Position numbers and translations under genes: made by a program
Shown here: in pieces, positions 1 through 64,000 of the stretch
How the letters are laid out: each line of letters opens with the position of its first letter
Position numbering within the stretch: the first letter of the stretch is position 1
Assembly: GCA_963810095.1 (NCBI GenBank)
Contig: CAWEMM010000007.1
Coordinates: 288,001 to 352,000, forward strand
DNA from: an uncultured Chloroflexia bacterium
Lineage (GTDB): Bacteria; Chloroflexota; Anaerolineae; CG2-30-64-16
DNA: 64,000 bases
Direction of reading: 5' to 3'
Notes under the pieces: generated by a model
The model's input: the letters and a program-made list of their open reading frames with translations, nothing else
Told to the model about the DNA's origin: nothing
Databases searched by the model: none

Positions 1-1
1 G

Positions 2-2504
2 CCCACGACTGAAGGCGGCGGCGCGAATCTCAGCGATATCGCCTTCCTCGACCGGCTCTACGCGCTGGGGGGCCGCGCCTGGTTCGACTATCCAGCGGGC
101 CAGCCTTATGGCTTTTCGGAGCCGCCCGACGCCGCCCCGAATCCCGACCACCTCGACTTTGGCCGCATCGCCCTCCTGCGCGGCGTCATGGAGCGCCACG
201 GCGACGCAGAGACGCCGCTGTGGGCGACCGCCTTTGGCTGGAACGCCGGGGCTGACGGCACCGGCGCGGAATGGGGCGGCGTGTCAGAGGGGGAGCAAGC
301 GACCTACACGGCAGCCGCATTTGCACGGGCGCGGCGCGAGTGGCCGTGGCTGGGACCGCTCTTGTGGACGGACAAGTTCGACATGGCCCCAACCACGGCC
401 GGTGTGCTCGCCGAGGCTGCAGCGCCCGCAAAGGTCCTGGGACCGGGCCGGCACGCGGTCGACAACGCCGCGCTGAGTTACCAGGGCTGGCGCGTGACTC
501 CATCTGGCGGCCGACCCCAGCGCGGACGGCGACACGCTAACGTTCGACTTCACGGGCACGGGCGCAGCGCTCCAGGTTCAGGGCGGGCCTTACTGGGCTT
601 ACCTCACCGCCTCCGTCGACGGCGGCCCCGCGAACCGGCTGCCGCGGGACGAGTCCGGTGCGAGCAACCTGGTCCTCTATGATCCGGGCGGCGCCACTCG
701 CACGGTCCCGCTGGCCTCCGGCCTGGCGCCCGGACTGCATACGGTGCAACTGACAGCGCACGGCGGCTGGGGACAGTGGCCGCTGCGGGCGGTGGTCGTT
801 GCAGGCGACACGGCGGTGGGCCGGGCAGGACGCCTCGGCCTCGGCCTGCTGGCGCTGGCACTGGTCGCAACATTCGTCACGGCCGGCCTGGCCTTCTTCT
901 TGTGGCGAAGGCGGCGCCCGGCCCACGCGGAGCAAGTCCGACCCGTTTTTGAGGCAACCGCCGAGGAAGAGCGGCCGCGTTCTCGCTCTGAGCGCGTCGC
1001 GAGCGCCGCCACCTGGATACTGGCGGGTGGGCTGTGCGTCCTGTTCCTGCTCTCCAACTCGGGCGTCGTCAACTTCGCGCTGCTCGGCCTGCTTGGGCTC
1101 CTCTTCCTGGCGCGGCCCGAGCTTGCCCCGCCTCTCATTGCGGCGAGCTTGCCCTTCTGGCAGCGCACGCAGCCCGTCCTGCGCTGGCAGTTTGGCCTGT
1201 TCGAGGCGCTCGCCTGGATCGCGCTCCTGGCGTGGATGGCCCGGGGCGTGCTGGCCTGGGTCCTGACCGGCGCGGGCCCGGGCCTCGCCCGCCGTGCGGC
1301 CCTCACAGCAAACCGGGGCAGGTTGGCGCTCTTGCTTGACATAAGCGCAGTTGCGCTGTTTGCCTCAGGGCTGCTTGCAACCGTGCTGGCGGCAGAGCAG
1401 GGCGTCGCGTGGCGCGAGTTTCGCATCGTGTTCCTCTTCGGCCTCGTGCTGTACCTCCTGATCACCAGGTCAGGGCGCGGGACGTTTCGCAGTCGTGCCG
1501 GCCCGCTCGTCTTGGGCCTGCTCGCCGGCGCGACCGTGGCCAGCCTCGCCGGGCTGTGGCAGTTCGTGTCGGGGCAGGGCCGGGTGAATGTCGAGGGCGT
1601 GGGCCGCATCGCGGGCTTTTACGGGTCACCGAACAACCTCGCCCTGATCCTGGACCGGGCCGTCCCGCTGGCCGCTGCGCTGGCGCTGTTTGGCGTCGTC
1701 TTCTGGCGTCCAGGCGGAAGCGCAGCTCGGACCATGCGCTGGGTGTTTGCCGTGGTGGCTGCGATCACGCTGGCGGCTGCCGTCGCTACGTTTAGCAAGG
1801 GCGCGCTGCTGTTGGGCTTGCCCGTCGGGCTGGCTGTCGTGCTGGTGGGCGGCGCGTGGCGCAGCCGGCGGCGCTGGCCACTCCTGGTGCTGTTGATCCT
1901 CCTGGTCGCCGGCGGACTGGTGTTGGCGGTCCTCTTCCGCACGCCCCGCTTCGCCGATTTGTTCAACTTTGCCGGGGGCACCAGTTTCTTCCGCCTTAAG
2001 CTGTGGCGGGGCGCGCTCAACATGGGTCTCGACCACCCCCTGCTGGGCGTGGGCCCCGATAACTTCCTGTACGCCTATCGCACGCGCTACGTCTTGCCCT
2101 CCGGCTGGCAGGAGCTCAACCTGAGCCACCCACACAACTTGGTGCTTGATCTCTGGACGCGGTTGGGTCTGGTGGGGGTGGTCGCGGGGCTTTTCAGCCT
2201 GGCCGTGGCCTTCGCGGCCGGGTGGCGGGGGTTCGTCGGCGGGCGGGGGTTGGAGCGCGAAGACCGCGAGGGTCGGGACAAGGGCCCGCGGGCTACACTC
2301 TGGCCGCTGATGCTGGGGCTGCTCGGCGGGTTGGCGGCCGCGGTCGCGCACGGCTTGATCGACAACTCCCTCTTCCTGCCCGACTTGATGGGCTGGTTCG
2401 TCGCGGCCCAAGCCATCTTCTGGCTCTATGCCGCGGAGGAAGGGCCGTCGTTCGGCCCACCTCCGAATCGTGAGCATCCCGGTCAGAATCGAGGTCAGGC
2501 ATGA
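2..2504 (+). CDS. 5'-truncated membrane protein: glycoside-hydrolase-like N-terminal region + beta-sandwich + O-antigen ligase (Wzy_C/WaaL-like) domain; frameshift near 506
   Basis: Frame 2 is open from base 2 ([20 protein letters not shown]...QPYGF...[10 protein letters not shown], resembling GH5/GH39 TIM-barrel ends). It shifts near 506 into the frame of ORF 744..2504, which has many TM helices and O-antigen ligase motifs ([43 protein letters not shown]). Confidence 0.75.
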
Positions 2505-3430
2505 GAGTACTGGTGACAGGCGGCGCGGGCTTCATTGGGTCGCACCTGTGCGAGCGGCTGCTGGGCGACGGACATGATGTGGTCGCGATGGACAACCTCA
2601 TTACGGGGTCGACCGATAACATCACGCACCTTGCCGGCGAGCGGCGCTTCCGGTTCATCCACCACGATGTGACCGACTACATTTACATCCCGGGCGATCT
2701 CGACGCCGTCATGCACCTGGCCTCGCCCGCCAGCCCCGTCGACTTCGCGCGCATCCCGATCCAGATCCTCAAAGTGGGGTCGCTGGGCACGCACAACGCG
2801 CTCGGGCTCGCGCTGGCCAAGGGTGCACGCTTTCTCCTGGCCTCCACCTCCGAGGTCTACGGCGATCCGTTGGTGCACCCCCAGCCCGAAAGCTACTGGG
2901 GCAACGTCAACCCTATCGGCGTCCGCGGGGTGTACGACGAGGCCAAGCGCTTTGCCGAGGCCATCACCATGGCCTATCACCGCATCCACGGCGTCGACAC
3001 CCGCATCATCCGCATCTTCAACACCTACGGCCCGCGGATGCGCCTGGACGACGGCCGGGTGGTGCCCAATTTCATCACCCAGGCGCTGCGCCGCGAGCCG
3101 ATTACCGTGTACGGCGACGGTTCGCAAACCCGTTCGTTCTGCTACGTTTCCGACCTGGTCGACGGCATGGTCCGCCTGCTGCTCTCAGGCGAGCTCAACC
3201 CGGTCAATGTGGGGAATCCGACGGAGACCTCGGTGCTGACCTTTGCGGAGACGGTCAACCGGCTGACGGGCAGCGCGGCCGGCATCGAGTTCCGCCCACT
3301 GCCTGAGGACGACCCCAAGCAGCGGCGGCCCGACATCACCCGGGCGCGCGCCATTCTCGCCTGGGAGCCGCAGGTCAGCCTGGACGACGGGCTCTCACGC
3401 ACCATTTACGACTTCGAGCAGCGGGTTTGA
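2501..3430 (+). CDS. NAD-dependent epimerase/dehydratase, UDP-glucuronate decarboxylase (UXS-like)
   Basis: GGAGFIGSH Rossmann motif, [44 protein letters not shown]; ATGA overlap with the upstream gene. Confidence 0.92.
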
Positions 3431-3449
3431 ACAACGCATGGGCATGGGG

Positions 3450-5553
3450 CTAATCCACGATCACCGGCAGGTACAGCCGCGTCCCGCCCGGCTCGGCGGG
3501 CACGGGCGTCCAGGTTGCCGCCGGCTCCGGCGTGTTCGTCGCGGTGGGTGTGACAGACGGTGCAGGCGTCGCGGTTGGCGTTCCGGTTGCGACGAGCGGC
3601 CGGGCGTAGCTCACGACCAGCCGGGCGGCGAACTGCGGATCTGCATCGAAGGCGGCCCACGTCGTATAGTTCGCCGAAACGGGGTCAAGGAAGAGCGCCA
3701 GGTTGTTCCCCGGCCACCATCCAGGCGTGTCGACGATCTCCTGGATCACCCCGGCAATGTCGGGCGACGCAACCCACCCGTACTCGGGCTTTGCGATCTC
3801 CCATTGCCGGCTCGCCTGGGTGCGCGGCCGGCTGTTGATGTCGGCACTGCCCGGCCCGAAGTCGTCCGCCTGGTGGCCGGCCTCCCCTCGGATGGTGAGG
3901 GTCACGGGGCCGGCCTGATATTTCTGGACGAGCTCCAGGTGCGCGGCCGTGATCTCGGCCTCTCGCGGCAGCGCTACGTGCCGGAACAAGAACCCACCGC
4001 TGTAGCGCGACGCGCCGTCCGCGCTCGCCCCCGTCGTTACGGTGTCTGAGCTCGGATACATCTTCCCCGGCTCGACGAGCTCGTACGCGTCGTCGACCCC
4101 GCGGCCGACCGCGCTCCGCACGATCTCGACCGTTGCGGCCCGGCCGGCGAAGAGAAACACGGCGCCTTCGTTGCTCTCGGGGTGGTCGTACAAGTAGGCT
4201 CCCACCAGCACGTCGTCGTAGCCATCGCCGTTCACATCCCCCGCTCTGTTCACATAACCGAACTCCGCGCCCGCCTGGTCCCCGTACGCGCTCCACGACG
4301 GTGACTTCGCCAGCCCGGCCGGCGAACCCAGATACAGGAATGCAGCGCCCGCATCGTAACCCGCGTCCGAGTCGTAGCTGCTGGCGCCCACGACGACATC
4401 ATCATATCCATCGCCGTTGACGTCCCCTGCAGTCCCGTTTGTCAAGCCGAACCACGCGCCCGGCCAGCCGCCCTCGACGTCCCAACTCGGTTGCGCGGGC
4501 AAGCCCGCTCGGCTGCCGTAGAACACCAGGCTGCGGCCCTGATCGGGCAGCCAGGCGTGCCACCGGTTGACGTCCATGATGAGGTCATCGAACCCGTCGC
4601 CGTTCACGTCGCCGGCCGTGCCCACGCTCATGCCCGCCGACGCATAGGGCTGGCCCGACAGGTAGGTCCAGGCCGGCTCCCGTTGCAGCCCCTCGGCGGC
4701 GCCCAAGAACAGCGAAACCTTGCCCTGGTAGAAGATACCGCCGCTGTACCAGCGCTCGCCGGCCGCGAGGTCATCATAGCCGTCGCCATTAACGTCGCCG
4801 GCCGTCCCCGCGACCGTCCCAAAGCGGGAGTCGGTCTCCGCGCCGAATGCGGTCCAGCTTGGCTCTGCGGCCGCGCCCGCCGGCGAGCCATAATACACGA
4901 AGAGCGCAGACTGGTTTGGCAGCGCAGCATCGTAGAGCAGCGCACCGACGAACGCATCCTCATAGCCGTCGCCGTTCACGTCGCCGGCCGTGCCCACCGA
5001 CTGGCCGAACAGCGCGACGTCCTGGTCGATCTCCGCGGTCCAGCCCGGCTCGGCCGCCGGCCCCGCGGCCCCGCCGTAGTAGATCCAGGCGCGACCCTCG
5101 TCGACCTTGTCGCCGTCGTAGTAGCTTGCGCCGACGATGACGTCGGAGTAACCGTCCGCGTTGAAGTCGCCTGCACCCAGGCTCTGCCACCGGCCGCCGA
5201 AGCGGGCGCCCGCCTGGTTGCCCTCCGCGTGCCAGCCCGGGTCCCGGCTCAGCCCCTGTGCCGAGCCGTAGTACACGAACACCGCGCCTTCTTCTGCCTC
5301 CGGGTTCGAGTACCGGTCTGCGCCGATCGCGACGTCGGCATACCCGTCGCCGTTGAAATCGCCTGCGGCCGAGTAGCCCGCGCGGCGCGTCCGCCTGGCC
5401 GCCTTCCGCCGACCAAACGGGCGCAGACGAGAGGGGTTGAAACGGCGCCGGGGTGACGACTTGCCGAGCGGGCCCGGCGGTCACCCCTGGAGCGAGAGCG
5501 AGGAGCCCGGCCACGAGGACGACTGCGAGAAGGGGGACGAGTTTCGTCGACAT
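3450..5553 (-). CDS. Secreted FG-GAP/integrin-alpha repeat protein with C-terminal DNRLRE-like beta domain, Pro/Thr linker and terminal LYLPVIVD; frameshift near 5390
   Basis: Signal peptide MSTKLVPLLAVVLVAGLLALAP (ORF 4960..5553). About 7 repeats of AGDxNGDGYxD across the two frames, mostly in ORF 3450..5282. TPTATP linker. Confidence 0.85.
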
Positions 5554-5784
5554 CGACGCACTCCCATTTTGCGCATCGGCGTTGTTGCAGCCGCATTCAC
5601 GAATACCCGTGCACCACGTGTATCACGCCGATATGAACATCCCGTGAAAAGTGCGGCCGAGATTCATGACAGTCGGGGCTCACGAGCCTCGTGCACAGGT
5701 AAAAACTCGAGCCGCACCCCCTACATTGACCGTGGCCGCGTCAGGGGGTGTAGAATAGCGGGACCCTGCTTCTTACGGAGCTCC

Positions 5785-7103
5785 ATGGTCGCCGAAACAC
5801 CCTCGCTCACGCTGCGGTCCGTCGTCCGCACGTGGTGGCCCCTGGCTGCCAGCTGGCTGCTCATGGGCGCGGAAGGCCCGGCCATCAGCGCCGTCATCGC
5901 GCGCCTGAGCCAACCCACGTATCAACCTGGCCGCCTACGGCGGCGTGGTCTTTCCGCTCGCGCTCATCATCGAGTCGCCCATCATCATGCTGCTGTCGGC
6001 CTCGGTGGCGCTGAGCAAGGATTGGGCTTCGTACCGCCTGGTCCGCACCTACATGATGGTCGCGGGCGCGTCGCTGACCGCGCTGCACACGCTCATCGTG
6101 TTCACGCCGCTGTACTACGTCGTCGTGCGTGGCATCCTGGGCGCACCCGAGGCGATCGTCGAGCCGGCGCGCATCGGCCTCGCGATCATGCTCCCCTGGA
6201 CCTGGACGATCGCGTACCGCCGCTTCAACCAGGGCGTGCTGATCCGCTTCGGGCATTCACGGGCGGTGGGCGCGGGCACGATCGTGCGCCTCAGTGCCGA
6301 CCTCATCGTGCTCGCGGCCGGGCTCGCCATCGGCACGGTGCCCGGCATCGTCGTGGCCACGCTCGCCGTGGCCAGCGGCGTGACGAGCGAGGCCATCTTC
6401 GCGGGCATCAGGGTGCAGCCGGTGCTCCGAAACGAACTGGCCGTCGCACCGGTCGTGAAGCCGCCGCTGACCTGGCCCGCGTTCTTTGTCTTCTACTTCC
6501 CGCTCGTCCTCACGTCGCTGCTCGGCTTGATCGCTCAGCCCATGGGCAGCGCCGCGCTGAGCCGCATGCCCGACCCGCTGTCGTCGCTCGCGGTGTGGCC
6601 GGTCGTGACAGGGCTCGTCTTCATGGTGCGCGGGCTCGGCATTGCGTTCAACGAGGTCGTGGTCGCGCTGTTGGACGAGCCCGGCGCCCGCCCCGTCTTG
6701 CGCCGGTTCACGCTGCATCCTCAGCGTGGCAACGACCGCGATCCTCCTCCTGCTGGCTGCAACGCCTCTCAGCTACTGGTGGTTTGCCGTCGTGTCGGCC
6801 CTGCCGGCCGACCTCGTCGCTATGGCAGTCGTGGCAATCTGGCTGGCGCTGCCCATGCCGGCGCTCAGCACCTTGTTAAGCTGGTTCCAGGGCCAACTGC
6901 TGCACAGCCGCCGCACGCGCGGCATCACCGAGTCGGTCGTCATCTTTCTCGCTCTGAGCATCGCAATCCTGGTCGGGGGCGTCGCGTCCGGGGCGTTCAC
7001 CGGTCTGTACGTCGGGATCGTCGCGCTGGTGCTGGCGACGGCGGGCCAAACCGTGTGGCTGTGGGTGCGGGCGCGGGGCGCGGCCAGGCCTGAACCGATC
7101 TGA
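5785..7103 (+). CDS. MATE/MOP-superfamily (ANKH-like) membrane transporter or flippase; frameshifts near 5920 and 6715
   Basis: ATG at 5785 after GGAG. Hydrophobic segments WWPLAASWLLMGAEGP, FPLALIIESPIIMLL, FYFPLVLTSLL show two-fold internal symmetry and continue across three frames. Confidence 0.65.
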
Positions 7104-7200
7104 AATGGGACACTGATGCAACTGATCGAACTGATCGGCGCTGTCCTATGGGTAAAGAACCGTGATAGTCAGTCCGATCCGTTCAATCAGTGTCCTATTC
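7102..7200. repeat. REP-like inverted repeat, family A (AATGGGACACTGAT + 9-bp-periodic CTGAT)
   Basis: AATGGGACACTGAT...ATCAGTGTCCTATT between convergent genes; 7097-7126 is identical to 37170-37199 over 30 bp. Confidence 0.85.
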
Positions 7201-7216
7201 CTTCCGCTGAGGCGAG

Positions 7217-8475
7217 CTACGCCCAGCGTTTGATAAGTAGTGCAGCGTTCTGGCCCCCGAAGCCGAATGCGTTGGCCATGGCATACCGCACGTCTGCTTC
7301 CCGTGCGGTGTTGGGGACGTAGTCGAGGTCGCACTGGGGATCGGGGTTGGCGTAGTTGATGGTCGGTGGAATGATGCTCGTTCGCGTAGCCAGCACCGAC
7401 GCAATGACCGACAGCGCGCCGGCCGCGCCGAGCATGTGCCCCAGGCCGCCCTTGATCGAACTGGCCGGCAATCGGTAAGCATCTTCGCCGAAGAGGCGCT
7501 TGATCGCCACCGTCTCCGCAAGGTCATTGAGCTGCGTACCGGTGCCGTGCGCGCAGATCCAGCCCAGGTCTGCCGCCGCGAGCCCCTCGCCGGCCAGTGC
7601 GAGGCGCATGGCCGCGGCCGCACCCTTGCCTTCCGGATCGGGCGCCGCCAGGTGATAGGCGTCCGACGTCAGCCCGTAGCCGGCGATCTCGGCCAGGATC
7701 TCGGCGCCGCGGGCCTGGGCGTGCTGCAGCGTCTCGAGCACCACGACGCCGGCACCTTCGCCCACGACGGTTCCGTCCCGGTCCGCCGAAAACGGCGCGC
7801 ACGCCTTCTCGGGCGCGTCGTTCTTCGCCGAGAGCGCGCCCAGTCGGCCAAACCCGACGATCGCCAAGGGCGTGAGGATGCTGTCGGCCCCCCCGGCAAG
7901 CATGATGTCGGCCTCGCCGTGCACGCAGCCGCCGGTACGCCTCGCCGATGGCAACCACACCCGTTGCACACGCAGCCACGGGCACGCTGAGCGGACCGTG
8001 CAGCCCGTACCGGATCGCGATCGCGCTCGCGCCCGAGTTGATAAGAATCGCCGTGATCAGGCTGGGGTTGACCGCCCGGGGCCCGCGCTTGTCGAGCACG
8101 AGCCGCTGTTCTTCGATCAGTTCCGCGCCGCCCGAGCGCGCTGCCCACTTCGACGCCGCACCGCGCCGTGTCCTCCCGGGTGAAGTCGAGCCCAGACTGC
8201 CTCACCGCCTGGGTCGCCGCCGCGACGCCGTACTGGATGAACCGGGAAAGCCGCCTTGCTTCCTTCGGGTCCAGGTATTCGCCCGGATCGAAGCCCTGCA
8301 CGTTCGCCGCGATACGGGTGCTCAGTGCGCTGGCGTCGAACGCGGTGATGGGCCGCACGCCCGAACGCCCTGCGACCAACCCCTGCCACGTGCGCTCGAC
8401 GTCGTTGCCCAGCGGCGTGATCGCGCCCAGCCCCGTTACGACAACCCACGTTCGTCCATCGCCTGTCTGCATCAT
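7217..8475 (-). CDS. fabF: 3-oxoacyl-ACP synthase II; frameshifts near 8135 and 7930
   Basis: VVVTGLGAITPLGN, VAACATG (catalytic Cys), AHGTGT, GHMLGAAG, NAFGFGGQN across three frames. Confidence 0.9.
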
Positions 8476-8499
8476 TCACCGTCCTGGTATGGATAAGCC

Positions 8500-8578
8500 T
8501 CACCACAAAGACACGAAGTCACTAAGAAATGCGATGTGACCGCCGTGGCGAGTCGTGTCTTTGCGCCTTTGTGGTTCA
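8500..8578. repeat. REP-like inverted repeat, family B (ACCACAAAGACACGAAG ... GTGTCTTTGCGCCTTTGTGGT)
   Basis: Imperfect inverted repeat with 9-bp CACnAAG periodicity; related copies at 32449, 45188, 48119, 54555 and 62219. Confidence 0.8.
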
Positions 8579-8662
8579 TTGCTATTCCCGCGTGCGCCGT
8601 TCCTTGTGGTAACATGCGTCTGTTCGTCAGACCCGCCGCTGCTTCAAAGAAGAGGAGCACCC

Positions 8663-9865
8663 ATGTCCCAACGACCCTTCCCCTGGGCCCGCACGTTCAT
8701 CCTTGGTTTCGGCTTCTTCGGCATCAGCATCATCTGGCCGCTGTTCAACAGCCTCATCCCGCCCATGCTCAAGGAACTCGGCCTGACCGCGGGCGTGATC
8801 GGGTTTATCCTCACGTGGGACAATCTGATCAACATGTTCTTCCAGCCCTGGGTCGGCAGTCGCTCGGACCGCACGCAGACCCGTTTCGGCAGGCGCAAGC
8901 CGTGGTTGATGGTCGGCGCGCCCCTGGCCGCCCTCTTCTTCATCCTGGTGCCGTTCGTGCGCGATAACTTCATTCTGATCGCGCTTGCGATCCTGGGCAC
9001 TAATATCGGCATGGCGCTTTTTCGCTCCCCGACCATCGCCTACCTCGGCGATCTCTTCGAGCCGGGCGAGCGCAGCAAGGCCAACGGTGTGATCAACCTG
9101 ATGGGCGGCGTGGGCGGCGCCATCGCCCTCTTCGCCGGCGGCGCGCTCTACAAGATCGGCGTGCCCCTGCCGTTCATCGTCGGCGCCGGCGTCATGCTGA
9201 TCGCCATCGCCGTCGTCGTGGCCTTGGTCAAGGAGCCGCCCACGTCGCCCGCGGCCATCGAGAAAGAACCGGGCCTGTGGGAGAATGTGCGGCAGGTTGT
9301 CCGGAACCAGGACCGCAGCGGCCTGTTTTTGCTGGCCGCGATCTTTGCCTGGTTCGTGGGCTGGAACGCCACCGAGGCTTTCTTCACGCTCTACGCCAAC
9401 GAGATCCTCGGCGTTAGCGTCGGCACAGGCACACAGATGCTCACAGCCTTTGCCGGGGCATTGATCATCTTCGCCATCCCGTCCGGCCTGATCGCCACGA
9501 AGGTCGGGCGCAAGCCGACCATCATCACCGGGCTTATCGGCATGACTGCCGGCGTGCTGGTTGCGGCCACCATGCGGAATCCGACGATCCTGCTCGGCGT
9601 GCTGGCGGTCATGGGCGCGTTCTGGGCCCTGGTGAACATCAACTCGCTGCCGATGGTGTACGATCTGGCGAAAGGCGGCGCGATCGGCTCGTACACTGGC
9701 CTCTACTATTTCGCCTCGTCTGCCGCGGCCATCACCGGGCCCATCGTCGCCGGCTGGTTGATCGACCGCACGACTTACGCCGCCATCTGGCCGTTCACCG
9801 CGGTGTTCCTCGTGCTGGCAGTCGTCTTCATGCTGTTGGTGAAGCCGAGTAGAACGCAGAGCTAG
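8663..9865 (+). CDS. MFS transporter (SLC45/MalT-like sugar-cation symporter)
   Basis: AGAGGAG RBS; 12 TM segments; QPWVGSRSDRTQTRFGRRKPW motif; NINSLPMV and YTGLYY. Confidence 0.85.
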   Translation: MSQRPFPWARTFILGFGFFGISIIWPLFNSLIPPMLKELGLTAGVIGFILTWDNLINMFFQPWVGSRSDRTQTRFGRRKPWLMVGAPLAALFFILVPFVRDNFILIALAILGTNIGMALFRSPTIAYLGDLFEPGERSKANGVINLMGGVGGAIALFAGGALYKIGVPLPFIVGAGVMLIAIAVVVALVKEPPTSPAAIEKEPGLWENVRQVVRNQDRSGLFLLAAIFAWFVGWNATEAFFTLYANEILGVSVGTGTQMLTAFAGALIIFAIPSGLIATKVGRKPTIITGLIGMTAGVLVAATMRNPTILLGVLAVMGAFWALVNINSLPMVYDLAKGGAIGSYTGLYYFASSAAAITGPIVAGWLIDRTTYAAIWPFTAVFLVLAVVFMLLVKPSRTQS

Positions 9866-9935
9866 TCGATTGAGCTGATCGGCATGATCTGCCTAGTCAT
9901 CCGATCAGCTAATCAGGCCGATCCGTGTCCCATTC
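9866..9935. repeat. Family A inverted repeat, overlapping the last codons of lysA-dapF
   Basis: GATTGAGCTGATCGG...CCGATCAGCTAATC hairpin; minus strand reads GAATGGGACACGGATCGGCCTGATTAG. Confidence 0.7.
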
Positions 9936-12134
9936 TCCCGTGCAGACGCGCGCGACGTCGCCCGTCAGGCGCGCGCTCCAGTTCGCGTCGATCTCGACCA
10001 GCATCTCGCCGCCGGGCATCCGCACCGTGACCGGGCTCTTGCACCGGCCCGTGCGGATCGCCGCGGCCGCAACCGCACAGCTCGAGGTGCCGGAGGCGAG
10101 CGTGTAGCCCGCGCCCCGCTCCCAGATCGCAATCTCGACCGTGTGCTTGTTCACCACCCGCGCAAACTGCACGTTGGTCCGCTCGGGATACAGCGGCAGG
10201 TGCTCAAAGCCCGGGCCGAGCGTCTGCGCCAGCGCGGTCAGCGCCTCGGCATCCTCGGGCGCTTTGCCGTCGACCTCGAAGATCACAAAGTGCGGGTTGC
10301 CCATACTCACCGCGGTGGCCGTGACTTTCCGGCCCCGGTAATCGATCTCCGCTTCCACGACTTCGTCATGATCCGTGAGCAGGCGGAGCGCCGCCGCATC
10401 AAACGAAGCGGAGCCCATGTCCATCGCGATCCTGCCGGCCGTGTCGTCCAGCATGTGCGCCGTCACGACGCCGACCGGCGTGCGGATGTCGAAGTCCCGG
10501 CTGCTTGGCAGGCCCTGGTCCCACAGGTAGCGGGCGAAAATGCGCAAGCCGTTGCCGCTCTTCTCGAACTCGCTGCCGTCGGGGTTGAAGAGGCGCAGGC
10601 TGAAGGGATCGCGTCCCACCGGCCCCCACAGCACCCCGTCCGCGCCAACACCCGCGTGCCGGTCGCACAGGCGCCGGACGGTCCGGCTATCCGGCGCGTC
10701 AGGCCAGTCGATCGGGTCGAGCACCAGGTAGTCGTTGCCGAGCGCGTCGTACTTGGCGAAGGCGCGCGTGCCAGTGAAACCCGTCTTCCGCGCCGTGGAA
10801 CCTGGTTTCTCGAGGGGCGCATCCCGTCGCACGAGATCCGCGTAGGTCTCGCGGCGCTGAATGACCTGGCTGGTCCCCTCGCGCACGAGTACGACGGCGG
10901 GCCGCCGGCTGAGGTTATAGTTGCTCGCCATGGCCAGCGTGTATGCGCCGGCCATCGGGATCGCGACCAGGTCGCCTTCGTCCAGTTCGGGCAAGGCAAT
11001 GTCGCGAATCAGGATGTCGCCGGATTCGCAGTACTTTCCAGCCAGTGTGACCGTTTCGAGACGGCGGCCCTGGCCGCCCATCACCCTGGCGGCGGTGTAT
11101 TGTGCCGAGTAGAGGGCCGGCCGGATGTTGTCGGCCATCCCGCCGTCTACGGCGACGTAGCGCCGCACCCCCGGCACCGTCTTGGACGACCCGACTTTGT
11201 ACACCGCGACGCCCGCCCGCGCCACAAGTGAACGCCCGGGCTCGATCACCAGGTGGGGCAGTTCCAGCCCGTGCTGGCGGCACGACTGGGTCACGGCCGC
11301 GCACAGGGATGCGAGGTACGGCTCTACGGGCGCGGCCGGGTCGCCTTCGACCATCGGGACGCCCCACCCGCCGCCGGGGCTCAGCTCCAGGAGCTCGAAC
11401 CCATGCGCCGCGTGCATGCTGGCCGCAAAGCTGATGAGGCGCTCGGCTGCTTCGGCCAGCGACTCGGGTTCGTAGATCTGCGACCCGATGTGCGCGTGCA
11501 GCCCGACGAGGTGGACCCCCCGCGAACGCAGCGCCTCCACTACCGCCGCTTCGGCATCGCTCACGGCGCCCTGCGCCGGCGTCATGGAGAACCCGAACTT
11601 GGTGTCTTCTTGCCCGGTCTGGATGTGGCTGTGGGTGTGGGCCTGCACGCCGGGCGCCAGCCGCAGCCAAATGGAGGCCACTGTGCCGCGTCCTTGCGCC
11701 AGGGCGTCGACCAGGGCCAGCTCGTGGAAATTGTCGACCACGATCCGGCCGACGCCTGCCGCAAGCGCCTCGTCCAGCTCGTCCACCGACTTGTTGTTGC
11801 CGTGGAAGTGGATGCGGCCCGCGGGGAAGCCGGCTCGGAGCGCGACGAACAGCTCGCCGCCCGACACCACGTCCAGGTCGAGCCCCTCTTGCTCGAAGAG
11901 CTGCGCCAGCGCGGTCGACAGATACGCCTTGGACGCGTAGGCCGCCTGGCTGGCGCCTGGGTATGCGGCGCTCAGCCCCCGGCGGTACGCCGCGGCCTGT
12001 GCCCTCAGGGTGGCTTCGTCAAAGATGTAGAGCGGCGTTCCCAGCCGCCGCGCCAACTCCTCGACGGCGAGGGCGCCGATGCGCAGGCCCTCGGGCGTCG
12101 CAAACTCTGTCGTGTCTGGCCAAAGGTGTTCCAA
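9909..12134 (-). CDS. lysA: Bifunctional diaminopimelate decarboxylase (LysA, N-terminal) / diaminopimelate epimerase (DapF-like, C-terminal) fusion
   Basis: LysA: YASKA, HFHGNNKS, HAHIGSQI, EPGRSLV, GKYCESGD, GAYTLAMASNYN. DapF: ALGNDY, FNPDGSEFEKSGNG, SMGNPHFV, TNVQF, IWERGAGYTLASGT. One uninterrupted 741-aa ORF. Confidence 0.92.
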   Translation of the reverse strand: MEHLWPDTTEFATPEGLRIGALAVEELARRLGTPLYIFDEATLRAQAAAYRRGLSAAYPGASQAAYASKAYLSTALAQLFEQEGLDLDVVSGGELFVALRAGFPAGRIHFHGNNKSVDELDEALAAGVGRIVVDNFHELALVDALAQGRGTVASIWLRLAPGVQAHTHSHIQTGQEDTKFGFSMTPAQGAVSDAEAAVVEALRSRGVHLVGLHAHIGSQIYEPESLAEAAERLISFAASMHAAHGFELLELSPGGGWGVPMVEGDPAAPVEPYLASLCAAVTQSCRQHGLELPHLVIEPGRSLVARAGVAVYKVGSSKTVPGVRRYVAVDGGMADNIRPALYSAQYTAARVMGGQGRRLETVTLAGKYCESGDILIRDIALPELDEGDLVAIPMAGAYTLAMASNYNLSRRPAVVLVREGTSQVIQRRETYADLVRRDAPLEKPGSTARKTGFTGTRAFAKYDALGNDYLVLDPIDWPDAPDSRTVRRLCDRHAGVGADGVLWGPVGRDPFSLRLFNPDGSEFEKSGNGLRIFARYLWDQGLPSSRDFDIRTPVGVVTAHMLDDTAGRIAMDMGSASFDAAALRLLTDHDEVVEAEIDYRGRKVTATAVSMGNPHFVIFEVDGKAPEDAEALTALAQTLGPGFEHLPLYPERTNVQFARVVNKHTVEIAIWERGAGYTLASGTSSCAVAAAAIRTGRCKSPVTVRMPGGEMLVEIDANWSARLTGDVARVCTGEWDTDRPD

Positions 12135-12329
12135 AGGACTCGCTCCGGAGTGACTGAGGGTGTCGCGACGTGCGCGGCCGGGAAAAGACGGCGGAAGGAG
12201 TATAGCGGCCGGGAACCGCTTGCGTCAAACTGCGCAGAACGCGGCCGGCGTATGGCTTTGGCACGGTTGGCGTTGTGCGCTCACCTGGGCTATCATGCGG
12301 AGCGAACTGTGTTGGGAAGGGAGTACCGC

Positions 12330-13698
12330 ATGACGCTCACGAAAGTGGCCTGGAAGAGTGGCCCGACCGAGGCGCCACTTCCCCCGAAGGTGCCCGGCCT
12401 GCCCGTGCTCGGCAACGCGCTCGAGCATGACGGGCGACACCCTGGCGTTTCTCGTCGAGTCGTTCCGACGCTATGGGCCGATTTTTCGGCTGAAGGCACT
12501 CGGCCGCGCGATCACCGTGATGGCCGGGATCGAAGCAAACAACTTCCTCGCCAAAGAGGGCGAAGAACACTTCGGCAGCGAGCTGCTCTTCGGCGGCTTT
12601 GCCGAGGAGATGGGAACACGCACGTTCATGGTGGCGATGGACGGCGAACCCCATCGCCGCCTGCGCAAGCTGATGCGCCGGGGGTTCTCGAAGGAGGCCA
12701 TCGGCGCCGGGATGGACCAGGTGGTCTCCGAAGCGGTCACCGAGCTACGCCGCTGGACACCGGGCGAGGAAATACCGGTCCTGCGCAAGATGCAGGTGCT
12801 CGTCGCCTCGCAGCTTGGGCTCATCACCGTGGGCAGGCGCCCGGAAGACGATTTCGACGACCTCACCCGTTTTCTCAACACCAACATGCGCGCCACGGTG
12901 CTTCGCTCGTCCCCGCGGCTCATGCTGAGCTCTCCGGCCTACAAAAAGAGCAAGGCGCGCGTCGAAGCGGTTGCCGACGAAGTGCTTGACTGGCACCTGC
13001 AGAATCCGGCCGGCGATGGCCGTGCCCCTGACTTGGTCGACGACATGCTGCAGGCGCGGACGGAGGACGGCCAGCCCTACGATCGGAACACGCTCCGGGT
13101 GTGGGCCGTCGGACCCTTCTTCGCCGGGATCGACACGGTGGCCAACACGCTCACTTTCATGATGTACGCTGCCTACAAACATCCGGCCATCCTGGAGCGC
13201 GTGCGAGCCGAAGCCAAAGCACTGCTCGGTGCGCCGCTAACAAACGTCTACGCACTGAAGGAGTGCCGGGCGCTCTATGGCCTGGTGTTGGAGACGCTGC
13301 GCCGCTATCCGGTCGCAGCCTTCACCCCGCGGATCGCCGTAAAGCCGTTCGAGTTCGGCGGCTGCCGTGTCGACCAGGGCACAGAGGTGCTGGTGGCGAA
13401 CGGCGTCACCCACATGCTGCCCGAGTTCTTCCCCAACCCCGAGGCGTTCGATATCGAGCGCTACACCGAGCCCCGCAACGAGCACCGCCAGCCGAACGTG
13501 TTTGCGCCGTACACCCTCGGCGCGCACACCTGCCTGGGCGCCGGCATGGCCGAGATCGAGATGCTGCTCACCATCGCGGCAGTCGTCAACACGCTCGACC
13601 TCGAGCTGGTGCCCCCCGACTACAGTGCACAGGTCAAGCTCGCGCCCCTGCCCAGCCTCGGCGCCGGCTTCAGAATGAAGGTCGTGCGGCAATTGTAG
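12330..13698 (+). CDS. Cytochrome P450; frameshift near 12420
   Basis: PPKVPGLPVLGN N-terminus, AGIDT I-helix, ETLR (ExxR), YTLGAHTCLG heme-binding Cys motif; RBS AAGGGAG. Confidence 0.92.
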
Positions 13699-13740
13699 GC
13701 TGATTGGGCCGTTCATCAGGAGGGGGCGCGCTCGCGGCTG

Positions 13741-14544
13741 CTATTCGCCGAGTGCGTCCCCCACAAGCGTGACCAGCAGCACCGTCAACGTGATTGCCAG
13801 GCCCGGCGCGACGCTTGTCCACGGTGCGGTCGTAAGATAGCCGCGCCCCTCATACAGCATCAGCCCCCACTCCGCTTGTGGCGGAGCAGCCCCCAGCCCC
13901 AGGTATCCGAGCGCGGCCACGCTGATGATCGCGCGCCCGAAGTCGACCGGCGCCAGCGAGAGGACCGGCCTGCTAACGTTCCGCACCAGGTGGTGGGCCA
14001 GGATGTCCGCCCGTCCGGCGCCCAGGCTGCGGGCGGCCTCCACGAACGCCGCGCTCCGCAGCGTAAGCGTGAGGTTGCGGGTCAGCCGGCCATATCCTGG
14101 GATGCCGGCTATGCCGACGGCAGCAGCCAGCGCAGGAAGCCCGGGCCCAAGCACCGCCACGATCAGCAGCGCCAGGAGCAGCGGCGGGAAAGCTAACATG
14201 AGGTCGAACAGGCCGACCCAGATTTGACCTCCCCATCCGTCGGTTAATCCTGCCACCAAGCCCGCCGCGCTTCCAAGCGTCAGCGAGACGACGACCGCGA
14301 CCGCGGCCACTGCCAGCGTGGCACGGGCACCCCACAGCATCCGGCTCAGCACGTCGCGGCCGTAGAAGTCCGTGCCGAGAGGGTGGAGCCGGGAGGGGGG
14401 CATGAGCTGGTTCGCCAGGTCGGTCGCATCCGCAGCATACGGCGCAAGCACGGGCCCGGCGAGGGCGACGGCGAGGAGAAGACCCGCCAGCACGGCAAGC
14501 AGCGTGCGTTGTGCTCTTCGCCCTGAACGCCCCTGTGCGGTCAT
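13741..14544 (-). CDS. Peptide/nickel ABC transporter permease (OppC/DppC-like)
   Basis: HPLGTDFYGRDVLSRM, EAARSLGA (EAA loop), LGYLGLG..P..AEWG. Confidence 0.9.
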   Translation of the reverse strand: MTAQGRSGRRAQRTLLAVLAGLLLAVALAGPVLAPYAADATDLANQLMPPSRLHPLGTDFYGRDVLSRMLWGARATLAVAAVAVVVSLTLGSAAGLVAGLTDGWGGQIWVGLFDLMLAFPPLLLALLIVAVLGPGLPALAAAVGIAGIPGYGRLTRNLTLTLRSAAFVEAARSLGAGRADILAHHLVRNVSRPVLSLAPVDFGRAIISVAALGYLGLGAAPPQAEWGLMLYEGRGYLTTAPWTSVAPGLAITLTVLLVTLVGDALGE

Positions 14545-15485
14545 CCGCGCCATCCGGTGCGCGGATCGAGGGCCGACGCCAGCAGGTCGGCGACGAGGTT
14601 GACCAGTACGTAGGTCAGGGCCAGCACGAGCGCGACCCCTTGCACCAGCGGCAGGTCGCGCCACAAGATGCCATCCACCAGCAGCCGGCCCAACCCGGGC
14701 CGGTTAAACACGGTTTCCGTCACGACCGCACCGCCCAGAAGGAACCCAAGCTGGAGTGCGGCGACGATGATGATCGGGCCGGCCGCATTTCGGGCCGCAT
14801 GCCGCCACATGACCCGCCGCTGGGGCACCCCGCGCGCCCGGGCGGCCATGATGTAGGGCTGGTCGAGGACCTCCTGTAGCCTCGCCCGGGTCAGTCGAGC
14901 AATCGGGCCCGCGGCAGCGTACCCGAGCACCAGCCCGGGAAGGAGCGCACTCGCGGGCGTGCCGCTGGGCGGCGGCAGCCAGCCGAACCCCACGCTGAGC
15001 AGCCAGATCAGCAAAAGCCCAGACCAATACACGGGCACCGCCACGCCCCCGACCGACACGACGCTTGCAAGGCGATCCGCCCAGCGGCCCGGGTAGGCTG
15101 CGCTGACTGCGCCGAGCGCGACGCCGAGCAACGTGGCGATGACGAACGCGACTGCCGCCAGGATTGCGGTTGCACGCCACTGTTCCGCGATCAGCTCACG
15201 CACCGGCCGGTTGTTCAGCAGGCTGCGCCCGAGGTCGCCCCGGGCGGCCCGGCCCAGCCAGTCCACGTATTGGATTGGCAGCGGCCGGTCGAGCCCAAGT
15301 TCGCCGCGCAGCGCGGCCACAGCCGCGGGCCCGGCGCCTGCGCGCGCCAGCATCGTCTCGGCCGGGTCGCCGGGCAGCAGGCGGACCAGCGCGAAGATGA
15401 CCGTCGCCACGCCCAGCACGGTGAGCAACCCGACGAGCGCGCGCCGGCCCACCACAGGCAGGAAGCCGTTTTTTGTTTCGTCCAC
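14541..15485 (-). CDS. Peptide/nickel ABC transporter permease (OppB/DppB-like)
   Basis: LPGDPA, GLDRPLPIQY, GDLGRS, YIMAARARG, ETVFNRPGLG. Probable GTG start at 15485, 7 nt after TATAAT. Confidence 0.9.
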   Translation of the reverse strand: MDETKNGFLPVVGRRALVGLLTVLGVATVIFALVRLLPGDPAETMLARAGAGPAAVAALRGELGLDRPLPIQYVDWLGRAARGDLGRSLLNNRPVRELIAEQWRATAILAAVAFVIATLLGVALGAVSAAYPGRWADRLASVVSVGGVAVPVYWSGLLLIWLLSVGFGWLPPPSGTPASALLPGLVLGYAAAGPIARLTRARLQEVLDQPYIMAARARGVPQRRVMWRHAARNAAGPIIIVAALQLGFLLGGAVVTETVFNRPGLGRLLVDGILWRDLPLVQGVALVLALTYVLVNLVADLLASALDPRTGWRG

Positions 15486-15682
15486 GGCTGCGATTATAGT
15501 GTCAGGCACGAAAAGGCGGAAGCGGTGCCCGGGCGCGTCGCGCTTGCGGCGGCGAAGGGACCGCGTGAAGCGACCCGCTATGGTTTCGGAGACAGCCGGT
15601 AGGCTGGCAAAAGGCCAACCCGCCGCGCCTATGATATACTGGCGCCATCCATCCCGGTCTTCACCCAAGGACTGCCGTCGAC

Positions 15683-17444
15683 ATGGACCCACTCGAACGC
15701 ACCCGAGACATCTACGAAGTCGTACCCGCCTATCCACCCGCGCCCCAGCCGCCGCTGCCGGCGTATGGCGACTACAGCACCCTGGAGACGATGGGCCTTC
15801 GGCTCACCGGCTTCTCGCGGGCGGCGATGAGCAGCGCGATGGCCATCACGGGCTTCAAGCCGTTTTGGCGGGCGTTGCCCGACAACATCGAGCATTTGCA
15901 GCGCACCATCAACCTGCGCGGCCCCGCGCTATATGCGCAGGCCGTTTCGGCCACGCTCGCCCTTGTCGACGATCCCCGCCCGCTCACGCCCTTCCAGCGG
16001 GCTGCCGCGCTCGTCTGGGGCCTGGTGAGCCTGCACGACGACTACTTTGCCGGGCGCCTCGCCCCCGACGCGGTTCGCGGCGAGCCGGCCGAGATGGGGC
16101 AGTACGGCAACCTCTTCGCGACCAGCGTCGTGTTCGAGGGCCGCCGGCCGCGGCTGTACAAGAGCGCGGTCGTCGACAAGATCGCTGTGCTGGTCCGCGG
16201 CCGTTTCTTCATCGTCGACATCGGGCGCTCCAGGGCCGGCGCGGCCACCGACCTGGCCGCCACGCTCGAAGCCTGTGCAGACCTGGCCGCGGAAGCGGAG
16301 GCGGAGGGACACGAGCCGACCGTCGCACTCCTGACGGCCGCGTCCGACATGACGCAGCACCGTATCATGCCCGTCCTCGCCGAGCGCCCGGCCAACGCCG
16401 AATCGCTGGCCGCGCTGCGCGACACTCTCGTCACGGTCTGCCTCGACCTCGACACGCAGCCGGGCGATCCCGGCGAGGCCGCGCTGCTGGCGCACCGGGA
16501 TAACCTCGAGAACCGCTGGTGGTATGCGAGCCTGCAGTTGGTCGTATTCGGCAACGGGCGGGCGGCAGGGGTATGCAGCTTCAGCGCGTACCTGGACGGC
16601 AACATCATGATGCGCGGCGCGGCCGAGATGGTGCGCCGGGCGGCCGGCGTGCCGGTAGAGGGCGGGGGCACGGTTGCTGCCATCCGAGAGCTGCACTGGA
16701 CGGTGGGCGAGCCCGCGATGGAGGCGGCCCAGCGCGACATCGCGCTGCTGCGCGATCCTCAGCCGCGGGCGACGTACGACTTCGAGGGATACGGTCAGCG
16801 TTTCTTCGAGACGGTCGGGCTCGATCCGGTGCCGGGTTTCGTCCTCGCGCTTGAACTGGCCACCCGCCGCCTCATCGGCAGGACGCCCCTGATGACCCAG
16901 TTCCTGGCGATGTCACGCTACCGCTGCACCGACCTGGTGACGGCGATGGTGACGACGCCCGAAGTTGAGGCGTTTGTCGAGTGCGCGGCAGGCGAAGGCT
17001 CAGACCCGGCCCGGGCGCGCGAGCTGCTGGCCGCGGCGATCGAAGGACAGAAGGCTGTCATGCCGCGAGGCCCGCAAGTCCCTCAGCTTGCAGGTCGTGT
17101 TCCGTCTTTTCATCAACTCAGACCTGTCCAAGCGCACCTTCCGGGGAGTCACGAAGCGGACGACGACCTCGCTGCTCCACAAGGCGGGGCTCTTCCGGCC
17201 CAAGCCGCGGGAAATCGTCATCTCATTTCCCGCGATCTACCCGGAGGTGCCCGTGGTGGGCCGGCCGGGTACGCGCCTGCCCTACACGAAGTACTTCGGG
17301 CTCCATTACCAGATCTGGGATGATAAGACCGTCGTGACGTTCATGCCGGGGACGCAGTGGCAGACGTCGAACGACGAGCTGGCCGCGGAGATCAAGAAGG
17401 CGTTCGCGAGGATCGGAACGATTGCAGAATCTGCCGGCAATTAG
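15683..17444 (+). CDS. Choline/carnitine O-acyltransferase family protein; frameshift near 17062
   Basis: KIAVLVRGRFFIVD, VALLTAA, TLVTVCLD, NRWWYASLQLVVFGNG..LDG, PVPGFVLALELA, MSRYR match the Carn_acyltransf fold; continues in ORF 16965..17444. Confidence 0.7.
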
Positions 17445-17448
17445 GATA

Positions 17449-17545
17449 GAATGGCCCGCTGATTGAACTGATGCGACGGATCAGCCTGATCCTAGCATAG
17501 TAAGATCATATTAATCAGTGGCATCAGTTCAATCAGCGGGCGATG
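17449..17545. repeat. Family A inverted repeat between convergent genes
   Basis: CCCGCTGATTGAACTGATGC...GCATCAGTTCAATCAGCGGG is a perfect 20-bp stem. Confidence 0.85.
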
Positions 17546-17547
17546 TC

Positions 17548-19219
17548 TCACCGGGTTATCCACACGTCGTACAGGATCGGGTTCCAGCCCTGCACGTCAT
17601 AGTTGAGCCCCTGGACCCGGCTCGTCGCCGCGTTCAGATTCACCTGGTCGCGGATCGGGAGGGTCCAGGCCTGGTCCATCACCCGGCGCTGTACCGACAT
17701 GTACCGGCTCATCCGTTCCTCGGGCTTGCTCAGCTCCTGCGCTTCGTCCAGCCACTGGTTCACCTGCGGGTCGTTCACGCGCGACCAGTTAAACGCGCCG
17801 ATGTTCTCCCCGTGGAAAAAGGTGCGCAAGGAGCTCGGGTCGGTGCCCGAGTTGCTAAACGGCACCATGTGGTGCGTCCCCTCGCGGCCCGCTTCCAGCG
17901 CGGCAGGGTAGGGCATCTGCTCCAGGTCGAGTTGAATACCTGCCGCCTTCCATTGCGACTGCAGGATCGTGCCGATGGCCGGCAGCTCGCCCCAACTCAT
18001 CAGCACGCCCTTGATCACCAGCTTCTGCCCGTCCTTGTCCAACACACCGTCGCCGTCCGAGTCGGTCCAGCCGGCCTCGGCCAGCAGCGCCTTGCCTTTA
18101 CCGGGGTCGTAAGGGAAATAGGGCGCACTCAGAATCGGGCCCATCGCCCACTTTGACACGGCAGCCAACGGCCCTGTCGCGACCGGCGACCACTCTCCGA
18201 AGATCGCCTTGACCAGGCTCGGCCGGTCCGTCAGGGTCAGCAGCGCCTGGCGCACCTTAACGTCGTCGAGCGGCGCGAGCTGCGTGTTGAGGTAGAACTG
18301 CACAGACTCGCCCGGCACCGCGACCGGGTGCAGCTCGAACCGCTGCGAGTTCGGCCCGCTGCTGATCTGCTGCGCATCGGTCGTCGGCAACTCGCCCATG
18401 ACGTCGGCCTGGTTCGCCAGCAGGGCAGGGAGACGGGTGGCTGCGTCCGCGTAGAAGCGGAACTCGATCCGGTCGAGGTAGGCCGGCCCCTGGTGGCCCC
18501 GGATTTCCGGCGCCCAGTTGTAGTCCGGGTTTTTCTCCAGTACGAGGGTCTGCCGCTCCTGGTAGCTCACGAACTTGAACGGCCCGGTGCCCACCTGGTG
18601 CAGCTGGTACTGGTCGCCCCATTGCTCGAGCGCCGCGGGCGAGGCCATGCCGAGGTACACCTGGCTCAGCCCATCGAGCAAGGGGGCATACGGCTCCTTG
18701 AGCCGGATGCGCACGGTGTACTCGTCCACCACGTCGCTGCCTGCGTAGGGACCGAGCAGGAAGACCGCCTTCTGCGACTTCGTGGCCGGGTCCGCGACGC
18801 GGTTCAGGTTGGCGACGACTGCAGCGGCGTTGAAGGGGGTCCCGTCGTGGAACTTCACGTCCTTGCGCAGGGTGAATGTATAGCTCTTGCCGTCCGGGCT
18901 CACTTCCCACTTTTCGGCCAGCGACGGGCGGAAGGCGCCGTCTTTGTCTTGCACCACGAGGGTGTCGTAGACGCTGCTCGAGCGCGATGCCTAGCTCCGA
19001 GTTGGCGTGGATGTGCGGATCGATGCCCGAGACGGGCAGCGTCAGGCCGTAACGCAGCGTGCCGCCGCTCACCGGCATGGAGGGCTGCGGCCCAGCCGTA
19101 CCGGCGCCCGCGGGCGGCGTCGTGGTGCCGAGTGGCACGCACCCGGCAATCGTGAGGGCCACGGCCAGCGCCAGGGCTGCCGGCGCGATCCGCTTCGCAA
19201 ATGCAATTGTAAGTTTCAT
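17548..19219 (-). CDS. Peptide ABC transporter substrate-binding lipoprotein (family 5); frameshift near 18985
   Basis: Lipobox TIAGC; GGTLRYG; LAEKWEVSPDGKSYTFTLRKDVKFHDGTPFNA; VGTGPF; AGWTDSDGDG. Confidence 0.92.
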
Positions 19220-19273
19220 TCCTTCATCCTGCTTGTTTTGGCGCTCGGGCCCTTCTCGGCTATACTGGCGGGC

Positions 19274-20356
19274 GTGACCAAATTGCGCACCCTGGTGGCG
19301 AGGGGCTTGCTGGCATGGTTCGTCCTCACGTTGCTCCCCTCGCTGCTGCTCGCTTCCGTCAGCCTGGATTCAGCCCTCGTCCTGCCTGCTCGCGCCAGTG
19401 GCCCTGGCGGCCACGGCTGCAAAGAGGGCAACCTGGTTCCCAACTGCAACATGGACAACTTCGTTCCGGTCGCGCAGGGCCAGGCGCCTTCGGGCTGGAC
19501 CCCCTATGTACTCCGCGGCAGCCTGGCGATGGACCCTAGCCCCGACACCTACTGGGGCGCGCCCAGCGTGCGGATGTGGTCGGACGGCGACACCTTCACG
19601 GCCGGCCTGTACACCCAGGTCGGCGGCTTGACCCCCGGCGCCACGTACTACGCCTCCATGGGGTGGGGCGGACCGACGCCCCCGGAAGACTCGTGGGGCC
19701 GCCGTCTCGGCATCGATCCAACGGGGGGCACCGATCCCAATTCGCCCAACATCGTCTGGGGCCCTATGCAGCGCGGTCCGGGCAAGGTGCTGAACGACAG
19801 CAATCCGGGCTACCCGAACATCGATGTGAGCGCAGTTGCCCGCGGTGCGACGGCCACGGTCTTTATCTGGGTCGACCACAACTACTCGACCGGTGCGAAC
19901 GAGATCTTTATCGACGCGGTCGGGCTGTATCAGAGCGCGGCGCCTGTGGTCGCGGTTGCGACGGCCACGCCGCCGCCCGCCCCGACTGCACCGCCGGCCA
20001 CCGCTGCACCGGCCAAGCCCAAGGCTACGGCGACAAAACGCCCGCCCACAGCCACAACCGTCCCGTCGCGCACCCCGACGCCGGCCGACACGGCGACTGC
20101 CGCACCCACCGACACCCCGTCGCCCACCAACACGCCGACGGTCACCCCTACGGCGACCGAGACGCTCACGCCATCCGTGACGCCGTCGTCGACCCTACCG
20201 GCACGGCCCCGGGCCACGGTCGCGCCCGCCGCCACACAGGTGGCGTCTGTCACCGAGGCCCCTGCGCAGGGTCTCCTGTTTGGCGGCATCGCCGCGCTCG
20301 CTGCGGCCGGGCTGCTGGGCGTGGTCATGTTGGGCACGCGCAGTCGTAAAGACTAG
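19274..20356 (+). CDS. Secreted, C-terminally membrane-anchored protein with beta-sandwich domain and Pro/Thr/Ala-rich stalk
   Basis: Signal peptide; RLGIDPTGGTDPNSPNIVW domain; long TATPT region; C-terminal TM plus basic tail (RSRKD). GTG start 7 nt after TATACT. Confidence 0.75.
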   Translation: MTKLRTLVARGLLAWFVLTLLPSLLLASVSLDSALVLPARASGPGGHGCKEGNLVPNCNMDNFVPVAQGQAPSGWTPYVLRGSLAMDPSPDTYWGAPSVRMWSDGDTFTAGLYTQVGGLTPGATYYASMGWGGPTPPEDSWGRRLGIDPTGGTDPNSPNIVWGPMQRGPGKVLNDSNPGYPNIDVSAVARGATATVFIWVDHNYSTGANEIFIDAVGLYQSAAPVVAVATATPPPAPTAPPATAAPAKPKATATKRPPTATTVPSRTPTPADTATAAPTDTPSPTNTPTVTPTATETLTPSVTPSSTLPARPRATVAPAATQVASVTEAPAQGLLFGGIAALAAAGLLGVVMLGTRSRKD

Positions 20357-20398
20357 CGAACTTCAGGAACCACGAGGGTGGCTCCGCGCTCTTGCGCA

Positions 20399-20631
20399 TC
20401 GCGCTCTTTATGCACCTTCGCGCCTTCGCGTTCCGAATGCCGCTTCGCGCGCTTTGCGTTCGCGCCCTTCATGCACCTTCGCGCCTTCGCGTTCCGAGTG
20501 CCGCTTCGCGCCCTTCGCGTTTCGCGCCCTTCATGCACCTTCGCGCCTTCGCGTTCCGAATGCCGCTTCGCGCTTCCTAACCTTCGCCCACCATCGCGTC
20601 TTCGCGTTCCAACTCCGCCGCCGCTTCCCGC
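20399..20631. repeat. Tandem ~61-bp repeat, 3 intergenic copies plus a degenerate 4th copy inside the trmI 3' end
   Basis: Unit core (T)TCATGCACCTTCGCGCCTTCGCGTTCCGA(A/G)TGCCGCTTCGCGC at ~20408, ~20468 and ~20530; a degenerate version at 20581-20631. Confidence 0.9.
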
Positions 20632-21485
20632 TCGCGCGCTTCCCGTTCGGCCATCGCCAACTTGCCCCGGTACGCGCGGCGTTTCTTGTCGGGCATCCAG
20701 GTGAGCGACTCGTCGCCCGGCTCGATCTTCCGCGCAAAGATCAGAAACGCGCTGTGTGCGATCATCCGGTCCTCGGGGCGCAGGCGATTTGGCACGGGCT
20801 TCCACGCCCGTTCGTAGATCTCCTCGACGAAAATATCGCCAAACGGGCGCGCCTGCAGCCCGGCAATGAGCTCGGACGCCTGGTTCACCGTTGGCACGAG
20901 CGCGCCGAAGAAACCACTGCCCTTGAGGCAGTCCCATGCACTGTCGAGGAAAAGGTGGGGCTCGCGCAGGTCGAGGAAGACCGCGTCCACGTCGCGCTCG
21001 TGAAAGCCGCCCGCGATGTCCTCGTTGTAGAGCGTGACATAAGGCAGCAGGCCCAGCGCGTCGAGATTGTCCTTCGCCATCTCGAAGGAGTCCTGCCGGG
21101 TCTCATAGCTGTACACCCGGCCTGTCGGCATGACGGCGCGTGCCAGCACGAGCGTCAGCCCTGCGCTGCCGGTGCCCGCCTCGACGATCGTGCGTCCCGG
21201 GTACAGGCTGAGCCGGAGCGCGATCTGCGCCGCGTCCTTCGAGTAGATGATCTGGGAGGCGCGCGGCACTTCGTGGATCAGGTCGTGCGTCGAGGGTTCG
21301 AGCGCCAGGTAGCCCGCGCCGCTATGGGTGTACAGGGTGCGCCCGAGCGGCTTGCCGATGATCTCGTCGTGATGGATGTTGCCCTTGTGCGACGACCACA
21401 TATCGCCGGGCTTTAGCCGGATGAGATAGTGCTTGCGATCGGGGCTGACGAGGAGGACGAGATCGCCTGCTTGCGCTAATGACAT
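20577..21485 (-). CDS. trmI: tRNA (adenine-58-N1)-methyltransferase
   Basis: QIIYSKDAAQI, VEAGTGSAGLT, VYSYE, DAVFLDLREP, PTVNQ, LRPEDRMIAHSAFL (GCD14 family). Confidence 0.92.
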   Translation of the reverse strand: MSLAQAGDLVLLVSPDRKHYLIRLKPGDMWSSHKGNIHHDEIIGKPLGRTLYTHSGAGYLALEPSTHDLIHEVPRASQIIYSKDAAQIALRLSLYPGRTIVEAGTGSAGLTLVLARAVMPTGRVYSYETRQDSFEMAKDNLDALGLLPYVTLYNEDIAGGFHERDVDAVFLDLREPHLFLDSAWDCLKGSGFFGALVPTVNQASELIAGLQARPFGDIFVEEIYERAWKPVPNRLRPEDRMIAHSAFLIFARKIEPGDESLTWMPDKKRRAYRGKLAMAEREAREREAAAELEREDAMVGEG

Positions 21486-21629
21486 AAGATGATACCGCCT
21501 GCGTGAGATTCGAGTCATTATACGCGCTTTCTCCGTGATGCATCATTTTTGCCTGGCGCGCCCCGCGTGGGGTCCCGCCGCACGGTTCGTTTGCCGGCGC
21601 GTTGACTCCCACATGGAAGATCGATTCCG

Positions 21630-21658
21630 TTGACAGGCCCTCTTATCGCTGCTATAGT
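21630..21658 (+). promoter_or_regulatory. Sigma70-type promoter
   Basis: TTGACA-17 bp-TATAGT with extended TGC, upstream of AAGGAG RBS and ATG at 21695. Confidence 0.8.
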
Positions 21659-21694
21659 CGCGGCGTCGACGCCTCATTTTCACAAGGAGTGGCA

Positions 21695-22166
21695 ATGAAT
21701 CAGCCCTGGCTGCGCGTGGGCCTCATCGGGGCGGGCACCCTGATTGTCGTCAATTTGCTGGGCCTGGTGATCGGGTTCGGACTTCTTTCGCTTTTACTGC
21801 TGATTGCACTGGCGGGCGCGGGCGCGCTCGGCGGCGTCCTTTATCGCACCCCCACGGACTGTGGGCCGCGGCGCGGGTCAGGGCGCGCTCGCGGGTCTTA
21901 TGTCGGGGCTGGCCGGCGGCATCACCTACTCGGTCATGTTCGGCGCCGGCATTTCGGCAGCGGGGGGTGTCCAGCAGTTGGTCGATCAGCTGCCGGCCCA
22001 GCTGCTCGACCAATACCGCCAGATGGGCGTCGATCCCGCGACCGTGCTCAGCAGCGGCGTCCTCACCATTTTCCTGGTGCTCTGCTGCCTGCCGACCTTT
22101 GTGGGACTGGGTGCGCTTCTCGGTGCGCTGGGCGGCGCCATGTTCGCCGGGGTCAAGCCCGAATAG
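21695..22166 (+). CDS. Small hypothetical membrane protein (about 4 TM); frameshift near 21840
   Basis: Strong promoter and RBS; hydrophobic Gly-rich helices in ORFs 21602.. and 21804..22166. Confidence 0.65.
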
Positions 22167-22243
22167 CCGCCCGCGAGGTCACAGAGCGCGCCGAGGGCCT
22201 GCAAGACCGGCTAGCGCTCTGATTTGTCCCTGGCAAGAGTCGT

Positions 22244-23439
22244 ATGGCATCTCGTTCGATCATTCATATTGATCTCGATGCGTTCTTCGTCGCAGTAGAG
22301 CGCCTCGACGACCCGCGCCTGGCCGGCGTGCCGGTGATCGTCGGAGGGCGGGCCGAGGTGCGCGGGGTGGTGGCCTCTGCCTCCTACGAGGCGCGCAAGT
22401 TCGGCGTGCATTCGGCCATGCCCACGGCAATGGCGCTGCGTCTGTGTCCTCAGGCGATCCTCATCTCCGGTCACCGCGGGCGCTACTCCGAGATGTCCGA
22501 CAAGGTCATGGCCATCCTTGCGGAATACACGCCTCTTCTGGAGCCCATCTCCATCGACGAGGCCTTTCTCGACGTCACGGGTACGGAGGCCCACTATGGC
22601 CCGGCCGAGCGCCTTGCACGCGCCTTGCAGGACCGCATCGAGCGCGAGCTGCGGCTGTCTGCCTCCCTGGGCGTCGCGAGCAATAAGCTCATCGCCAAGA
22701 TCGCGAGCGACTTTCGCAAGCCGCATGGGATCACGGTCGTGCCGCCCGGCGAGGAAGCGGCCTTCTTGGCGCCGATGGCAATTCGCAAGCTGTGGGGCGT
22801 CGGCGAGGTGATGGGGCGTGAGCTGGCGCGGCTGGGAATCGAGACGATCGGAGACCTTGCCCGATGGCCGCAAGAGGAGCTGGTCGGCCGCTTCGGCGTC
22901 GCCTCAGGCGAAGGACTCTACCGCGCCAGCCACGGGATCGACGACAGCCCGGTTACGCCCGAGCACGAGGCGAAATCGCTCAGCCGCGAAGAGACGTTCG
23001 CCCGAGACATCCGCGATGGGCAGGTGCTGCGGCGCGAGCTCCTGCGGCTGAGCGACGAGGTGGCCTGGCGCCTGCGCAGGCACGGGCTGACTGCCCGCAC
23101 CGTGAACCTCAAGCTCCGCTATGGCGACTTCTCCACGCTCACCCGGCAGGTGACGCTCCCCGATGCGACGGACAGTGGCCCGGTCCTCTATAGCCACGCG
23201 CTCGCCCTGTTCGAGAAGGCCTGGGACCGCCGCCCGCTACGCCTCGTCGGCGTGGAGGGACGAACCTCGAGCAGGGCGGCCGGCAGCTGCGCCTGTTCGA
23301 GCAGGAAGACCGCCGCCAGGCACAGCTCGACGCGGCCCTTGACCGGATCAAAGCCAAGTACGGCGAATCCGCCATCCGCCGGGCCTCACTCATGGATGAG
23401 CCGGACGAGCCCTGGGTATCACGATCCCGGGAAGACTGA
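22244..23439 (+). CDS. dinB: DNA polymerase IV; frameshift near 23255
   Basis: IIHIDLDAFFVAVE, ASYEARKFGVHSAM, SIDEAFLD, KLIAKIAS..KPHG, LWGVG; the shifted frame ends QLRLF...LDRIKAKYG...TGA 23437-23439. Confidence 0.93.
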
Positions 23440-23543
23440 GCATCTTTCTGGACAGTGCTCCGGCCGGCCTTCGAGCCTGCCAGCACGGGGCACGGTCAGA
23501 GACCGGCCCCAGCTGAGTACAAGCACTTTTATTCTGTCGGGTC

Positions 23544-23657
23544 GCATCCTTCGACTGCGGCACGCCAGCTGCGCTGGCCCCTCCGCTCGGGATGCTTCAA
23601 GCGCTGGCACCCTGAGCGGATGAGCGTCCCGAAGGGACGCACGCAGTCGAAGGGTGC
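23544..23657. repeat. Nested palindromic REP-like element (CCTTCGACT..CCGCTC / GAGCGG..AGTCGAAGG type), family D
   Basis: Outer arms GCATCCTTCGACTGCG / CGCAGTCGAAGGGTGC; inner arms TCCGCTCGGG / CCTGAGCGGA; two side hairpins; lies between convergent genes. Confidence 0.8.
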
Positions 23658-23712
23658 CGAGCGTCATCGTGCAACAGATTCACTGTGGTTACCAGCCCTC
23701 TCGCCGGGGCCG

Positions 23713-24162
23713 TCACTGGATCGAGTACCAGAGCGCCTTCAGATGCCCCTCGACATCGTGCTCTTCCAGCCACTGGTGTGCGCCCATGCGGTACCCATGC
23801 TCGTTGACCCACTTGTCCAGCCGCTGCCACGCCTCCGGGATGTCGATCCAGGGGTCGGTGAGCACGCGGGCAGGCATGCTGGCGTAGCGTCCGCCCGTCA
23901 ATTCTTCGATCGTGATCCCTTCTGCGGCCCGCGCCTCTGGCCCCACGGTCACGTTGAACTCGTAGCCGTGATTAGGCGTGCCCTCGGCGGGGTCCGGGTT
24001 GTTGTATCCGAAGATACGGGCGCCGGACGTGAACGCATGCGCCTGGGCCGCCCACTGTGCTAAGTTCCGCCACGCCACTTCCTCGGGGTTTTCTCCATAG
24101 GCCCATGCCCGCGCCACCCGCATGGCGGGCAAGGTGATGATTTCTACTCGTGCATCTTCCAT
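23713..24162 (-). CDS. GyrI-like small-molecule-binding domain protein
   Basis: VEIITLPAMRVA, IFGYNNPDP, GYEF, GGRYA, IPEAWQRL, QWLEEH; AAGGGAG RBS. Confidence 0.85.
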   Translation of the reverse strand: MEDARVEIITLPAMRVARAWAYGENPEEVAWRNLAQWAAQAHAFTSGARIFGYNNPDPAEGTPNHGYEFNVTVGPEARAAEGITIEELTGGRYASMPARVLTDPWIDIPEAWQRLDKWVNEHGYRMGAHQWLEEHDVEGHLKALWYSIQ

Positions 24163-24226
24163 TTTGTTCTCCCTTGCGATCGATTGCCGGACCTATCTCT
24201 GATTCCTCCTCACTATACGCGTGATT

Positions 24227-24245
24227 CCTGACACCCTGTGTCAGG
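24227..24245. promoter_or_regulatory. Palindromic operator CCTGACA-N5-TGTCAGG, probable WYL regulator site
   Basis: Perfect 7-bp inverted repeat between the divergent GyrI-like and WYL genes; -10 boxes on both sides (TATAGT on minus at 24212-24217, TATACT on plus at 24254-24259). Confidence 0.75.
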
Positions 24246-24305
24246 TTCGGGCGTATACTGGATGACGAAGCGCGGACGAATCGCCGGGGAATGTTGGGAG
24301 GCGGG

Positions 24306-25286
24306 ATGCGGGCGGATCGGGTGCTGTCACTGCTGATGCTGCTTCAGTCGCGTGGGCGCTTGAGCGCGCACCGGCTCGCGGAGGAGTTGGAGGTTTCCGA
24401 GCGGACCATTTATCGCGACGTCGACGCGCTGAGTGCCGCCGGGGTCCCGATCTATGCGGAGCGCGGGCCCGACGGCGGCTTTGCGCTGCTCGACAGCTAC
24501 CGGACCGACCTGACGGGCTTAACCGACGGGGAAATGCGCGCCATGTTCCTGCTCACCATCCCCAGTGCGCTGGCGGATCTTGGCTTGCAGCAGGATTCGG
24601 CCCGCGCGCTCCGCAAGCTGCTGGCCGCCGTGCCGCTCGGCCGCCGGGGCGACGAGGCGCGAGTCCGCCGGTGCTTCTACGTCGATCCGGAGCCGTGGGA
24701 GGTGGGCGGAGGGGGCAACTTGCACCTGCGGGCACTGCAAGACGCGGTCTGGCGTGATCGCTGCGTGGAAATAGCCTATGCGCTGCCGTCGGGGGCTTCC
24801 GTCGAGCAGCGCGTGATGCCGCTCGGGCTCGTCGCCAAGGCGGGCTCGTGGTACGTGCTGCACCGGTCGGAAGGACGAACACAGGCGCTGCGGGTGGGCG
24901 ACTTGGTGGCGGTGCGACCCACCGGCGATATCTTCGAGCGGCCCGACGACTTCGACCTGGTGCACGAGTGGGAGGCGTGGTGCCAGGGCGCGAAGGCCAG
25001 GCAGTCCTACACGATGGAACTCCGGGTCTCGCCCCAGCTGGCGCGGCGCCTGCCACGCTACGGGATCGAGGCTGCTGCTTGCCTGGAGCACGAAGCCGGC
25101 CACGACGGCCGCGTCACCGTCCGGGCCGCGTGCGAGTCTTTCGAGGCTGCCCGGGCCAGGGTGCTGGCACTGGGTGGCTCGGTCGAGGTCGTCGCACCGC
25201 CGGCCCTGCGGCGGAGCGTGGTCGACTACGCGGAGCAGATCGCCCGGCGCTACCAGGAGGCGCCGGATCGCCAGAACGCCTGCTAA
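24306..25286 (+). CDS. HTH-WYL-WCX transcriptional regulator (YafY family)
   Basis: MRADRVLSLLMLLQSRG, LAEELEVSERTIYRDVDALSAAGVPIYAERGPDGGF, PLGLVAKAGSWYV, RPDDFDL, VEVVAPPALR. Confidence 0.93.
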   Translation: MRADRVLSLLMLLQSRGRLSAHRLAEELEVSERTIYRDVDALSAAGVPIYAERGPDGGFALLDSYRTDLTGLTDGEMRAMFLLTIPSALADLGLQQDSARALRKLLAAVPLGRRGDEARVRRCFYVDPEPWEVGGGGNLHLRALQDAVWRDRCVEIAYALPSGASVEQRVMPLGLVAKAGSWYVLHRSEGRTQALRVGDLVAVRPTGDIFERPDDFDLVHEWEAWCQGAKARQSYTMELRVSPQLARRLPRYGIEAAACLEHEAGHDGRVTVRAACESFEAARARVLALGGSVEVVAPPALRRSVVDYAEQIARRYQEAPDRQNAC

Positions 25287-25293
25287 AGGGCCC

Positions 25294-25394
25294 AGCGCCG
25301 CGTCGAGGTCCTCCGCTCGAGTGAACCGCACGACGGTGTTGAGAAGGTCGGGGAGGCTGGCGAGGCGGAGTCGCAGCGCGCGCAGCTTGCCGCC
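25294..25394. repeat. Direct-repeat copy of 27030-27130 (3' end of the HExxH gene)
   Basis: 101-bp ungapped match including a 48-bp identical block GTCGGGGAGGCTGGCGAGGCGGAGTCGCAGCGCGCGCAGCTTGCCGCC. Confidence 0.9.
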
Positions 25395-25542
25395 GGTGCG
25401 GTTCGTCGCGCCCCTGCCGACCGCTTATACTGCAGGCGCGCCCGATCGAATCGCTCCGATGACGCCACGGGCTGTGGCAGACAAAGGTTCGTTCGTCCGA
25501 TCAGGCGAGAACGGGCGCGCTCAGGGATCCGAGCAGCAGTGG

Positions 25543-26794
25543 CTAGTACTCCTGGCGCAGTGGCCCGCCCCGCGGCGTCGCTCGCGGGTTCTCGATACGC
25601 GCCTAGGTCCGGGTTCGAGCCTGGAGGGTCGGGGCGCCGGCTCCCCTGAACGTCTATCTTGGGCGCGCCATCGGCCTTTCCTGCGCCGATCGCAGGACTT
25701 CTGTCGCCCAGCCTGTAGTCGCCCAAGGCCGCGCTTACAAATCGCGGCGGCGCGACAAGGTTGCCCTCTTGCCAGTAGACCGGCCCCAGGTCGTTGGTCA
25801 CAATGCCTGCTTCACCACCCTGGACATCGGAATGGTCCACCGTGATCGCCTCGCCGAACCAATCGGGATCGAAGTAGACCTGTTCCGGCCGGTTGCCCCA
25901 GACAATCGAGTTGACGAGTGTGGGTCCGCTCATGTAGGAGATGTTCAGGCCTCCGCCGTGCCCCGTCGTCCGGTTGCCGGCGATGGTGACGTTGACGAAT
26001 GTCGGGCTGCAGCCGTCGAAACCTAGCCCGCCGCCTTTGCCGCCGCCGAAGTTATCCGCGATCAGCGCATTCCGGACCGTGCCGTCGGCATGATAGAAGA
26101 ACATGCCCGAGCCGCCCGATGCACCCGCGTTGCCCACCACGACCAGGTTCTCGGCGTCGATGCTGCCGTAAGAATAGCGCATCCCACCCCCATCGGCACC
26201 CGCTCGATTGTAGGCCACGAAAACATCGCGGACCACCGGCGCGCAGTGAGCGAAGAAGAGCCCGCCGCCCTCGCCCGCCGCCTCGTTGCCGATCACGCGC
26301 AGGTGGGCGAGCCTCGGGCTCCCCGATTCCCAACAGAGGATGCCGCCGCCACGCTCGTCGGCCGGGCTTGCTCCCGTTGCATAGCCGTTGGTTATCGTGA
26401 AGCCGATCAACTGAGGTGCGATCTCGCCGCTTGCGAACGTCACGACATGGCCACGTCGGCCACCATCAATGACAGTCTCAGAAATGTAGTATTCGTCGCC
26501 CGTGCTGAGGAAGCGCGAGGCAACGGTGAGGTCCTTGCCCTTGAAGTCAACGTTTTCGCCATAGACGCCCGGCTGTACGAGCACCGCATCGCCGGCTCGC
26601 GCTGCGTCGATCGCATGTTGGATTGTGGCGTACGGGTTCGCCCTCGAACCGTCGCCGGTCGTGTCGGAGCCGGTCGTCGCGACATGCCACGTGGTTGCCG
26701 CGGCTGATGCATCGCGCAATTCTGGAAACCCAGCAGCGAGCAGAAATGCGACGAGGATTACCAAGCCACATCTGCGGAACAAGGTGCCGTCCAT
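25543..26794 (-). CDS. Secreted right-handed parallel beta-helix protein (DUF1565/pectin-lyase-like)
   Basis: Signal peptide; WHVATTGSD..GDGS..PYATIQHAID, VQPGVYGEN, repeated N..A...GGG, SPAIGAG, PDLGAY. A likely indel near 25595 would give stop TAG at 25543; the ORF as assembled runs to 25283. Confidence 0.8.
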
Positions 26795-27019
26795 CGATGC
26801 CTCCCCTGTCTGCGCGCAGGCGATCACACATGCAGTCACATTGAATCACGTTAGTATGACATGAACATGAAGATCGCCGCGCGGGTTGTGAAGAGGATTA
26901 CATACTGCTGTGGCGCGATGACGCGCCGGCCTGCGAGGTCGACGACGGCACAGGGCTCGCTCCGGCGTCAATGTGTTCGCCGCCGGTGTCATGGCTCCGC
27001 GTTCGTTGCCGGCCCCGCG

Positions 27020-28336
27020 CTATGAGTTGAGCGCCGCGTCCAGGTCCTCTGCCCGAGTGAAGCGTGAAACAGTGTCGAGAAAGTCGGGGAGGCTGGCGAG
27101 GCGGAGTCGCAGCGCGCGCAGCTTGCCGCCAATCGGATCGGTTGCGCCTGAGCCCACCGCATAAGAGCCGTGGAACGCGAAGTAGGCCTGGTTCAGCTTG
27201 CGGATGACGTAGCCCCGCTTGATCAGTTCCTCCCGTCGAGACTCCATGTACGACTCGGCCTCCGCGATTTTGCCCTCTGCCAACAGCTTATCGGCCTGCA
27301 GCCGAGTCTCACGCATGAACGCGCCGTACTCGAACTCGGGCTTCACCGGCTCGGTACTCGCCCAGTCCGGCCTTGCCGTGAGCGGCGTGGGCCAAGGGGA
27401 TGGCGGGACCAGCTCGGGGTAGAACCGTTCGAGCACCATCTGGCTCACCTCGCCGCCCACCATCGAGGCAACCGTCTCGTTGATCGTCCGCATGGCCGGG
27501 CTGCTGTCATAGTTCCAACCCAGCGGCCGCAGCGCCAGGTACGTGTGCGTCCACTCGTGCGCCACCGTGTCCACCACCCAACTCAGCACGGGGTACTGGA
27601 GCACCATGGTGGGGTACGAGGAGAAGCCGCCGGTGCCTTCGACAATTGTGCTCTCGTCCAGCCCTGCCGCCACCGAGTTTTCGATCTTCTCGATATCGCT
27701 TAGCGGCATGGCCGGGTCCAGATATTCTCCGCGGTCGACCTTGATCTGATCTCGGGGCGAGAGGATCAGGTAGTTCGGGCTTTCGGTGAATTGGAAGCTG
27801 ACGGGGGGGAACACCTGGCCGAAGGTGGTGAAGCCGAGCTCGTCGAGCACACTCGCCACTTGCTTTTCGATGATCCGCTCGACCGCGGGCCGGTTTTGCT
27901 CCTGGCGCACGCGCAGGGCCTGCAACTGAGCCTCGAGACCGGCCTTCTTCTGCACCAGGTCGCCCTCGCCCATGCCGGCCGCGGCCGCCTCGACCTGGTT
28001 CGCCAGGTCGGAAACCTCGCCCACGCCCTTCATGTAGTCCACCACCAGGTCGTGTTCCTGCTGCGGCGTGAGGCCCGCGCCCGGCTTCTGCACGACGTCG
28101 CGCAGCTTTTGGCCGATGGCCTGCGCTTCCCACGCGGCCAGGTTGAACTGGCGGCCTCTCACGGCCCGGTTAATGACGAGGTCTTGTCGCGCCGCGCCCA
28201 GGTAGCCCTCGCTCGGCACAAGGAGGACCAGGATCAAGAGCAGGAGCGCGAGCCACGCGCGGCGGCGGACGGTTCCCGCCACGGAAACCCGGCGTACCGG
28301 CAGCCTTCTCGTCCCGACAGTCGTTCCCATAGACAC
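27020..28336 (-). CDS. Conserved membrane-anchored hypothetical protein with HExxH zinc-metallopeptidase-like motif
   Basis: N-terminal TM, coiled coil, VAHEWTH followed by INETVA (gluzincin-type third ligand), IRKLNQAYFAFHGSY. Confidence 0.7.
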   Translation of the reverse strand: MSMGTTVGTRRLPVRRVSVAGTVRRRAWLALLLLILVLLVPSEGYLGAARQDLVINRAVRGRQFNLAAWEAQAIGQKLRDVVQKPGAGLTPQQEHDLVVDYMKGVGEVSDLANQVEAAAAGMGEGDLVQKKAGLEAQLQALRVRQEQNRPAVERIIEKQVASVLDELGFTTFGQVFPPVSFQFTESPNYLILSPRDQIKVDRGEYLDPAMPLSDIEKIENSVAAGLDESTIVEGTGGFSSYPTMVLQYPVLSWVVDTVAHEWTHTYLALRPLGWNYDSSPAMRTINETVASMVGGEVSQMVLERFYPELVPPSPWPTPLTARPDWASTEPVKPEFEYGAFMRETRLQADKLLAEGKIAEAESYMESRREELIKRGYVIRKLNQAYFAFHGSYAVGSGATDPIGGKLRALRLRLASLPDFLDTVSRFTRAEDLDAALNS

Positions 28337-28435
28337 GCCATTATAGACACCCCCTGGGTCAACGACAAGCGACGGGCGGCACGGACAAGCCGTTGCCTAC
28401 CGGGCGAGGGGTTCGGCCGTGCTATAATGGCCGGC

Positions 28436-29284
28436 ATGACGACCTTCAAGCTCAAGCCGGCAGGCTCCGCGTCTTTTGACGAGCGCGCAGCTTGCATGAA
28501 CGCTGCCTATGCGGACTATTTCGTGCCGCTCCACGTCAGCGGAGAGCAGCTTGCGACCATGGACGTGATCTACGACGTGGATGCGGATGACTCGGTCGTG
28601 GCCGAGTCGCACGGGCGCCTGGTGGGCATGGCGCTGCTGTCGCGCCGCGGCGACCGGGGCTGGATCAGCGCGGTGGGCACCGTGCCCGAAGCGCGCCGGC
28701 AGGGCGTGGCCCGCCAGATGATGCACGGGCTGCTTGCCAACGCGCGACGGTTGGGGTTGAGCGAGGTAACTTTGGAGGTCATCAGCGAGAACGAAAAGGC
28801 GCATATCCTCTACCGCGATCTCGGCTTTCACGACGTTCGGGAGCTTCTCATCTGGCGCCTCGCGGCCGACGCCGATCCCTTACCCATCCCCCAGGAACTG
28901 CTCACCGAGGTGACACCCGAGTCTGTCGTGGTCCACTTCGGAGAGTGGCACAAGGAGCCGCCCAGCTGGCAGCGCGAGTTGGCTACGCTCCGCAAGCTCA
29001 CGGGCCACGCCCGGGCCTACCGGCTGGACCTGGAAGGCCGTGAGGCTGCCTACGCTGTCGTTGCCGAGCGCATCGATAGCATCGGGCTGCTCGACGTGGG
29101 GATCAACCCCGAGTTCGGCGCGGTGCGGGCGGGCCGGCCGCTGCTGCAGGCGCTCTCGCGGCTCTTCCCCAACCGGGCCATGTCGATCCTCAACGTCCCG
29201 GCCGACGACACCCTCTGCCGGGCCCTCGCGGCGCTCCGCTTCAACGTCACTCTGCGGCAGTGGGAGATGGTCATCCGCCCTTAG
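28436..29284 (+). CDS. GNAT family N-acetyltransferase (tandem GNAT)
   Basis: GWISAVGTVPEARRQGVARQMM, LEVISENEKAHILYRDLGF; ATG 7 nt after TGCTATAAT. Confidence 0.85.
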   Translation: MTTFKLKPAGSASFDERAACMNAAYADYFVPLHVSGEQLATMDVIYDVDADDSVVAESHGRLVGMALLSRRGDRGWISAVGTVPEARRQGVARQMMHGLLANARRLGLSEVTLEVISENEKAHILYRDLGFHDVRELLIWRLAADADPLPIPQELLTEVTPESVVVHFGEWHKEPPSWQRELATLRKLTGHARAYRLDLEGREAAYAVVAERIDSIGLLDVGINPEFGAVRAGRPLLQALSRLFPNRAMSILNVPADDTLCRALAALRFNVTLRQWEMVIRP

Positions 29285-29433
29285 CCCGCCCCCCTTGCGG
29301 ACTTCTCAATCCAGAATGTGTATTCGCTTACGAGTAATCCAGTAAAGTAGTGGTAGACGATTGTGTTGACCTTGTGAACCGGCTGTAATGTCTCCACTTC
29401 GTGCCAACTTGCCGGTGATCGCCGGAGGAGGCT

Positions 29434-30069
29434 GTGCACGACCTTAAAGAACTCCTCGATATCGCGCAATCAGACCACACGCACCTTTGCCCGCGCATCG
29501 TGCTGGGTGTACGCATCGGCCTGGCGGGCGTCGCTGCGCTCGGGCTGGAGCCGCGGCATGGCGGCAAGCGCCTGCTGGCGATCTCCGAGTGCGACGGCTG
29601 CTTCGTCGACGGCGTGACCGCGGCAACCGGCTGCACCGCCGGCCATCGCACGCTGCGGGTAGAAGACTACGGCAAGGTGGCGGCGACGTTCGTGCGGGTG
29701 GATACGGGGCAGACCGTGCGGGTTGCGCCGCTGCCAGGCGTGCGTGCTCTGGCCAGCGCCTGGGCGCCCGAGCCCCGCGGGCACTACTTCGCCCAGCTTC
29801 GAGCCTACCAATCCATGCCCGACAGCCACCTGCTGAGCTTGACGGCCGTCGAGCTGGCAGTCCCGGTTCGCGAGCTCATTTCGCGTCCGGGCGTGCGCGT
29901 CAGCTGTGAGCAATGCGGCGAGGAAATCATCAACGAGCGCGAGCTCTGTGTGAACGGGCGCCGGCTGTGCCGGGCGTGTGGCGGCGGAGCCTATTACCGG
30001 GCTGCGCAGGCGCCGAAGCAGGCGCTAGAAACCGGATGTTGCGATGTCAACAGACAATCTCTCGACTGA
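29434..30069 (+). CDS. FmdE family protein with C-terminal C4 zinc finger
   Basis: HTHLCPRIVLGVR, ECDGCFVDG...TGCTAG, DYGKVAATF, CEQCGEEI...CRAC; GGAGGAGG RBS. Confidence 0.88.
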   Translation: MHDLKELLDIAQSDHTHLCPRIVLGVRIGLAGVAALGLEPRHGGKRLLAISECDGCFVDGVTAATGCTAGHRTLRVEDYGKVAATFVRVDTGQTVRVAPLPGVRALASAWAPEPRGHYFAQLRAYQSMPDSHLLSLTAVELAVPVRELISRPGVRVSCEQCGEEIINERELCVNGRRLCRACGGGAYYRAAQAPKQALETGCCDVNRQSLD

Positions 30070-32440
30070 ACGAATATCGGGCTACTGTGCCCTCTGCACC
30101 TCACGGTGCGGCTCGATTGCAGTGGTGGATAACGGGCGCTTCACTGCCCTCGAGCCCGACCCGACGCATCCGACGGGGAAGGCGCTTTGCGCCAAGGGAC
30201 GCGCCGCGCCCGAACTGGTCTACCATCCCGACAGGCTGCTCTATCCGCTCAAGCGCACCCGGCCGAAGGGGGAGCCCGATCCGGGATGGCAGCGCATCAG
30301 CTGGGACGAAGCACTCGACCTGACCGCGGCCAACCTGCGCCGCATGGCCGAGGAACACGGCCCCGAAAGCGTGGTCTTCAGCTGTGCGTCGCCTTCGACG
30401 TCCGCGGCCGACGACTCGACTGTCTGGATTGCCCGGTTGATGAACGCCTTCGGGACCCCGAACCTGTGCTCCTCCATGGAGTTGTGCGGGTGGGGGAGAC
30501 AACAGGCGACGCAGTACACGTTCGGGGCAGCTGTGCCCGGCGCGTACATGCCCGACATCGAGCATGCCCGCTGCATTCTGTTCTGGGGCTATAACCCGAA
30601 CCTCGCGCGCCTGAGCCACGCCACCGCCACCTTGGAGGCGCTCAAGCGCGGGGCGCGCCTGATCGTGGTCGACCCCCGGCTGACCGGCATCGCCAAGAAG
30701 GCGGACGTCTGGCTACAGGTGCGGCCGGGCACGGACGCGGCGCTGGCGCTCGGGATCACCCACGTGATGATCGAACGGGGGTGGTACGATCGGGACTTCG
30801 TCGGCCGCTGGACGAACGGGCCGCTGTTGGTGCGAGCGGACGACGGCCGGCTGCTGACAGAAGCAGACGTGTCGGTGGGGGGCAGCACGCGGAGATACGC
30901 GGCCTGGCGTGAGGCGCAGGGCCGCCCGGTCATCTACGACCCGGGCACGCGGACCTACGAGGGGGGCGATGCGGGGCTCGCCCTGTTCGGCGCCTTCGAG
31001 GTCGAGACCACGCAGGGCCCGCTCCTGTGCCGCACGGCTTTTCAATTGACTGCGGATCATTGCGGGCAGTACTCAGCGGCCCGCGTAGAAGCGATCTGCG
31101 GGATTCCTGCGACGCAAGTCGAGGCCGCGGCGCGGCTGCTGTGGGAGGCGCGGCCGGTTGCATACTACGCGTGGAGCGGCGTCGAGATGCAGACGAACTC
31201 GACCCAGATCGCGCGGGCCATCGCCCAGTTGTACGCGTTAACCGGCAGCTTCGACTCGCGCGGCGGCAACGTCCTGTTTGCCGCGCCCCAGTCCGCGCCG
31301 GCGGCCGGTTTCGAGCTTCTCTCACCCGAGCAGCGCGCAAAGGCGCTGGGACTTCCCGAGCGGCCGCTTGGACCGTCCCGTTGGGGCTTCGTTACCACAG
31401 ACGAAGTGTACCGCGCGATCCTGGAGCACCAGCCGTACGGCGTCCACGGCCTGGTCGGCTTCGGGGCGAACTTGCTGCTGGCACATGCAGACCCGCTACG
31501 GGGCCGGGAAGCACTCAAGCAGCTGGATTTCTACGTCCATGCGGACCTCTTTATGAACCCGACGGCCGAGCTGGCCGACATCGTGCTGCCGGTGGCAACG
31601 CCGTTCGAGCGCGACGCGCTCAAGCTGGGGTTCGAGATCAGCGCGGAGGCACAGTCACTCGTCCAGCTGCGCCGGCCCGTGGTCGCCGCGCAAGGGGAGG
31701 CCCGGTCAGACACGCAGATTGTCTTTGACCTGGCGAGCCGCCTCGGCCTGGGCGACCACTTCTGGCAGGGCGACCGGTGGGCCGCGTACCGCTACCAGCT
31801 GGGTCCCTCCGGCCTCGATCTCGAAACGCTGGCGGAGCATCCGAACGGGGTGCACGCGGCGGTCCAGACGCGCTATCGCAAGTACGCGGAGGAACATGAC
31901 GGCGTCGCCCGGGGCTTCAACACTCCGACAGGCAAGGCGGAACTCTACTCCGAGACGATGCTGAGCCATGGTTACTCGCCCTTGCCCCAGTACGAGGCGC
32001 CCGGGATGGGTCCCGAAGCGCGCCCTGACCTGGCCGAGCGTTACCCGCTCATTCTCACCTGTGCGAAGCACGCGCTCTTCTGCGAGACACAGCACCGGAG
32101 CCTGCCCAGCCTGCGCAAGCAAGCGCTTGAGCCAGAGGTCGAGCTGCACCCCGAGGCGGCGGCCGCCCGGGGGATCAAGCCGGGTGACTGGGTGCGGATC
32201 GAGACGCCTGAAGGCAGCGTGCGGGCGCGCGCCCGGCTCAACCCCACGCTCCAGCCGGGCGTGGTGTGCGGACAGCACGGTTGGTGGCAGGCGTGCCGCG
32301 AGCTGGGGGCGCCCGGATACGACCCGTTCACCCGCGACGGCGCCAACTTCAACCTGCTGATCGGCAACGCGGCGATCGATCCGATCAGCGGTTCAGTGCC
32401 CCACCGCGCCTATCTCTGCCAGGTGCGCCCGGCCGAGTGA
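30044..32440 (+). CDS. Molybdopterin-dependent oxidoreductase (DMSO reductase family, Mo/W-bisPGD, N-terminal Fe-S)
   Basis: CALCTSRC...LCAKG, RLLYPLKR, ISWDEAL, VVDPR, PGTDAALALG, TAELADIVLP, ELHPEAAAARGI. Confidence 0.92.
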   Translation: MSTDNLSTERISGYCALCTSRCGSIAVVDNGRFTALEPDPTHPTGKALCAKGRAAPELVYHPDRLLYPLKRTRPKGEPDPGWQRISWDEALDLTAANLRRMAEEHGPESVVFSCASPSTSAADDSTVWIARLMNAFGTPNLCSSMELCGWGRQQATQYTFGAAVPGAYMPDIEHARCILFWGYNPNLARLSHATATLEALKRGARLIVVDPRLTGIAKKADVWLQVRPGTDAALALGITHVMIERGWYDRDFVGRWTNGPLLVRADDGRLLTEADVSVGGSTRRYAAWREAQGRPVIYDPGTRTYEGGDAGLALFGAFEVETTQGPLLCRTAFQLTADHCGQYSAARVEAICGIPATQVEAAARLLWEARPVAYYAWSGVEMQTNSTQIARAIAQLYALTGSFDSRGGNVLFAAPQSAPAAGFELLSPEQRAKALGLPERPLGPSRWGFVTTDEVYRAILEHQPYGVHGLVGFGANLLLAHADPLRGREALKQLDFYVHADLFMNPTAELADIVLPVATPFERDALKLGFEISAEAQSLVQLRRPVVAAQGEARSDTQIVFDLASRLGLGDHFWQGDRWAAYRYQLGPSGLDLETLAEHPNGVHAAVQTRYRKYAEEHDGVARGFNTPTGKAELYSETMLSHGYSPLPQYEAPGMGPEARPDLAERYPLILTCAKHALFCETQHRSLPSLRKQALEPEVELHPEAAAARGIKPGDWVRIETPEGSVRARARLNPTLQPGVVCGQHGWWQACRELGAPGYDPFTRDGANFNLLIGNAAIDPISGSVPHRAYLCQVRPAE

Positions 32441-32448
32441 GGACGGAA

Positions 32449-32503
32449 TACACAAAGGCGCAAAGACACAACCTCTGAGCGATGTGTCTTTGCGCCTTCC
32501 TGG
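32449..32503. repeat. Family B inverted repeat between convergent genes
   Basis: AAGGCGCAAAGACACA...TGTGTCTTTGCGCCTT perfect stem. Confidence 0.8.
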
Positions 32504-32510
32504 CGCCGCA

Positions 32511-33495
32511 TTACGGTTGGTGCGCCGCGTCGACCGCCGCCTTCAGGTTGTCCCAGGATGTTTCCGCGGGCACCGTGCAGTCGGCGGCCAGGATGAAGTG
32601 CTCGGGCGCCTGCGCCAGCACCTCGCGGGCTGCGGCCGCCGCAGCTTGCGGGGTTCCCGTTGCCAGCACGCCCTTGCGCTCGAGCCCGCCCATGAAGGGC
32701 CGGCGGAACAGGGCAGCCGCTTCTTTCGGCGTCATCGCCCGGTCGCCTACGTGCAGCGAGCAGTTGACCACGTGGCCCGGATAGTCGAGGAAGGGCGACA
32801 GATCGTCGTAGCTGCCTTCGAAGTCGCAGACGTGCAGGATGTTGAAGCGGCAGTCCGCCAGCTCGTTCCACACGGCCAAATCGGTGGGCTTGATCAGCCG
32901 CTCGAAGATGTCGCGGCCGCCGTCGCGGCTTCCAGCAAAGCGGCTCGTTCCGCGAAAGCGGAACCCCTCCCCGCCCTGCGTCGACGCGTAGAAGCCATCC
33001 ACGCCCGCCTTCCTGCAGGCCCTGACGAGCGTCAGCACGTTGTCGGTGCTGATCTCCAGCCCCTTCAGCCGCCTGGGCCGGGTGTTCCCGCAGGTGTTCC
33101 TGGAGCAGCTCGTCGCCGGCCAGGTGCCGCGCCCACATGAAGGGCGAATAGAGCGTCAGAACCACCACGGCCTCTTGGCCGGCCGCCTCAACCAACCCGC
33201 GAACCACCTCGACCGTCGGCGCGAAGTCTTCTTCTTTCATCCGCCTCGCATGGGCCCAGTCGGCCGGGCTTGTGATCGGGAACTCGGCCATACCCTGCTC
33301 GTACTGGATCTTCACGAAGTCCATGCCGGTGTGCCGGAAGAATTGGAGATGCCGGTCGATTGCGGCCCGCCCCGCCTGGTACTGCGGGCCGAAGTGCAGG
33401 AAGAACGCGGCCGGGGTGTATCCTTCGGGTGTGTCCGCTGCCGGCGCCTCGCCCGCAGCCAGTCGCAGCATCATCTCGCGCTTGTTCACTGTCAT
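32511..33495 (-). CDS. Uroporphyrinogen decarboxylase (URO-D/CIMS) family protein; frameshift near 33070
   Basis: PAAFFLHF, GMDFVKIQ, TLYSPF, GVDGFYASTQG, NILHVC, FMGGL, FILAADCTVP. Confidence 0.8.
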
Positions 33496-33528
33496 CGCTC
33501 CTTTCCACATGCTGCCTGCATTATATAA

Positions 33529-35799
<2,271 letters not shown>

Positions 35800-35819
35800 T
35801 GAAAGGACTCATTTCCAGC

Positions 35820-37166
35820 ATGACCGAACCAACCCAGACCGCGCAACGGAACATGGTGCCCATCCAGTGCCCGAATTGCGGCAACCGCTTCGAGTCGCCC
35901 GTGATCTCGCTGATCGACGTGGGCGCTTACCCCGAGTTGCGCAGCTATTTCCTTTCGGGGCAGCTCAACGTGGCTGTCTGCCCGAAATGCCAGGCGCCGG
36001 TCATGCTCGAGGTGCCGCTGGTCTACCACGACCCGCGGGCCGAATTCCTGGCGATCTACTTCCCCCAGCAGCTGAACATCCCCGAACTCGAGAAGCAGAA
36101 GATGATTGGGGAGGTGACGCAGTCCCTCATGCGCAACCTGCCGCCCGAGCAGCGCAAGGGCTACTTCCTGAACCCGCGCCAGTTCGTCAGCCGCCAGAGC
36201 CTGGCCGACGCGATCTACGGCACGATGGGCATCAGCCAGGAAGAGCTCGACCGCCAGCGCAAGAAGGCGAAGCTGGTCGAGCAGCTTCAGGTTTTCGCCG
36301 ACGATCCCAAGGGCCTGCAGATGATGGTCAAGAACTCGGACAAGGACATCGACGGGGAGTTCTTCGCCATCCTGGCCTCCATGCTCGAGCAGGCCGGCGC
36401 AACCGGGGACGAGAAGAGCAGTGCGCGGCTCGAGATGCTGCGCGACAACCTGATGCCTATCACCAGTTGGGGCAAGAAGGCGCAGAAGCAGCGTGCGGCA
36501 GTGGATTCGCTCAAGGATGTGAAGACGCCCGAGGAATTCGTCGACCGCATCGTCGTCGCGGATGATGACGAGGTCGGTGCCATCGTGCTGGCCGCCCGGC
36601 CGGCCTTCGACTATAGATTCTTCGAGCTGCTCACGCAGCGGGTGGATGACGCCAAGGGTCCGGAGAAGGATCGTCTGGCGAAGCTGCGCGACCGCTTGCT
36701 CGAACTGACCAAGCAACTTGACGACGCGGCCCGCGAGAGCGTGGAGGCCAGCGTCAAGCTACTGCAGGAGATCATCAACTCGGAAAGCCCGCGCAGTGCT
36801 GTGCTCGAACACGCGGACCAGATCGACGACATGTTCATGAGCGTGCTGACCCGGAACATGCAGGCCGCGGAGCAGAAGGGCGACCAGTCCTTGCTTCAGC
36901 GCCTAGCGATGGTCTACGAAGAGATCATGAACCTGATGCAGGCCGGCGCGCCGCCCGAGGTGCAATTCATCAACGAGCTTGTGATGGCGCCATATCCGGA
37001 CGGCACCCGCGAGCTGCTGCAGGAGAACCGCGAGATCGTGACCCCCGAGCTGGTCGACCTGATTGCGCAGATGGCGGATCAAATGGCCGAGGACGAGGGC
37101 GACGAGGCGGCCGAGATGGTCAAGCGGCTCCGCGACATTCGGGCGCAGGCCCAGCTGATGATCTAA
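35820..37166 (+). CDS. CpXC domain-containing protein
   Basis: N-terminal QCPNCG...CPKCQ...PLVYHDP followed by a long helical region. Confidence 0.8.
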   Translation: MTEPTQTAQRNMVPIQCPNCGNRFESPVISLIDVGAYPELRSYFLSGQLNVAVCPKCQAPVMLEVPLVYHDPRAEFLAIYFPQQLNIPELEKQKMIGEVTQSLMRNLPPEQRKGYFLNPRQFVSRQSLADAIYGTMGISQEELDRQRKKAKLVEQLQVFADDPKGLQMMVKNSDKDIDGEFFAILASMLEQAGATGDEKSSARLEMLRDNLMPITSWGKKAQKQRAAVDSLKDVKTPEEFVDRIVVADDDEVGAIVLAARPAFDYRFFELLTQRVDDAKGPEKDRLAKLRDRLLELTKQLDDAARESVEASVKLLQEIINSESPRSAVLEHADQIDDMFMSVLTRNMQAAEQKGDQSLLQRLAMVYEEIMNLMQAGAPPEVQFINELVMAPYPDGTRELLQENREIVTPELVDLIAQMADQMAEDEGDEAAEMVKRLRDIRAQAQLMI

Positions 37167-37169
37167 ACG

Positions 37170-37209
37170 GATCTGAAATGGGACACTGATGCAACTGATA
37201 GAACTGATA
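37170..37209 (+). repeat. Family A half-element
   Basis: GATCTGAAATGGGACACTGATGCAACTGAT identical to 7097-7126; no partner arm. Confidence 0.8.
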
Positions 37210-37256
37210 CCTTCGACTTGTGCCGAGGCTCGCATGCCGGTCTCGGTCCACGAAGG

Positions 37257-37755
37257 ATGAACACAACCGAACGGGTTGGGCCCGAGTTGGCCCGGCAAAC
37301 CGTCGCGTTGCTCCGCGAGGCCGGCGTGCAATTGGCTATTGCCGAGTCGGGCACGGGCGGCGCAGTCGCCGGGCTGTTGCGCGACGCGGGCGCGGAGACG
37401 GTGCTGACGCGCGAGCGGATCGAACCGTCGGCCGAGGCGCTCGCGCTGACCTTGCGCGTGTCGCCCGCCAAGGTGCACGCCTTCGGCGCGATCAGTGCAA
37501 TGGTGGCGGCGGAAGCGGCTGCCGACCTGATCGACACGTATGAGGGCGGCTGGGGCCTGGTGGTGATGGTGCCGCCGGGGAACGCAGCGACCGGGCCCGG
37601 CGTCTCAGCAGAGGACCCGCACCACGGTCCGGGTTTCATCGCGCTCGGCACGCCCAGCATGACGATCATCCAGCAGTGCCGGCCCGGCGAGATCCTGCGC
37701 CGCAACTGTGGGGCTGCTGCACGAACAGGCCGTGCGCAAGCTGGCAAAGGCTTAG
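37257..37755 (+). CDS. CinA C-terminal/PncC-like protein, divergent; probable indel near 37705
   Basis: LAIAESGTGGAVA and FGAISA resemble PncC AESCTGG and GAVS; the remainder is divergent and the 3' end is uncertain. Confidence 0.55.
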
Positions 37756-37958
37756 CGATCTATCCGGGAATCAGCTGGGGCTGGTCTCTGACCGTGCCCC
37801 GTCTGGCCCGGGCGCCAGCCAAGCTGGCGTACGAGACCGGCCAGAGCGTCTTTCGGATAGATTCTTGGTTGCCAGGACGCCACGACCTGAGGGTTCACCC
37901 GGCACGTTAGGCTTTGCGGCGCTTCGCGCCATTGGTTCTTCCTGTGAAGGAGCCAGTC

Positions 37959-38460
37959 ATGTCAGAGATTCCCTTCCAGCTCAAGCTGATCCAGATCGAG
38001 AACCCCGACGATCTCAACTTCATCCTGGGGCAGAGCCACTTTATTAAGACAGTTGAGGACCTGCACGAGGCGGTGGTAGGGGCCATCCCTGGCGCGAAGT
38101 TTGGGCTGGCCTTTTGCGAGTCGTCGGGTGCGGCCCTCGTGCGCTCCACGGGCACCGACGAGGCGCTCAAGGAGCTGGCCGAGCGGAACGCGCTGGCCCT
38201 GGGCGCCGGGCACTGCTTCATCCTCTTCCTCCGCGATGCGTTCCCGATCAACATCCTTAACACGATCCAGGCTGTGCCCGAAGTCGCCGGCAGTCTACTG
38301 TGCGACCGCCAACCCGGTCCAGGTGATCCTGGCCGAGAGCGAGCAAGGCCGCGGCATCCTGGGTGTGATCGACGGCATCCACACAAAGGGCATCGAAGAC
38401 GCGGAAGGCGTCGCGTGGCGGAAGAGTTTCCTGCGAAAAATCGGATACAAGGTAGGCTAA
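37959..38460 (+). CDS. Adenosine-specific kinase / DUF355 family; frameshift near 38290
   Basis: NFILGQSHFIKTVEDL, FGLAFCESSG, AFPINILN, YCATANP, GRGILGVIDG, RKIGYK. Confidence 0.88.
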
Positions 38461-38471
38461 AAACACAGTCC

Positions 38472-39725
38472 ATGACACCAACCCCGTCTCGAAACCGGCA
38501 GCCTGGCCGCTCGATCCAGCGCGGCCTGGCACTCGCTGCTTCTGCTGATCATCGTGCTGGCCCTGACCGCCTGCCAGGCCGTGCCCGTCGCCTACCGGCC
38601 CGGCCGCGGCAACCTCCGAGCAAGCGGCCGTGACCGCCCAGCCTGCGACAGCGGTCGTGGCTGCTTCAACCTCGACGACGGCCGCCCCGCCCACCGCGGC
38701 TCCCACCGAGCCGCCGACTGCGACGCCCGAGCCGCCGACGCCCACGCTCGAACCGACGAGCAGCGAGCCGACCCTGACGCCCACCCCCGCGCCCGACGAA
38801 GGCGCCGCGGTCGCTTAAGGAAACGGACAACTACCTCGTGCTCGGTATGGATGCACGGCCGGGCGACAAGGCCTGGCGCACCGACACGATCATGATCGTC
38901 GCGGTCGACAACGAGGCCAACCAGGTCGGCATCTTCTCGATCCCGCGCGACCTGTGGGTCGACATCCCGACCATGGGCCCCGGGCGCATCAACCAGGCCG
39001 ACTATCACGGCGAGGCGAACAAGTACCCCGGCGGCGGCCCCGCGCTGGTGGGCAAGATCGTCGAGGACATTTTCGGCGTGCCGACCCAGCACTGGGTGCG
39101 GATCAAGCAAGAGGGGCTGGTGGAGATGGTCGACGCGTTGGGCGGGGTGGACATCACCCTGGATTGCGCGCTGCACGAGATCACGCCCGACCCGAAGGAT
39201 CCCAACAAGTTCGCGAAGTTCGACCTCCCAGCGGGCAAGAATCACCTGGACGGCCCGACTGCCAAGAAGTTCGCGACCTACCGCTACAACTCAAACGACT
39301 TCTACCGTGGGCAGCGCCAGCAGCAGCTCATTTGGGCCATCAAGGAGCGCGCGCTGCAGGTGGACGCCATCACCAAGCTGCCGCAGCTTTGGACCGCGTT
39401 GCAGCACACCTTCCAGACGGACCTGGGGATCCTGGACGTGATCCGCCTGGCGCGCCTGGGCGCCAACCTCAAGCCGGAGCAGATCCACGGGCTGACGTTC
39501 AGCACGCAGGCGATCGTCTATGCGACCGTAGGTGCGGCGCAGGTGCTCAAGATCGGGGACAAGGCGCTGTTGATGAAGGAACTCGGCACGCTGTGGAACC
39601 AGAAGTCCATCGCGGAGCAGGGCAAGATCGGCTCGAACGCGACCTGCGCGACGCCAACCCCGCCGCCGACTGCGACCATCACGCCGCTGGCAACGCTCGA
39701 GGTTGTCTCCACGCCGACACCGTGA
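38472..39725 (+). CDS. LCP (LytR-CpsA-Psr) family lipoprotein with Pro/Thr-rich N-terminal linker; several frameshifts in the 5' part
   Basis: LGMDAR..RTDTIMIV, SIPRDLWV, RINQA, VDALGGV, DFYRGQRQQ; lipobox-like ALTAC. Confidence 0.85.
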
Positions 39726-39805
39726 ATGGGACGCTGATTTGACTGATCGAACTGATTTGACTGATCGCTAATGATCATCCTAATCAGTTCGATCGGTGTC
39801 CTGTT
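39724..39805. repeat. Family A inverted repeat between convergent genes
   Basis: AATGGGACGCTGATTTGACTGATCGAACTGAT...ATCAGTTCGATCGGTGTCC. Confidence 0.8.
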
Positions 39806-40578
39806 TACCGTCTCGCCAGGAAGATCATGCGATCGCTGGCGCTGTCGTAGTCGCCCATCTCCCAGTCGCCGTAGACCGCCTCGACCTCGAATCCCGCCTT
39901 TTCGAGCAGCAGCTCGGCCTCAAACCGCCACAGGTAGCGCAACTCGAACGACGCCACCGAGCGGCGTACCGTCCCGTCCACGTCCATCTCGTCATAGATG
40001 TGGGTCACCTGCATCCGCTGCTCCGCGGGATCGAGCGTGCGGGCCAGGAACTTCATCACTTGCCGTCCCGTCGAGGGATCGGTCCACGTCCTGTCCCACT
40101 CCAGCCGGCCGTTCAGCGATGCCAGCTCGGCCACGTCCGGGCTGAATATGTCGATCAACAGGAGACCACCCGGCGCAAGGGCCTCGTGCCACGCCTCGAG
40201 CGCCGCAAGCTGCGTTTCTTGGTCCGCGAGGTGCAGGAACGTATTCATCAGCGCAAACGCCAATCGATAGCGGCCGGCGGGCAGCGACTCCGTGAAGTCG
40301 CCTTCGATGAGCCGCACCCGCCGCTCCGCGCCCCGCACGGCCGCGACCTTTACGCGCGCCAGCGCCAGCATCGCGGGGCTGCTGTCGATCCCGTCGATCT
40401 GGAACCCAGCCTGCGCCAGCGGCGCCAGCGCGCGCCCGGTGCCGCAGCCGAGCTCGAGCAGGGGACCGCGCGCCTCCTGTGCCAGCGCATGGAGCATGGG
40501 CAGGTCGTCCGCATATTCCGCGTACTCCCCGTCAAAGAACCGCGCTATGCGATCCATCTCGGCCGGCAGCTCGCTCAT
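39805..40578 (-). CDS. Class I SAM-dependent methyltransferase
   Basis: LLELGCGTGR, GIDSSPAML, LAPGGLLLID, LLEKAGF..VYGD; GAGGAG RBS. Confidence 0.9.
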   Translation of the reverse strand: MSELPAEMDRIARFFDGEYAEYADDLPMLHALAQEARGPLLELGCGTGRALAPLAQAGFQIDGIDSSPAMLALARVKVAAVRGAERRVRLIEGDFTESLPAGRYRLAFALMNTFLHLADQETQLAALEAWHEALAPGGLLLIDIFSPDVAELASLNGRLEWDRTWTDPSTGRQVMKFLARTLDPAEQRMQVTHIYDEMDVDGTVRRSVASFELRYLWRFEAELLLEKAGFEVEAVYGDWEMGDYDSASDRMIFLARR

Positions 40579-40616
40579 CGTCCTCTCCTCGGGTTGCATC
40601 GGTGTCCCATTCCTTG

Positions 40617-42600
40617 TTAGTCCAGGTCAAACGCCAGTAAGGGCACCGGCCCGCCCACGGGTTGCCCCTGCGCGTCTGTCGCTCCAGCGTCGACAAACCC
40701 GCCGTCTCGCGCCTGGTACAGCAGGAGACTGAGCACATAGTGACCCGGCGGCGCATCGGGCGGAATGGGGATCTCGTAATAGTCCTCGACGACTTGGTGG
40801 AGCGCCAGCTTCGAGAACGGCTGCATGCCCAGCACCGGTGCTCCCTGGTCGGCCTGCCACACCGTCGTCTCCCCATTCATCAGGCGGAGGGATACGGCAT
40901 AGTCCGGCGGTGGCGCCAGCACTTGCCAGGCCAGCGACATGGGCAGCACCTTGCCCCGGTCCAACTCGGGCGTGCCCAGCGGCCAGCTGTAGCCGAGGAG
41001 CCTGAGCGCACCGTCAAACCGGAAATTCAGGCCGGTCAGGCCCCCGGGAATCGTCTCGTCGGGTTGGCCCTTCAGCCAGGCAAGCGCGCCCGCGGAAGTG
41101 GGCTCGCTCCAGTCGCCTGCGCCGTTGACCGTGCGCGCGACCAGAAACGGTCGCCCTTCGGCCGCAGCCTGCTCCGAGTGCTGCTGCAGGCTGTTCTCCG
41201 ACTGGCTGAAGATCAGGCAGTCCGGGCAGATGCCGTCGACCTGCTGCGCGTACCACAGCGCCGTCGCCTGCTCCCAGTTCGCGGAAATCAACGCACGGGG
41301 TGGGGCGAGCGCGAGGCTGGCTGCCATCCGGTCGCCGCGGCCTCCAACCTTCAGATCCTGGCGGTACAGGTCCAGGGGCGTTTCCACCCGCTGCTGCGCG
41401 GTCTGCATGCGCCACTGCGCCGGCGCCCGCGCCAGGCCGGCCGCCAGCAGCACGGCCGCGGGCAGCAGCAGCAGCGCGGGCGGCCGCGCTCGTCGCGGCG
41501 CCGGTCCTCGCCTGCACCTCTGAGCCCTCTGCGTCCTCGGTGGCAAGCCGCCCGGACCGCCACTGCGCAGGCGCGATGGCCGTCCCGATCAGCACGACGA
41601 GGCAGACGTACGCAGGGATGTAGAAGACAAACTGGCGGGGCACCGCGTAGTTCTGGGTGAAGTACGCCTGGACGAGGAAACAAGCGAGGAGGAACAGCAG
41701 CCACGATCGGGCTCTGCCTCGCACCAGGGCGACGGCCGCGGCGAAGACGCCGAGCGCGAGCACGAACCAACCGAAGTTGGCGGCCAGCGTCTCCAGGTAC
41801 GCGACGACGTTCTCCGCCTTCGGCAGCAGGCCCACCTGGCCCAGGTAGCCGGCATCCTGTACGAAGGCCGCGAACTCACGGACCGAGGTCACCGGCGGCT
41901 GGTACGGGGGCAGGCCGCGCTGCGATGCGAGCGGCACGTAGAGATACAGGAGCAAGGGTGCGAGCAGACCGGCCCCGGCGGCCAGCCAAAGGGTAGGGCG
42001 CTTGAGGTCGCGCCGTGCCCAGAACAGCGCGAAAGCGGCGACGACGGGTGCAAACGCCAGGAAGCTGCGGTGATGTGCGAGCGCCAGGCCGGCTGCCAGC
42101 CCCAGCCCGGCCCACGGCCCCGCCGATCCCGGGCGCCGGTAGAATCGCCAGGCGGCGGCAAGGAGCAGTGCGGTCAAGAAGGCGTTCAGCGCGTACTTGT
42201 CGGCCAGCACGGCCTGGCCCCACACGACCGGCGAAACGGCGAGCAGCACGGCAGCGGCACTCGCCGCCAGCCATGAGCCGGTCGAACTCCGGACGAGCGC
42301 CCACACGAGCGCGACGCCGCCCGCTGCGGCGAGCGCGCTGAGCAGGTTGGTGCGCCATGCGATGCTGCCGAAGGGCACGATCGTGGTCCACAGCTTATCG
42401 AGCAGGGTTTGCAGCGGGTAGCCGGTCGGGTGAGTCAGGCTCAGGATGTGGGGCACGAATTGCAACTCGGCCGCGTCGCCGCCGAGGACGCCCGGCGCCA
42501 GCGTCGCGGCGTACAGCGCAGCCGCAAGCGCAAAGACGAGCAGCGGCGGCAGGATGGCACCGGCGGAGATGCGGCCGGACCTCTCGGGCGGGTGGGCCAT
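40617..42600 (-). CDS. DUF2723 GT-C glycosyltransferase (TMEM260-like) with C-terminal beta-sandwich; frameshift near 41490
   Basis: LYAATLAPGVLGGDAAELQ, HPTGYPL, WRTNLLSA, WGQAVLADKYALN, LALAHHRS; C-terminal LLGY...WQV..DYAVSLRL..IPPDAPPGHY. Confidence 0.82.
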
Positions 42601-42796
42601 GAGAGCGGACTCAGGTGGAATTGCGGGCACGCCTCCTTATACCCTTCGACCGGATGGGCTGTCAAGCAGGGCTGGCCCGCGCCCTGTGCCAGACCCGCGA
42701 GGCGCGGGATGACATATTGACTCGGACCGGCTTTCGACTCCCCGGTCTGGAATCCCCCTCGCTTGCCCCCGACCCGCTTCATGTTATGATTCGCAC

Positions 42797-43348
42797 ATGA
42801 CCCAAGAACCCATCATCCGCATCACCCGCAGCCCGAACCGCGCCAAGACCATCTCCGCCCGCCTCGTCGAGGGCGGCGCGGTCATCGAGGTGCTGGCCCC
42901 CTCCAGCGCCAGCGACGCGGAGTTGGCGCCCATTATCGAGCGGCTGAAAGGCCGCATTCTGCGCCGGCAGCAGAAGGCCGAAACCTCCGACGACGCCTCG
43001 CTCGCCCGCCGGGCTACCGAGCTTAACCGGGAATACTTCGAAGGCAAACTGCGCCCGACAGAGATTCGCTACGTGACGAATCAGCAGCGCCGGTACGGCT
43101 CTTGCACGCCCGCCACAGGGGTCATTCGCATCTCGCACCGGGTGGCGGCCATGCCGGCATGGGTGCGCGACTACGTGCTCGTCCACGAGTTGGCTCACCT
43201 GAAGGAACCGAATCACGGTCCCCGGTTCTGGAAGCTGGTGAACCGTTACCCCCGCACCGAGCGTGCGCGCGGCTACCTGATCGCGGTCGGCCTGGAGGGG
43301 GAGGCCGACGAGGGCGGTCCCGGCGCTGACGTGGAAGGCGAGGGGTGA
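42797..43348 (+). CDS. YgjP/DUF45-like zinc metalloprotease (M48/SprT-like)
   Basis: RYGSCT, DYVLVHELAHL, HGPRFW. Confidence 0.88.
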   Translation: MTQEPIIRITRSPNRAKTISARLVEGGAVIEVLAPSSASDAELAPIIERLKGRILRRQQKAETSDDASLARRATELNREYFEGKLRPTEIRYVTNQQRRYGSCTPATGVIRISHRVAAMPAWVRDYVLVHELAHLKEPNHGPRFWKLVNRYPRTERARGYLIAVGLEGEADEGGPGADVEGEG

Positions 43349-43998
43349 TGGACATCCGGGCTTTCATTTTCGACGTCGACGGCGTGTTGACCGATTCGGT
43401 CGAGCTGCACTACCGTTCGTGGGTGCGGCTGGCAGAGGAGGAGCATCTGCCGTTCAGCCGCGAGGCAAACGAGCGCATGCGTGGGCTGACCCGGCCGGCT
43501 TCGCTGAAGGTGTTTCTCGGCGAGTGCGCAGTGACGGACGAGCAGGCGCGCGACTACCTCGAGCGCAAGAACGCGTACTTTCTGGAAGAGTTGGCGGATC
43601 TCACCGCGGCCGACCTGTTGCCCGGCGTGCTGCCGCTGCTGACCGAGCTCAAGGCGGCCGGGCTCAAGGTGGGTATTGGCTCGGCCAGCAAGAACGCCCG
43701 GGAGGTGGTGCGACGGCTGGGCATCGCCTCGTTCATCGACGCGTACGCCGACGGGCACGCGGTGGAGCGCAGCAAGCCCGCGCCCGACGTGTTTCTCGCC
43801 GCGGCCGGGATGCTGGGCGTATCGCCGGCGGCCTGTGTCGTCGTCGAAGACGCGGAGGCCGGGATTCAGGCCGCACACGCAGCGGGCATGCGGGTAATTG
43901 GCGTCGGCCCACAGGACCGCCTGCAGGCCGCCGACCTGGCGGTGGAAACCCTGGCCGGCCTGAGCCTGGGCCAGATCCTGGTCGCGCTCACGGCATGA
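43348..43998 (+). CDS. Beta-phosphoglucomutase family HAD hydrolase
   Basis: FDVDGVLTDS, GSASKNA, SKPAPDVFL, VEDAEAGIQAA. Confidence 0.88.
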   Translation: MDIRAFIFDVDGVLTDSVELHYRSWVRLAEEEHLPFSREANERMRGLTRPASLKVFLGECAVTDEQARDYLERKNAYFLEELADLTAADLLPGVLPLLTELKAAGLKVGIGSASKNAREVVRRLGIASFIDAYADGHAVERSKPAPDVFLAAAGMLGVSPAACVVVEDAEAGIQAAHAAGMRVIGVGPQDRLQAADLAVETLAGLSLGQILVALTA

Positions 43999-44231
43999 GT
44001 TTGCGCCGAGCCGGCCAGGCCGGCGGGCGGGTGACCTGACAGCGCGCACGTGGCGCGCCTTGGTGGAACGCGTACATCTTTAGTGGTGCGCTTTCCCGCA
44101 TAATGGACCTGGAAACGGGAGGGCTTTGACACCCTCGCGGGGTCGGTTAGAATACCGGGTATCGAGGTGCGCGTTCGTGCAGCGGGAAAACCGCCTGCCC
44201 GGCGTCGGCACCTGCAACGAGGGATGGCACA

Positions 44232-45170
44232 TTGGCAAAGTTTTACTATGGCGGACAGGCAGTTATCGAGGGCGTGATGATGCGCGGCCGGAAGCAGTTG
44301 GCCGTGGCCGTGCGCGCGCCGAACGGTGAGATTGTCGTCCACGAAGAGCCGCTCACCGCGGCCATTTATCGCAAGAAGTGGGGCCAGTGGCCCTTCATCC
44401 GGGGCCTGGCGATGCTGTGGGATGCGCTCGGACTGGGCATGCGCGCCCTGATGTGGTCGGCCGACGTTGCGGTGAAGGAAGAGGGGCAGGAGGACATCAA
44501 GTTCGCCGGCCCGGTGGCCTGGACGACGGTTGCCGTCTCGCTGGTCTTCGCCATCGGCCTGTTCTTCCTGCTGCCTACGGCTGCGGGGAAGTGGCTGGCC
44601 CCCGCCGGCGCGAGCGGGCTCACCGTCAGCATCGTCGAAGGCTGCATCCGGCTGGCCCTCTTCCTGCTCTACCTGTGGGCCATCGGGTTCATGCCAGACA
44701 TCCGCCGCGTTTTTGCCTATCACGGCGCGGAGCACAAGACCATCAACGCTTACGAGGCGGGCGCGCCGATGACCCCCGAGGCGGTGGCCAAGTTCAGCAC
44801 CGCGCACACCCGCTGCGGCACGGGCTTCCTGCTCACGGTGATGGTCATTTCGATCTTCGTCTTCGCACCGTTTCACTTTGACAACCTATTCCTGCGCCTG
44901 GCTTCTCGCATCATCCTGATCCCGGTGGTGGCGGGCATTTCGTATGAGTTCATGCGGTTCAACGCGAACCACCAACAGTGGGCGTGGGTGCGCGCGGTGA
45001 CCGCGCCCGGCCTCAGCTTGCAGCGCCTGACGACCCGCGAGCCCGAGCCCGCGATGCTCGAGTGCGCGATTGCTGCGCTGAAGCCGGTGCTGGCGGCGGA
45101 TGGGATTGTGGTCGAGAGTGCCGCCCCCGCCGCGGCTGTGACTGCGCCTGCGCCGGTAGCAAGCGCCTGA
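44232..45170 (+). CDS. DUF1385 (YqhQ-like) membrane protein
   Basis: [41 protein letters not shown]. Confidence 0.9.
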
Positions 45171-45187
45171 GACGTTCTCAAGCAGGG

Positions 45188-45260
45188 TCACCACAAGGAC
45201 ACGAAGACGCAAAGGACATCCAATCCGGAGTGTCCCTTCGTGTCCATGTGTCTTTGTGGC
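45188..45260. repeat. Family B inverted repeat
   Basis: CCACAAGGACACGAAGACGCAAAGGACA...TGTCCCTTCGTGTCCATGTGTCTTTGTGG. Confidence 0.8.
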
Positions 45261-45315
45261 TCGTTCTCGTATCGCCGCACGGATTGCACCTCGTATTGTC
45301 GAAAGGAGAGACTCG

Positions 45316-46251
45316 ATGAGCAAAGTCAGCATTATCGGCGCCGGGTTTGTCGGCAGCACGGTCGCACACTGGGCGATGATCTCGGGCGGCTGTCAGATTG
45401 TCCTGTTGGACGTGGTCGACGGGCTGGCGAAGGGCAAAGTGCTGGATTTGATCCAGTCAGGCCCGATCGCAGGGCATGCCATTGATGCCCTTGGCACGAC
45501 CGACTATGCCGACACGAAGGGCTCTGACATCGTCATCATCACAGCGGGCGTCGCGCGTAAGCCGGGCATGACCCGTGAGGACCTGGTCCACATCAACGCG
45601 GGCATCGTGACTGACGTGGTGCGGAAGGTTGTGGAGCACTCGCCCAACTGCATCATCATCATGATGACGAATCCCCTCGACACCATGACCTACCTCGCAC
45701 ACCAGGTGAGCGGCTTCCCGCGAGAGCGCGTGATCGGCCAGGCGGGTGTGCTGGACGGCGGCCGCATGAAGACCTTCATCGCCCAGGAGACCGGGATCAG
45801 CCCCGAGAACATCCACACGACGGTGTTGGGCGGCCATGGCGACGAGATGGTTCCGCTGGTCCGCTACTCTACCATCGCCGGCATGCCGCTCACCTACTTC
45901 CTGAGCCAGGAGCAGATCGACCATATCGTGGCCCGCACCCGTGACGGTGGGGCCGAGATCGTCCGCTACCTCAAGACCGGCAGCGCGTACTACGCGCCCG
46001 GCGCCTCGGCCTGCAAGATGGCTCAGGCCATCATTCAGAACCAGCACCATATCTATCCGGCGTCCGTGTATCTGCAGGGCGAATACGGCCTGAGCGATAT
46101 CTGTTTCGGCGTGCCCGTCGTCCTGGGACGGAACGGCATCGAGCGGATCATTCAGATTGACCTGAACCCGGACGAGCAGTCCATGATGCACAAGTCCGCC
46201 GACTTGATTCGCAGCACGATGGCGCACCTGCAGCAGTCCGCTGTATCGTAA
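45316..46251 (+). CDS. mdh: Malate dehydrogenase (LDH-like)
   Basis: [54 protein letters not shown]. Confidence 0.93.
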
Positions 46252-46315
46252 TCGGCGACGCCGCACGTCGGCCTCTGGAATCTCGACGCCGAGCAATGAG
46301 GAGGAGGTAAGTCCG

Positions 46316-48109
46316 GTGGCCTACGAGGTCAAGAACCCGAAACTGAAAGCCTGGGTGGAGGAAGTCTCCGCTCTCTGCCAGCCAGACAGTGTTTACTGGT
46401 GCGACGGCAGCCAGGAAGAGTATGACCGCCTGATGGCAGAGATGGTCGCATCTGGCATGGCCGAGCCGCTCAAGCAGCGCGCCAGCAGTTACCTGTTTCG
46501 GTCCGACCCATCCGACGTCGCACGTGTCGAAGCGCGCACTTATATCAGCACGCCCCTGAGGGACGATGCCGGTCCCACGAACAACTGGGTCGCGCCCGGC
46601 GAGCTCAAGCAGACGATGCTGGGCCTGTATGACGGCTGCATGCGCGGCCGCACCATGTACGTCATCCCCTTCTCCATGGGTCCGATCGGATCGCCCATGG
46701 CGAAAATCGGCGTCGAGGTGACGGACAGCGCGTACGTCGTGTGCAACATGCACATCATGACGCGGGTCGGCGTGAAGGCGTGCGAAGCGTTGGGCGCGGA
46801 CGGGGACTTCATTCCGTGTCTCCACTCCATCGGCGCGCCGCTGGAACCGGGCATGCCCGACAGCAAGTGGCCGTGCGCGCCCATCGAGCAGAAGTTCATC
46901 AGCCATTTCCCCGACGAGAATTTGATCTGGTCGTACGGCTCGGGCTACGGGGGCAACGCGCTGCTGGGCAAGAAATGCCTGGCGCTGCGCATTGCGTCGG
47001 CCATGGCGCGGCGCGAGGGGTGGATGGCCGAGCACATGCTCATCCTCCGCCTGATCAGCCCGGAGGGCAAGCGTTACCACATTGCGGCCGCGTTCCCCTC
47101 GGCCTGCGGCAAGACGAATCTCGCCATGATCCAGCCCACGCTGCCGGGTTGGCGTGCCGAGACGCTGGGTGACGACATCGCCTGGATGAAGATCGGGCCC
47201 GACGGGCGGCTGTACGCCATCAACCCCGAGGCCGGCTTCTTCGGCGTTGCGCCCGGCACCTCCTACGCTTCGAACCCCGTGGCGATGGACACAGTGCGCG
47301 ACAATGTCATCTTCACCAACTGCGCGCTGACAGACGAGGGCGACATCTGGTGGGAAGGGATGGGCGTCCCCGCGCCCCGGCATGCCATCGACTGGAAGGG
47401 CCGGGACTGGACCCCTGACGTCAAGGAACCGGCCGCGCATCCAAACGCCCGTTTCACGGCCCCGGCTAGCCAGTGCCCGTCGATCAGCCCGGATTGGGAG
47501 AGCCCGCAGGGCGTGCCAATCGACATCTTCCTGTTCGGCGGCCGCCGGGCCGGCGTCGTGCCGCTGGTCACCGAAGCCTTCAACTGGGATCACGGGGTGT
47601 TCCTCGGCGCAACTGCGTCGTCCGAGACGACGGCCGCAAATATCGGGGCGGTGGGCAACCTGCGCCGCGATCCCTTTGCCATGCAGCCTTTCTGCGGCTA
47701 CAACATGGCCGACTACTTTGGGCACTGGCTGGAAATGGGCGACCGGCTCGGCGACAAGGCGCCGCGCGTCTTCTACGTGAACTGGTTCCGCAAGTCGCCG
47801 GAGGGCAAGTGGCTGTGGCCGGGCTACGGCGAGAACGGTCGCGTGCTGAAGTGGATGTGCGACCGGATCGAAGGCAAGGTACAGGCGCGGGAGACGCCCA
47901 TCGGGCTGCTGCCGTGCGACGGCGATCTCGACACCGGCAGCCTGGAAATCGCGCCTGAGAATCTGCGCGAGGTGATGCGGGTCGATGTGGCCGCCTGGCG
48001 GGCAGAGGTGCCCGACATCGAGCGGCACTTCGGCCAGTTCGGTGAACGACTGCCCGACCGCATGCGGCAGCAGGTGGCCAACCTGGCCGACCGGCTGGCG
48101 CGTGCGTGA
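46316..48109 (+). CDS. pckG: Phosphoenolpyruvate carboxykinase (GTP)
   Basis: [57 protein letters not shown]. Confidence 0.96.
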
Positions 48110-48118
48110 TTGAGGCGC

Positions 48119-48207
48119 TGACCACAAAGGCACGAAGACACAAAGCATCTCGAAGACCCTCGCGATCTCCTTGGAGCGCCTTCGTGTCTTTGTGTCTTCG
48201 GGGTTAG
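48119..48207. repeat. Family B inverted repeat
   Basis: ACCACAAAGGCACGAAGACACAAAG...CTTCGTGTCTTTGTGTCTTCGGGGT. Confidence 0.8.
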
Positions 48208-48936
48208 GTGCGAAGGATTCGCTTGGGGCGCAACTATCGGTATTACGATCTGATCATGGCGACGTTCGTCGCGGTGCTGCTCATCAGCAACATCGCGTCG
48301 TCGGCCAAGATCATCGACTGGGGTGTGTCCGTAGCGGGGTTGCCGCTTGCTTTTGATGCAGGCACACTCCTCTTCCCGGTCAGCTACATTTTTGGCGACA
48401 TCCTGACGGAAGTCTACGGCTATGCGGGCAGCCGCCGCGTGATCTGGACGGGCTTCGCCCTGTCCGCTCTGATGGCCGTGACCTTCTGGGTCATCGCGCA
48501 GCTGCCGGGCGAGGCCAACTGGCAGGCGACTGCGGGCCAGCCGGCCTACAACGCGATCCTGGGTGGCGTCAGCTACGGCGGCATCGTCCTCGCCAGCCTT
48601 GCGGCCTATTTCGCCGGGGAGTTCAGCAATTCTTTCATCCTCGCAAAGCTCAAGGTGGCCACCGGTGGGCGCTATTTGTGGGTGCGCACCATCGGTTCCA
48701 CCCTCGTGGGCGAGGCGATTGATAGCATCGTGTTTGTCCTGATTGCAAGCCTGTTTGGCGTCTTCCCATGGGCAGCCGCGGCGAGCATTATCGTTGCGAA
48801 CTACATCTTCAAGGTCACGGTCGAGGTAGCTTTCACGCCCATTACGTACCGGGTGGTCAACTTCCTGAAACGCGCCGAGGGCGTCGACTACTATGACCGG
48901 GACACGAACTTCAACCCCTTCAGGTTAAATGCTTGA
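48208..48936 (+). CDS. Queuosine precursor transporter (YhhQ/QPTR, VUT family)
   Basis: SNIASSAKI, FPVSYIFGDILTEVYGY..SRR, RTIGSTLVGE.IDS, D.YD..TNFNPF. Confidence 0.9.
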   Translation: MRRIRLGRNYRYYDLIMATFVAVLLISNIASSAKIIDWGVSVAGLPLAFDAGTLLFPVSYIFGDILTEVYGYAGSRRVIWTGFALSALMAVTFWVIAQLPGEANWQATAGQPAYNAILGGVSYGGIVLASLAAYFAGEFSNSFILAKLKVATGGRYLWVRTIGSTLVGEAIDSIVFVLIASLFGVFPWAAAASIIVANYIFKVTVEVAFTPITYRVVNFLKRAEGVDYYDRDTNFNPFRLNA

Positions 48937-50008
48937 GCAGGCGGGCATGACCCAACCAGACGCCGACCGCAGTCCAGAGCCGCAGGGCGAGCTTGATTTG
49001 GGCGAGGAGCGCATTTATCCGGCCGACTATCGCGCCGGATTTGTGGCGGTCGTCGGCCGTCCGAACGTGGGCAAGTCCACGCTCATCAACGCGCTACTGG
49101 GCCAGAAGGTGAGCATCGTTTCGCCCAAGCCCCAAACGACGCGCAACCGGCTGCTGGGCATCCTGACGCGGCCCGACGCGCAGCTTGTGTTCCTCGACAC
49201 GCCCGGCATCCACAACCCGCAGCACAAGCTTGGCGAGGTGCTGGTGGAAACCGCGGCCGCGACCCTGCCCGACGCGGATGCGCTGTTGTGGGTCGTCGAC
49301 CTGAGCGCGCCGCCGAACGACGAGGACCGCAAGGTTGCCGCGATCATCGCAGCCAGTCAGACGCGACTGCCGCTGCTGTTGGGACTTAACAAGATTGACC
49401 GGCTCGACGAGGGCGCTCCCGCCCGGAGTGCGCGCGAAAAAACGCCCAAGTACGAGGGCGAGTACGTGGCACTGGCGCCGGGCGCCGAGCCCCTGCGGCT
49501 GTCAGCCGTCCGCGGCGATGGGCTCGAGACCCTGGCGGCTCGCCTGGCGCAGCTCATGCCCCTCAGCCCGCCGCTCTTCCCCGAGGACCAGGTGACCGAC
49601 CAGCAGGTGCGTTTCATGGCCGGCGAGCTGGTGCGCGAGGCGGTGCTGCATCACCTGCGCGACGAGGTGCCGCACTCGGTGGCCGTCCTTGTCAACGAGT
49701 TCGCGGAGCGCGACAATGGGATGACCTACATTTCTGCCGTCGTGTACGTCGAGCGGCCGACGCAGAAGATGATCGTCCTCGGCAAAGATGGCGCGATGAT
49801 CAAGAAGATCGGCCAGACCGCCCGCCAACAGATCGAGGAATTGCTCGAGAGCCGGGTCTTCCTCGAATTGTGGGTCAAGGTGCGGCCCAAGTGGCGCACG
49901 GACGAAGAAGAGCTGCGCCGGCTGGGATATCAGATGCCGCGGCGCTATGCGCCGAAGCAGAAGGGAGGTCAGAGGCGTCCGCATGGGCGTGCCTCGCGCC
50001 CGCAGTAG
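48929..50008 (+). CDS. era: GTPase Era
   Basis: GRPNVGKSTL, KPQTTR, DTPG, NKID, KH domain; the start may instead be the ATG near 48947. Confidence 0.95.
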   Translation: MLEQAGMTQPDADRSPEPQGELDLGEERIYPADYRAGFVAVVGRPNVGKSTLINALLGQKVSIVSPKPQTTRNRLLGILTRPDAQLVFLDTPGIHNPQHKLGEVLVETAAATLPDADALLWVVDLSAPPNDEDRKVAAIIAASQTRLPLLLGLNKIDRLDEGAPARSAREKTPKYEGEYVALAPGAEPLRLSAVRGDGLETLAARLAQLMPLSPPLFPEDQVTDQQVRFMAGELVREAVLHHLRDEVPHSVAVLVNEFAERDNGMTYISAVVYVERPTQKMIVLGKDGAMIKKIGQTARQQIEELLESRVFLELWVKVRPKWRTDEEELRRLGYQMPRRYAPKQKGGQRRPHGRASRPQ

Positions 50009-50055
50009 TCCAGATAGTAGCACCAGTCCCCACCCAACTCGACACGGAGGCTCAA

Positions 50056-50637
50056 ATGGACTTCAATCGAATTATTAACGGCATGATGCGCGCCATTCGT
50101 CTGGACACCTCGTTCTACGAGGAAGTTGAGCACGACCCGAGCTACAATCGGGACGCGCTCGTCGTCGTCATCCTGGTGTCGGTAGTCGGTGCAATCGGGA
50201 ACTTCCTCGGAGCGCTCTTCACGGGCCGCGGCTTCGGGGCCGCAATCGGGGGCATGATTGTCGGTCTCGTCCTGGCGGTGCTCGGCTACTTCCTATGGGT
50301 GTTCGTAGCCCACTTCATCGGCACCAAGATGTTCAAGGGTTCAGGCGATCGAGGGGAAGTGCAGCGCGCTTTCGGCTTCGCGTACTCGCCGCAGATCCTC
50401 AACATTCTGGCTTTCATCCCGTGCATCGGCGGCCTGATCGGCCTGGTTGCCTGGATTTGGTCGATCGTGACGGGCTTTGTCGCGATTCGCCAATCGCTCG
50501 ACCAGGACAACACCAATGCAGCCCTGACCGTCGTCGTCTCTGCAATCGTGGTCTTCGTCATCATCACGATCCTGGGCAGCATCTTCGCGGCGATGGGCTT
50601 CGGCGTTGCCGCGCTTAGCGGTGCATTCAACGGCTAG
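50056..50637 (+). CDS. YIP1 family membrane protein
   Basis: GGAGG RBS; RAIRLD..FYEEVE; about 5 TM; RAFGFAYSPQIL. Confidence 0.8.
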   Translation: MDFNRIINGMMRAIRLDTSFYEEVEHDPSYNRDALVVVILVSVVGAIGNFLGALFTGRGFGAAIGGMIVGLVLAVLGYFLWVFVAHFIGTKMFKGSGDRGEVQRAFGFAYSPQILNILAFIPCIGGLIGLVAWIWSIVTGFVAIRQSLDQDNTNAALTVVVSAIVVFVIITILGSIFAAMGFGVAALSGAFNG

Positions 50638-50670
50638 TCTGTAATTTGAATTAGCTATACGGAGGTATAC

Positions 50671-51315
50671 ATGCTCGTCGGCGAACGGATGTCCAGCAAT
50701 CCCGTCACCATTCTCGATACGGCAAGCATCGACGATGGTCTGCACCTGATGCGCGAGCGCAAAGTGCGCCGCCTGCCCGTCCTGGATGCGTCTGGCAAGA
50801 TGGTTGGCATCGTGTCGGACAAGGACTTGCTCCATGCGGCGCCGTCTCCTGCAACGTCGCTGAGCGTGTATGAGCTGCACTACCTGTTGGCCAAGCTCTC
50901 GGTCAGGCAGGTCATGTCGAGCCCGGTGATCTCGGTCAGCGCGGACACGCCGGTCGAGGAGGCCGCCCGGGTGATGGCCGACAACAAGATCGGCGGCCTG
51001 CCCGTGGTGGAGGGCGACCGGCTCGTCGGCATCATCACCGAAACCGACGTCTTCAAGATTCTGGTCGAGCTGCTCGGTGCGCGCACCCCCGGCCTGCGCA
51101 TCACGGTCGCCGTGACGGAAGCCAAGGGCGTGCTGGCGAAGCTGAGCCAGACCCTTGCCGAGCTTGGCGCCAACATTATCAGCGTCGTGACGTACGCGGG
51201 GCAGGATGCCTCGAAGCGCCTGATCATGCTCAAACTGAGCGGCGCCGACGCGGCGGCAGTGCGCGCCGCGCTGGCCGGCCTCCACGTGGAAGTGGTCGAC
51301 TTCCGCGGGGAATAA
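50671..51315 (+). CDS. CBS-pair + ACT domain protein (AcuB-like)
   Basis: Two CBS repeats ([23 protein letters not shown]) and ACT-like [20 protein letters not shown]. Confidence 0.9.
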
Positions 51316-51324
51316 TCAGCAGGG

Positions 51325-51392
51325 GAGAAACCAGGTCTCTACCGCCATCCCGTCACTTCGTAACGTTGGCTGGCGCAGAAACCTGGTTTCTT
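51325..51392. repeat. REP-like family C (AGAAACCnGGTTTCT pair)
   Basis: AGAAACCAGGTCTCT and AGAAACCTGGTTTCT upstream of thyA. Confidence 0.8.
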
Positions 51393-51404
51393 GAAGAGTT
51401 GACC

Positions 51405-52199
51405 ATGCGCCAGTATTTGGACTTAATGCAGCACATTCTGGATCACGGGGCAGACAAGACCGACCGCACCGGCACCGGCACGCGCTCTGTCTTCGGCTAC
51501 CAGATGCGATTTGACCTTGCGGCGGGCTTTCCGGTGCTCACGACGAAGAAGCTGCACCTCAAGTCCATCATCTACGAGTTGCTGTGGTTCATCAACGGCG
51601 ACACCAACGTGCGGTGGCTGCAGGAACGCGGGGTGACCATCTGGGACGAGTGGGCGGACGCGGACGGCGAGCTGGGGCCGGTGTACGGCAAGCAGTGGCG
51701 CTCGTGGTCGACCGCGGACGGCCGTGTGGTAGACCAGTTGGCCGGGGTGATCGAACAGATCAAGCGCACACCCGACTCGCGGCGGCTAATCGTCAGTGCC
51801 TGGAACGTCGGGGAGATCGAGCGGATGGCGCTGCCACCCTGCCACGTGCTCTTCCAGTTCTACGTGGCGAACGGCCGCCTGTCGTGCCAGTTGTACCAGC
51901 GCTCGGTCGACGTGTTCCTCGGCCTGCCGTTCAACATCGCGTCGTATGCGCTGCTGACGATGATGGTGGCGCAGGTGTGCGACTTGCTTCCGGGCGAGTT
52001 CATGCACACGAGTGGCGACGCACACCTCTACCGTAACCACTTCGACCAGGCCCGCCTCCAGCTCAGCCGTGAGCCTCGGCCGCTGCCGCAGATGCGGATA
52101 AACCCGGCTGTCAAGGACATCGGTGGGTTCGGTTACGAGGACTTCGAGCTCGTGGGGTACGACCCGTATCCGCGGATCAAGGCGGACATCGCGGTATAA
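51405..52199 (+). CDS. thyA: Thymidylate synthase
   Basis: [51 protein letters not shown]. Confidence 0.97.
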
Positions 52200-52203
52200 G
52201 CAA

Positions 52204-52237
52204 AGAGACCAGGTTTCTGCCAGAAACCTGGTCTCTT
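52204..52237. repeat. Family C perfect hairpin between convergent thyA and ribF-archease; possible bidirectional terminator
   Basis: AGAGACCAGGTTTCT-GCC-AGAAACCTGGTCTCT. Confidence 0.85.
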
Positions 52238-52245
52238 TCTCTAGG

Positions 52246-53599
52246 TTACACGTCGAACGTGACTCGGGCCCGCCACCCTCCGGGCGTTTCCCGCACGTCT
52301 ACGTCGTAGAACGTGACCGCCTTGACTGCGGTGTGCGTGGGCGTGCCGTGGTAGCCGTAAGCCACGCCTCGCACGCCGCGGCTCGAGATTTCGTAGATCT
52401 CAAACCGGGTGTACATCTCCCCGCCCACTTCCTGCCCCAGGAGCAGCCGGTTAAGCCACCCGACGATGAGCTCCTCGAACCCATCCGCCTGCGCGCTGAT
52501 GGCGCGCGCCAGGCTAACCGGCCGGCTCTTGTCCACATCCTGCAACGAGTACATCGCGTCCGCGGCGTTGGCGAACAACTCGGCGGGGCCTGCACCGGCC
52601 ACGTCGACCGCCCAATCTGCCGTGTGCACCAGCTCGCGCCAGCCCGTACCATCTCCGCTTAGGGCGTCCGTTGGAGGCTGCGCCAGCATTGCCTGCGCCT
52701 GCTGCGCGTCCGCGCCGATTTGCGCCACGAGCTCGCCGATGTCCGCGAACTTCTTCTCCCCGCGCAGCCGCGCCATGAAGCTCAGGCCCAGCGTCTCGCC
52801 GTACAGGTCGCCGGCGAAGTCAAGCAGGAAGGCTTCGATGGAGGGATGGCCGTTGTCGAAGCTCGGACGCACGCCGATGTTGACCACGGCGGGATAGCCC
52901 CGGTCGCCGCGCCACGCCCAGCACGCGTAAACACCGTAAGCGGGCAGCAGGCGGTCTTCCGCGATGCGCAAGTTGGCGGTGGGGAACCCTAACTGCCGGC
53001 CGCGCTTCGCGCCCTCCACCACTTCGCCCCAGAGCCGGTAGGGCCGGCCCAGCAGTTCGGCCGCGGCCTCGACCGCGCCGTCCTCGCTCAGCAGGGTGCG
53101 CACGCGGCTGGAGCGGACCGGCTCACCCCGCCAGTCGTAGGGCGGGACCACGCGCAGCGCGAACCCCAGCTCGCGGCCTAGCTCCGCCAGGCGCTCCGTG
53201 TTCCCCTCGCGGCCCGCGGCCGAGCGCAAAATCCGGGCCGACCCATAGCTCGGCCAGCGGCAGGTGGGCCAACAGGTCGACCACGAAGTCTGGTGCGGAG
53301 GTCGCGGCGGTTCGCCGCGTGAACGGCAGGACGACGACGAAATCGAGCCCGAGCGCCGCGAGGAGGTCGGCGCGCTCTTCGTTGGTCGTCAGGCGCGGCA
53401 CCTTGACTTCGGGGCGCAGCACGGCCACCGGGTGCGGCTCGAAGGTCAGGAGGCCGGCCAGCCCGCCGTGCGCATGGGCAGCGGCCGAAAGACCGCAGAT
53501 GAGCATCTGGTGACCGCGGTGCACGCCGTCAAAGTTGCCGATGGTCAGGTAGACCGGGCCGGCGATGGGTGATGACGGAAACGAGTCGAAAACATCCAT
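52246..53599 (-). CDS. ribF: Riboflavin kinase/FAD synthetase fused to a C-terminal archease domain; frameshift near 53210
   Basis: TIGNFDGVHRGH, VGPDFALG, SSRVR, GRQLGFPTAN, NIGVRPSF, LRGEKKF, followed in frame by HTADW..ELF..AA.AM...KAVT...VTFDV (archease). Confidence 0.9.
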
Positions 53600-53638
53600 A
53601 GCTGTGGCTCACGCTGCGCAAAGACAAACCGTCGGGCG

Positions 53639-54538
53639 CTACTCTCCGGCGAACACTTTCTCGGGCCACCACTCTTCCCGCTCGGCGTCTGGGCGGAGGA
53701 TGGCGACAACCGCGCCGTCGTGGCTAAGCGCGTAGCCGTCCCGCGTCAGGCTGGCCGGGTGGCCGGCGATCGGTTGGCCGTTGCGTAGTCGCTTCACGTC
53801 ATCCTCGGACACGGGCACGGGCGTGAGTTGAGACAGCGCGGCATTCATCGGGTGCAGGTGCGGGGCCAGTTCGCCGGCGCGGTAAGCGTCCGCGACACTC
53901 TCCGGGCTCGAGCGCGTCGCCGACCAGGAAGCGGCCGCTCCGCGTGCGCCGCAAGCCCGACAGGGCCGCGCCGCATCCCAGCGCCTGGCCGAGGTCGTGT
54001 GCAAGGCTGCGGATGTAGGTGCCCGGCTCGCACGTGACGTCGATTGTCAGGCACGGCTCCGTCCAGTCGACAGCTGGATGCTGTGAATATGAACCGGCCG
54101 GGCCGAGGGCCGGACATCTTCGCCGCGCCGCACCCGCCGGTGCAGTGGCACCCCATCCTGCTTGATCGCAGAATAGGCGGGCGGCGCCTGCATGATGTCG
54201 CCGACGAAGCGGCCCAGCGCCACCCAGATCGCACCCCGGTCGATGTCAGGGCTAAGCGGTCGTGTTTCGACGACTTCGCCCTCCATGTCGTAAGTGTCTG
54301 TGATGGCGCCGAGCTGAACGGCAGCCCGGTAGGTCTTGTCCGAGGCCATCAGGTACTCGCTGACGCGGGTTGCCTGGCCCACGCAGACGAGCAGCACCCC
54401 GGTAGCGAGAGGATCGAGGGTGCCGGCATGGCCGACCCGTTTCACCTTGAGCACCCGGCGAATCCAGGCCACCACGTCATGCGACGTCCAGCCTTGCGGC
54501 TTGTCAATGTTCAGAATGCCGTCCACAGTATTTCCCAT
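53639..54538 (-). CDS. truB: tRNA pseudouridine-55 synthase; frameshifts near 54065 and 53905
   Basis: [48 protein letters not shown]. Confidence 0.93.
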
Positions 54539-54554
54539 CGATGAGAGCCTCGGA

Positions 54555-54625
54555 GAACACAAAGACACCAAGCCACCAAGACGCTGAGGTCTTAGGATGC
54601 CCTTGTGTCTTTGAGTCTTTGTGTT
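54555..54625. repeat. Family B inverted repeat between nrnA and truB
   Basis: AACACAAAGACACCAAG...CTTGTGTCTTTGAGTCTTTGTGTT. Confidence 0.75.
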
Positions 54626-55651
54626 GGCTCGGTCTTCTTCAGGCTCGCAGCCTGCACAAGCGGCAGGACGCGGGCCTCGGCATCGGCAAGCGGGCCCGGC
54701 AGGTTGCAGCCCGCGGCTTGCGGATGGCCGCCGCCGCCCAGGCTGAGTGCAACCGCGGCCACGTCGTACCCGGGCCTCGACCGGAAGTCCACTTCGATCA
54801 TGCCGGTCGCCAGTTCGTTGAACACGACGGCCACAGCCGGCTTCCGCCGCTGTTGATCAGCTGGCTCACCAGCCCGCCGTCGTCGTCGCCGTCAATACCC
54901 GCCGACTCACGCATCTCACGCGTGACCTCAGCCCACAGCACCCGGCCGTCGAGCCGAGCGCTCGAAAACGCCATCGCCCCACAGCCGCATGAACTTGAGC
55001 GGCCGGGTCGCCAGCGTCCGCTGCGCGATGTCGGCCAGGTTCGCGCCCGCCTCCATCAGCCGCACCGCGCAGGCCATCTCTGCGGCCGTCACGTTGCTGG
55101 TCCGGAAGCCCGAGCGTGTCGGTGACGAGGCCCACGAGCAGCGGAACGGCGGCAGACGCCGGCAGCGGCACGCCGAGGGCGTCGGCCAGCGCCACAACCA
55201 ACTGCGAGGTCGAGGCGCACTTCCGGCGCGACGTAGTTGAGGTCGCCGAAGTGCAGATTGGTGATGTGGTGGTCGATGACCAGCAGCGGGCGCGGGCGCG
55301 AACGCCAGGCCGGCGAAGATCTTGCCGAGCCGCGCCGGGTCGCTGGCGTCCAGCGAGATGACGAGGTCGGGATGCAAATCCGGCGGCAGCTGGTTGACGA
55401 TGCGGCCGTCCGCCGGTCTCGCGCCCGGCAGGAAAAGCAGCGATCTCGGGCGCGGGGTCCTGGCAGGCCAGCGTGACGCGGCCGGGCCGCCCGGCCAGCT
55501 CGGGCAGGGCATCGCAGCAGGTGCCCCAGCCCGAGGAGCGAGCCGATGGCGTCGCCGTCAGGGTTGAAGTGGCAGAACGCCACGATGTTCCTGGCCGCCG
55601 AGGATGTGCGGCTGCCAGGTCACTCAGCGCTGCGCTGTTCGGCGTCGGCAT
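54592..55651 (-). CDS. nrnA: DHH/DHHA1 phosphoesterase (NrnA-like); multiple frameshifts
   Basis: HFNPDGDAIGS, IDHH, VTDT.GFR, FRS...GGGGHPQAAG across frames. Confidence 0.85.
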
Positions 55652-56096
55652 GATTCTCCTGCTCGCGCGCGTCCTGCTCGGTTTCGTTCTGCGGCTCGGG
55701 GCGCATCGCCGTCGCCCGCACCGTCTGCGGTGCGGTCGGCGTCGCTGCTCGCTGCGATCTGGTCCAGGATCTCGTCGATACGCTGTGCGCGCTTCTCAGT
55801 CTCGTCGACGACGAAGTGCAACTCGGGCACGACGCGCAGGTGCAGGTTCTCGAGCAGCGAGCGGCGCAGGAACGTGGTCGAGTGCTGCAGTGCGCTCAAC
55901 ACGTGGCGCGATTGCGCGGGCGGGCAACGCGTGCTGGATGTACACGCCGCGCATTGCCCAGGTCGGGCGACACCTGAACGTCGGTGACTGTGACCATCGC
56001 GTCGTCGAGACGCGGGTCGGTCAGTTCACTGGCGATCAGGAGGCCCAGTTCCTCAGTCAATACCTCGGCAATACGTTCTTGCCGGCGAGAGGTCAT
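55624..56096 (-). CDS. rbfA: Ribosome-binding factor A; frameshifted
   Basis: [11 protein letters not shown]...DPRL...[24 protein letters not shown]. Confidence 0.9.
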
Positions 56097-58737
56097 TACA
56101 GTACCCGTTCCTTCTTGTAGGTCTCCAGGATGTCGCCGACTTCGAAGTCGTGGAAGTTGTGCAGGTTGATGCCGCACTCGAACCCCGTCTTGACTTCGGT
56201 CGCGTCTTCCTGGAACCGCTTCAGTGCGCGCGATCTTGTCTTCGGCCACCACCTCGCCGCCGCGCTTGACGCGCACGGACGAGTTGCGGGTGATTTCGCC
56301 GTCGAGCACCATGCAGCCCGCGATCTTGCCGACCTTCGAGACCTTGAAGACCGCCCGGATTTCCGCATGGCCGGTCACGACTTCCTTGTAGACCGGTTCG
56401 AGCAGGCCCGTGAGCGCCTTCTGCACATCCTCGATGATGTTGTAGATGATGTTGTAGATGCGGATGTCGACGCCCTCGGCCTCGGCCAGGCGCTGCGCGC
56501 CCGCTGTCTGCCACGACCGAGAAGCCGACGATGATGGCGTGCGACGCGATGGCCAGCATGACGTCCGACTCGGTGATATTGCCCGTGCCCTGGTGCAGGA
56601 TCTTGACCTTCAGCTTGTCGGTGCTCAGCTTCTCGAGCGAGTTCACGATCGGCTCGATCGAGCCCTGCACGTCGGCCTTCAGGATCAGGTTGAGTTCCTT
56701 CGACCTTGCCGGCCTCGGCCTCGGCGAAGATGCTTTCCAGCGTGCGCACGGGCGCGGGTCCTGCGGCCGCCTTCTTGGACAGCTGCCGCTCTGAAGCCAT
56801 GGAGCGGGCGGTGCGGTCGTCGGCGACGACCTTGAACGTCTCGCCCGCCACCGGCACGTCGGAGAAGCCCAGGATCTGGACCGGCGTCGCCGGCGGCGCC
56901 TCGGTGATCGGCTCGCCCTTGTCATCATACATGGCGCGAATCTTCGGCGTAGGTTTCCCCGCTCACGATGCTGTCGCTCACGCTGCAGCGTGCCGTTCTG
57001 GACCAGCAGGGTGGCCATGGGGCCGCGCTGCTTGTCCAGCCGGCTCTCGATCACCGTGCCCAGGCATTCGCCCTTTGGGTTCGCCGTCTGCGGGTCCACG
57101 TCGGCCAGCAGCAGGATGCTCTCGAGCAGGTCGTCGATGCCGCGGCGCATCTTCGCCGAAACCGGCACGCACATCACGTCGCCGCCGTACTCCTCGATGA
57201 GCACGCCGTTGTCCGCCAGTTCCTGCTTGACGCGGTCGGGGTTCGAGCTTGCGCCTTGTCGATCTTGTTCATCGCGACGATGATCGGCACCTGGGCCGCC
57301 TTCACGTGCGCGATGGCTTCTTTCGTCTGCGGCATGACGCCGTCATCGGCCGCCACCACCACGATCGCGATGTCCGTCACCTGCGCGCCGCGGGCGCGCA
57401 TGGCGGTGAAAGCCTCGTGACCCGGCGTGTCCAGGAACGTGATCTTGCGACCGTTGATCTCGACCTGGTACGCGCCGATGTGCTGGGTGATGCCGCCGGC
57501 CTCGCCTTCGACGACGCGGGTCTCGCGGATGGCGTCGAGCAGGGTCGTCTTGCCATGATCGACATGGCCGAGCACGACGACGACGGGCGGGCGGAGGACC
57601 ATGTCCTCCGCCTCTTCTTGCGCCATGATCTCGCTGGCGCAGGGTCTGCGGCGCGTCCTCCGGCTCGGCCGATACTTCAGGTTCCGCCGCGCTTCTCAGG
57701 ATGGACCGCGATGCCCAGTTCCTCGCCGATGAGCGCGGCCGTGTCGAAATCGATCGACTCGGTGATCGGCACCATCATGCCGTAGTTCATCGAGCGTCTT
57801 GATGATTTCGATCGGGCTCTTGCGCATCTTGTCGGCCAGGTCGCGGACGGTGATCATGTCCGGAATGATGATTTCCGTGACCGCGGCCGCCGCGGCCGCA
57901 CGCGCGAGACCTGGGTCAACGGCGGCGGTGCGAGCGTCTCGCCCGCGGGCAACTGCGAACCGCGGCCCCGCTGGCCGCCCTGCGGTCGCTTTTGGCCGCC
58001 CGGCCGCCCGGCTTGTGACGAGCCGCCGCCGGGCCGCCGCTGCTGGTCGGGCGCCTTGCGCGGTGGACCACCGCGGTCAGGTGCACCCGTGGGCGGTGTG
58101 CCGAAGCCCCCGCCACCCTGATTGCCGCCGAAACCGCCACCGGGCCGGCCCTGCGCTGGACCGCGGCCGGGGCCACCCTGTCCGCCATAGCCGCTCGGGC
58201 CACCGAAGCCCCCCGGGGCGTGGACCGCCGGGGCGTTGGCCGCCCACCGGTCGGGGACCACTGGGCGCGGGCCGCCCGCGCGGCACGACCGTGTCCTCGG
58301 ACGTCGGGTCGAAAACGCGCTGGTTGAAGGGTTCGTCGGGGTTTGCGGGCTGGCCGTCTGGCCGGACACCCGGCCCACCTGGCCGTGCTCCCGGTGCACC
58401 GGGCCCGGGGCCGCCGGGACGCGACGGCCCTGGTGCGCCCGCGCCGCCCGGCTTGGACGGGCTAGCAGGCTTGGCAGACGCCGGCGTCTTAGGCTGGCGC
58501 GCCGCATCATTGCGGGCCGCGTCGTTGCGCGCACCGTCACGCTGCGCACCGTCACCCTGCATCGCGTCGCTGCGGGGTGCGTTATTAGCGGGCCTGGCCG
58601 GCTGACCGAGGGTTGGGTCGTGTCCCGCCCTGCTGCGCACCCTGCCCACCGGGATTCCCGGGCCGTGCGGGTGTGTTGGGCTCGTTTTTTTCGTCTTGTG
58701 CCCGCTTGGGCTGATCATTCTTCGGGTCGTTTGCCAT
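56096..58737 (-). CDS. infB: Translation initiation factor IF-2 with long Gly/Pro/Arg-rich N-terminus; many frameshifts
   Basis: [56 protein letters not shown]; AGGAGG RBS before ATG 58737. Confidence 0.95.
58500..58575 (-). repeat. 15-bp tandem repeat (5 degenerate units) in the infB N-terminus
   Basis: Encodes [25 protein letters not shown]. Confidence 0.65.
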
Positions 58738-59106
58738 TAATCCATCCTCCTGTTGCCGGTAGGCCCGCCTCTCAGGAAGCGGGCCGCGAACGGCCAACCT
58801 GGTACGCGCCAGGGTGCTGCACCGCGTGAGTTGCACGAGCCGGCCGGTTCATATATAAGGTCAAACGACGGGGAAGGACAGGGGGTGTCAGAGGGAGCGG
58901 CTTAGAGGTCAACGTACCATAAGCCCTTCCTCGTGACGCCTCAGTCCTGCGCCCATCGGTTGTGTTGTGAGTTACGACCCACAACCTGCGGGGTGGCGCC
59001 CGCAACTAGCGGTCGCGTGGCCGCTACCATCACTTGCTCCTGTTACAGAGGTGGCGTGGATCCGCATGGAACAATCGCCCTCGACGGATCCACCCGATGC
59101 ATTCGA

Positions 59107-59444
59107 CTATTCCTCTGGCAGCGTCTCGGCGTACGCCTTCAACCCCGCCAGGTCTTCCTGCGTTATCGTCGTCTTCAGCGCCGCATTCAGCTTGTGAACA
59201 GCGCCGGGCCCTGCCAGCAGGGTCGCGCCTTGCACAGGTACGCCCCGCGGCCGGCCACCTTGCCCGTCGGGTCCACCCGAACGGCGCCGTCGGGCGTGCG
59301 CACGATACGCACCAGCTCGCGCTTGCCCCGCTCCGAGCGGCAGACCACACAGGTCCGCTGCGGCACGTGCTTCGGCCGCGGCCCCTTGGGCTTCGACCCC
59401 CCGGATGGCGCTTGCTTCGCCCCGGCTGCCTGTGCGGGCGTCAT
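59107..59444 (-). CDS. ylxR: YlxR/DUF448 family protein; frameshift near 59195
   Basis: HVPQRTCVVCR, ELVRIVR, GRGAYLC...C. Confidence 0.9.
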
Positions 59445-59450
59445 CGCGGC

Positions 59451-61138
59451 CTAGTATTCCCCAAGATCGCCCCAGCCGCCGCGGCCCGGCTTGCGCTTGC
59501 GCCGCGCGACGACCTGGCCCAGGTCCTCGTCGAACACCAGCTCGCGCTTCTTCGTGTCCTTCTTGGCCTTCTTGGCGGGCGCCTTCTTGGCACCGGCGGG
59601 CTGGGCCTCGCCGTCTTCTTCGTCGTACTCGACTTCCTCGGCCGGGAACGCTTCGGGGACGAGGAGACCTTGCCGTGCCTCGACCATCGTCTGCGGCTCG
59701 ACTGCGACACCCGCAACCTCAGTCGACGGTGCGGCGGGCTTCGACGGTCTCGGGCGCGGCCTCCGCCTCGATCGTCTCGGCGGGCGCAGGCGCCGCGGCC
59801 TCGACAGCCTCGGGTGCGACCTCTGCCTCGACCGGTTCGAGCTGCGGGGCTTCGCCCTCGGGGGCTTCCTGCTCCACCTGCGGCAGCTCGAGGCGGTTCT
59901 GATCTGCATGGGCCAGCAGGCGTGCCGCCGTCTCGAGCGTCGCCTGCGACTTGTCTCGCTCGCGGAGCAGCCACTCGGCCCGGCTCAGCAGGTCGTCGCT
60001 CGGCGGCAGCGCCGCGGCCTTGTCCTGCAGGCTTCGGGCGCGGATCATCTGCATCTGCTGGCGCTTGATCTCGGCCAGGCCCTCGGTGGCAGCCTCGGTC
60101 TCGCTCTTGATGTCGATGCGCCAGCCCGTCAGCTTGGCCGCCAAGCGGGCGTTCTGGCCTTCCTTGCCGATGGCCAGCGACAGCGAGCGGTCGGGAACCA
60201 CCACGATCGCCGTGCGCAGGTCGCCTTCCTCGATCAGGATCGTGTCGGTCGGCTTGGCCGGGCTCAGCGCATTGCTGATGAAGTTGCGCACATCGGCCGA
60301 CCACTCGACCACGTCGATCTTCTCGCCGTTCAGCTCGTCGACGATGTTCTGGATGCGCGTGCCGCGCAAGCCGACGCACGACCCGACCGGGTCGACGCCG
60401 GGCTGGCTTGCAGAAACGGCCACCTTCGAGCGCTGGCCCGGCTCGCGCGCAATGCTCTTGATCTCGACCGTGCCGTTATAGATCTCGGGGATTTCCCGCT
60501 CGAGCAGGCGGCGGAGCATATTGCGGTGCGTGCGCGAAAGCCGGATTTGCGGCCCGCGCGTGCCCTTGTTGATCTCCGCCAGCAGCGTGCGCACGTTCAT
60601 CCCGACGCGGTAGCGGTCGTTCGGCAGCTGGTCTTCGGCCGCAATGATCCCCTCGGCCTTCTTGCTGAGGGTGACGGTCACCGCATTGGAGCGGTAGTCA
60701 ATCGACTGCACCTGGCCGGTGATCAGCTCGCCTTCCCGCTGCTTGTAGAAGTCATACAGCTGGTCACGTTCGGCCTCGTGAATGCGCTGCAGGATGACCT
60801 GCTTCGCGGTCTGCGCGGCGATGCGGCCGAAATCGGCCGGCTGCGCGTTGGTCAAGGATCGTGCCGCCCACCTCGGCATTTTTGTCGATCTTGCGTGCCT
60901 CGGCGAGGGTGATCTCCGTCGCCGGGTCTTCAACCGTCTCGACGACCGTCTTCTCGCACGTGACCTGCAGATCGCCGGATGTCGGGTCAATCGACGCCTG
61001 CACGTTCGCTGTCGCGCTGGCGTAGTTTTTCCGGTAGGCGTGGACCAATGCTTCTTCGATGGCTCCCAGGATCACATCGCGCGGCAGCTCCTTTTCCGCG
61101 CAAATCTGGTTAACAGCCATGATCAGCTCTTTGCTCAT
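59451..61138 (-). CDS. nusA: Transcription termination factor NusA with acidic C-terminal extension; frameshifts
   Basis: [14 protein letters not shown]1 and KH domains, [42 protein letters not shown]. Confidence 0.95.
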
Positions 61139-61250
61139 TTCCTTCGTTTACTCCTATGGACGCCCTGCACCCGGGACGAGAACTACCCGTCGAGTGCGGC
61201 GCATCCCTGCCTCCCGGCCCTACAGCCGGCCCTGTTTGTTACGGCCCCTG

Positions 61251-61283
61251 ACAACAAAGAAAGCCGGGGGGTTCCCGACTTTC
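61251..61283 (-). terminator. Leader hairpin / putative attenuator upstream of nusA
   Basis: Minus strand GAAAGTCGGG-AACCC-CCCGGCTTTC followed by TTTGTTGT, about 25 nt after the predicted TSS. Confidence 0.55.
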
Positions 61284-61313
61284 CGCAGAAGAGTGGCTGA
61301 AGCTAATGTCAGA

Positions 61314-61342
61314 AGAATACCACAGGGTTGCCAATGGGTCAA
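61314..61342 (-). promoter_or_regulatory. Sigma70-type promoter of the nusA operon
   Basis: TTGACC-17 bp-TATTCT with TGG extended -10 on the minus strand. Confidence 0.7.
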
Positions 61343-61405
61343 GTTCTGTCACCGGGCGTAACGCACCCCCCCCGGTGCGGCGCGGAGCAGCAGTCTCCGT
61401 GCCGC

Positions 61406-62332
61406 CTACCGTAGGGCCGCGTAGTGCTTATCCCAGATGGCGGCCCCCGCGGGACCCTGGGCGAAGTCAAGAAATGCCTGCAATCCGGGGGATGCCGGCT
61501 CCCGAGCGGCCAGGTAGAGGGTGCGGGTGAGGTGATAGCCGCCGCTGCCGATCGCCTCTTTCGAGGGCAACAGGCCCTCGACCGGGACAACTCGCACCCG
61601 GCTGTCCGCAGCATCGGCCGAGAGATAGCCGACCGCCAGCCGGTGGCTCGCAACGTAATCGGCGACGGCCCGAGTTGTCGGCATGACCAGGGCGTTGAGC
61701 GTCACCCGCCGGTCGCCCATGATACGGCTTTCGAAGGCTGCCCGGGTGCCCGACCCTTCTTCGCGACTGACGATCACGGGTTCACCTTGCTCGCCACCCA
61801 ACCCACTCCAGTCGAGCACCTCGCCGCCGAACAGCGAGCGCAGTTGCAGCGCCGTCACGTTCGTGATCGGGTTACGCGGGTGCACGACGATCGCGATTCC
61901 GTCTCGGGCCACCGGCACGAGGCGGTAGCCCGGGGGCGCTGCCTTGCTCGCATCCCACCATGACAGCGCGGCGACCTCGGCCCGACCGGCGCGCAGGTCC
62001 TCCCAGCCGTTGCCGGTATCGCCGCCCTGCACCTCGAGCAGCACGTTTGGGTTCTGAGCCTGGAACGCCGCAGCGATCTCACGCAGCGCGGGCGCCATAC
62101 TCGTCGAGCCAGCGATCCGCAGCCGGGTGGGGGCAGGGGTGGGGGCCGGGCCGGCCGAGCACGCAGCTGTCAGAAAGAGGACGAAGAGCAGGAGGAGCGC
62201 CTGTAACACGGCCGTTTGGAACACGGAGGCGCGAAGGTTAGCGAAGTGCAGGAAGCACGAAGGACGCGAAGTCGTACGCACTTTCTGAGCTTCGCTTGTC
62301 CTCGCACCTTCGGGTTCCACAAGCTCAGGCAC
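61406..62332 (-). CDS. Phosphate ABC substrate-binding lipoprotein (PstS-like, PBP2); start uncertain (62332 or about 62209)
   Basis: Lipobox LTAAC; [39 protein letters not shown]. Confidence 0.85.
62219..62319. repeat. Family B-like degenerate inverted repeat at the uppP/pstS junction
   Basis: GAACACGGAGGCGCGAAG..GCGAAG..CACGAAGGACGCGAAG ... CTTCGC..CCTCGCACCTTCGGGTTC. Confidence 0.6.
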
Positions 62333-63180
62333 GGCGACCTACCCCATCACGCTCGCCACAATCACGATCACGCCGACCACTGCGCAGTAGATCGCGAACG
62401 GGTAGAGTTTGCCGCGCCGCAGGTAGGCGAGGAGAAAGCGGATACATAGATAGCCGACGATGGCGGCCGTTAGGGTGCCCAGCACGATCGCCGACGGTGG
62501 ACGATGTAGCCGTTTCCGTTCCCTTGAAGACGTCGAACAACTGCAGGACGCCGGCGCCCAAGATCGCGGGCGTGGCCAGCAGGAAGCTGTAGCGGGCCGA
62601 CGATTCGCGCGTCAAGCCCCGGGCGAGCCCAGCAGAAATCGTCGCGCCCGAGCGGCTCAGGCCGGGCGCAATCGCCGCAGCCTGGGCGAAGCCGATCGAC
62701 GATCGAGTCCGGAATGTTGATCCGGTTCAGAGGCCGCTCGCGCCGGCCGTAACGCTCGCTCAGCGCGAGGATGGCGGCCGTGACCAGCATGAACGCGCCC
62801 ACGGCCGTCGGGGTGTCGAACAGCGACTCGACAAAGTCCTTCAACAGGAACCCGACGACCACGGCAGGGATGGTGCCGACGATGATGGCCCAGGCCAGCC
62901 GGGCATTCGGGTCGGCAAGGCGCCCGCCCGCAGCACTGTTCCAGCGTCCGCGGGTGAAGAGGCTGCCGAAGAAGCCGCGGATGATGTCGATCCAATCGCG
63001 CCAAAAATACACGAGGACCGCGGCCAGCGTGCCCCAATGCAACATGGTGTCGAAGAGCAGGCCGGGATTGGACCAGCCCAGCGCCCACGGCACGAGCACA
63101 AGATGTCCGGATGAGCTGACGGGGATAAACTCGGTGAGCCCTTGGACGATGCCAAGGACGATGGCCTGAATGATGTTCAT
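62325..63180 (-). CDS. uppP: Undecaprenyl-diphosphate phosphatase; frameshifts near 62700 and 62500
   Basis: [48 protein letters not shown]. Confidence 0.93.
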
Positions 63181-63242
63181 GTTCCCTCTGTGTGCCGCTT
63201 GATGGGTGCTGCTTGGCTTGGCCGGCTTTCGTCGTGCGGCGC

Positions 63243-64000
<758 letters not shown>

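Follow-up and report, generated by a model that had tools for sequence, protein, structure and literature searches.

The minus-strand gene at 52246–53599 of the window, by which we mean the whole 64,000-nucleotide stretch of Chloroflexota DNA analysed here, encodes a type I FAD synthetase (RibF) whose riboflavin kinase module continues in frame into an archease domain. This RibF-archease fusion is genuine and common to many related bacteria. We consider it likely that the gene product is a true three-domain protein that derives from a row of adjacent ribF, archease and rtcB genes, and that its archease tail is still an activator of the RNA ligase RtcB, predicted to be docked on RibF. Most likely, the archease module would insert its tip into the RtcB whose gene lies on a different contig, supplying there the third metal site for RtcB guanylylation, with the RibF modules making FMN and FAD as usual.

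Domain organization and locus

The 5' part of ribF (53215–53599, minus strand) starts with an ATG at 53599 and encodes the FAD_syn (FMN adenylyltransferase) module in frame −1 up to a frameshift. In the Pfam profile search, PF06574 matches residues 15–133 of the ORF 53123–53599 (E = 1.7e-33), and the HxGH-type nucleotidyltransferase motif is present as GNFDGVHRGH. The 3' part (52684–53200, minus strand, frame −2) encodes the end of FAD_syn and the riboflavin kinase module, with Flavokinase at 52684–53052. It belongs to the minus-strand ORF 52246–53229, whose 327 amino acids contain kinase domain, linker and archease domain in one frame: PF01687 covers residues 60–182 (E = 1.5e-42, model positions 1–124 of 124) and PF01951 residues 197–327 (E = 6e-23, model positions 1–136 of 136). 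The PTAN motif of the kinase is found as GFPTANL, and the NCBIfam RibF models align to residues 6–184. Taken singly, the two RibF pieces stay under the NCBIfam equivalog cut-offs, for example with 180.6 and 113.3 bits against 295 for NF004160. These matches bear out an earlier note made from the letters of the window, which had read a kinase, a short linker and an archease in one frame and had named FAD_syn, Flavokinase and Archease as the families to look for; all three are matched. Its assignment of 52246–53599 to a RibF-archease protein holds for the domains, whereas the single open frame does not, FAD_syn lying in another frame.

The linker between kinase and archease, taken as the gap between the two Pfam envelopes, measures 14 residues (52642–52683, minus strand). 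Among 97 fused homologues, the stretch from D297 to E319, both invariant, spans 16–49 residues with a median of 28 and is not conserved in sequence. The archease domain of 131 residues (52249–52641, minus strand) reaches the C-terminus of the protein, and the TAA stop at 52246–52248 on the same strand follows directly on ...TFDV, which leaves the C-terminal carboxylate free. With PF01951 the domain scores 82.1 bits within the 327-residue ORF and 85.5 bits alone, the cut-off being 25; with NCBIfam PRK00407 it reaches 56–60 bits, under the equivalog cut-off of 126. It aligns to the Pyrococcus horikoshii archease 4n2p (E = 1.6e-7) and to MTH1598. The motifs LVHTADW, KAVTFY and terminal VTFDV are found as quoted in the earlier note, but KAVTFY is not the unusual variant it was taken for: among 104 fused proteins the Lys is invariant and the last two positions vary between YY, YH, FY and FH, and the solved MTH1598 archease has KAVTFH.

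The gene order nusA, infB, rbfA, a DHH/DHHA1 gene, truB and ribF is as claimed before, and ribF follows truB in many bacteria. Downstream lies the intact and convergent thyA (51366–52199). RNA folding finds a strong hairpin between the two genes at 52198–52241, with −28.9 kcal/mol and a z-score of −7.1, and 0 of 200 shuffled sequences fold as well; a consensus terminator scan at the locus returned nothing but a trivial 5-bp stem. The hairpin is likely a two-way terminator, and in that case the fused gene ends its operon there. Within the window archease is not placed beside rtcB; the gene ends at the hairpin facing thyA. The absence of rtcB noted earlier holds locally but not for the genome, which has a single, intact rtcB on a different contig. 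We also considered a further RibF or archease and dropped the idea, the genome search giving the ribF-archease gene as the only flavokinase match and the only archease match in a genome that is 88.5% complete. As the sole copy of both, standing at the end of a nusA-infB-truB-ribF row, the gene fits the earlier suggestion of archease being hard-wired to a translation-operon gene that is essential.

Distribution and origin of the fusion

Across the class, 12 families and 44 of 201 genomes have the same architecture, a count in which related genomes are not independent observations. The junction is read through without interruption in 20 of 24 genomes of the same family; the remaining four carry frame-broken or cut pieces, and none has two genes. 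All five same-genus genomes with an unbroken gene read straight across the junction. Relatives that always keep two genes, which the earlier note had held would speak against a fusion, were therefore not what we found. In a 45th genome (G042), ribF and archease are separated by an in-frame TAG. Unbroken genes of relatives encode 441–471 amino acids, and their start ATG is aligned with Met1 of the window gene in 40 of 40 intact locus genes. In protein databases, more than 300 clusters contain the fusion under the name "RibF" only. PF01687 and PF01951 occur together in 104 of 104 fused proteins from one search and, in a second search with 207 matches, in all of the best 120 of the 207; most of these (the 104 and the best 120 of 207) also have PF06574 and a length of 441–515 amino acids. 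A phylum-level search of 401 genomes at E ≤ 1e-50 gave fused forms in two genomes only (G000 and G020), from a sample that holds few of the fused families of the class and at a threshold that could miss diverged fusions. A literature search found no published description of the FAD_syn-kinase-archease architecture, and no PDB entry spans all three domains in the structure search, in agreement with the earlier remark that the architecture is unfamiliar from characterised proteins.

The relatives' gene rows point to the origin of the fusion. ribF, archease and rtcB stand as three adjacent genes in 11 loci, ribF and archease without rtcB in one further locus, and the fusion with rtcB directly downstream in 10 loci. 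Where archease is free, rtcB adjoins it in 26 of 31 loci, 11 with ribF upstream as well and 15 without. The three genes stay adjacent in many families, perhaps owing to a functional tie with flavin synthesis that our reading takes as incidental.

In a tree of RibF plus archease we find a 27-row all-fused clade with an SH-aLRT of 99 and five changes between fused and separate, at least two of which are forced by well-supported branches. The archease-only tree (72 rows, 134 columns) has seven changes on the best tree, of which well-supported branches force one; it is too short for counting fusion events, for which the RibF plus archease tree was used instead. The archease of the window falls in a 14-row all-fused clade (f1) with an SH-aLRT of 100. 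We propose that the fusion arose from a ribF-archease-rtcB row in an Anaerolineae-type class of Chloroflexota, that the fusing event would have been the loss of the ribF stop, and that rtcB moved elsewhere later in the window's family. Because archease needs its free C-terminal carboxylate, the junction between ribF and archease is the only one in this row that could be fused without harm.

Conserved residues and co-occurrence with RtcB

Both partners of the fusion retain their signature residues. Among the 97 homologues, G21, D24, G25, H27, G29 and H30 of FAD_syn are invariant and P206, T207, A208 and N209 of the kinase invariant or nearly so. In the archease part of these fused proteins, D325, K423, A424 and D446 show no variation, although overall identity falls to 39%. 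Comparing 72 domains of the class, 41 fused and 31 free, we find the Asp of HTAD in 72 of 72 and its His in 68 of 72; the Lys of KAVT is kept in all 72, and so is a C-terminus consisting of Asp plus one residue, in fused and free domains alike. The ending x[TL]xD[VI] is present in 103 of 104 database homologues. The conserved positions align to D51, K156, D178 and the I179 carboxylate of human archease and to H9, D12, K117, D141 and I142 of the P. horikoshii protein. According to the available text of the mutational studies, changing or deleting those residues in the human and P. horikoshii proteins abolishes or drastically reduces RtcB activation. The same excerpts describe the HTAD His and Asp (P. 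horikoshii H9 and D12, human D51) as a metal ligand required for RtcB activation and the terminal carboxylate as a metal ligand in both proteins, with the conserved Lys (K117 and K156, respectively) sitting beside the metal site. From this conservation we infer that the fused archease would activate RtcB.

The distribution of RtcB is consistent with such a role. RtcB is found in 43 of the 44 fusion genomes, that of the window included, as the earlier note had suggested looking for; the exception is G086, where the contig ends 280 bp past the gene. In 35 genomes without archease, RtcB matches do not get better than E = 4.6e-96, and 14 of these genomes have no match at all. [quoted passage not shown] 2014 (PMC3973293) and Desai et al. 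2015 (PMC4604427).

In three genomes RtcB is not found by family or protein query in metagenome assemblies that are 94–97% complete (G038, G131 and G215), and in each of them RibF carries a decayed archease. The archease of G038 scores 20.1 bits, under the cut-off, and its His, Lys and terminal Asp are gone. For G131 the match is limited to model positions 7–73. G215 has a TAG after an HTAD-like motif, with about 47 residues still recognisable. The two RibF domains in front of the decayed tails are both intact, with E values of 1e-40 or better. We take the decay of the tail where RtcB is not found as natural-history evidence that the fused archease works for RtcB.

Predicted docking of archease on RibF

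AlphaFold2 predicts a same-genus protein with a pLDDT of 92.8 and a pTM of 0.91; for an f48-type protein the pTM is lower at 0.81 and the linker is disordered. The archease (SHS2-type) fold of the same-genus model, which is not the window protein itself, matches 8btx, 1jw3 and 4n2p with TMt values of 0.73, 0.77 and 0.72, and the model superposes on RibF 2x0k with a TMt of 0.82 at 35% identity. Predicted as a complex, RibF 1–303 and archease 314–447 score 0.82, while the best of three controls scores 0.00. This mark was attained by 58 of 80 solved complexes, against 2 of 110 mismatched pairs, counts that are approximate because the alignment was our own. With no three-domain entry in the PDB, the model has not simply reproduced the docking of a known complex structure. 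Between runs, at least 91% of contacts are the same, with a partner pLDDT of at least 87, and the predicted interface comprises archease residues 359–367 and 399–409 and excludes the tip. Fused archeases are not significantly more hydrophobic than free ones at the interface columns: 1187 of 10000 random column sets gave an equal or better result, and with the f1 clade removed the number rose to 5625 of 10000. The sequences thus lend the predicted interface no support of their own. Going by the model, archease may dock by its beta-sheet face onto RibF with the tip left free.

A docked archease raises the question of whether its target is RibF itself. It could act in cis, either helping the adenylyltransferase, perhaps through the placing of metal and pyrophosphate that it performs at RtcB, or regulating or stabilising the FAD synthetase, so that flavin synthesis would be linked to RNA repair. 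The contrast between the docking score and its controls, together with the pTM of the same-genus model, speaks for such a role, as do the ribF-archease adjacency or fusion held across many families and the decayed archease-like tail of about 130–140 residues that G038 and G131 retain and that could be structural. The interface, however, avoids the HTAD Asp, the Lys and the C-terminus, and its hydrophobicity is not distinctive. The tip residues are just as invariant in the 31 free archeases, sister lineages run a standard RibF and a separate archease, and where RtcB is not found it is the tip residues that decay while the RibF domains stay intact. Overall we regard an action in cis as unlikely. 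The narrower proposal of the earlier note, a nucleotide-exchange chaperone for the FMN adenylyltransferase, finds no footing for the same reasons: the catalytic tip lies outside the predicted interface, free and fused archeases share the invariant residues, and three genomes combine an intact RibF with a decayed tail where RtcB is not found.

A further possibility, which we likewise hold to be unlikely, is that RibF-archease might form a rigid platform that recruits RtcB and thereby physically couples flavin-cofactor synthesis to RNA ligation. In one version, argued by analogy, this would be a bacterial counterpart of the alternation of PYROXD1 and archease on the RtcB active site; in another, occupancy by archease or RtcB would feed back on FAD synthesis. 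The class-wide ribF-archease-rtcB row, the confidently predicted interface and the decayed tail that is kept where RtcB is not found are compatible with a platform of this kind.

Frameshift and assembly quality

The frame of ribF is broken at 53201–53214 (minus strand), where the window has one surplus base relative to the frame of all intact relatives. In tblastn, the proteins of relatives match from 53599 to 53201/53204 in frame −1 with 68–78% identity and, between 53214 and 53201, pass over into frame −2, which fits one surplus base in ...GGGCCGCGAG.... Both halves of ribF are 68–78% identical to relatives and contain no further stops. Directly upstream, truB (53639–54571, minus strand) carries two compensating frameshifts in the assembly: the TruB of a relative follows the window in frame 2, changes to frame 1 between about 54075 and about 53915 and then returns to frame 2, and an in-frame stop is present at 54047–54049. 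infB, rbfA, the DHH gene and nusA are likewise broken up. With neighbouring essential genes damaged in like manner, the surplus base in ribF is probably an assembly indel and not a real mutation. Programmed frameshifting in ribF was dropped as an explanation, since the neighbouring genes carry similar breaks.

RibF is normally indispensable, and the gene holds the only flavokinase match of the genome. A true pseudogene, with the frameshift at 53201–53214 being real, would account for the frame that is broken in the assembly; it is improbable in view of this single match, of two halves that have stayed close to their relatives without acquiring stops, and of the similar damage in neighbouring essential genes, which points to the assembly. 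Very unlikely, too, is a fused archease that has become an inert passenger, with no function left at RtcB or at RibF. Such a passenger would agree with rtcB being unlinked in the window's family, but the catalytic residues and the Asp-plus-one ending are invariant over 97 proteins, which is unexpected without selection, and the domain does decay where RtcB is not found. That the fusion in this genome is an artefact, two adjacent genes merged by indel errors near 52650–52661, can hardly be maintained: the assembly is rich in indels, other families do have separate adjacent ribF and archease genes, and the out-of-frame TAA/ATG pair that the earlier note had placed near 52652–52661 exists, but this ATG lies outside the archease frame, so that a reading as two genes would take no fewer than two indels in a stretch of about 25 bases, and it runs against the read-through in same-genus and same-family genomes and the position of the domain inside the all-fused f1 clade.

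Comparison with known systems

The fusion resembles stand-alone archeases (4n2p, MTH1598 1jw3, human 8btx, and 8odo/8odp with RTCB) in the full-length model match and the fold, in the same HTAD His/Asp, Lys, penultimate Asp and free C-terminus, and in the co-occurrence with a high-scoring RtcB. In contrast to these free proteins of about 16 kDa, the archease domain is covalently joined by its N-terminus to a 310-residue enzyme on which it is predicted to pack, and in the window's family it is not located beside rtcB. With the type I FAD synthetases of Corynebacterium ammoniagenes (2x0k) and Thermotoga maritima (1mrz; TIGR00083/PRK05627) it shares both modules and their motifs, but at its C-terminus it bears an additional, third domain that is about 134 residues long. 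Similar to the archease-rtcB 'tRNA splicing operon' (PMC3973293, PMC4604427), the archease of relatives, free or fused, directly precedes rtcB; unlike in that operon, ribF is added upstream and partly fused, and the pair lies on separate contigs in the window's family.

The metazoan flavoprotein PYROXD1 is described in the accessible part of the source as guarding the RTCB active site (PMC12263435), and archease and PYROXD1 are reported to exclude each other in binding to one and the same surface of RTCB (Gerber et al., PMC10944509, as excerpted). Here, too, RtcB would be the meeting point of archease and a protein related to flavins, a parallel that is conceptual only, as RibF makes flavin cofactors and is no flavin-dependent oxidoreductase. 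An FAD synthetase that has gained an extra domain is also described for plants, where the fusion partner is an inactivated FAD pyrophosphatase (PMC9678776, as far as the excerpt goes). There, both the type of FAD synthetase and the partner are different, and the plant partner is inactivated, whereas the archease described here has kept its catalytic residues.

Implications

Archease-dependent RtcB ligases cannot be activated without archease, which, to our knowledge, has been treated until now as a small free protein. By gene names alone, genomes of the kind described here would be scored as lacking archease, which constitutes a blind spot of annotation. For the biochemistry of RtcB and archease, the fusion makes a naturally tethered archease available, and it prompts the testable question whether RibF comes into physical contact with RtcB. 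The order of the fused parts is in line with the solved mechanism, in which the C-terminal carboxylate has to stay free. A whole group of Chloroflexota carries archease only as the tail of an essential FAD synthetase.

Results

The earlier note had described a RibF protein running in frame into an archease domain, and Pfam profile searches agree. On the minus strand, the ORF 52246-53229 (327 aa) contains two complete Pfam domains, Flavokinase (PF01687, residues 60-182, E 1.5e-42) and Archease (PF01951, residues 197-327), with a linker of 14 residues between them. The Archease match covers model positions 1-136 of 136 and scores 82.1 bits, where the cut-off is 25. The protein ends in ...TFDV, followed by TAA. 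The FAD_syn module (PF06574, E 1.7e-33) is located within a second minus-strand ORF, 53123-53599, which overlaps the first in a different frame. One continuous gene is therefore present only in part: kinase and archease are in frame, but the assembled gene is frame-broken inside the adenylyltransferase module. For proteins of intact relatives, the match runs in frame -1 as far as 53201-53204, and in frame -2 it begins at 53214. This switch points to one surplus base that splits ribF in the stretch near 53201-53214.

The break is very probably an assembly indel, since truB, infB, rbfA, DHH and nusA are broken as well and this fused gene holds both the sole Flavokinase match and the sole archease match in the genome, which comprises 6.13 Mb in 16 contigs and is just 88.5% complete by marker genes. 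Directly upstream of ribF, truB (53639-54571, minus strand) has two frameshifts, near 54075 and near 53915, that compensate each other, and it is interrupted by an in-frame stop at 54047-54049; its middle of about 160 bases, with the conserved TruB core motif, lies in another frame. For nusA, infB, rbfA and a DHH/DHHA1 gene (54592-60990, minus strand), we find only Pfam fragments, scattered across a number of overlapping ORFs; thyA (51366-52199, plus strand), by contrast, is intact. The assembly is rich in indels, which may also explain its low completeness despite so few contigs. The junction can therefore not be proven from the window alone, and the proof comes from relatives.

Between the convergent thyA and ribF-archease genes lies a near-perfect palindrome of 17-20 bp (52198-52241). 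Folding of this hairpin at the end of the ribF-archease gene gives -28.9 kcal/mol and z -7.1, and it is probably a two-way terminator.

When the architecture is searched in relatives, as the earlier note proposed, the match across the kinase-archease junction is uninterrupted in 20 of 24 same-family genomes, with open frames of 447-670 aa. The remaining four genomes (G001, G007, G008 and G011) contain cut or frame-broken pieces, and ribF and archease are seen as two genes in none of the 24. Within the Anaerolineae-type class sample, the kinase-plus-archease match is contiguous in 45 of 201 genomes and fused in 44, spread over 12 families (f1, the window's own, f6, f8, f12, f17, f18, f22, f24, f35, f38, f46 and f48); in the 45th, genome G042, an in-frame TAG separates ribF and archease. 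In all 40 intact genes at the compared loci, the start codon is an ATG that lines up with Met1 of the window's gene, and the products are 441-471 aa long. Two archease-domain queries of the protein database returned 104 and 207 matches. PF01687 and PF01951 occur together in all 104 matches of the one and in all 120 listed of the 207, and most of the matches listed also contain PF06574. The listed matches carry only the source names "riboflavin kinase/FMN adenylyltransferase", "RibF", "SHS2 domain-containing protein" and "archease, partial", and the organism, where named among them, is a Chloroflexi or Anaerolineae bacterium. A phylum sample of 401 genomes, which includes few of the fused families and was searched at a strict E <= 1e-50, shows fused forms in the window's own genome (G000) and in G020 only. 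We conclude that the RibF-archease three-domain protein is real and conserved.

Gene order was compared over 72 loci. Separate ribF, archease and rtcB genes are adjacent on the same strand in 11 loci (L024, L046, L049, L051, L052, L054, L058, L067, L068, L073 and L074), and ribF and archease only are neighbours at L045. The gene rtcB directly follows the fusion in 10 loci (L021, L025, L028, L031, L032, L034, L038, L039, L040 and L041), and in several families, the window's among them, the fusion occurs with no adjoining rtcB. At L024 (G042:C572, 1818-3218, minus strand), ribF and archease share a frame with a single TAG between them and rtcB next, a state that is one substitution short of fusion. 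Genome G177 (85% complete, 4% contamination) contains the fused gene twice, on contigs C106 and C325, with rtcB after one copy only, which could be a strain mixture or a real duplication.

The unrooted RibF+archease tree (52 rows, 434 columns, excluding the window's broken gene) contains an all-fused clade of 27 rows from f1, f22, f38, f35, f8 and f46 with an SH-aLRT of 99, and separate and fused forms are mixed in its other half. Five state changes are needed, and at least two are forced by well-supported branches. Fusion or fission therefore occurred more than once, in a direction that an unrooted tree does not give.

The window's genome encodes one intact RtcB, the RNA ligase activated by archease, on another contig (485 aa, E 1.3e-173). 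The neighbours of rtcB at this locus (L001, G000:C6, 1-4305) are MoaA-like radical SAM, IscA-like Fe-S-cluster biosynthesis and B12-binding radical SAM genes; an RNA-repair context is not seen, with neither rtcA nor rtcR in these 4.3 kb. RtcB is found in 163 of 166 class genomes with archease and in 43 of the 44 fusion genomes; in the exception, G086, the contig ends 280 bp past the fused gene. Among the 35 class genomes lacking archease, 14 are without RtcB match and 21 have weak ones only (E 4.6e-44 to 4.6e-96). Archease presence goes with one type of RtcB, in keeping with the division of these ligases into archease-dependent and archease-independent forms (Desai et al. 2015, PMC4604427). 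RtcB occupies open frames of about 700-1060 aa in some 15 genomes of the class, L059 (G037:C1, 620-3613, minus strand) being an example; the Pfam match starts only at model position 46, and each of these genomes has a second match. These frames look like the result of an insertion near the N-terminus, possibly an intein.

Neither the family model nor the RtcB protein of the window's genome finds a match in genomes G038 (97% complete), G131 (94%) and G215 (96%), each from a different family (f15, f22 and f8). Their RibF domains FAD_syn and Flavokinase are intact (E 1e-40 or better), while the archease tails are decayed. The G038 tail (L076) scores 20.1 bits, below the cut-off, over model positions 1-100; it lacks the His, the Lys and the terminal Asp and has an extended C-terminus. 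The G131 tail (L078) reaches 27.7 bits over positions 7-73 only and has lost Lys and the terminal Asp. In G215 (L075), a TAG directly follows the HTAD-like motif, and about 47 residues are recognisable on read-through. An open-frame tail of about 130-140 residues is retained in two of the three, L076 and L078.

The AlphaFold2 model of a 447-aa protein from the same genus, built on an alignment of 97, has a mean pLDDT of 92.8, a pTM of 0.91 and a short, ordered linker; that of an f48-type protein reaches 89.4 and 0.81 with a disordered linker. Foldseek matches the same-genus model to the FAD synthetase of C. ammoniagenes (TMt 0.82) and, with TMt 0.72-0.77, to the human, P. horikoshii and MTH1598 archeases, and this search yields no solved structure spanning all three domains. 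Complex prediction of RibF 1-303 against archease 314-447 supports binding with a score of 0.82, the best of three controls reaching 0.00; of 80 solved complexes, 58 reach the mark applied, as do 2 of 110 mismatched pairs, and these counts are rough here, since a custom alignment was used. Contact agreement between runs is at least 91% and partner pLDDT at least 87. Predicted contacts join RibF 31-42, 78-84, 184-185 and 227-236 with archease 359-367 and 399-409, leaving the tip uninvolved. Extra hydrophobicity of the archease interface columns in fused forms is not significant, and docking of archease on RibF therefore counts as predicted only.

Discussion

In the solved structures of human RTCB bound to Archease, the Archease tip reaches into the active site of the ligase: a third Mn ion is held by D51, D178 and the I179 terminal carboxylate, the phosphate is held by K156 and D178, and guanylylation is abolished in D51A and K156A (PMC10944509). 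For P. horikoshii archease, activation is drastically or severely reduced by substitutions of H9 and K117, in D12A and D141A, and when the last residue is deleted (PMC3973293). In an alignment of the window's domain with its P. horikoshii counterpart, HTAD, Lys and the penultimate Asp all stand in register. D325, K423, A424 and D446 are invariant in 97 fused proteins with identity down to 39%, and the same columns are equally conserved in 41 fused and 31 stand-alone archease domains of the class. KAVTFY, taken in the earlier note as a departure from the usual KAVTYH, falls within normal variation on comparison with other archeases. The archease part probably still serves RtcB.

A partner is tolerated at the archease N-terminus and not at the C-terminus. 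The orientation of the fusion is explained by the RtcB-activation mechanism, which needs the archease C-terminus free of a partner; in a ribF-archease-rtcB row, ribF-archease would be the sole junction that can be fused without destroying the metal site.

The strongest evidence that RtcB, rather than RibF, is what selection on the fused archease depends on comes from the decayed tails, which occur where RtcB is not found while the RibF domains stay intact, in three cases and in incomplete genomes. An action of archease in cis on FAD synthesis, such as the nucleotide-exchange chaperone for the FMN adenylyltransferase considered in the earlier note, is unsupported and improbable.

The genomic context of archease was reportedly the subject of a 2004 study. 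We found no paper on a RibF-archease fusion in the literature outside most subscription journals. The fusion combines known parts rather than forming a new system, and is so far unremarked. If the predicted docking is true, it would leave the catalytic tip of archease free, and it could account for decayed tails being retained on RibF.
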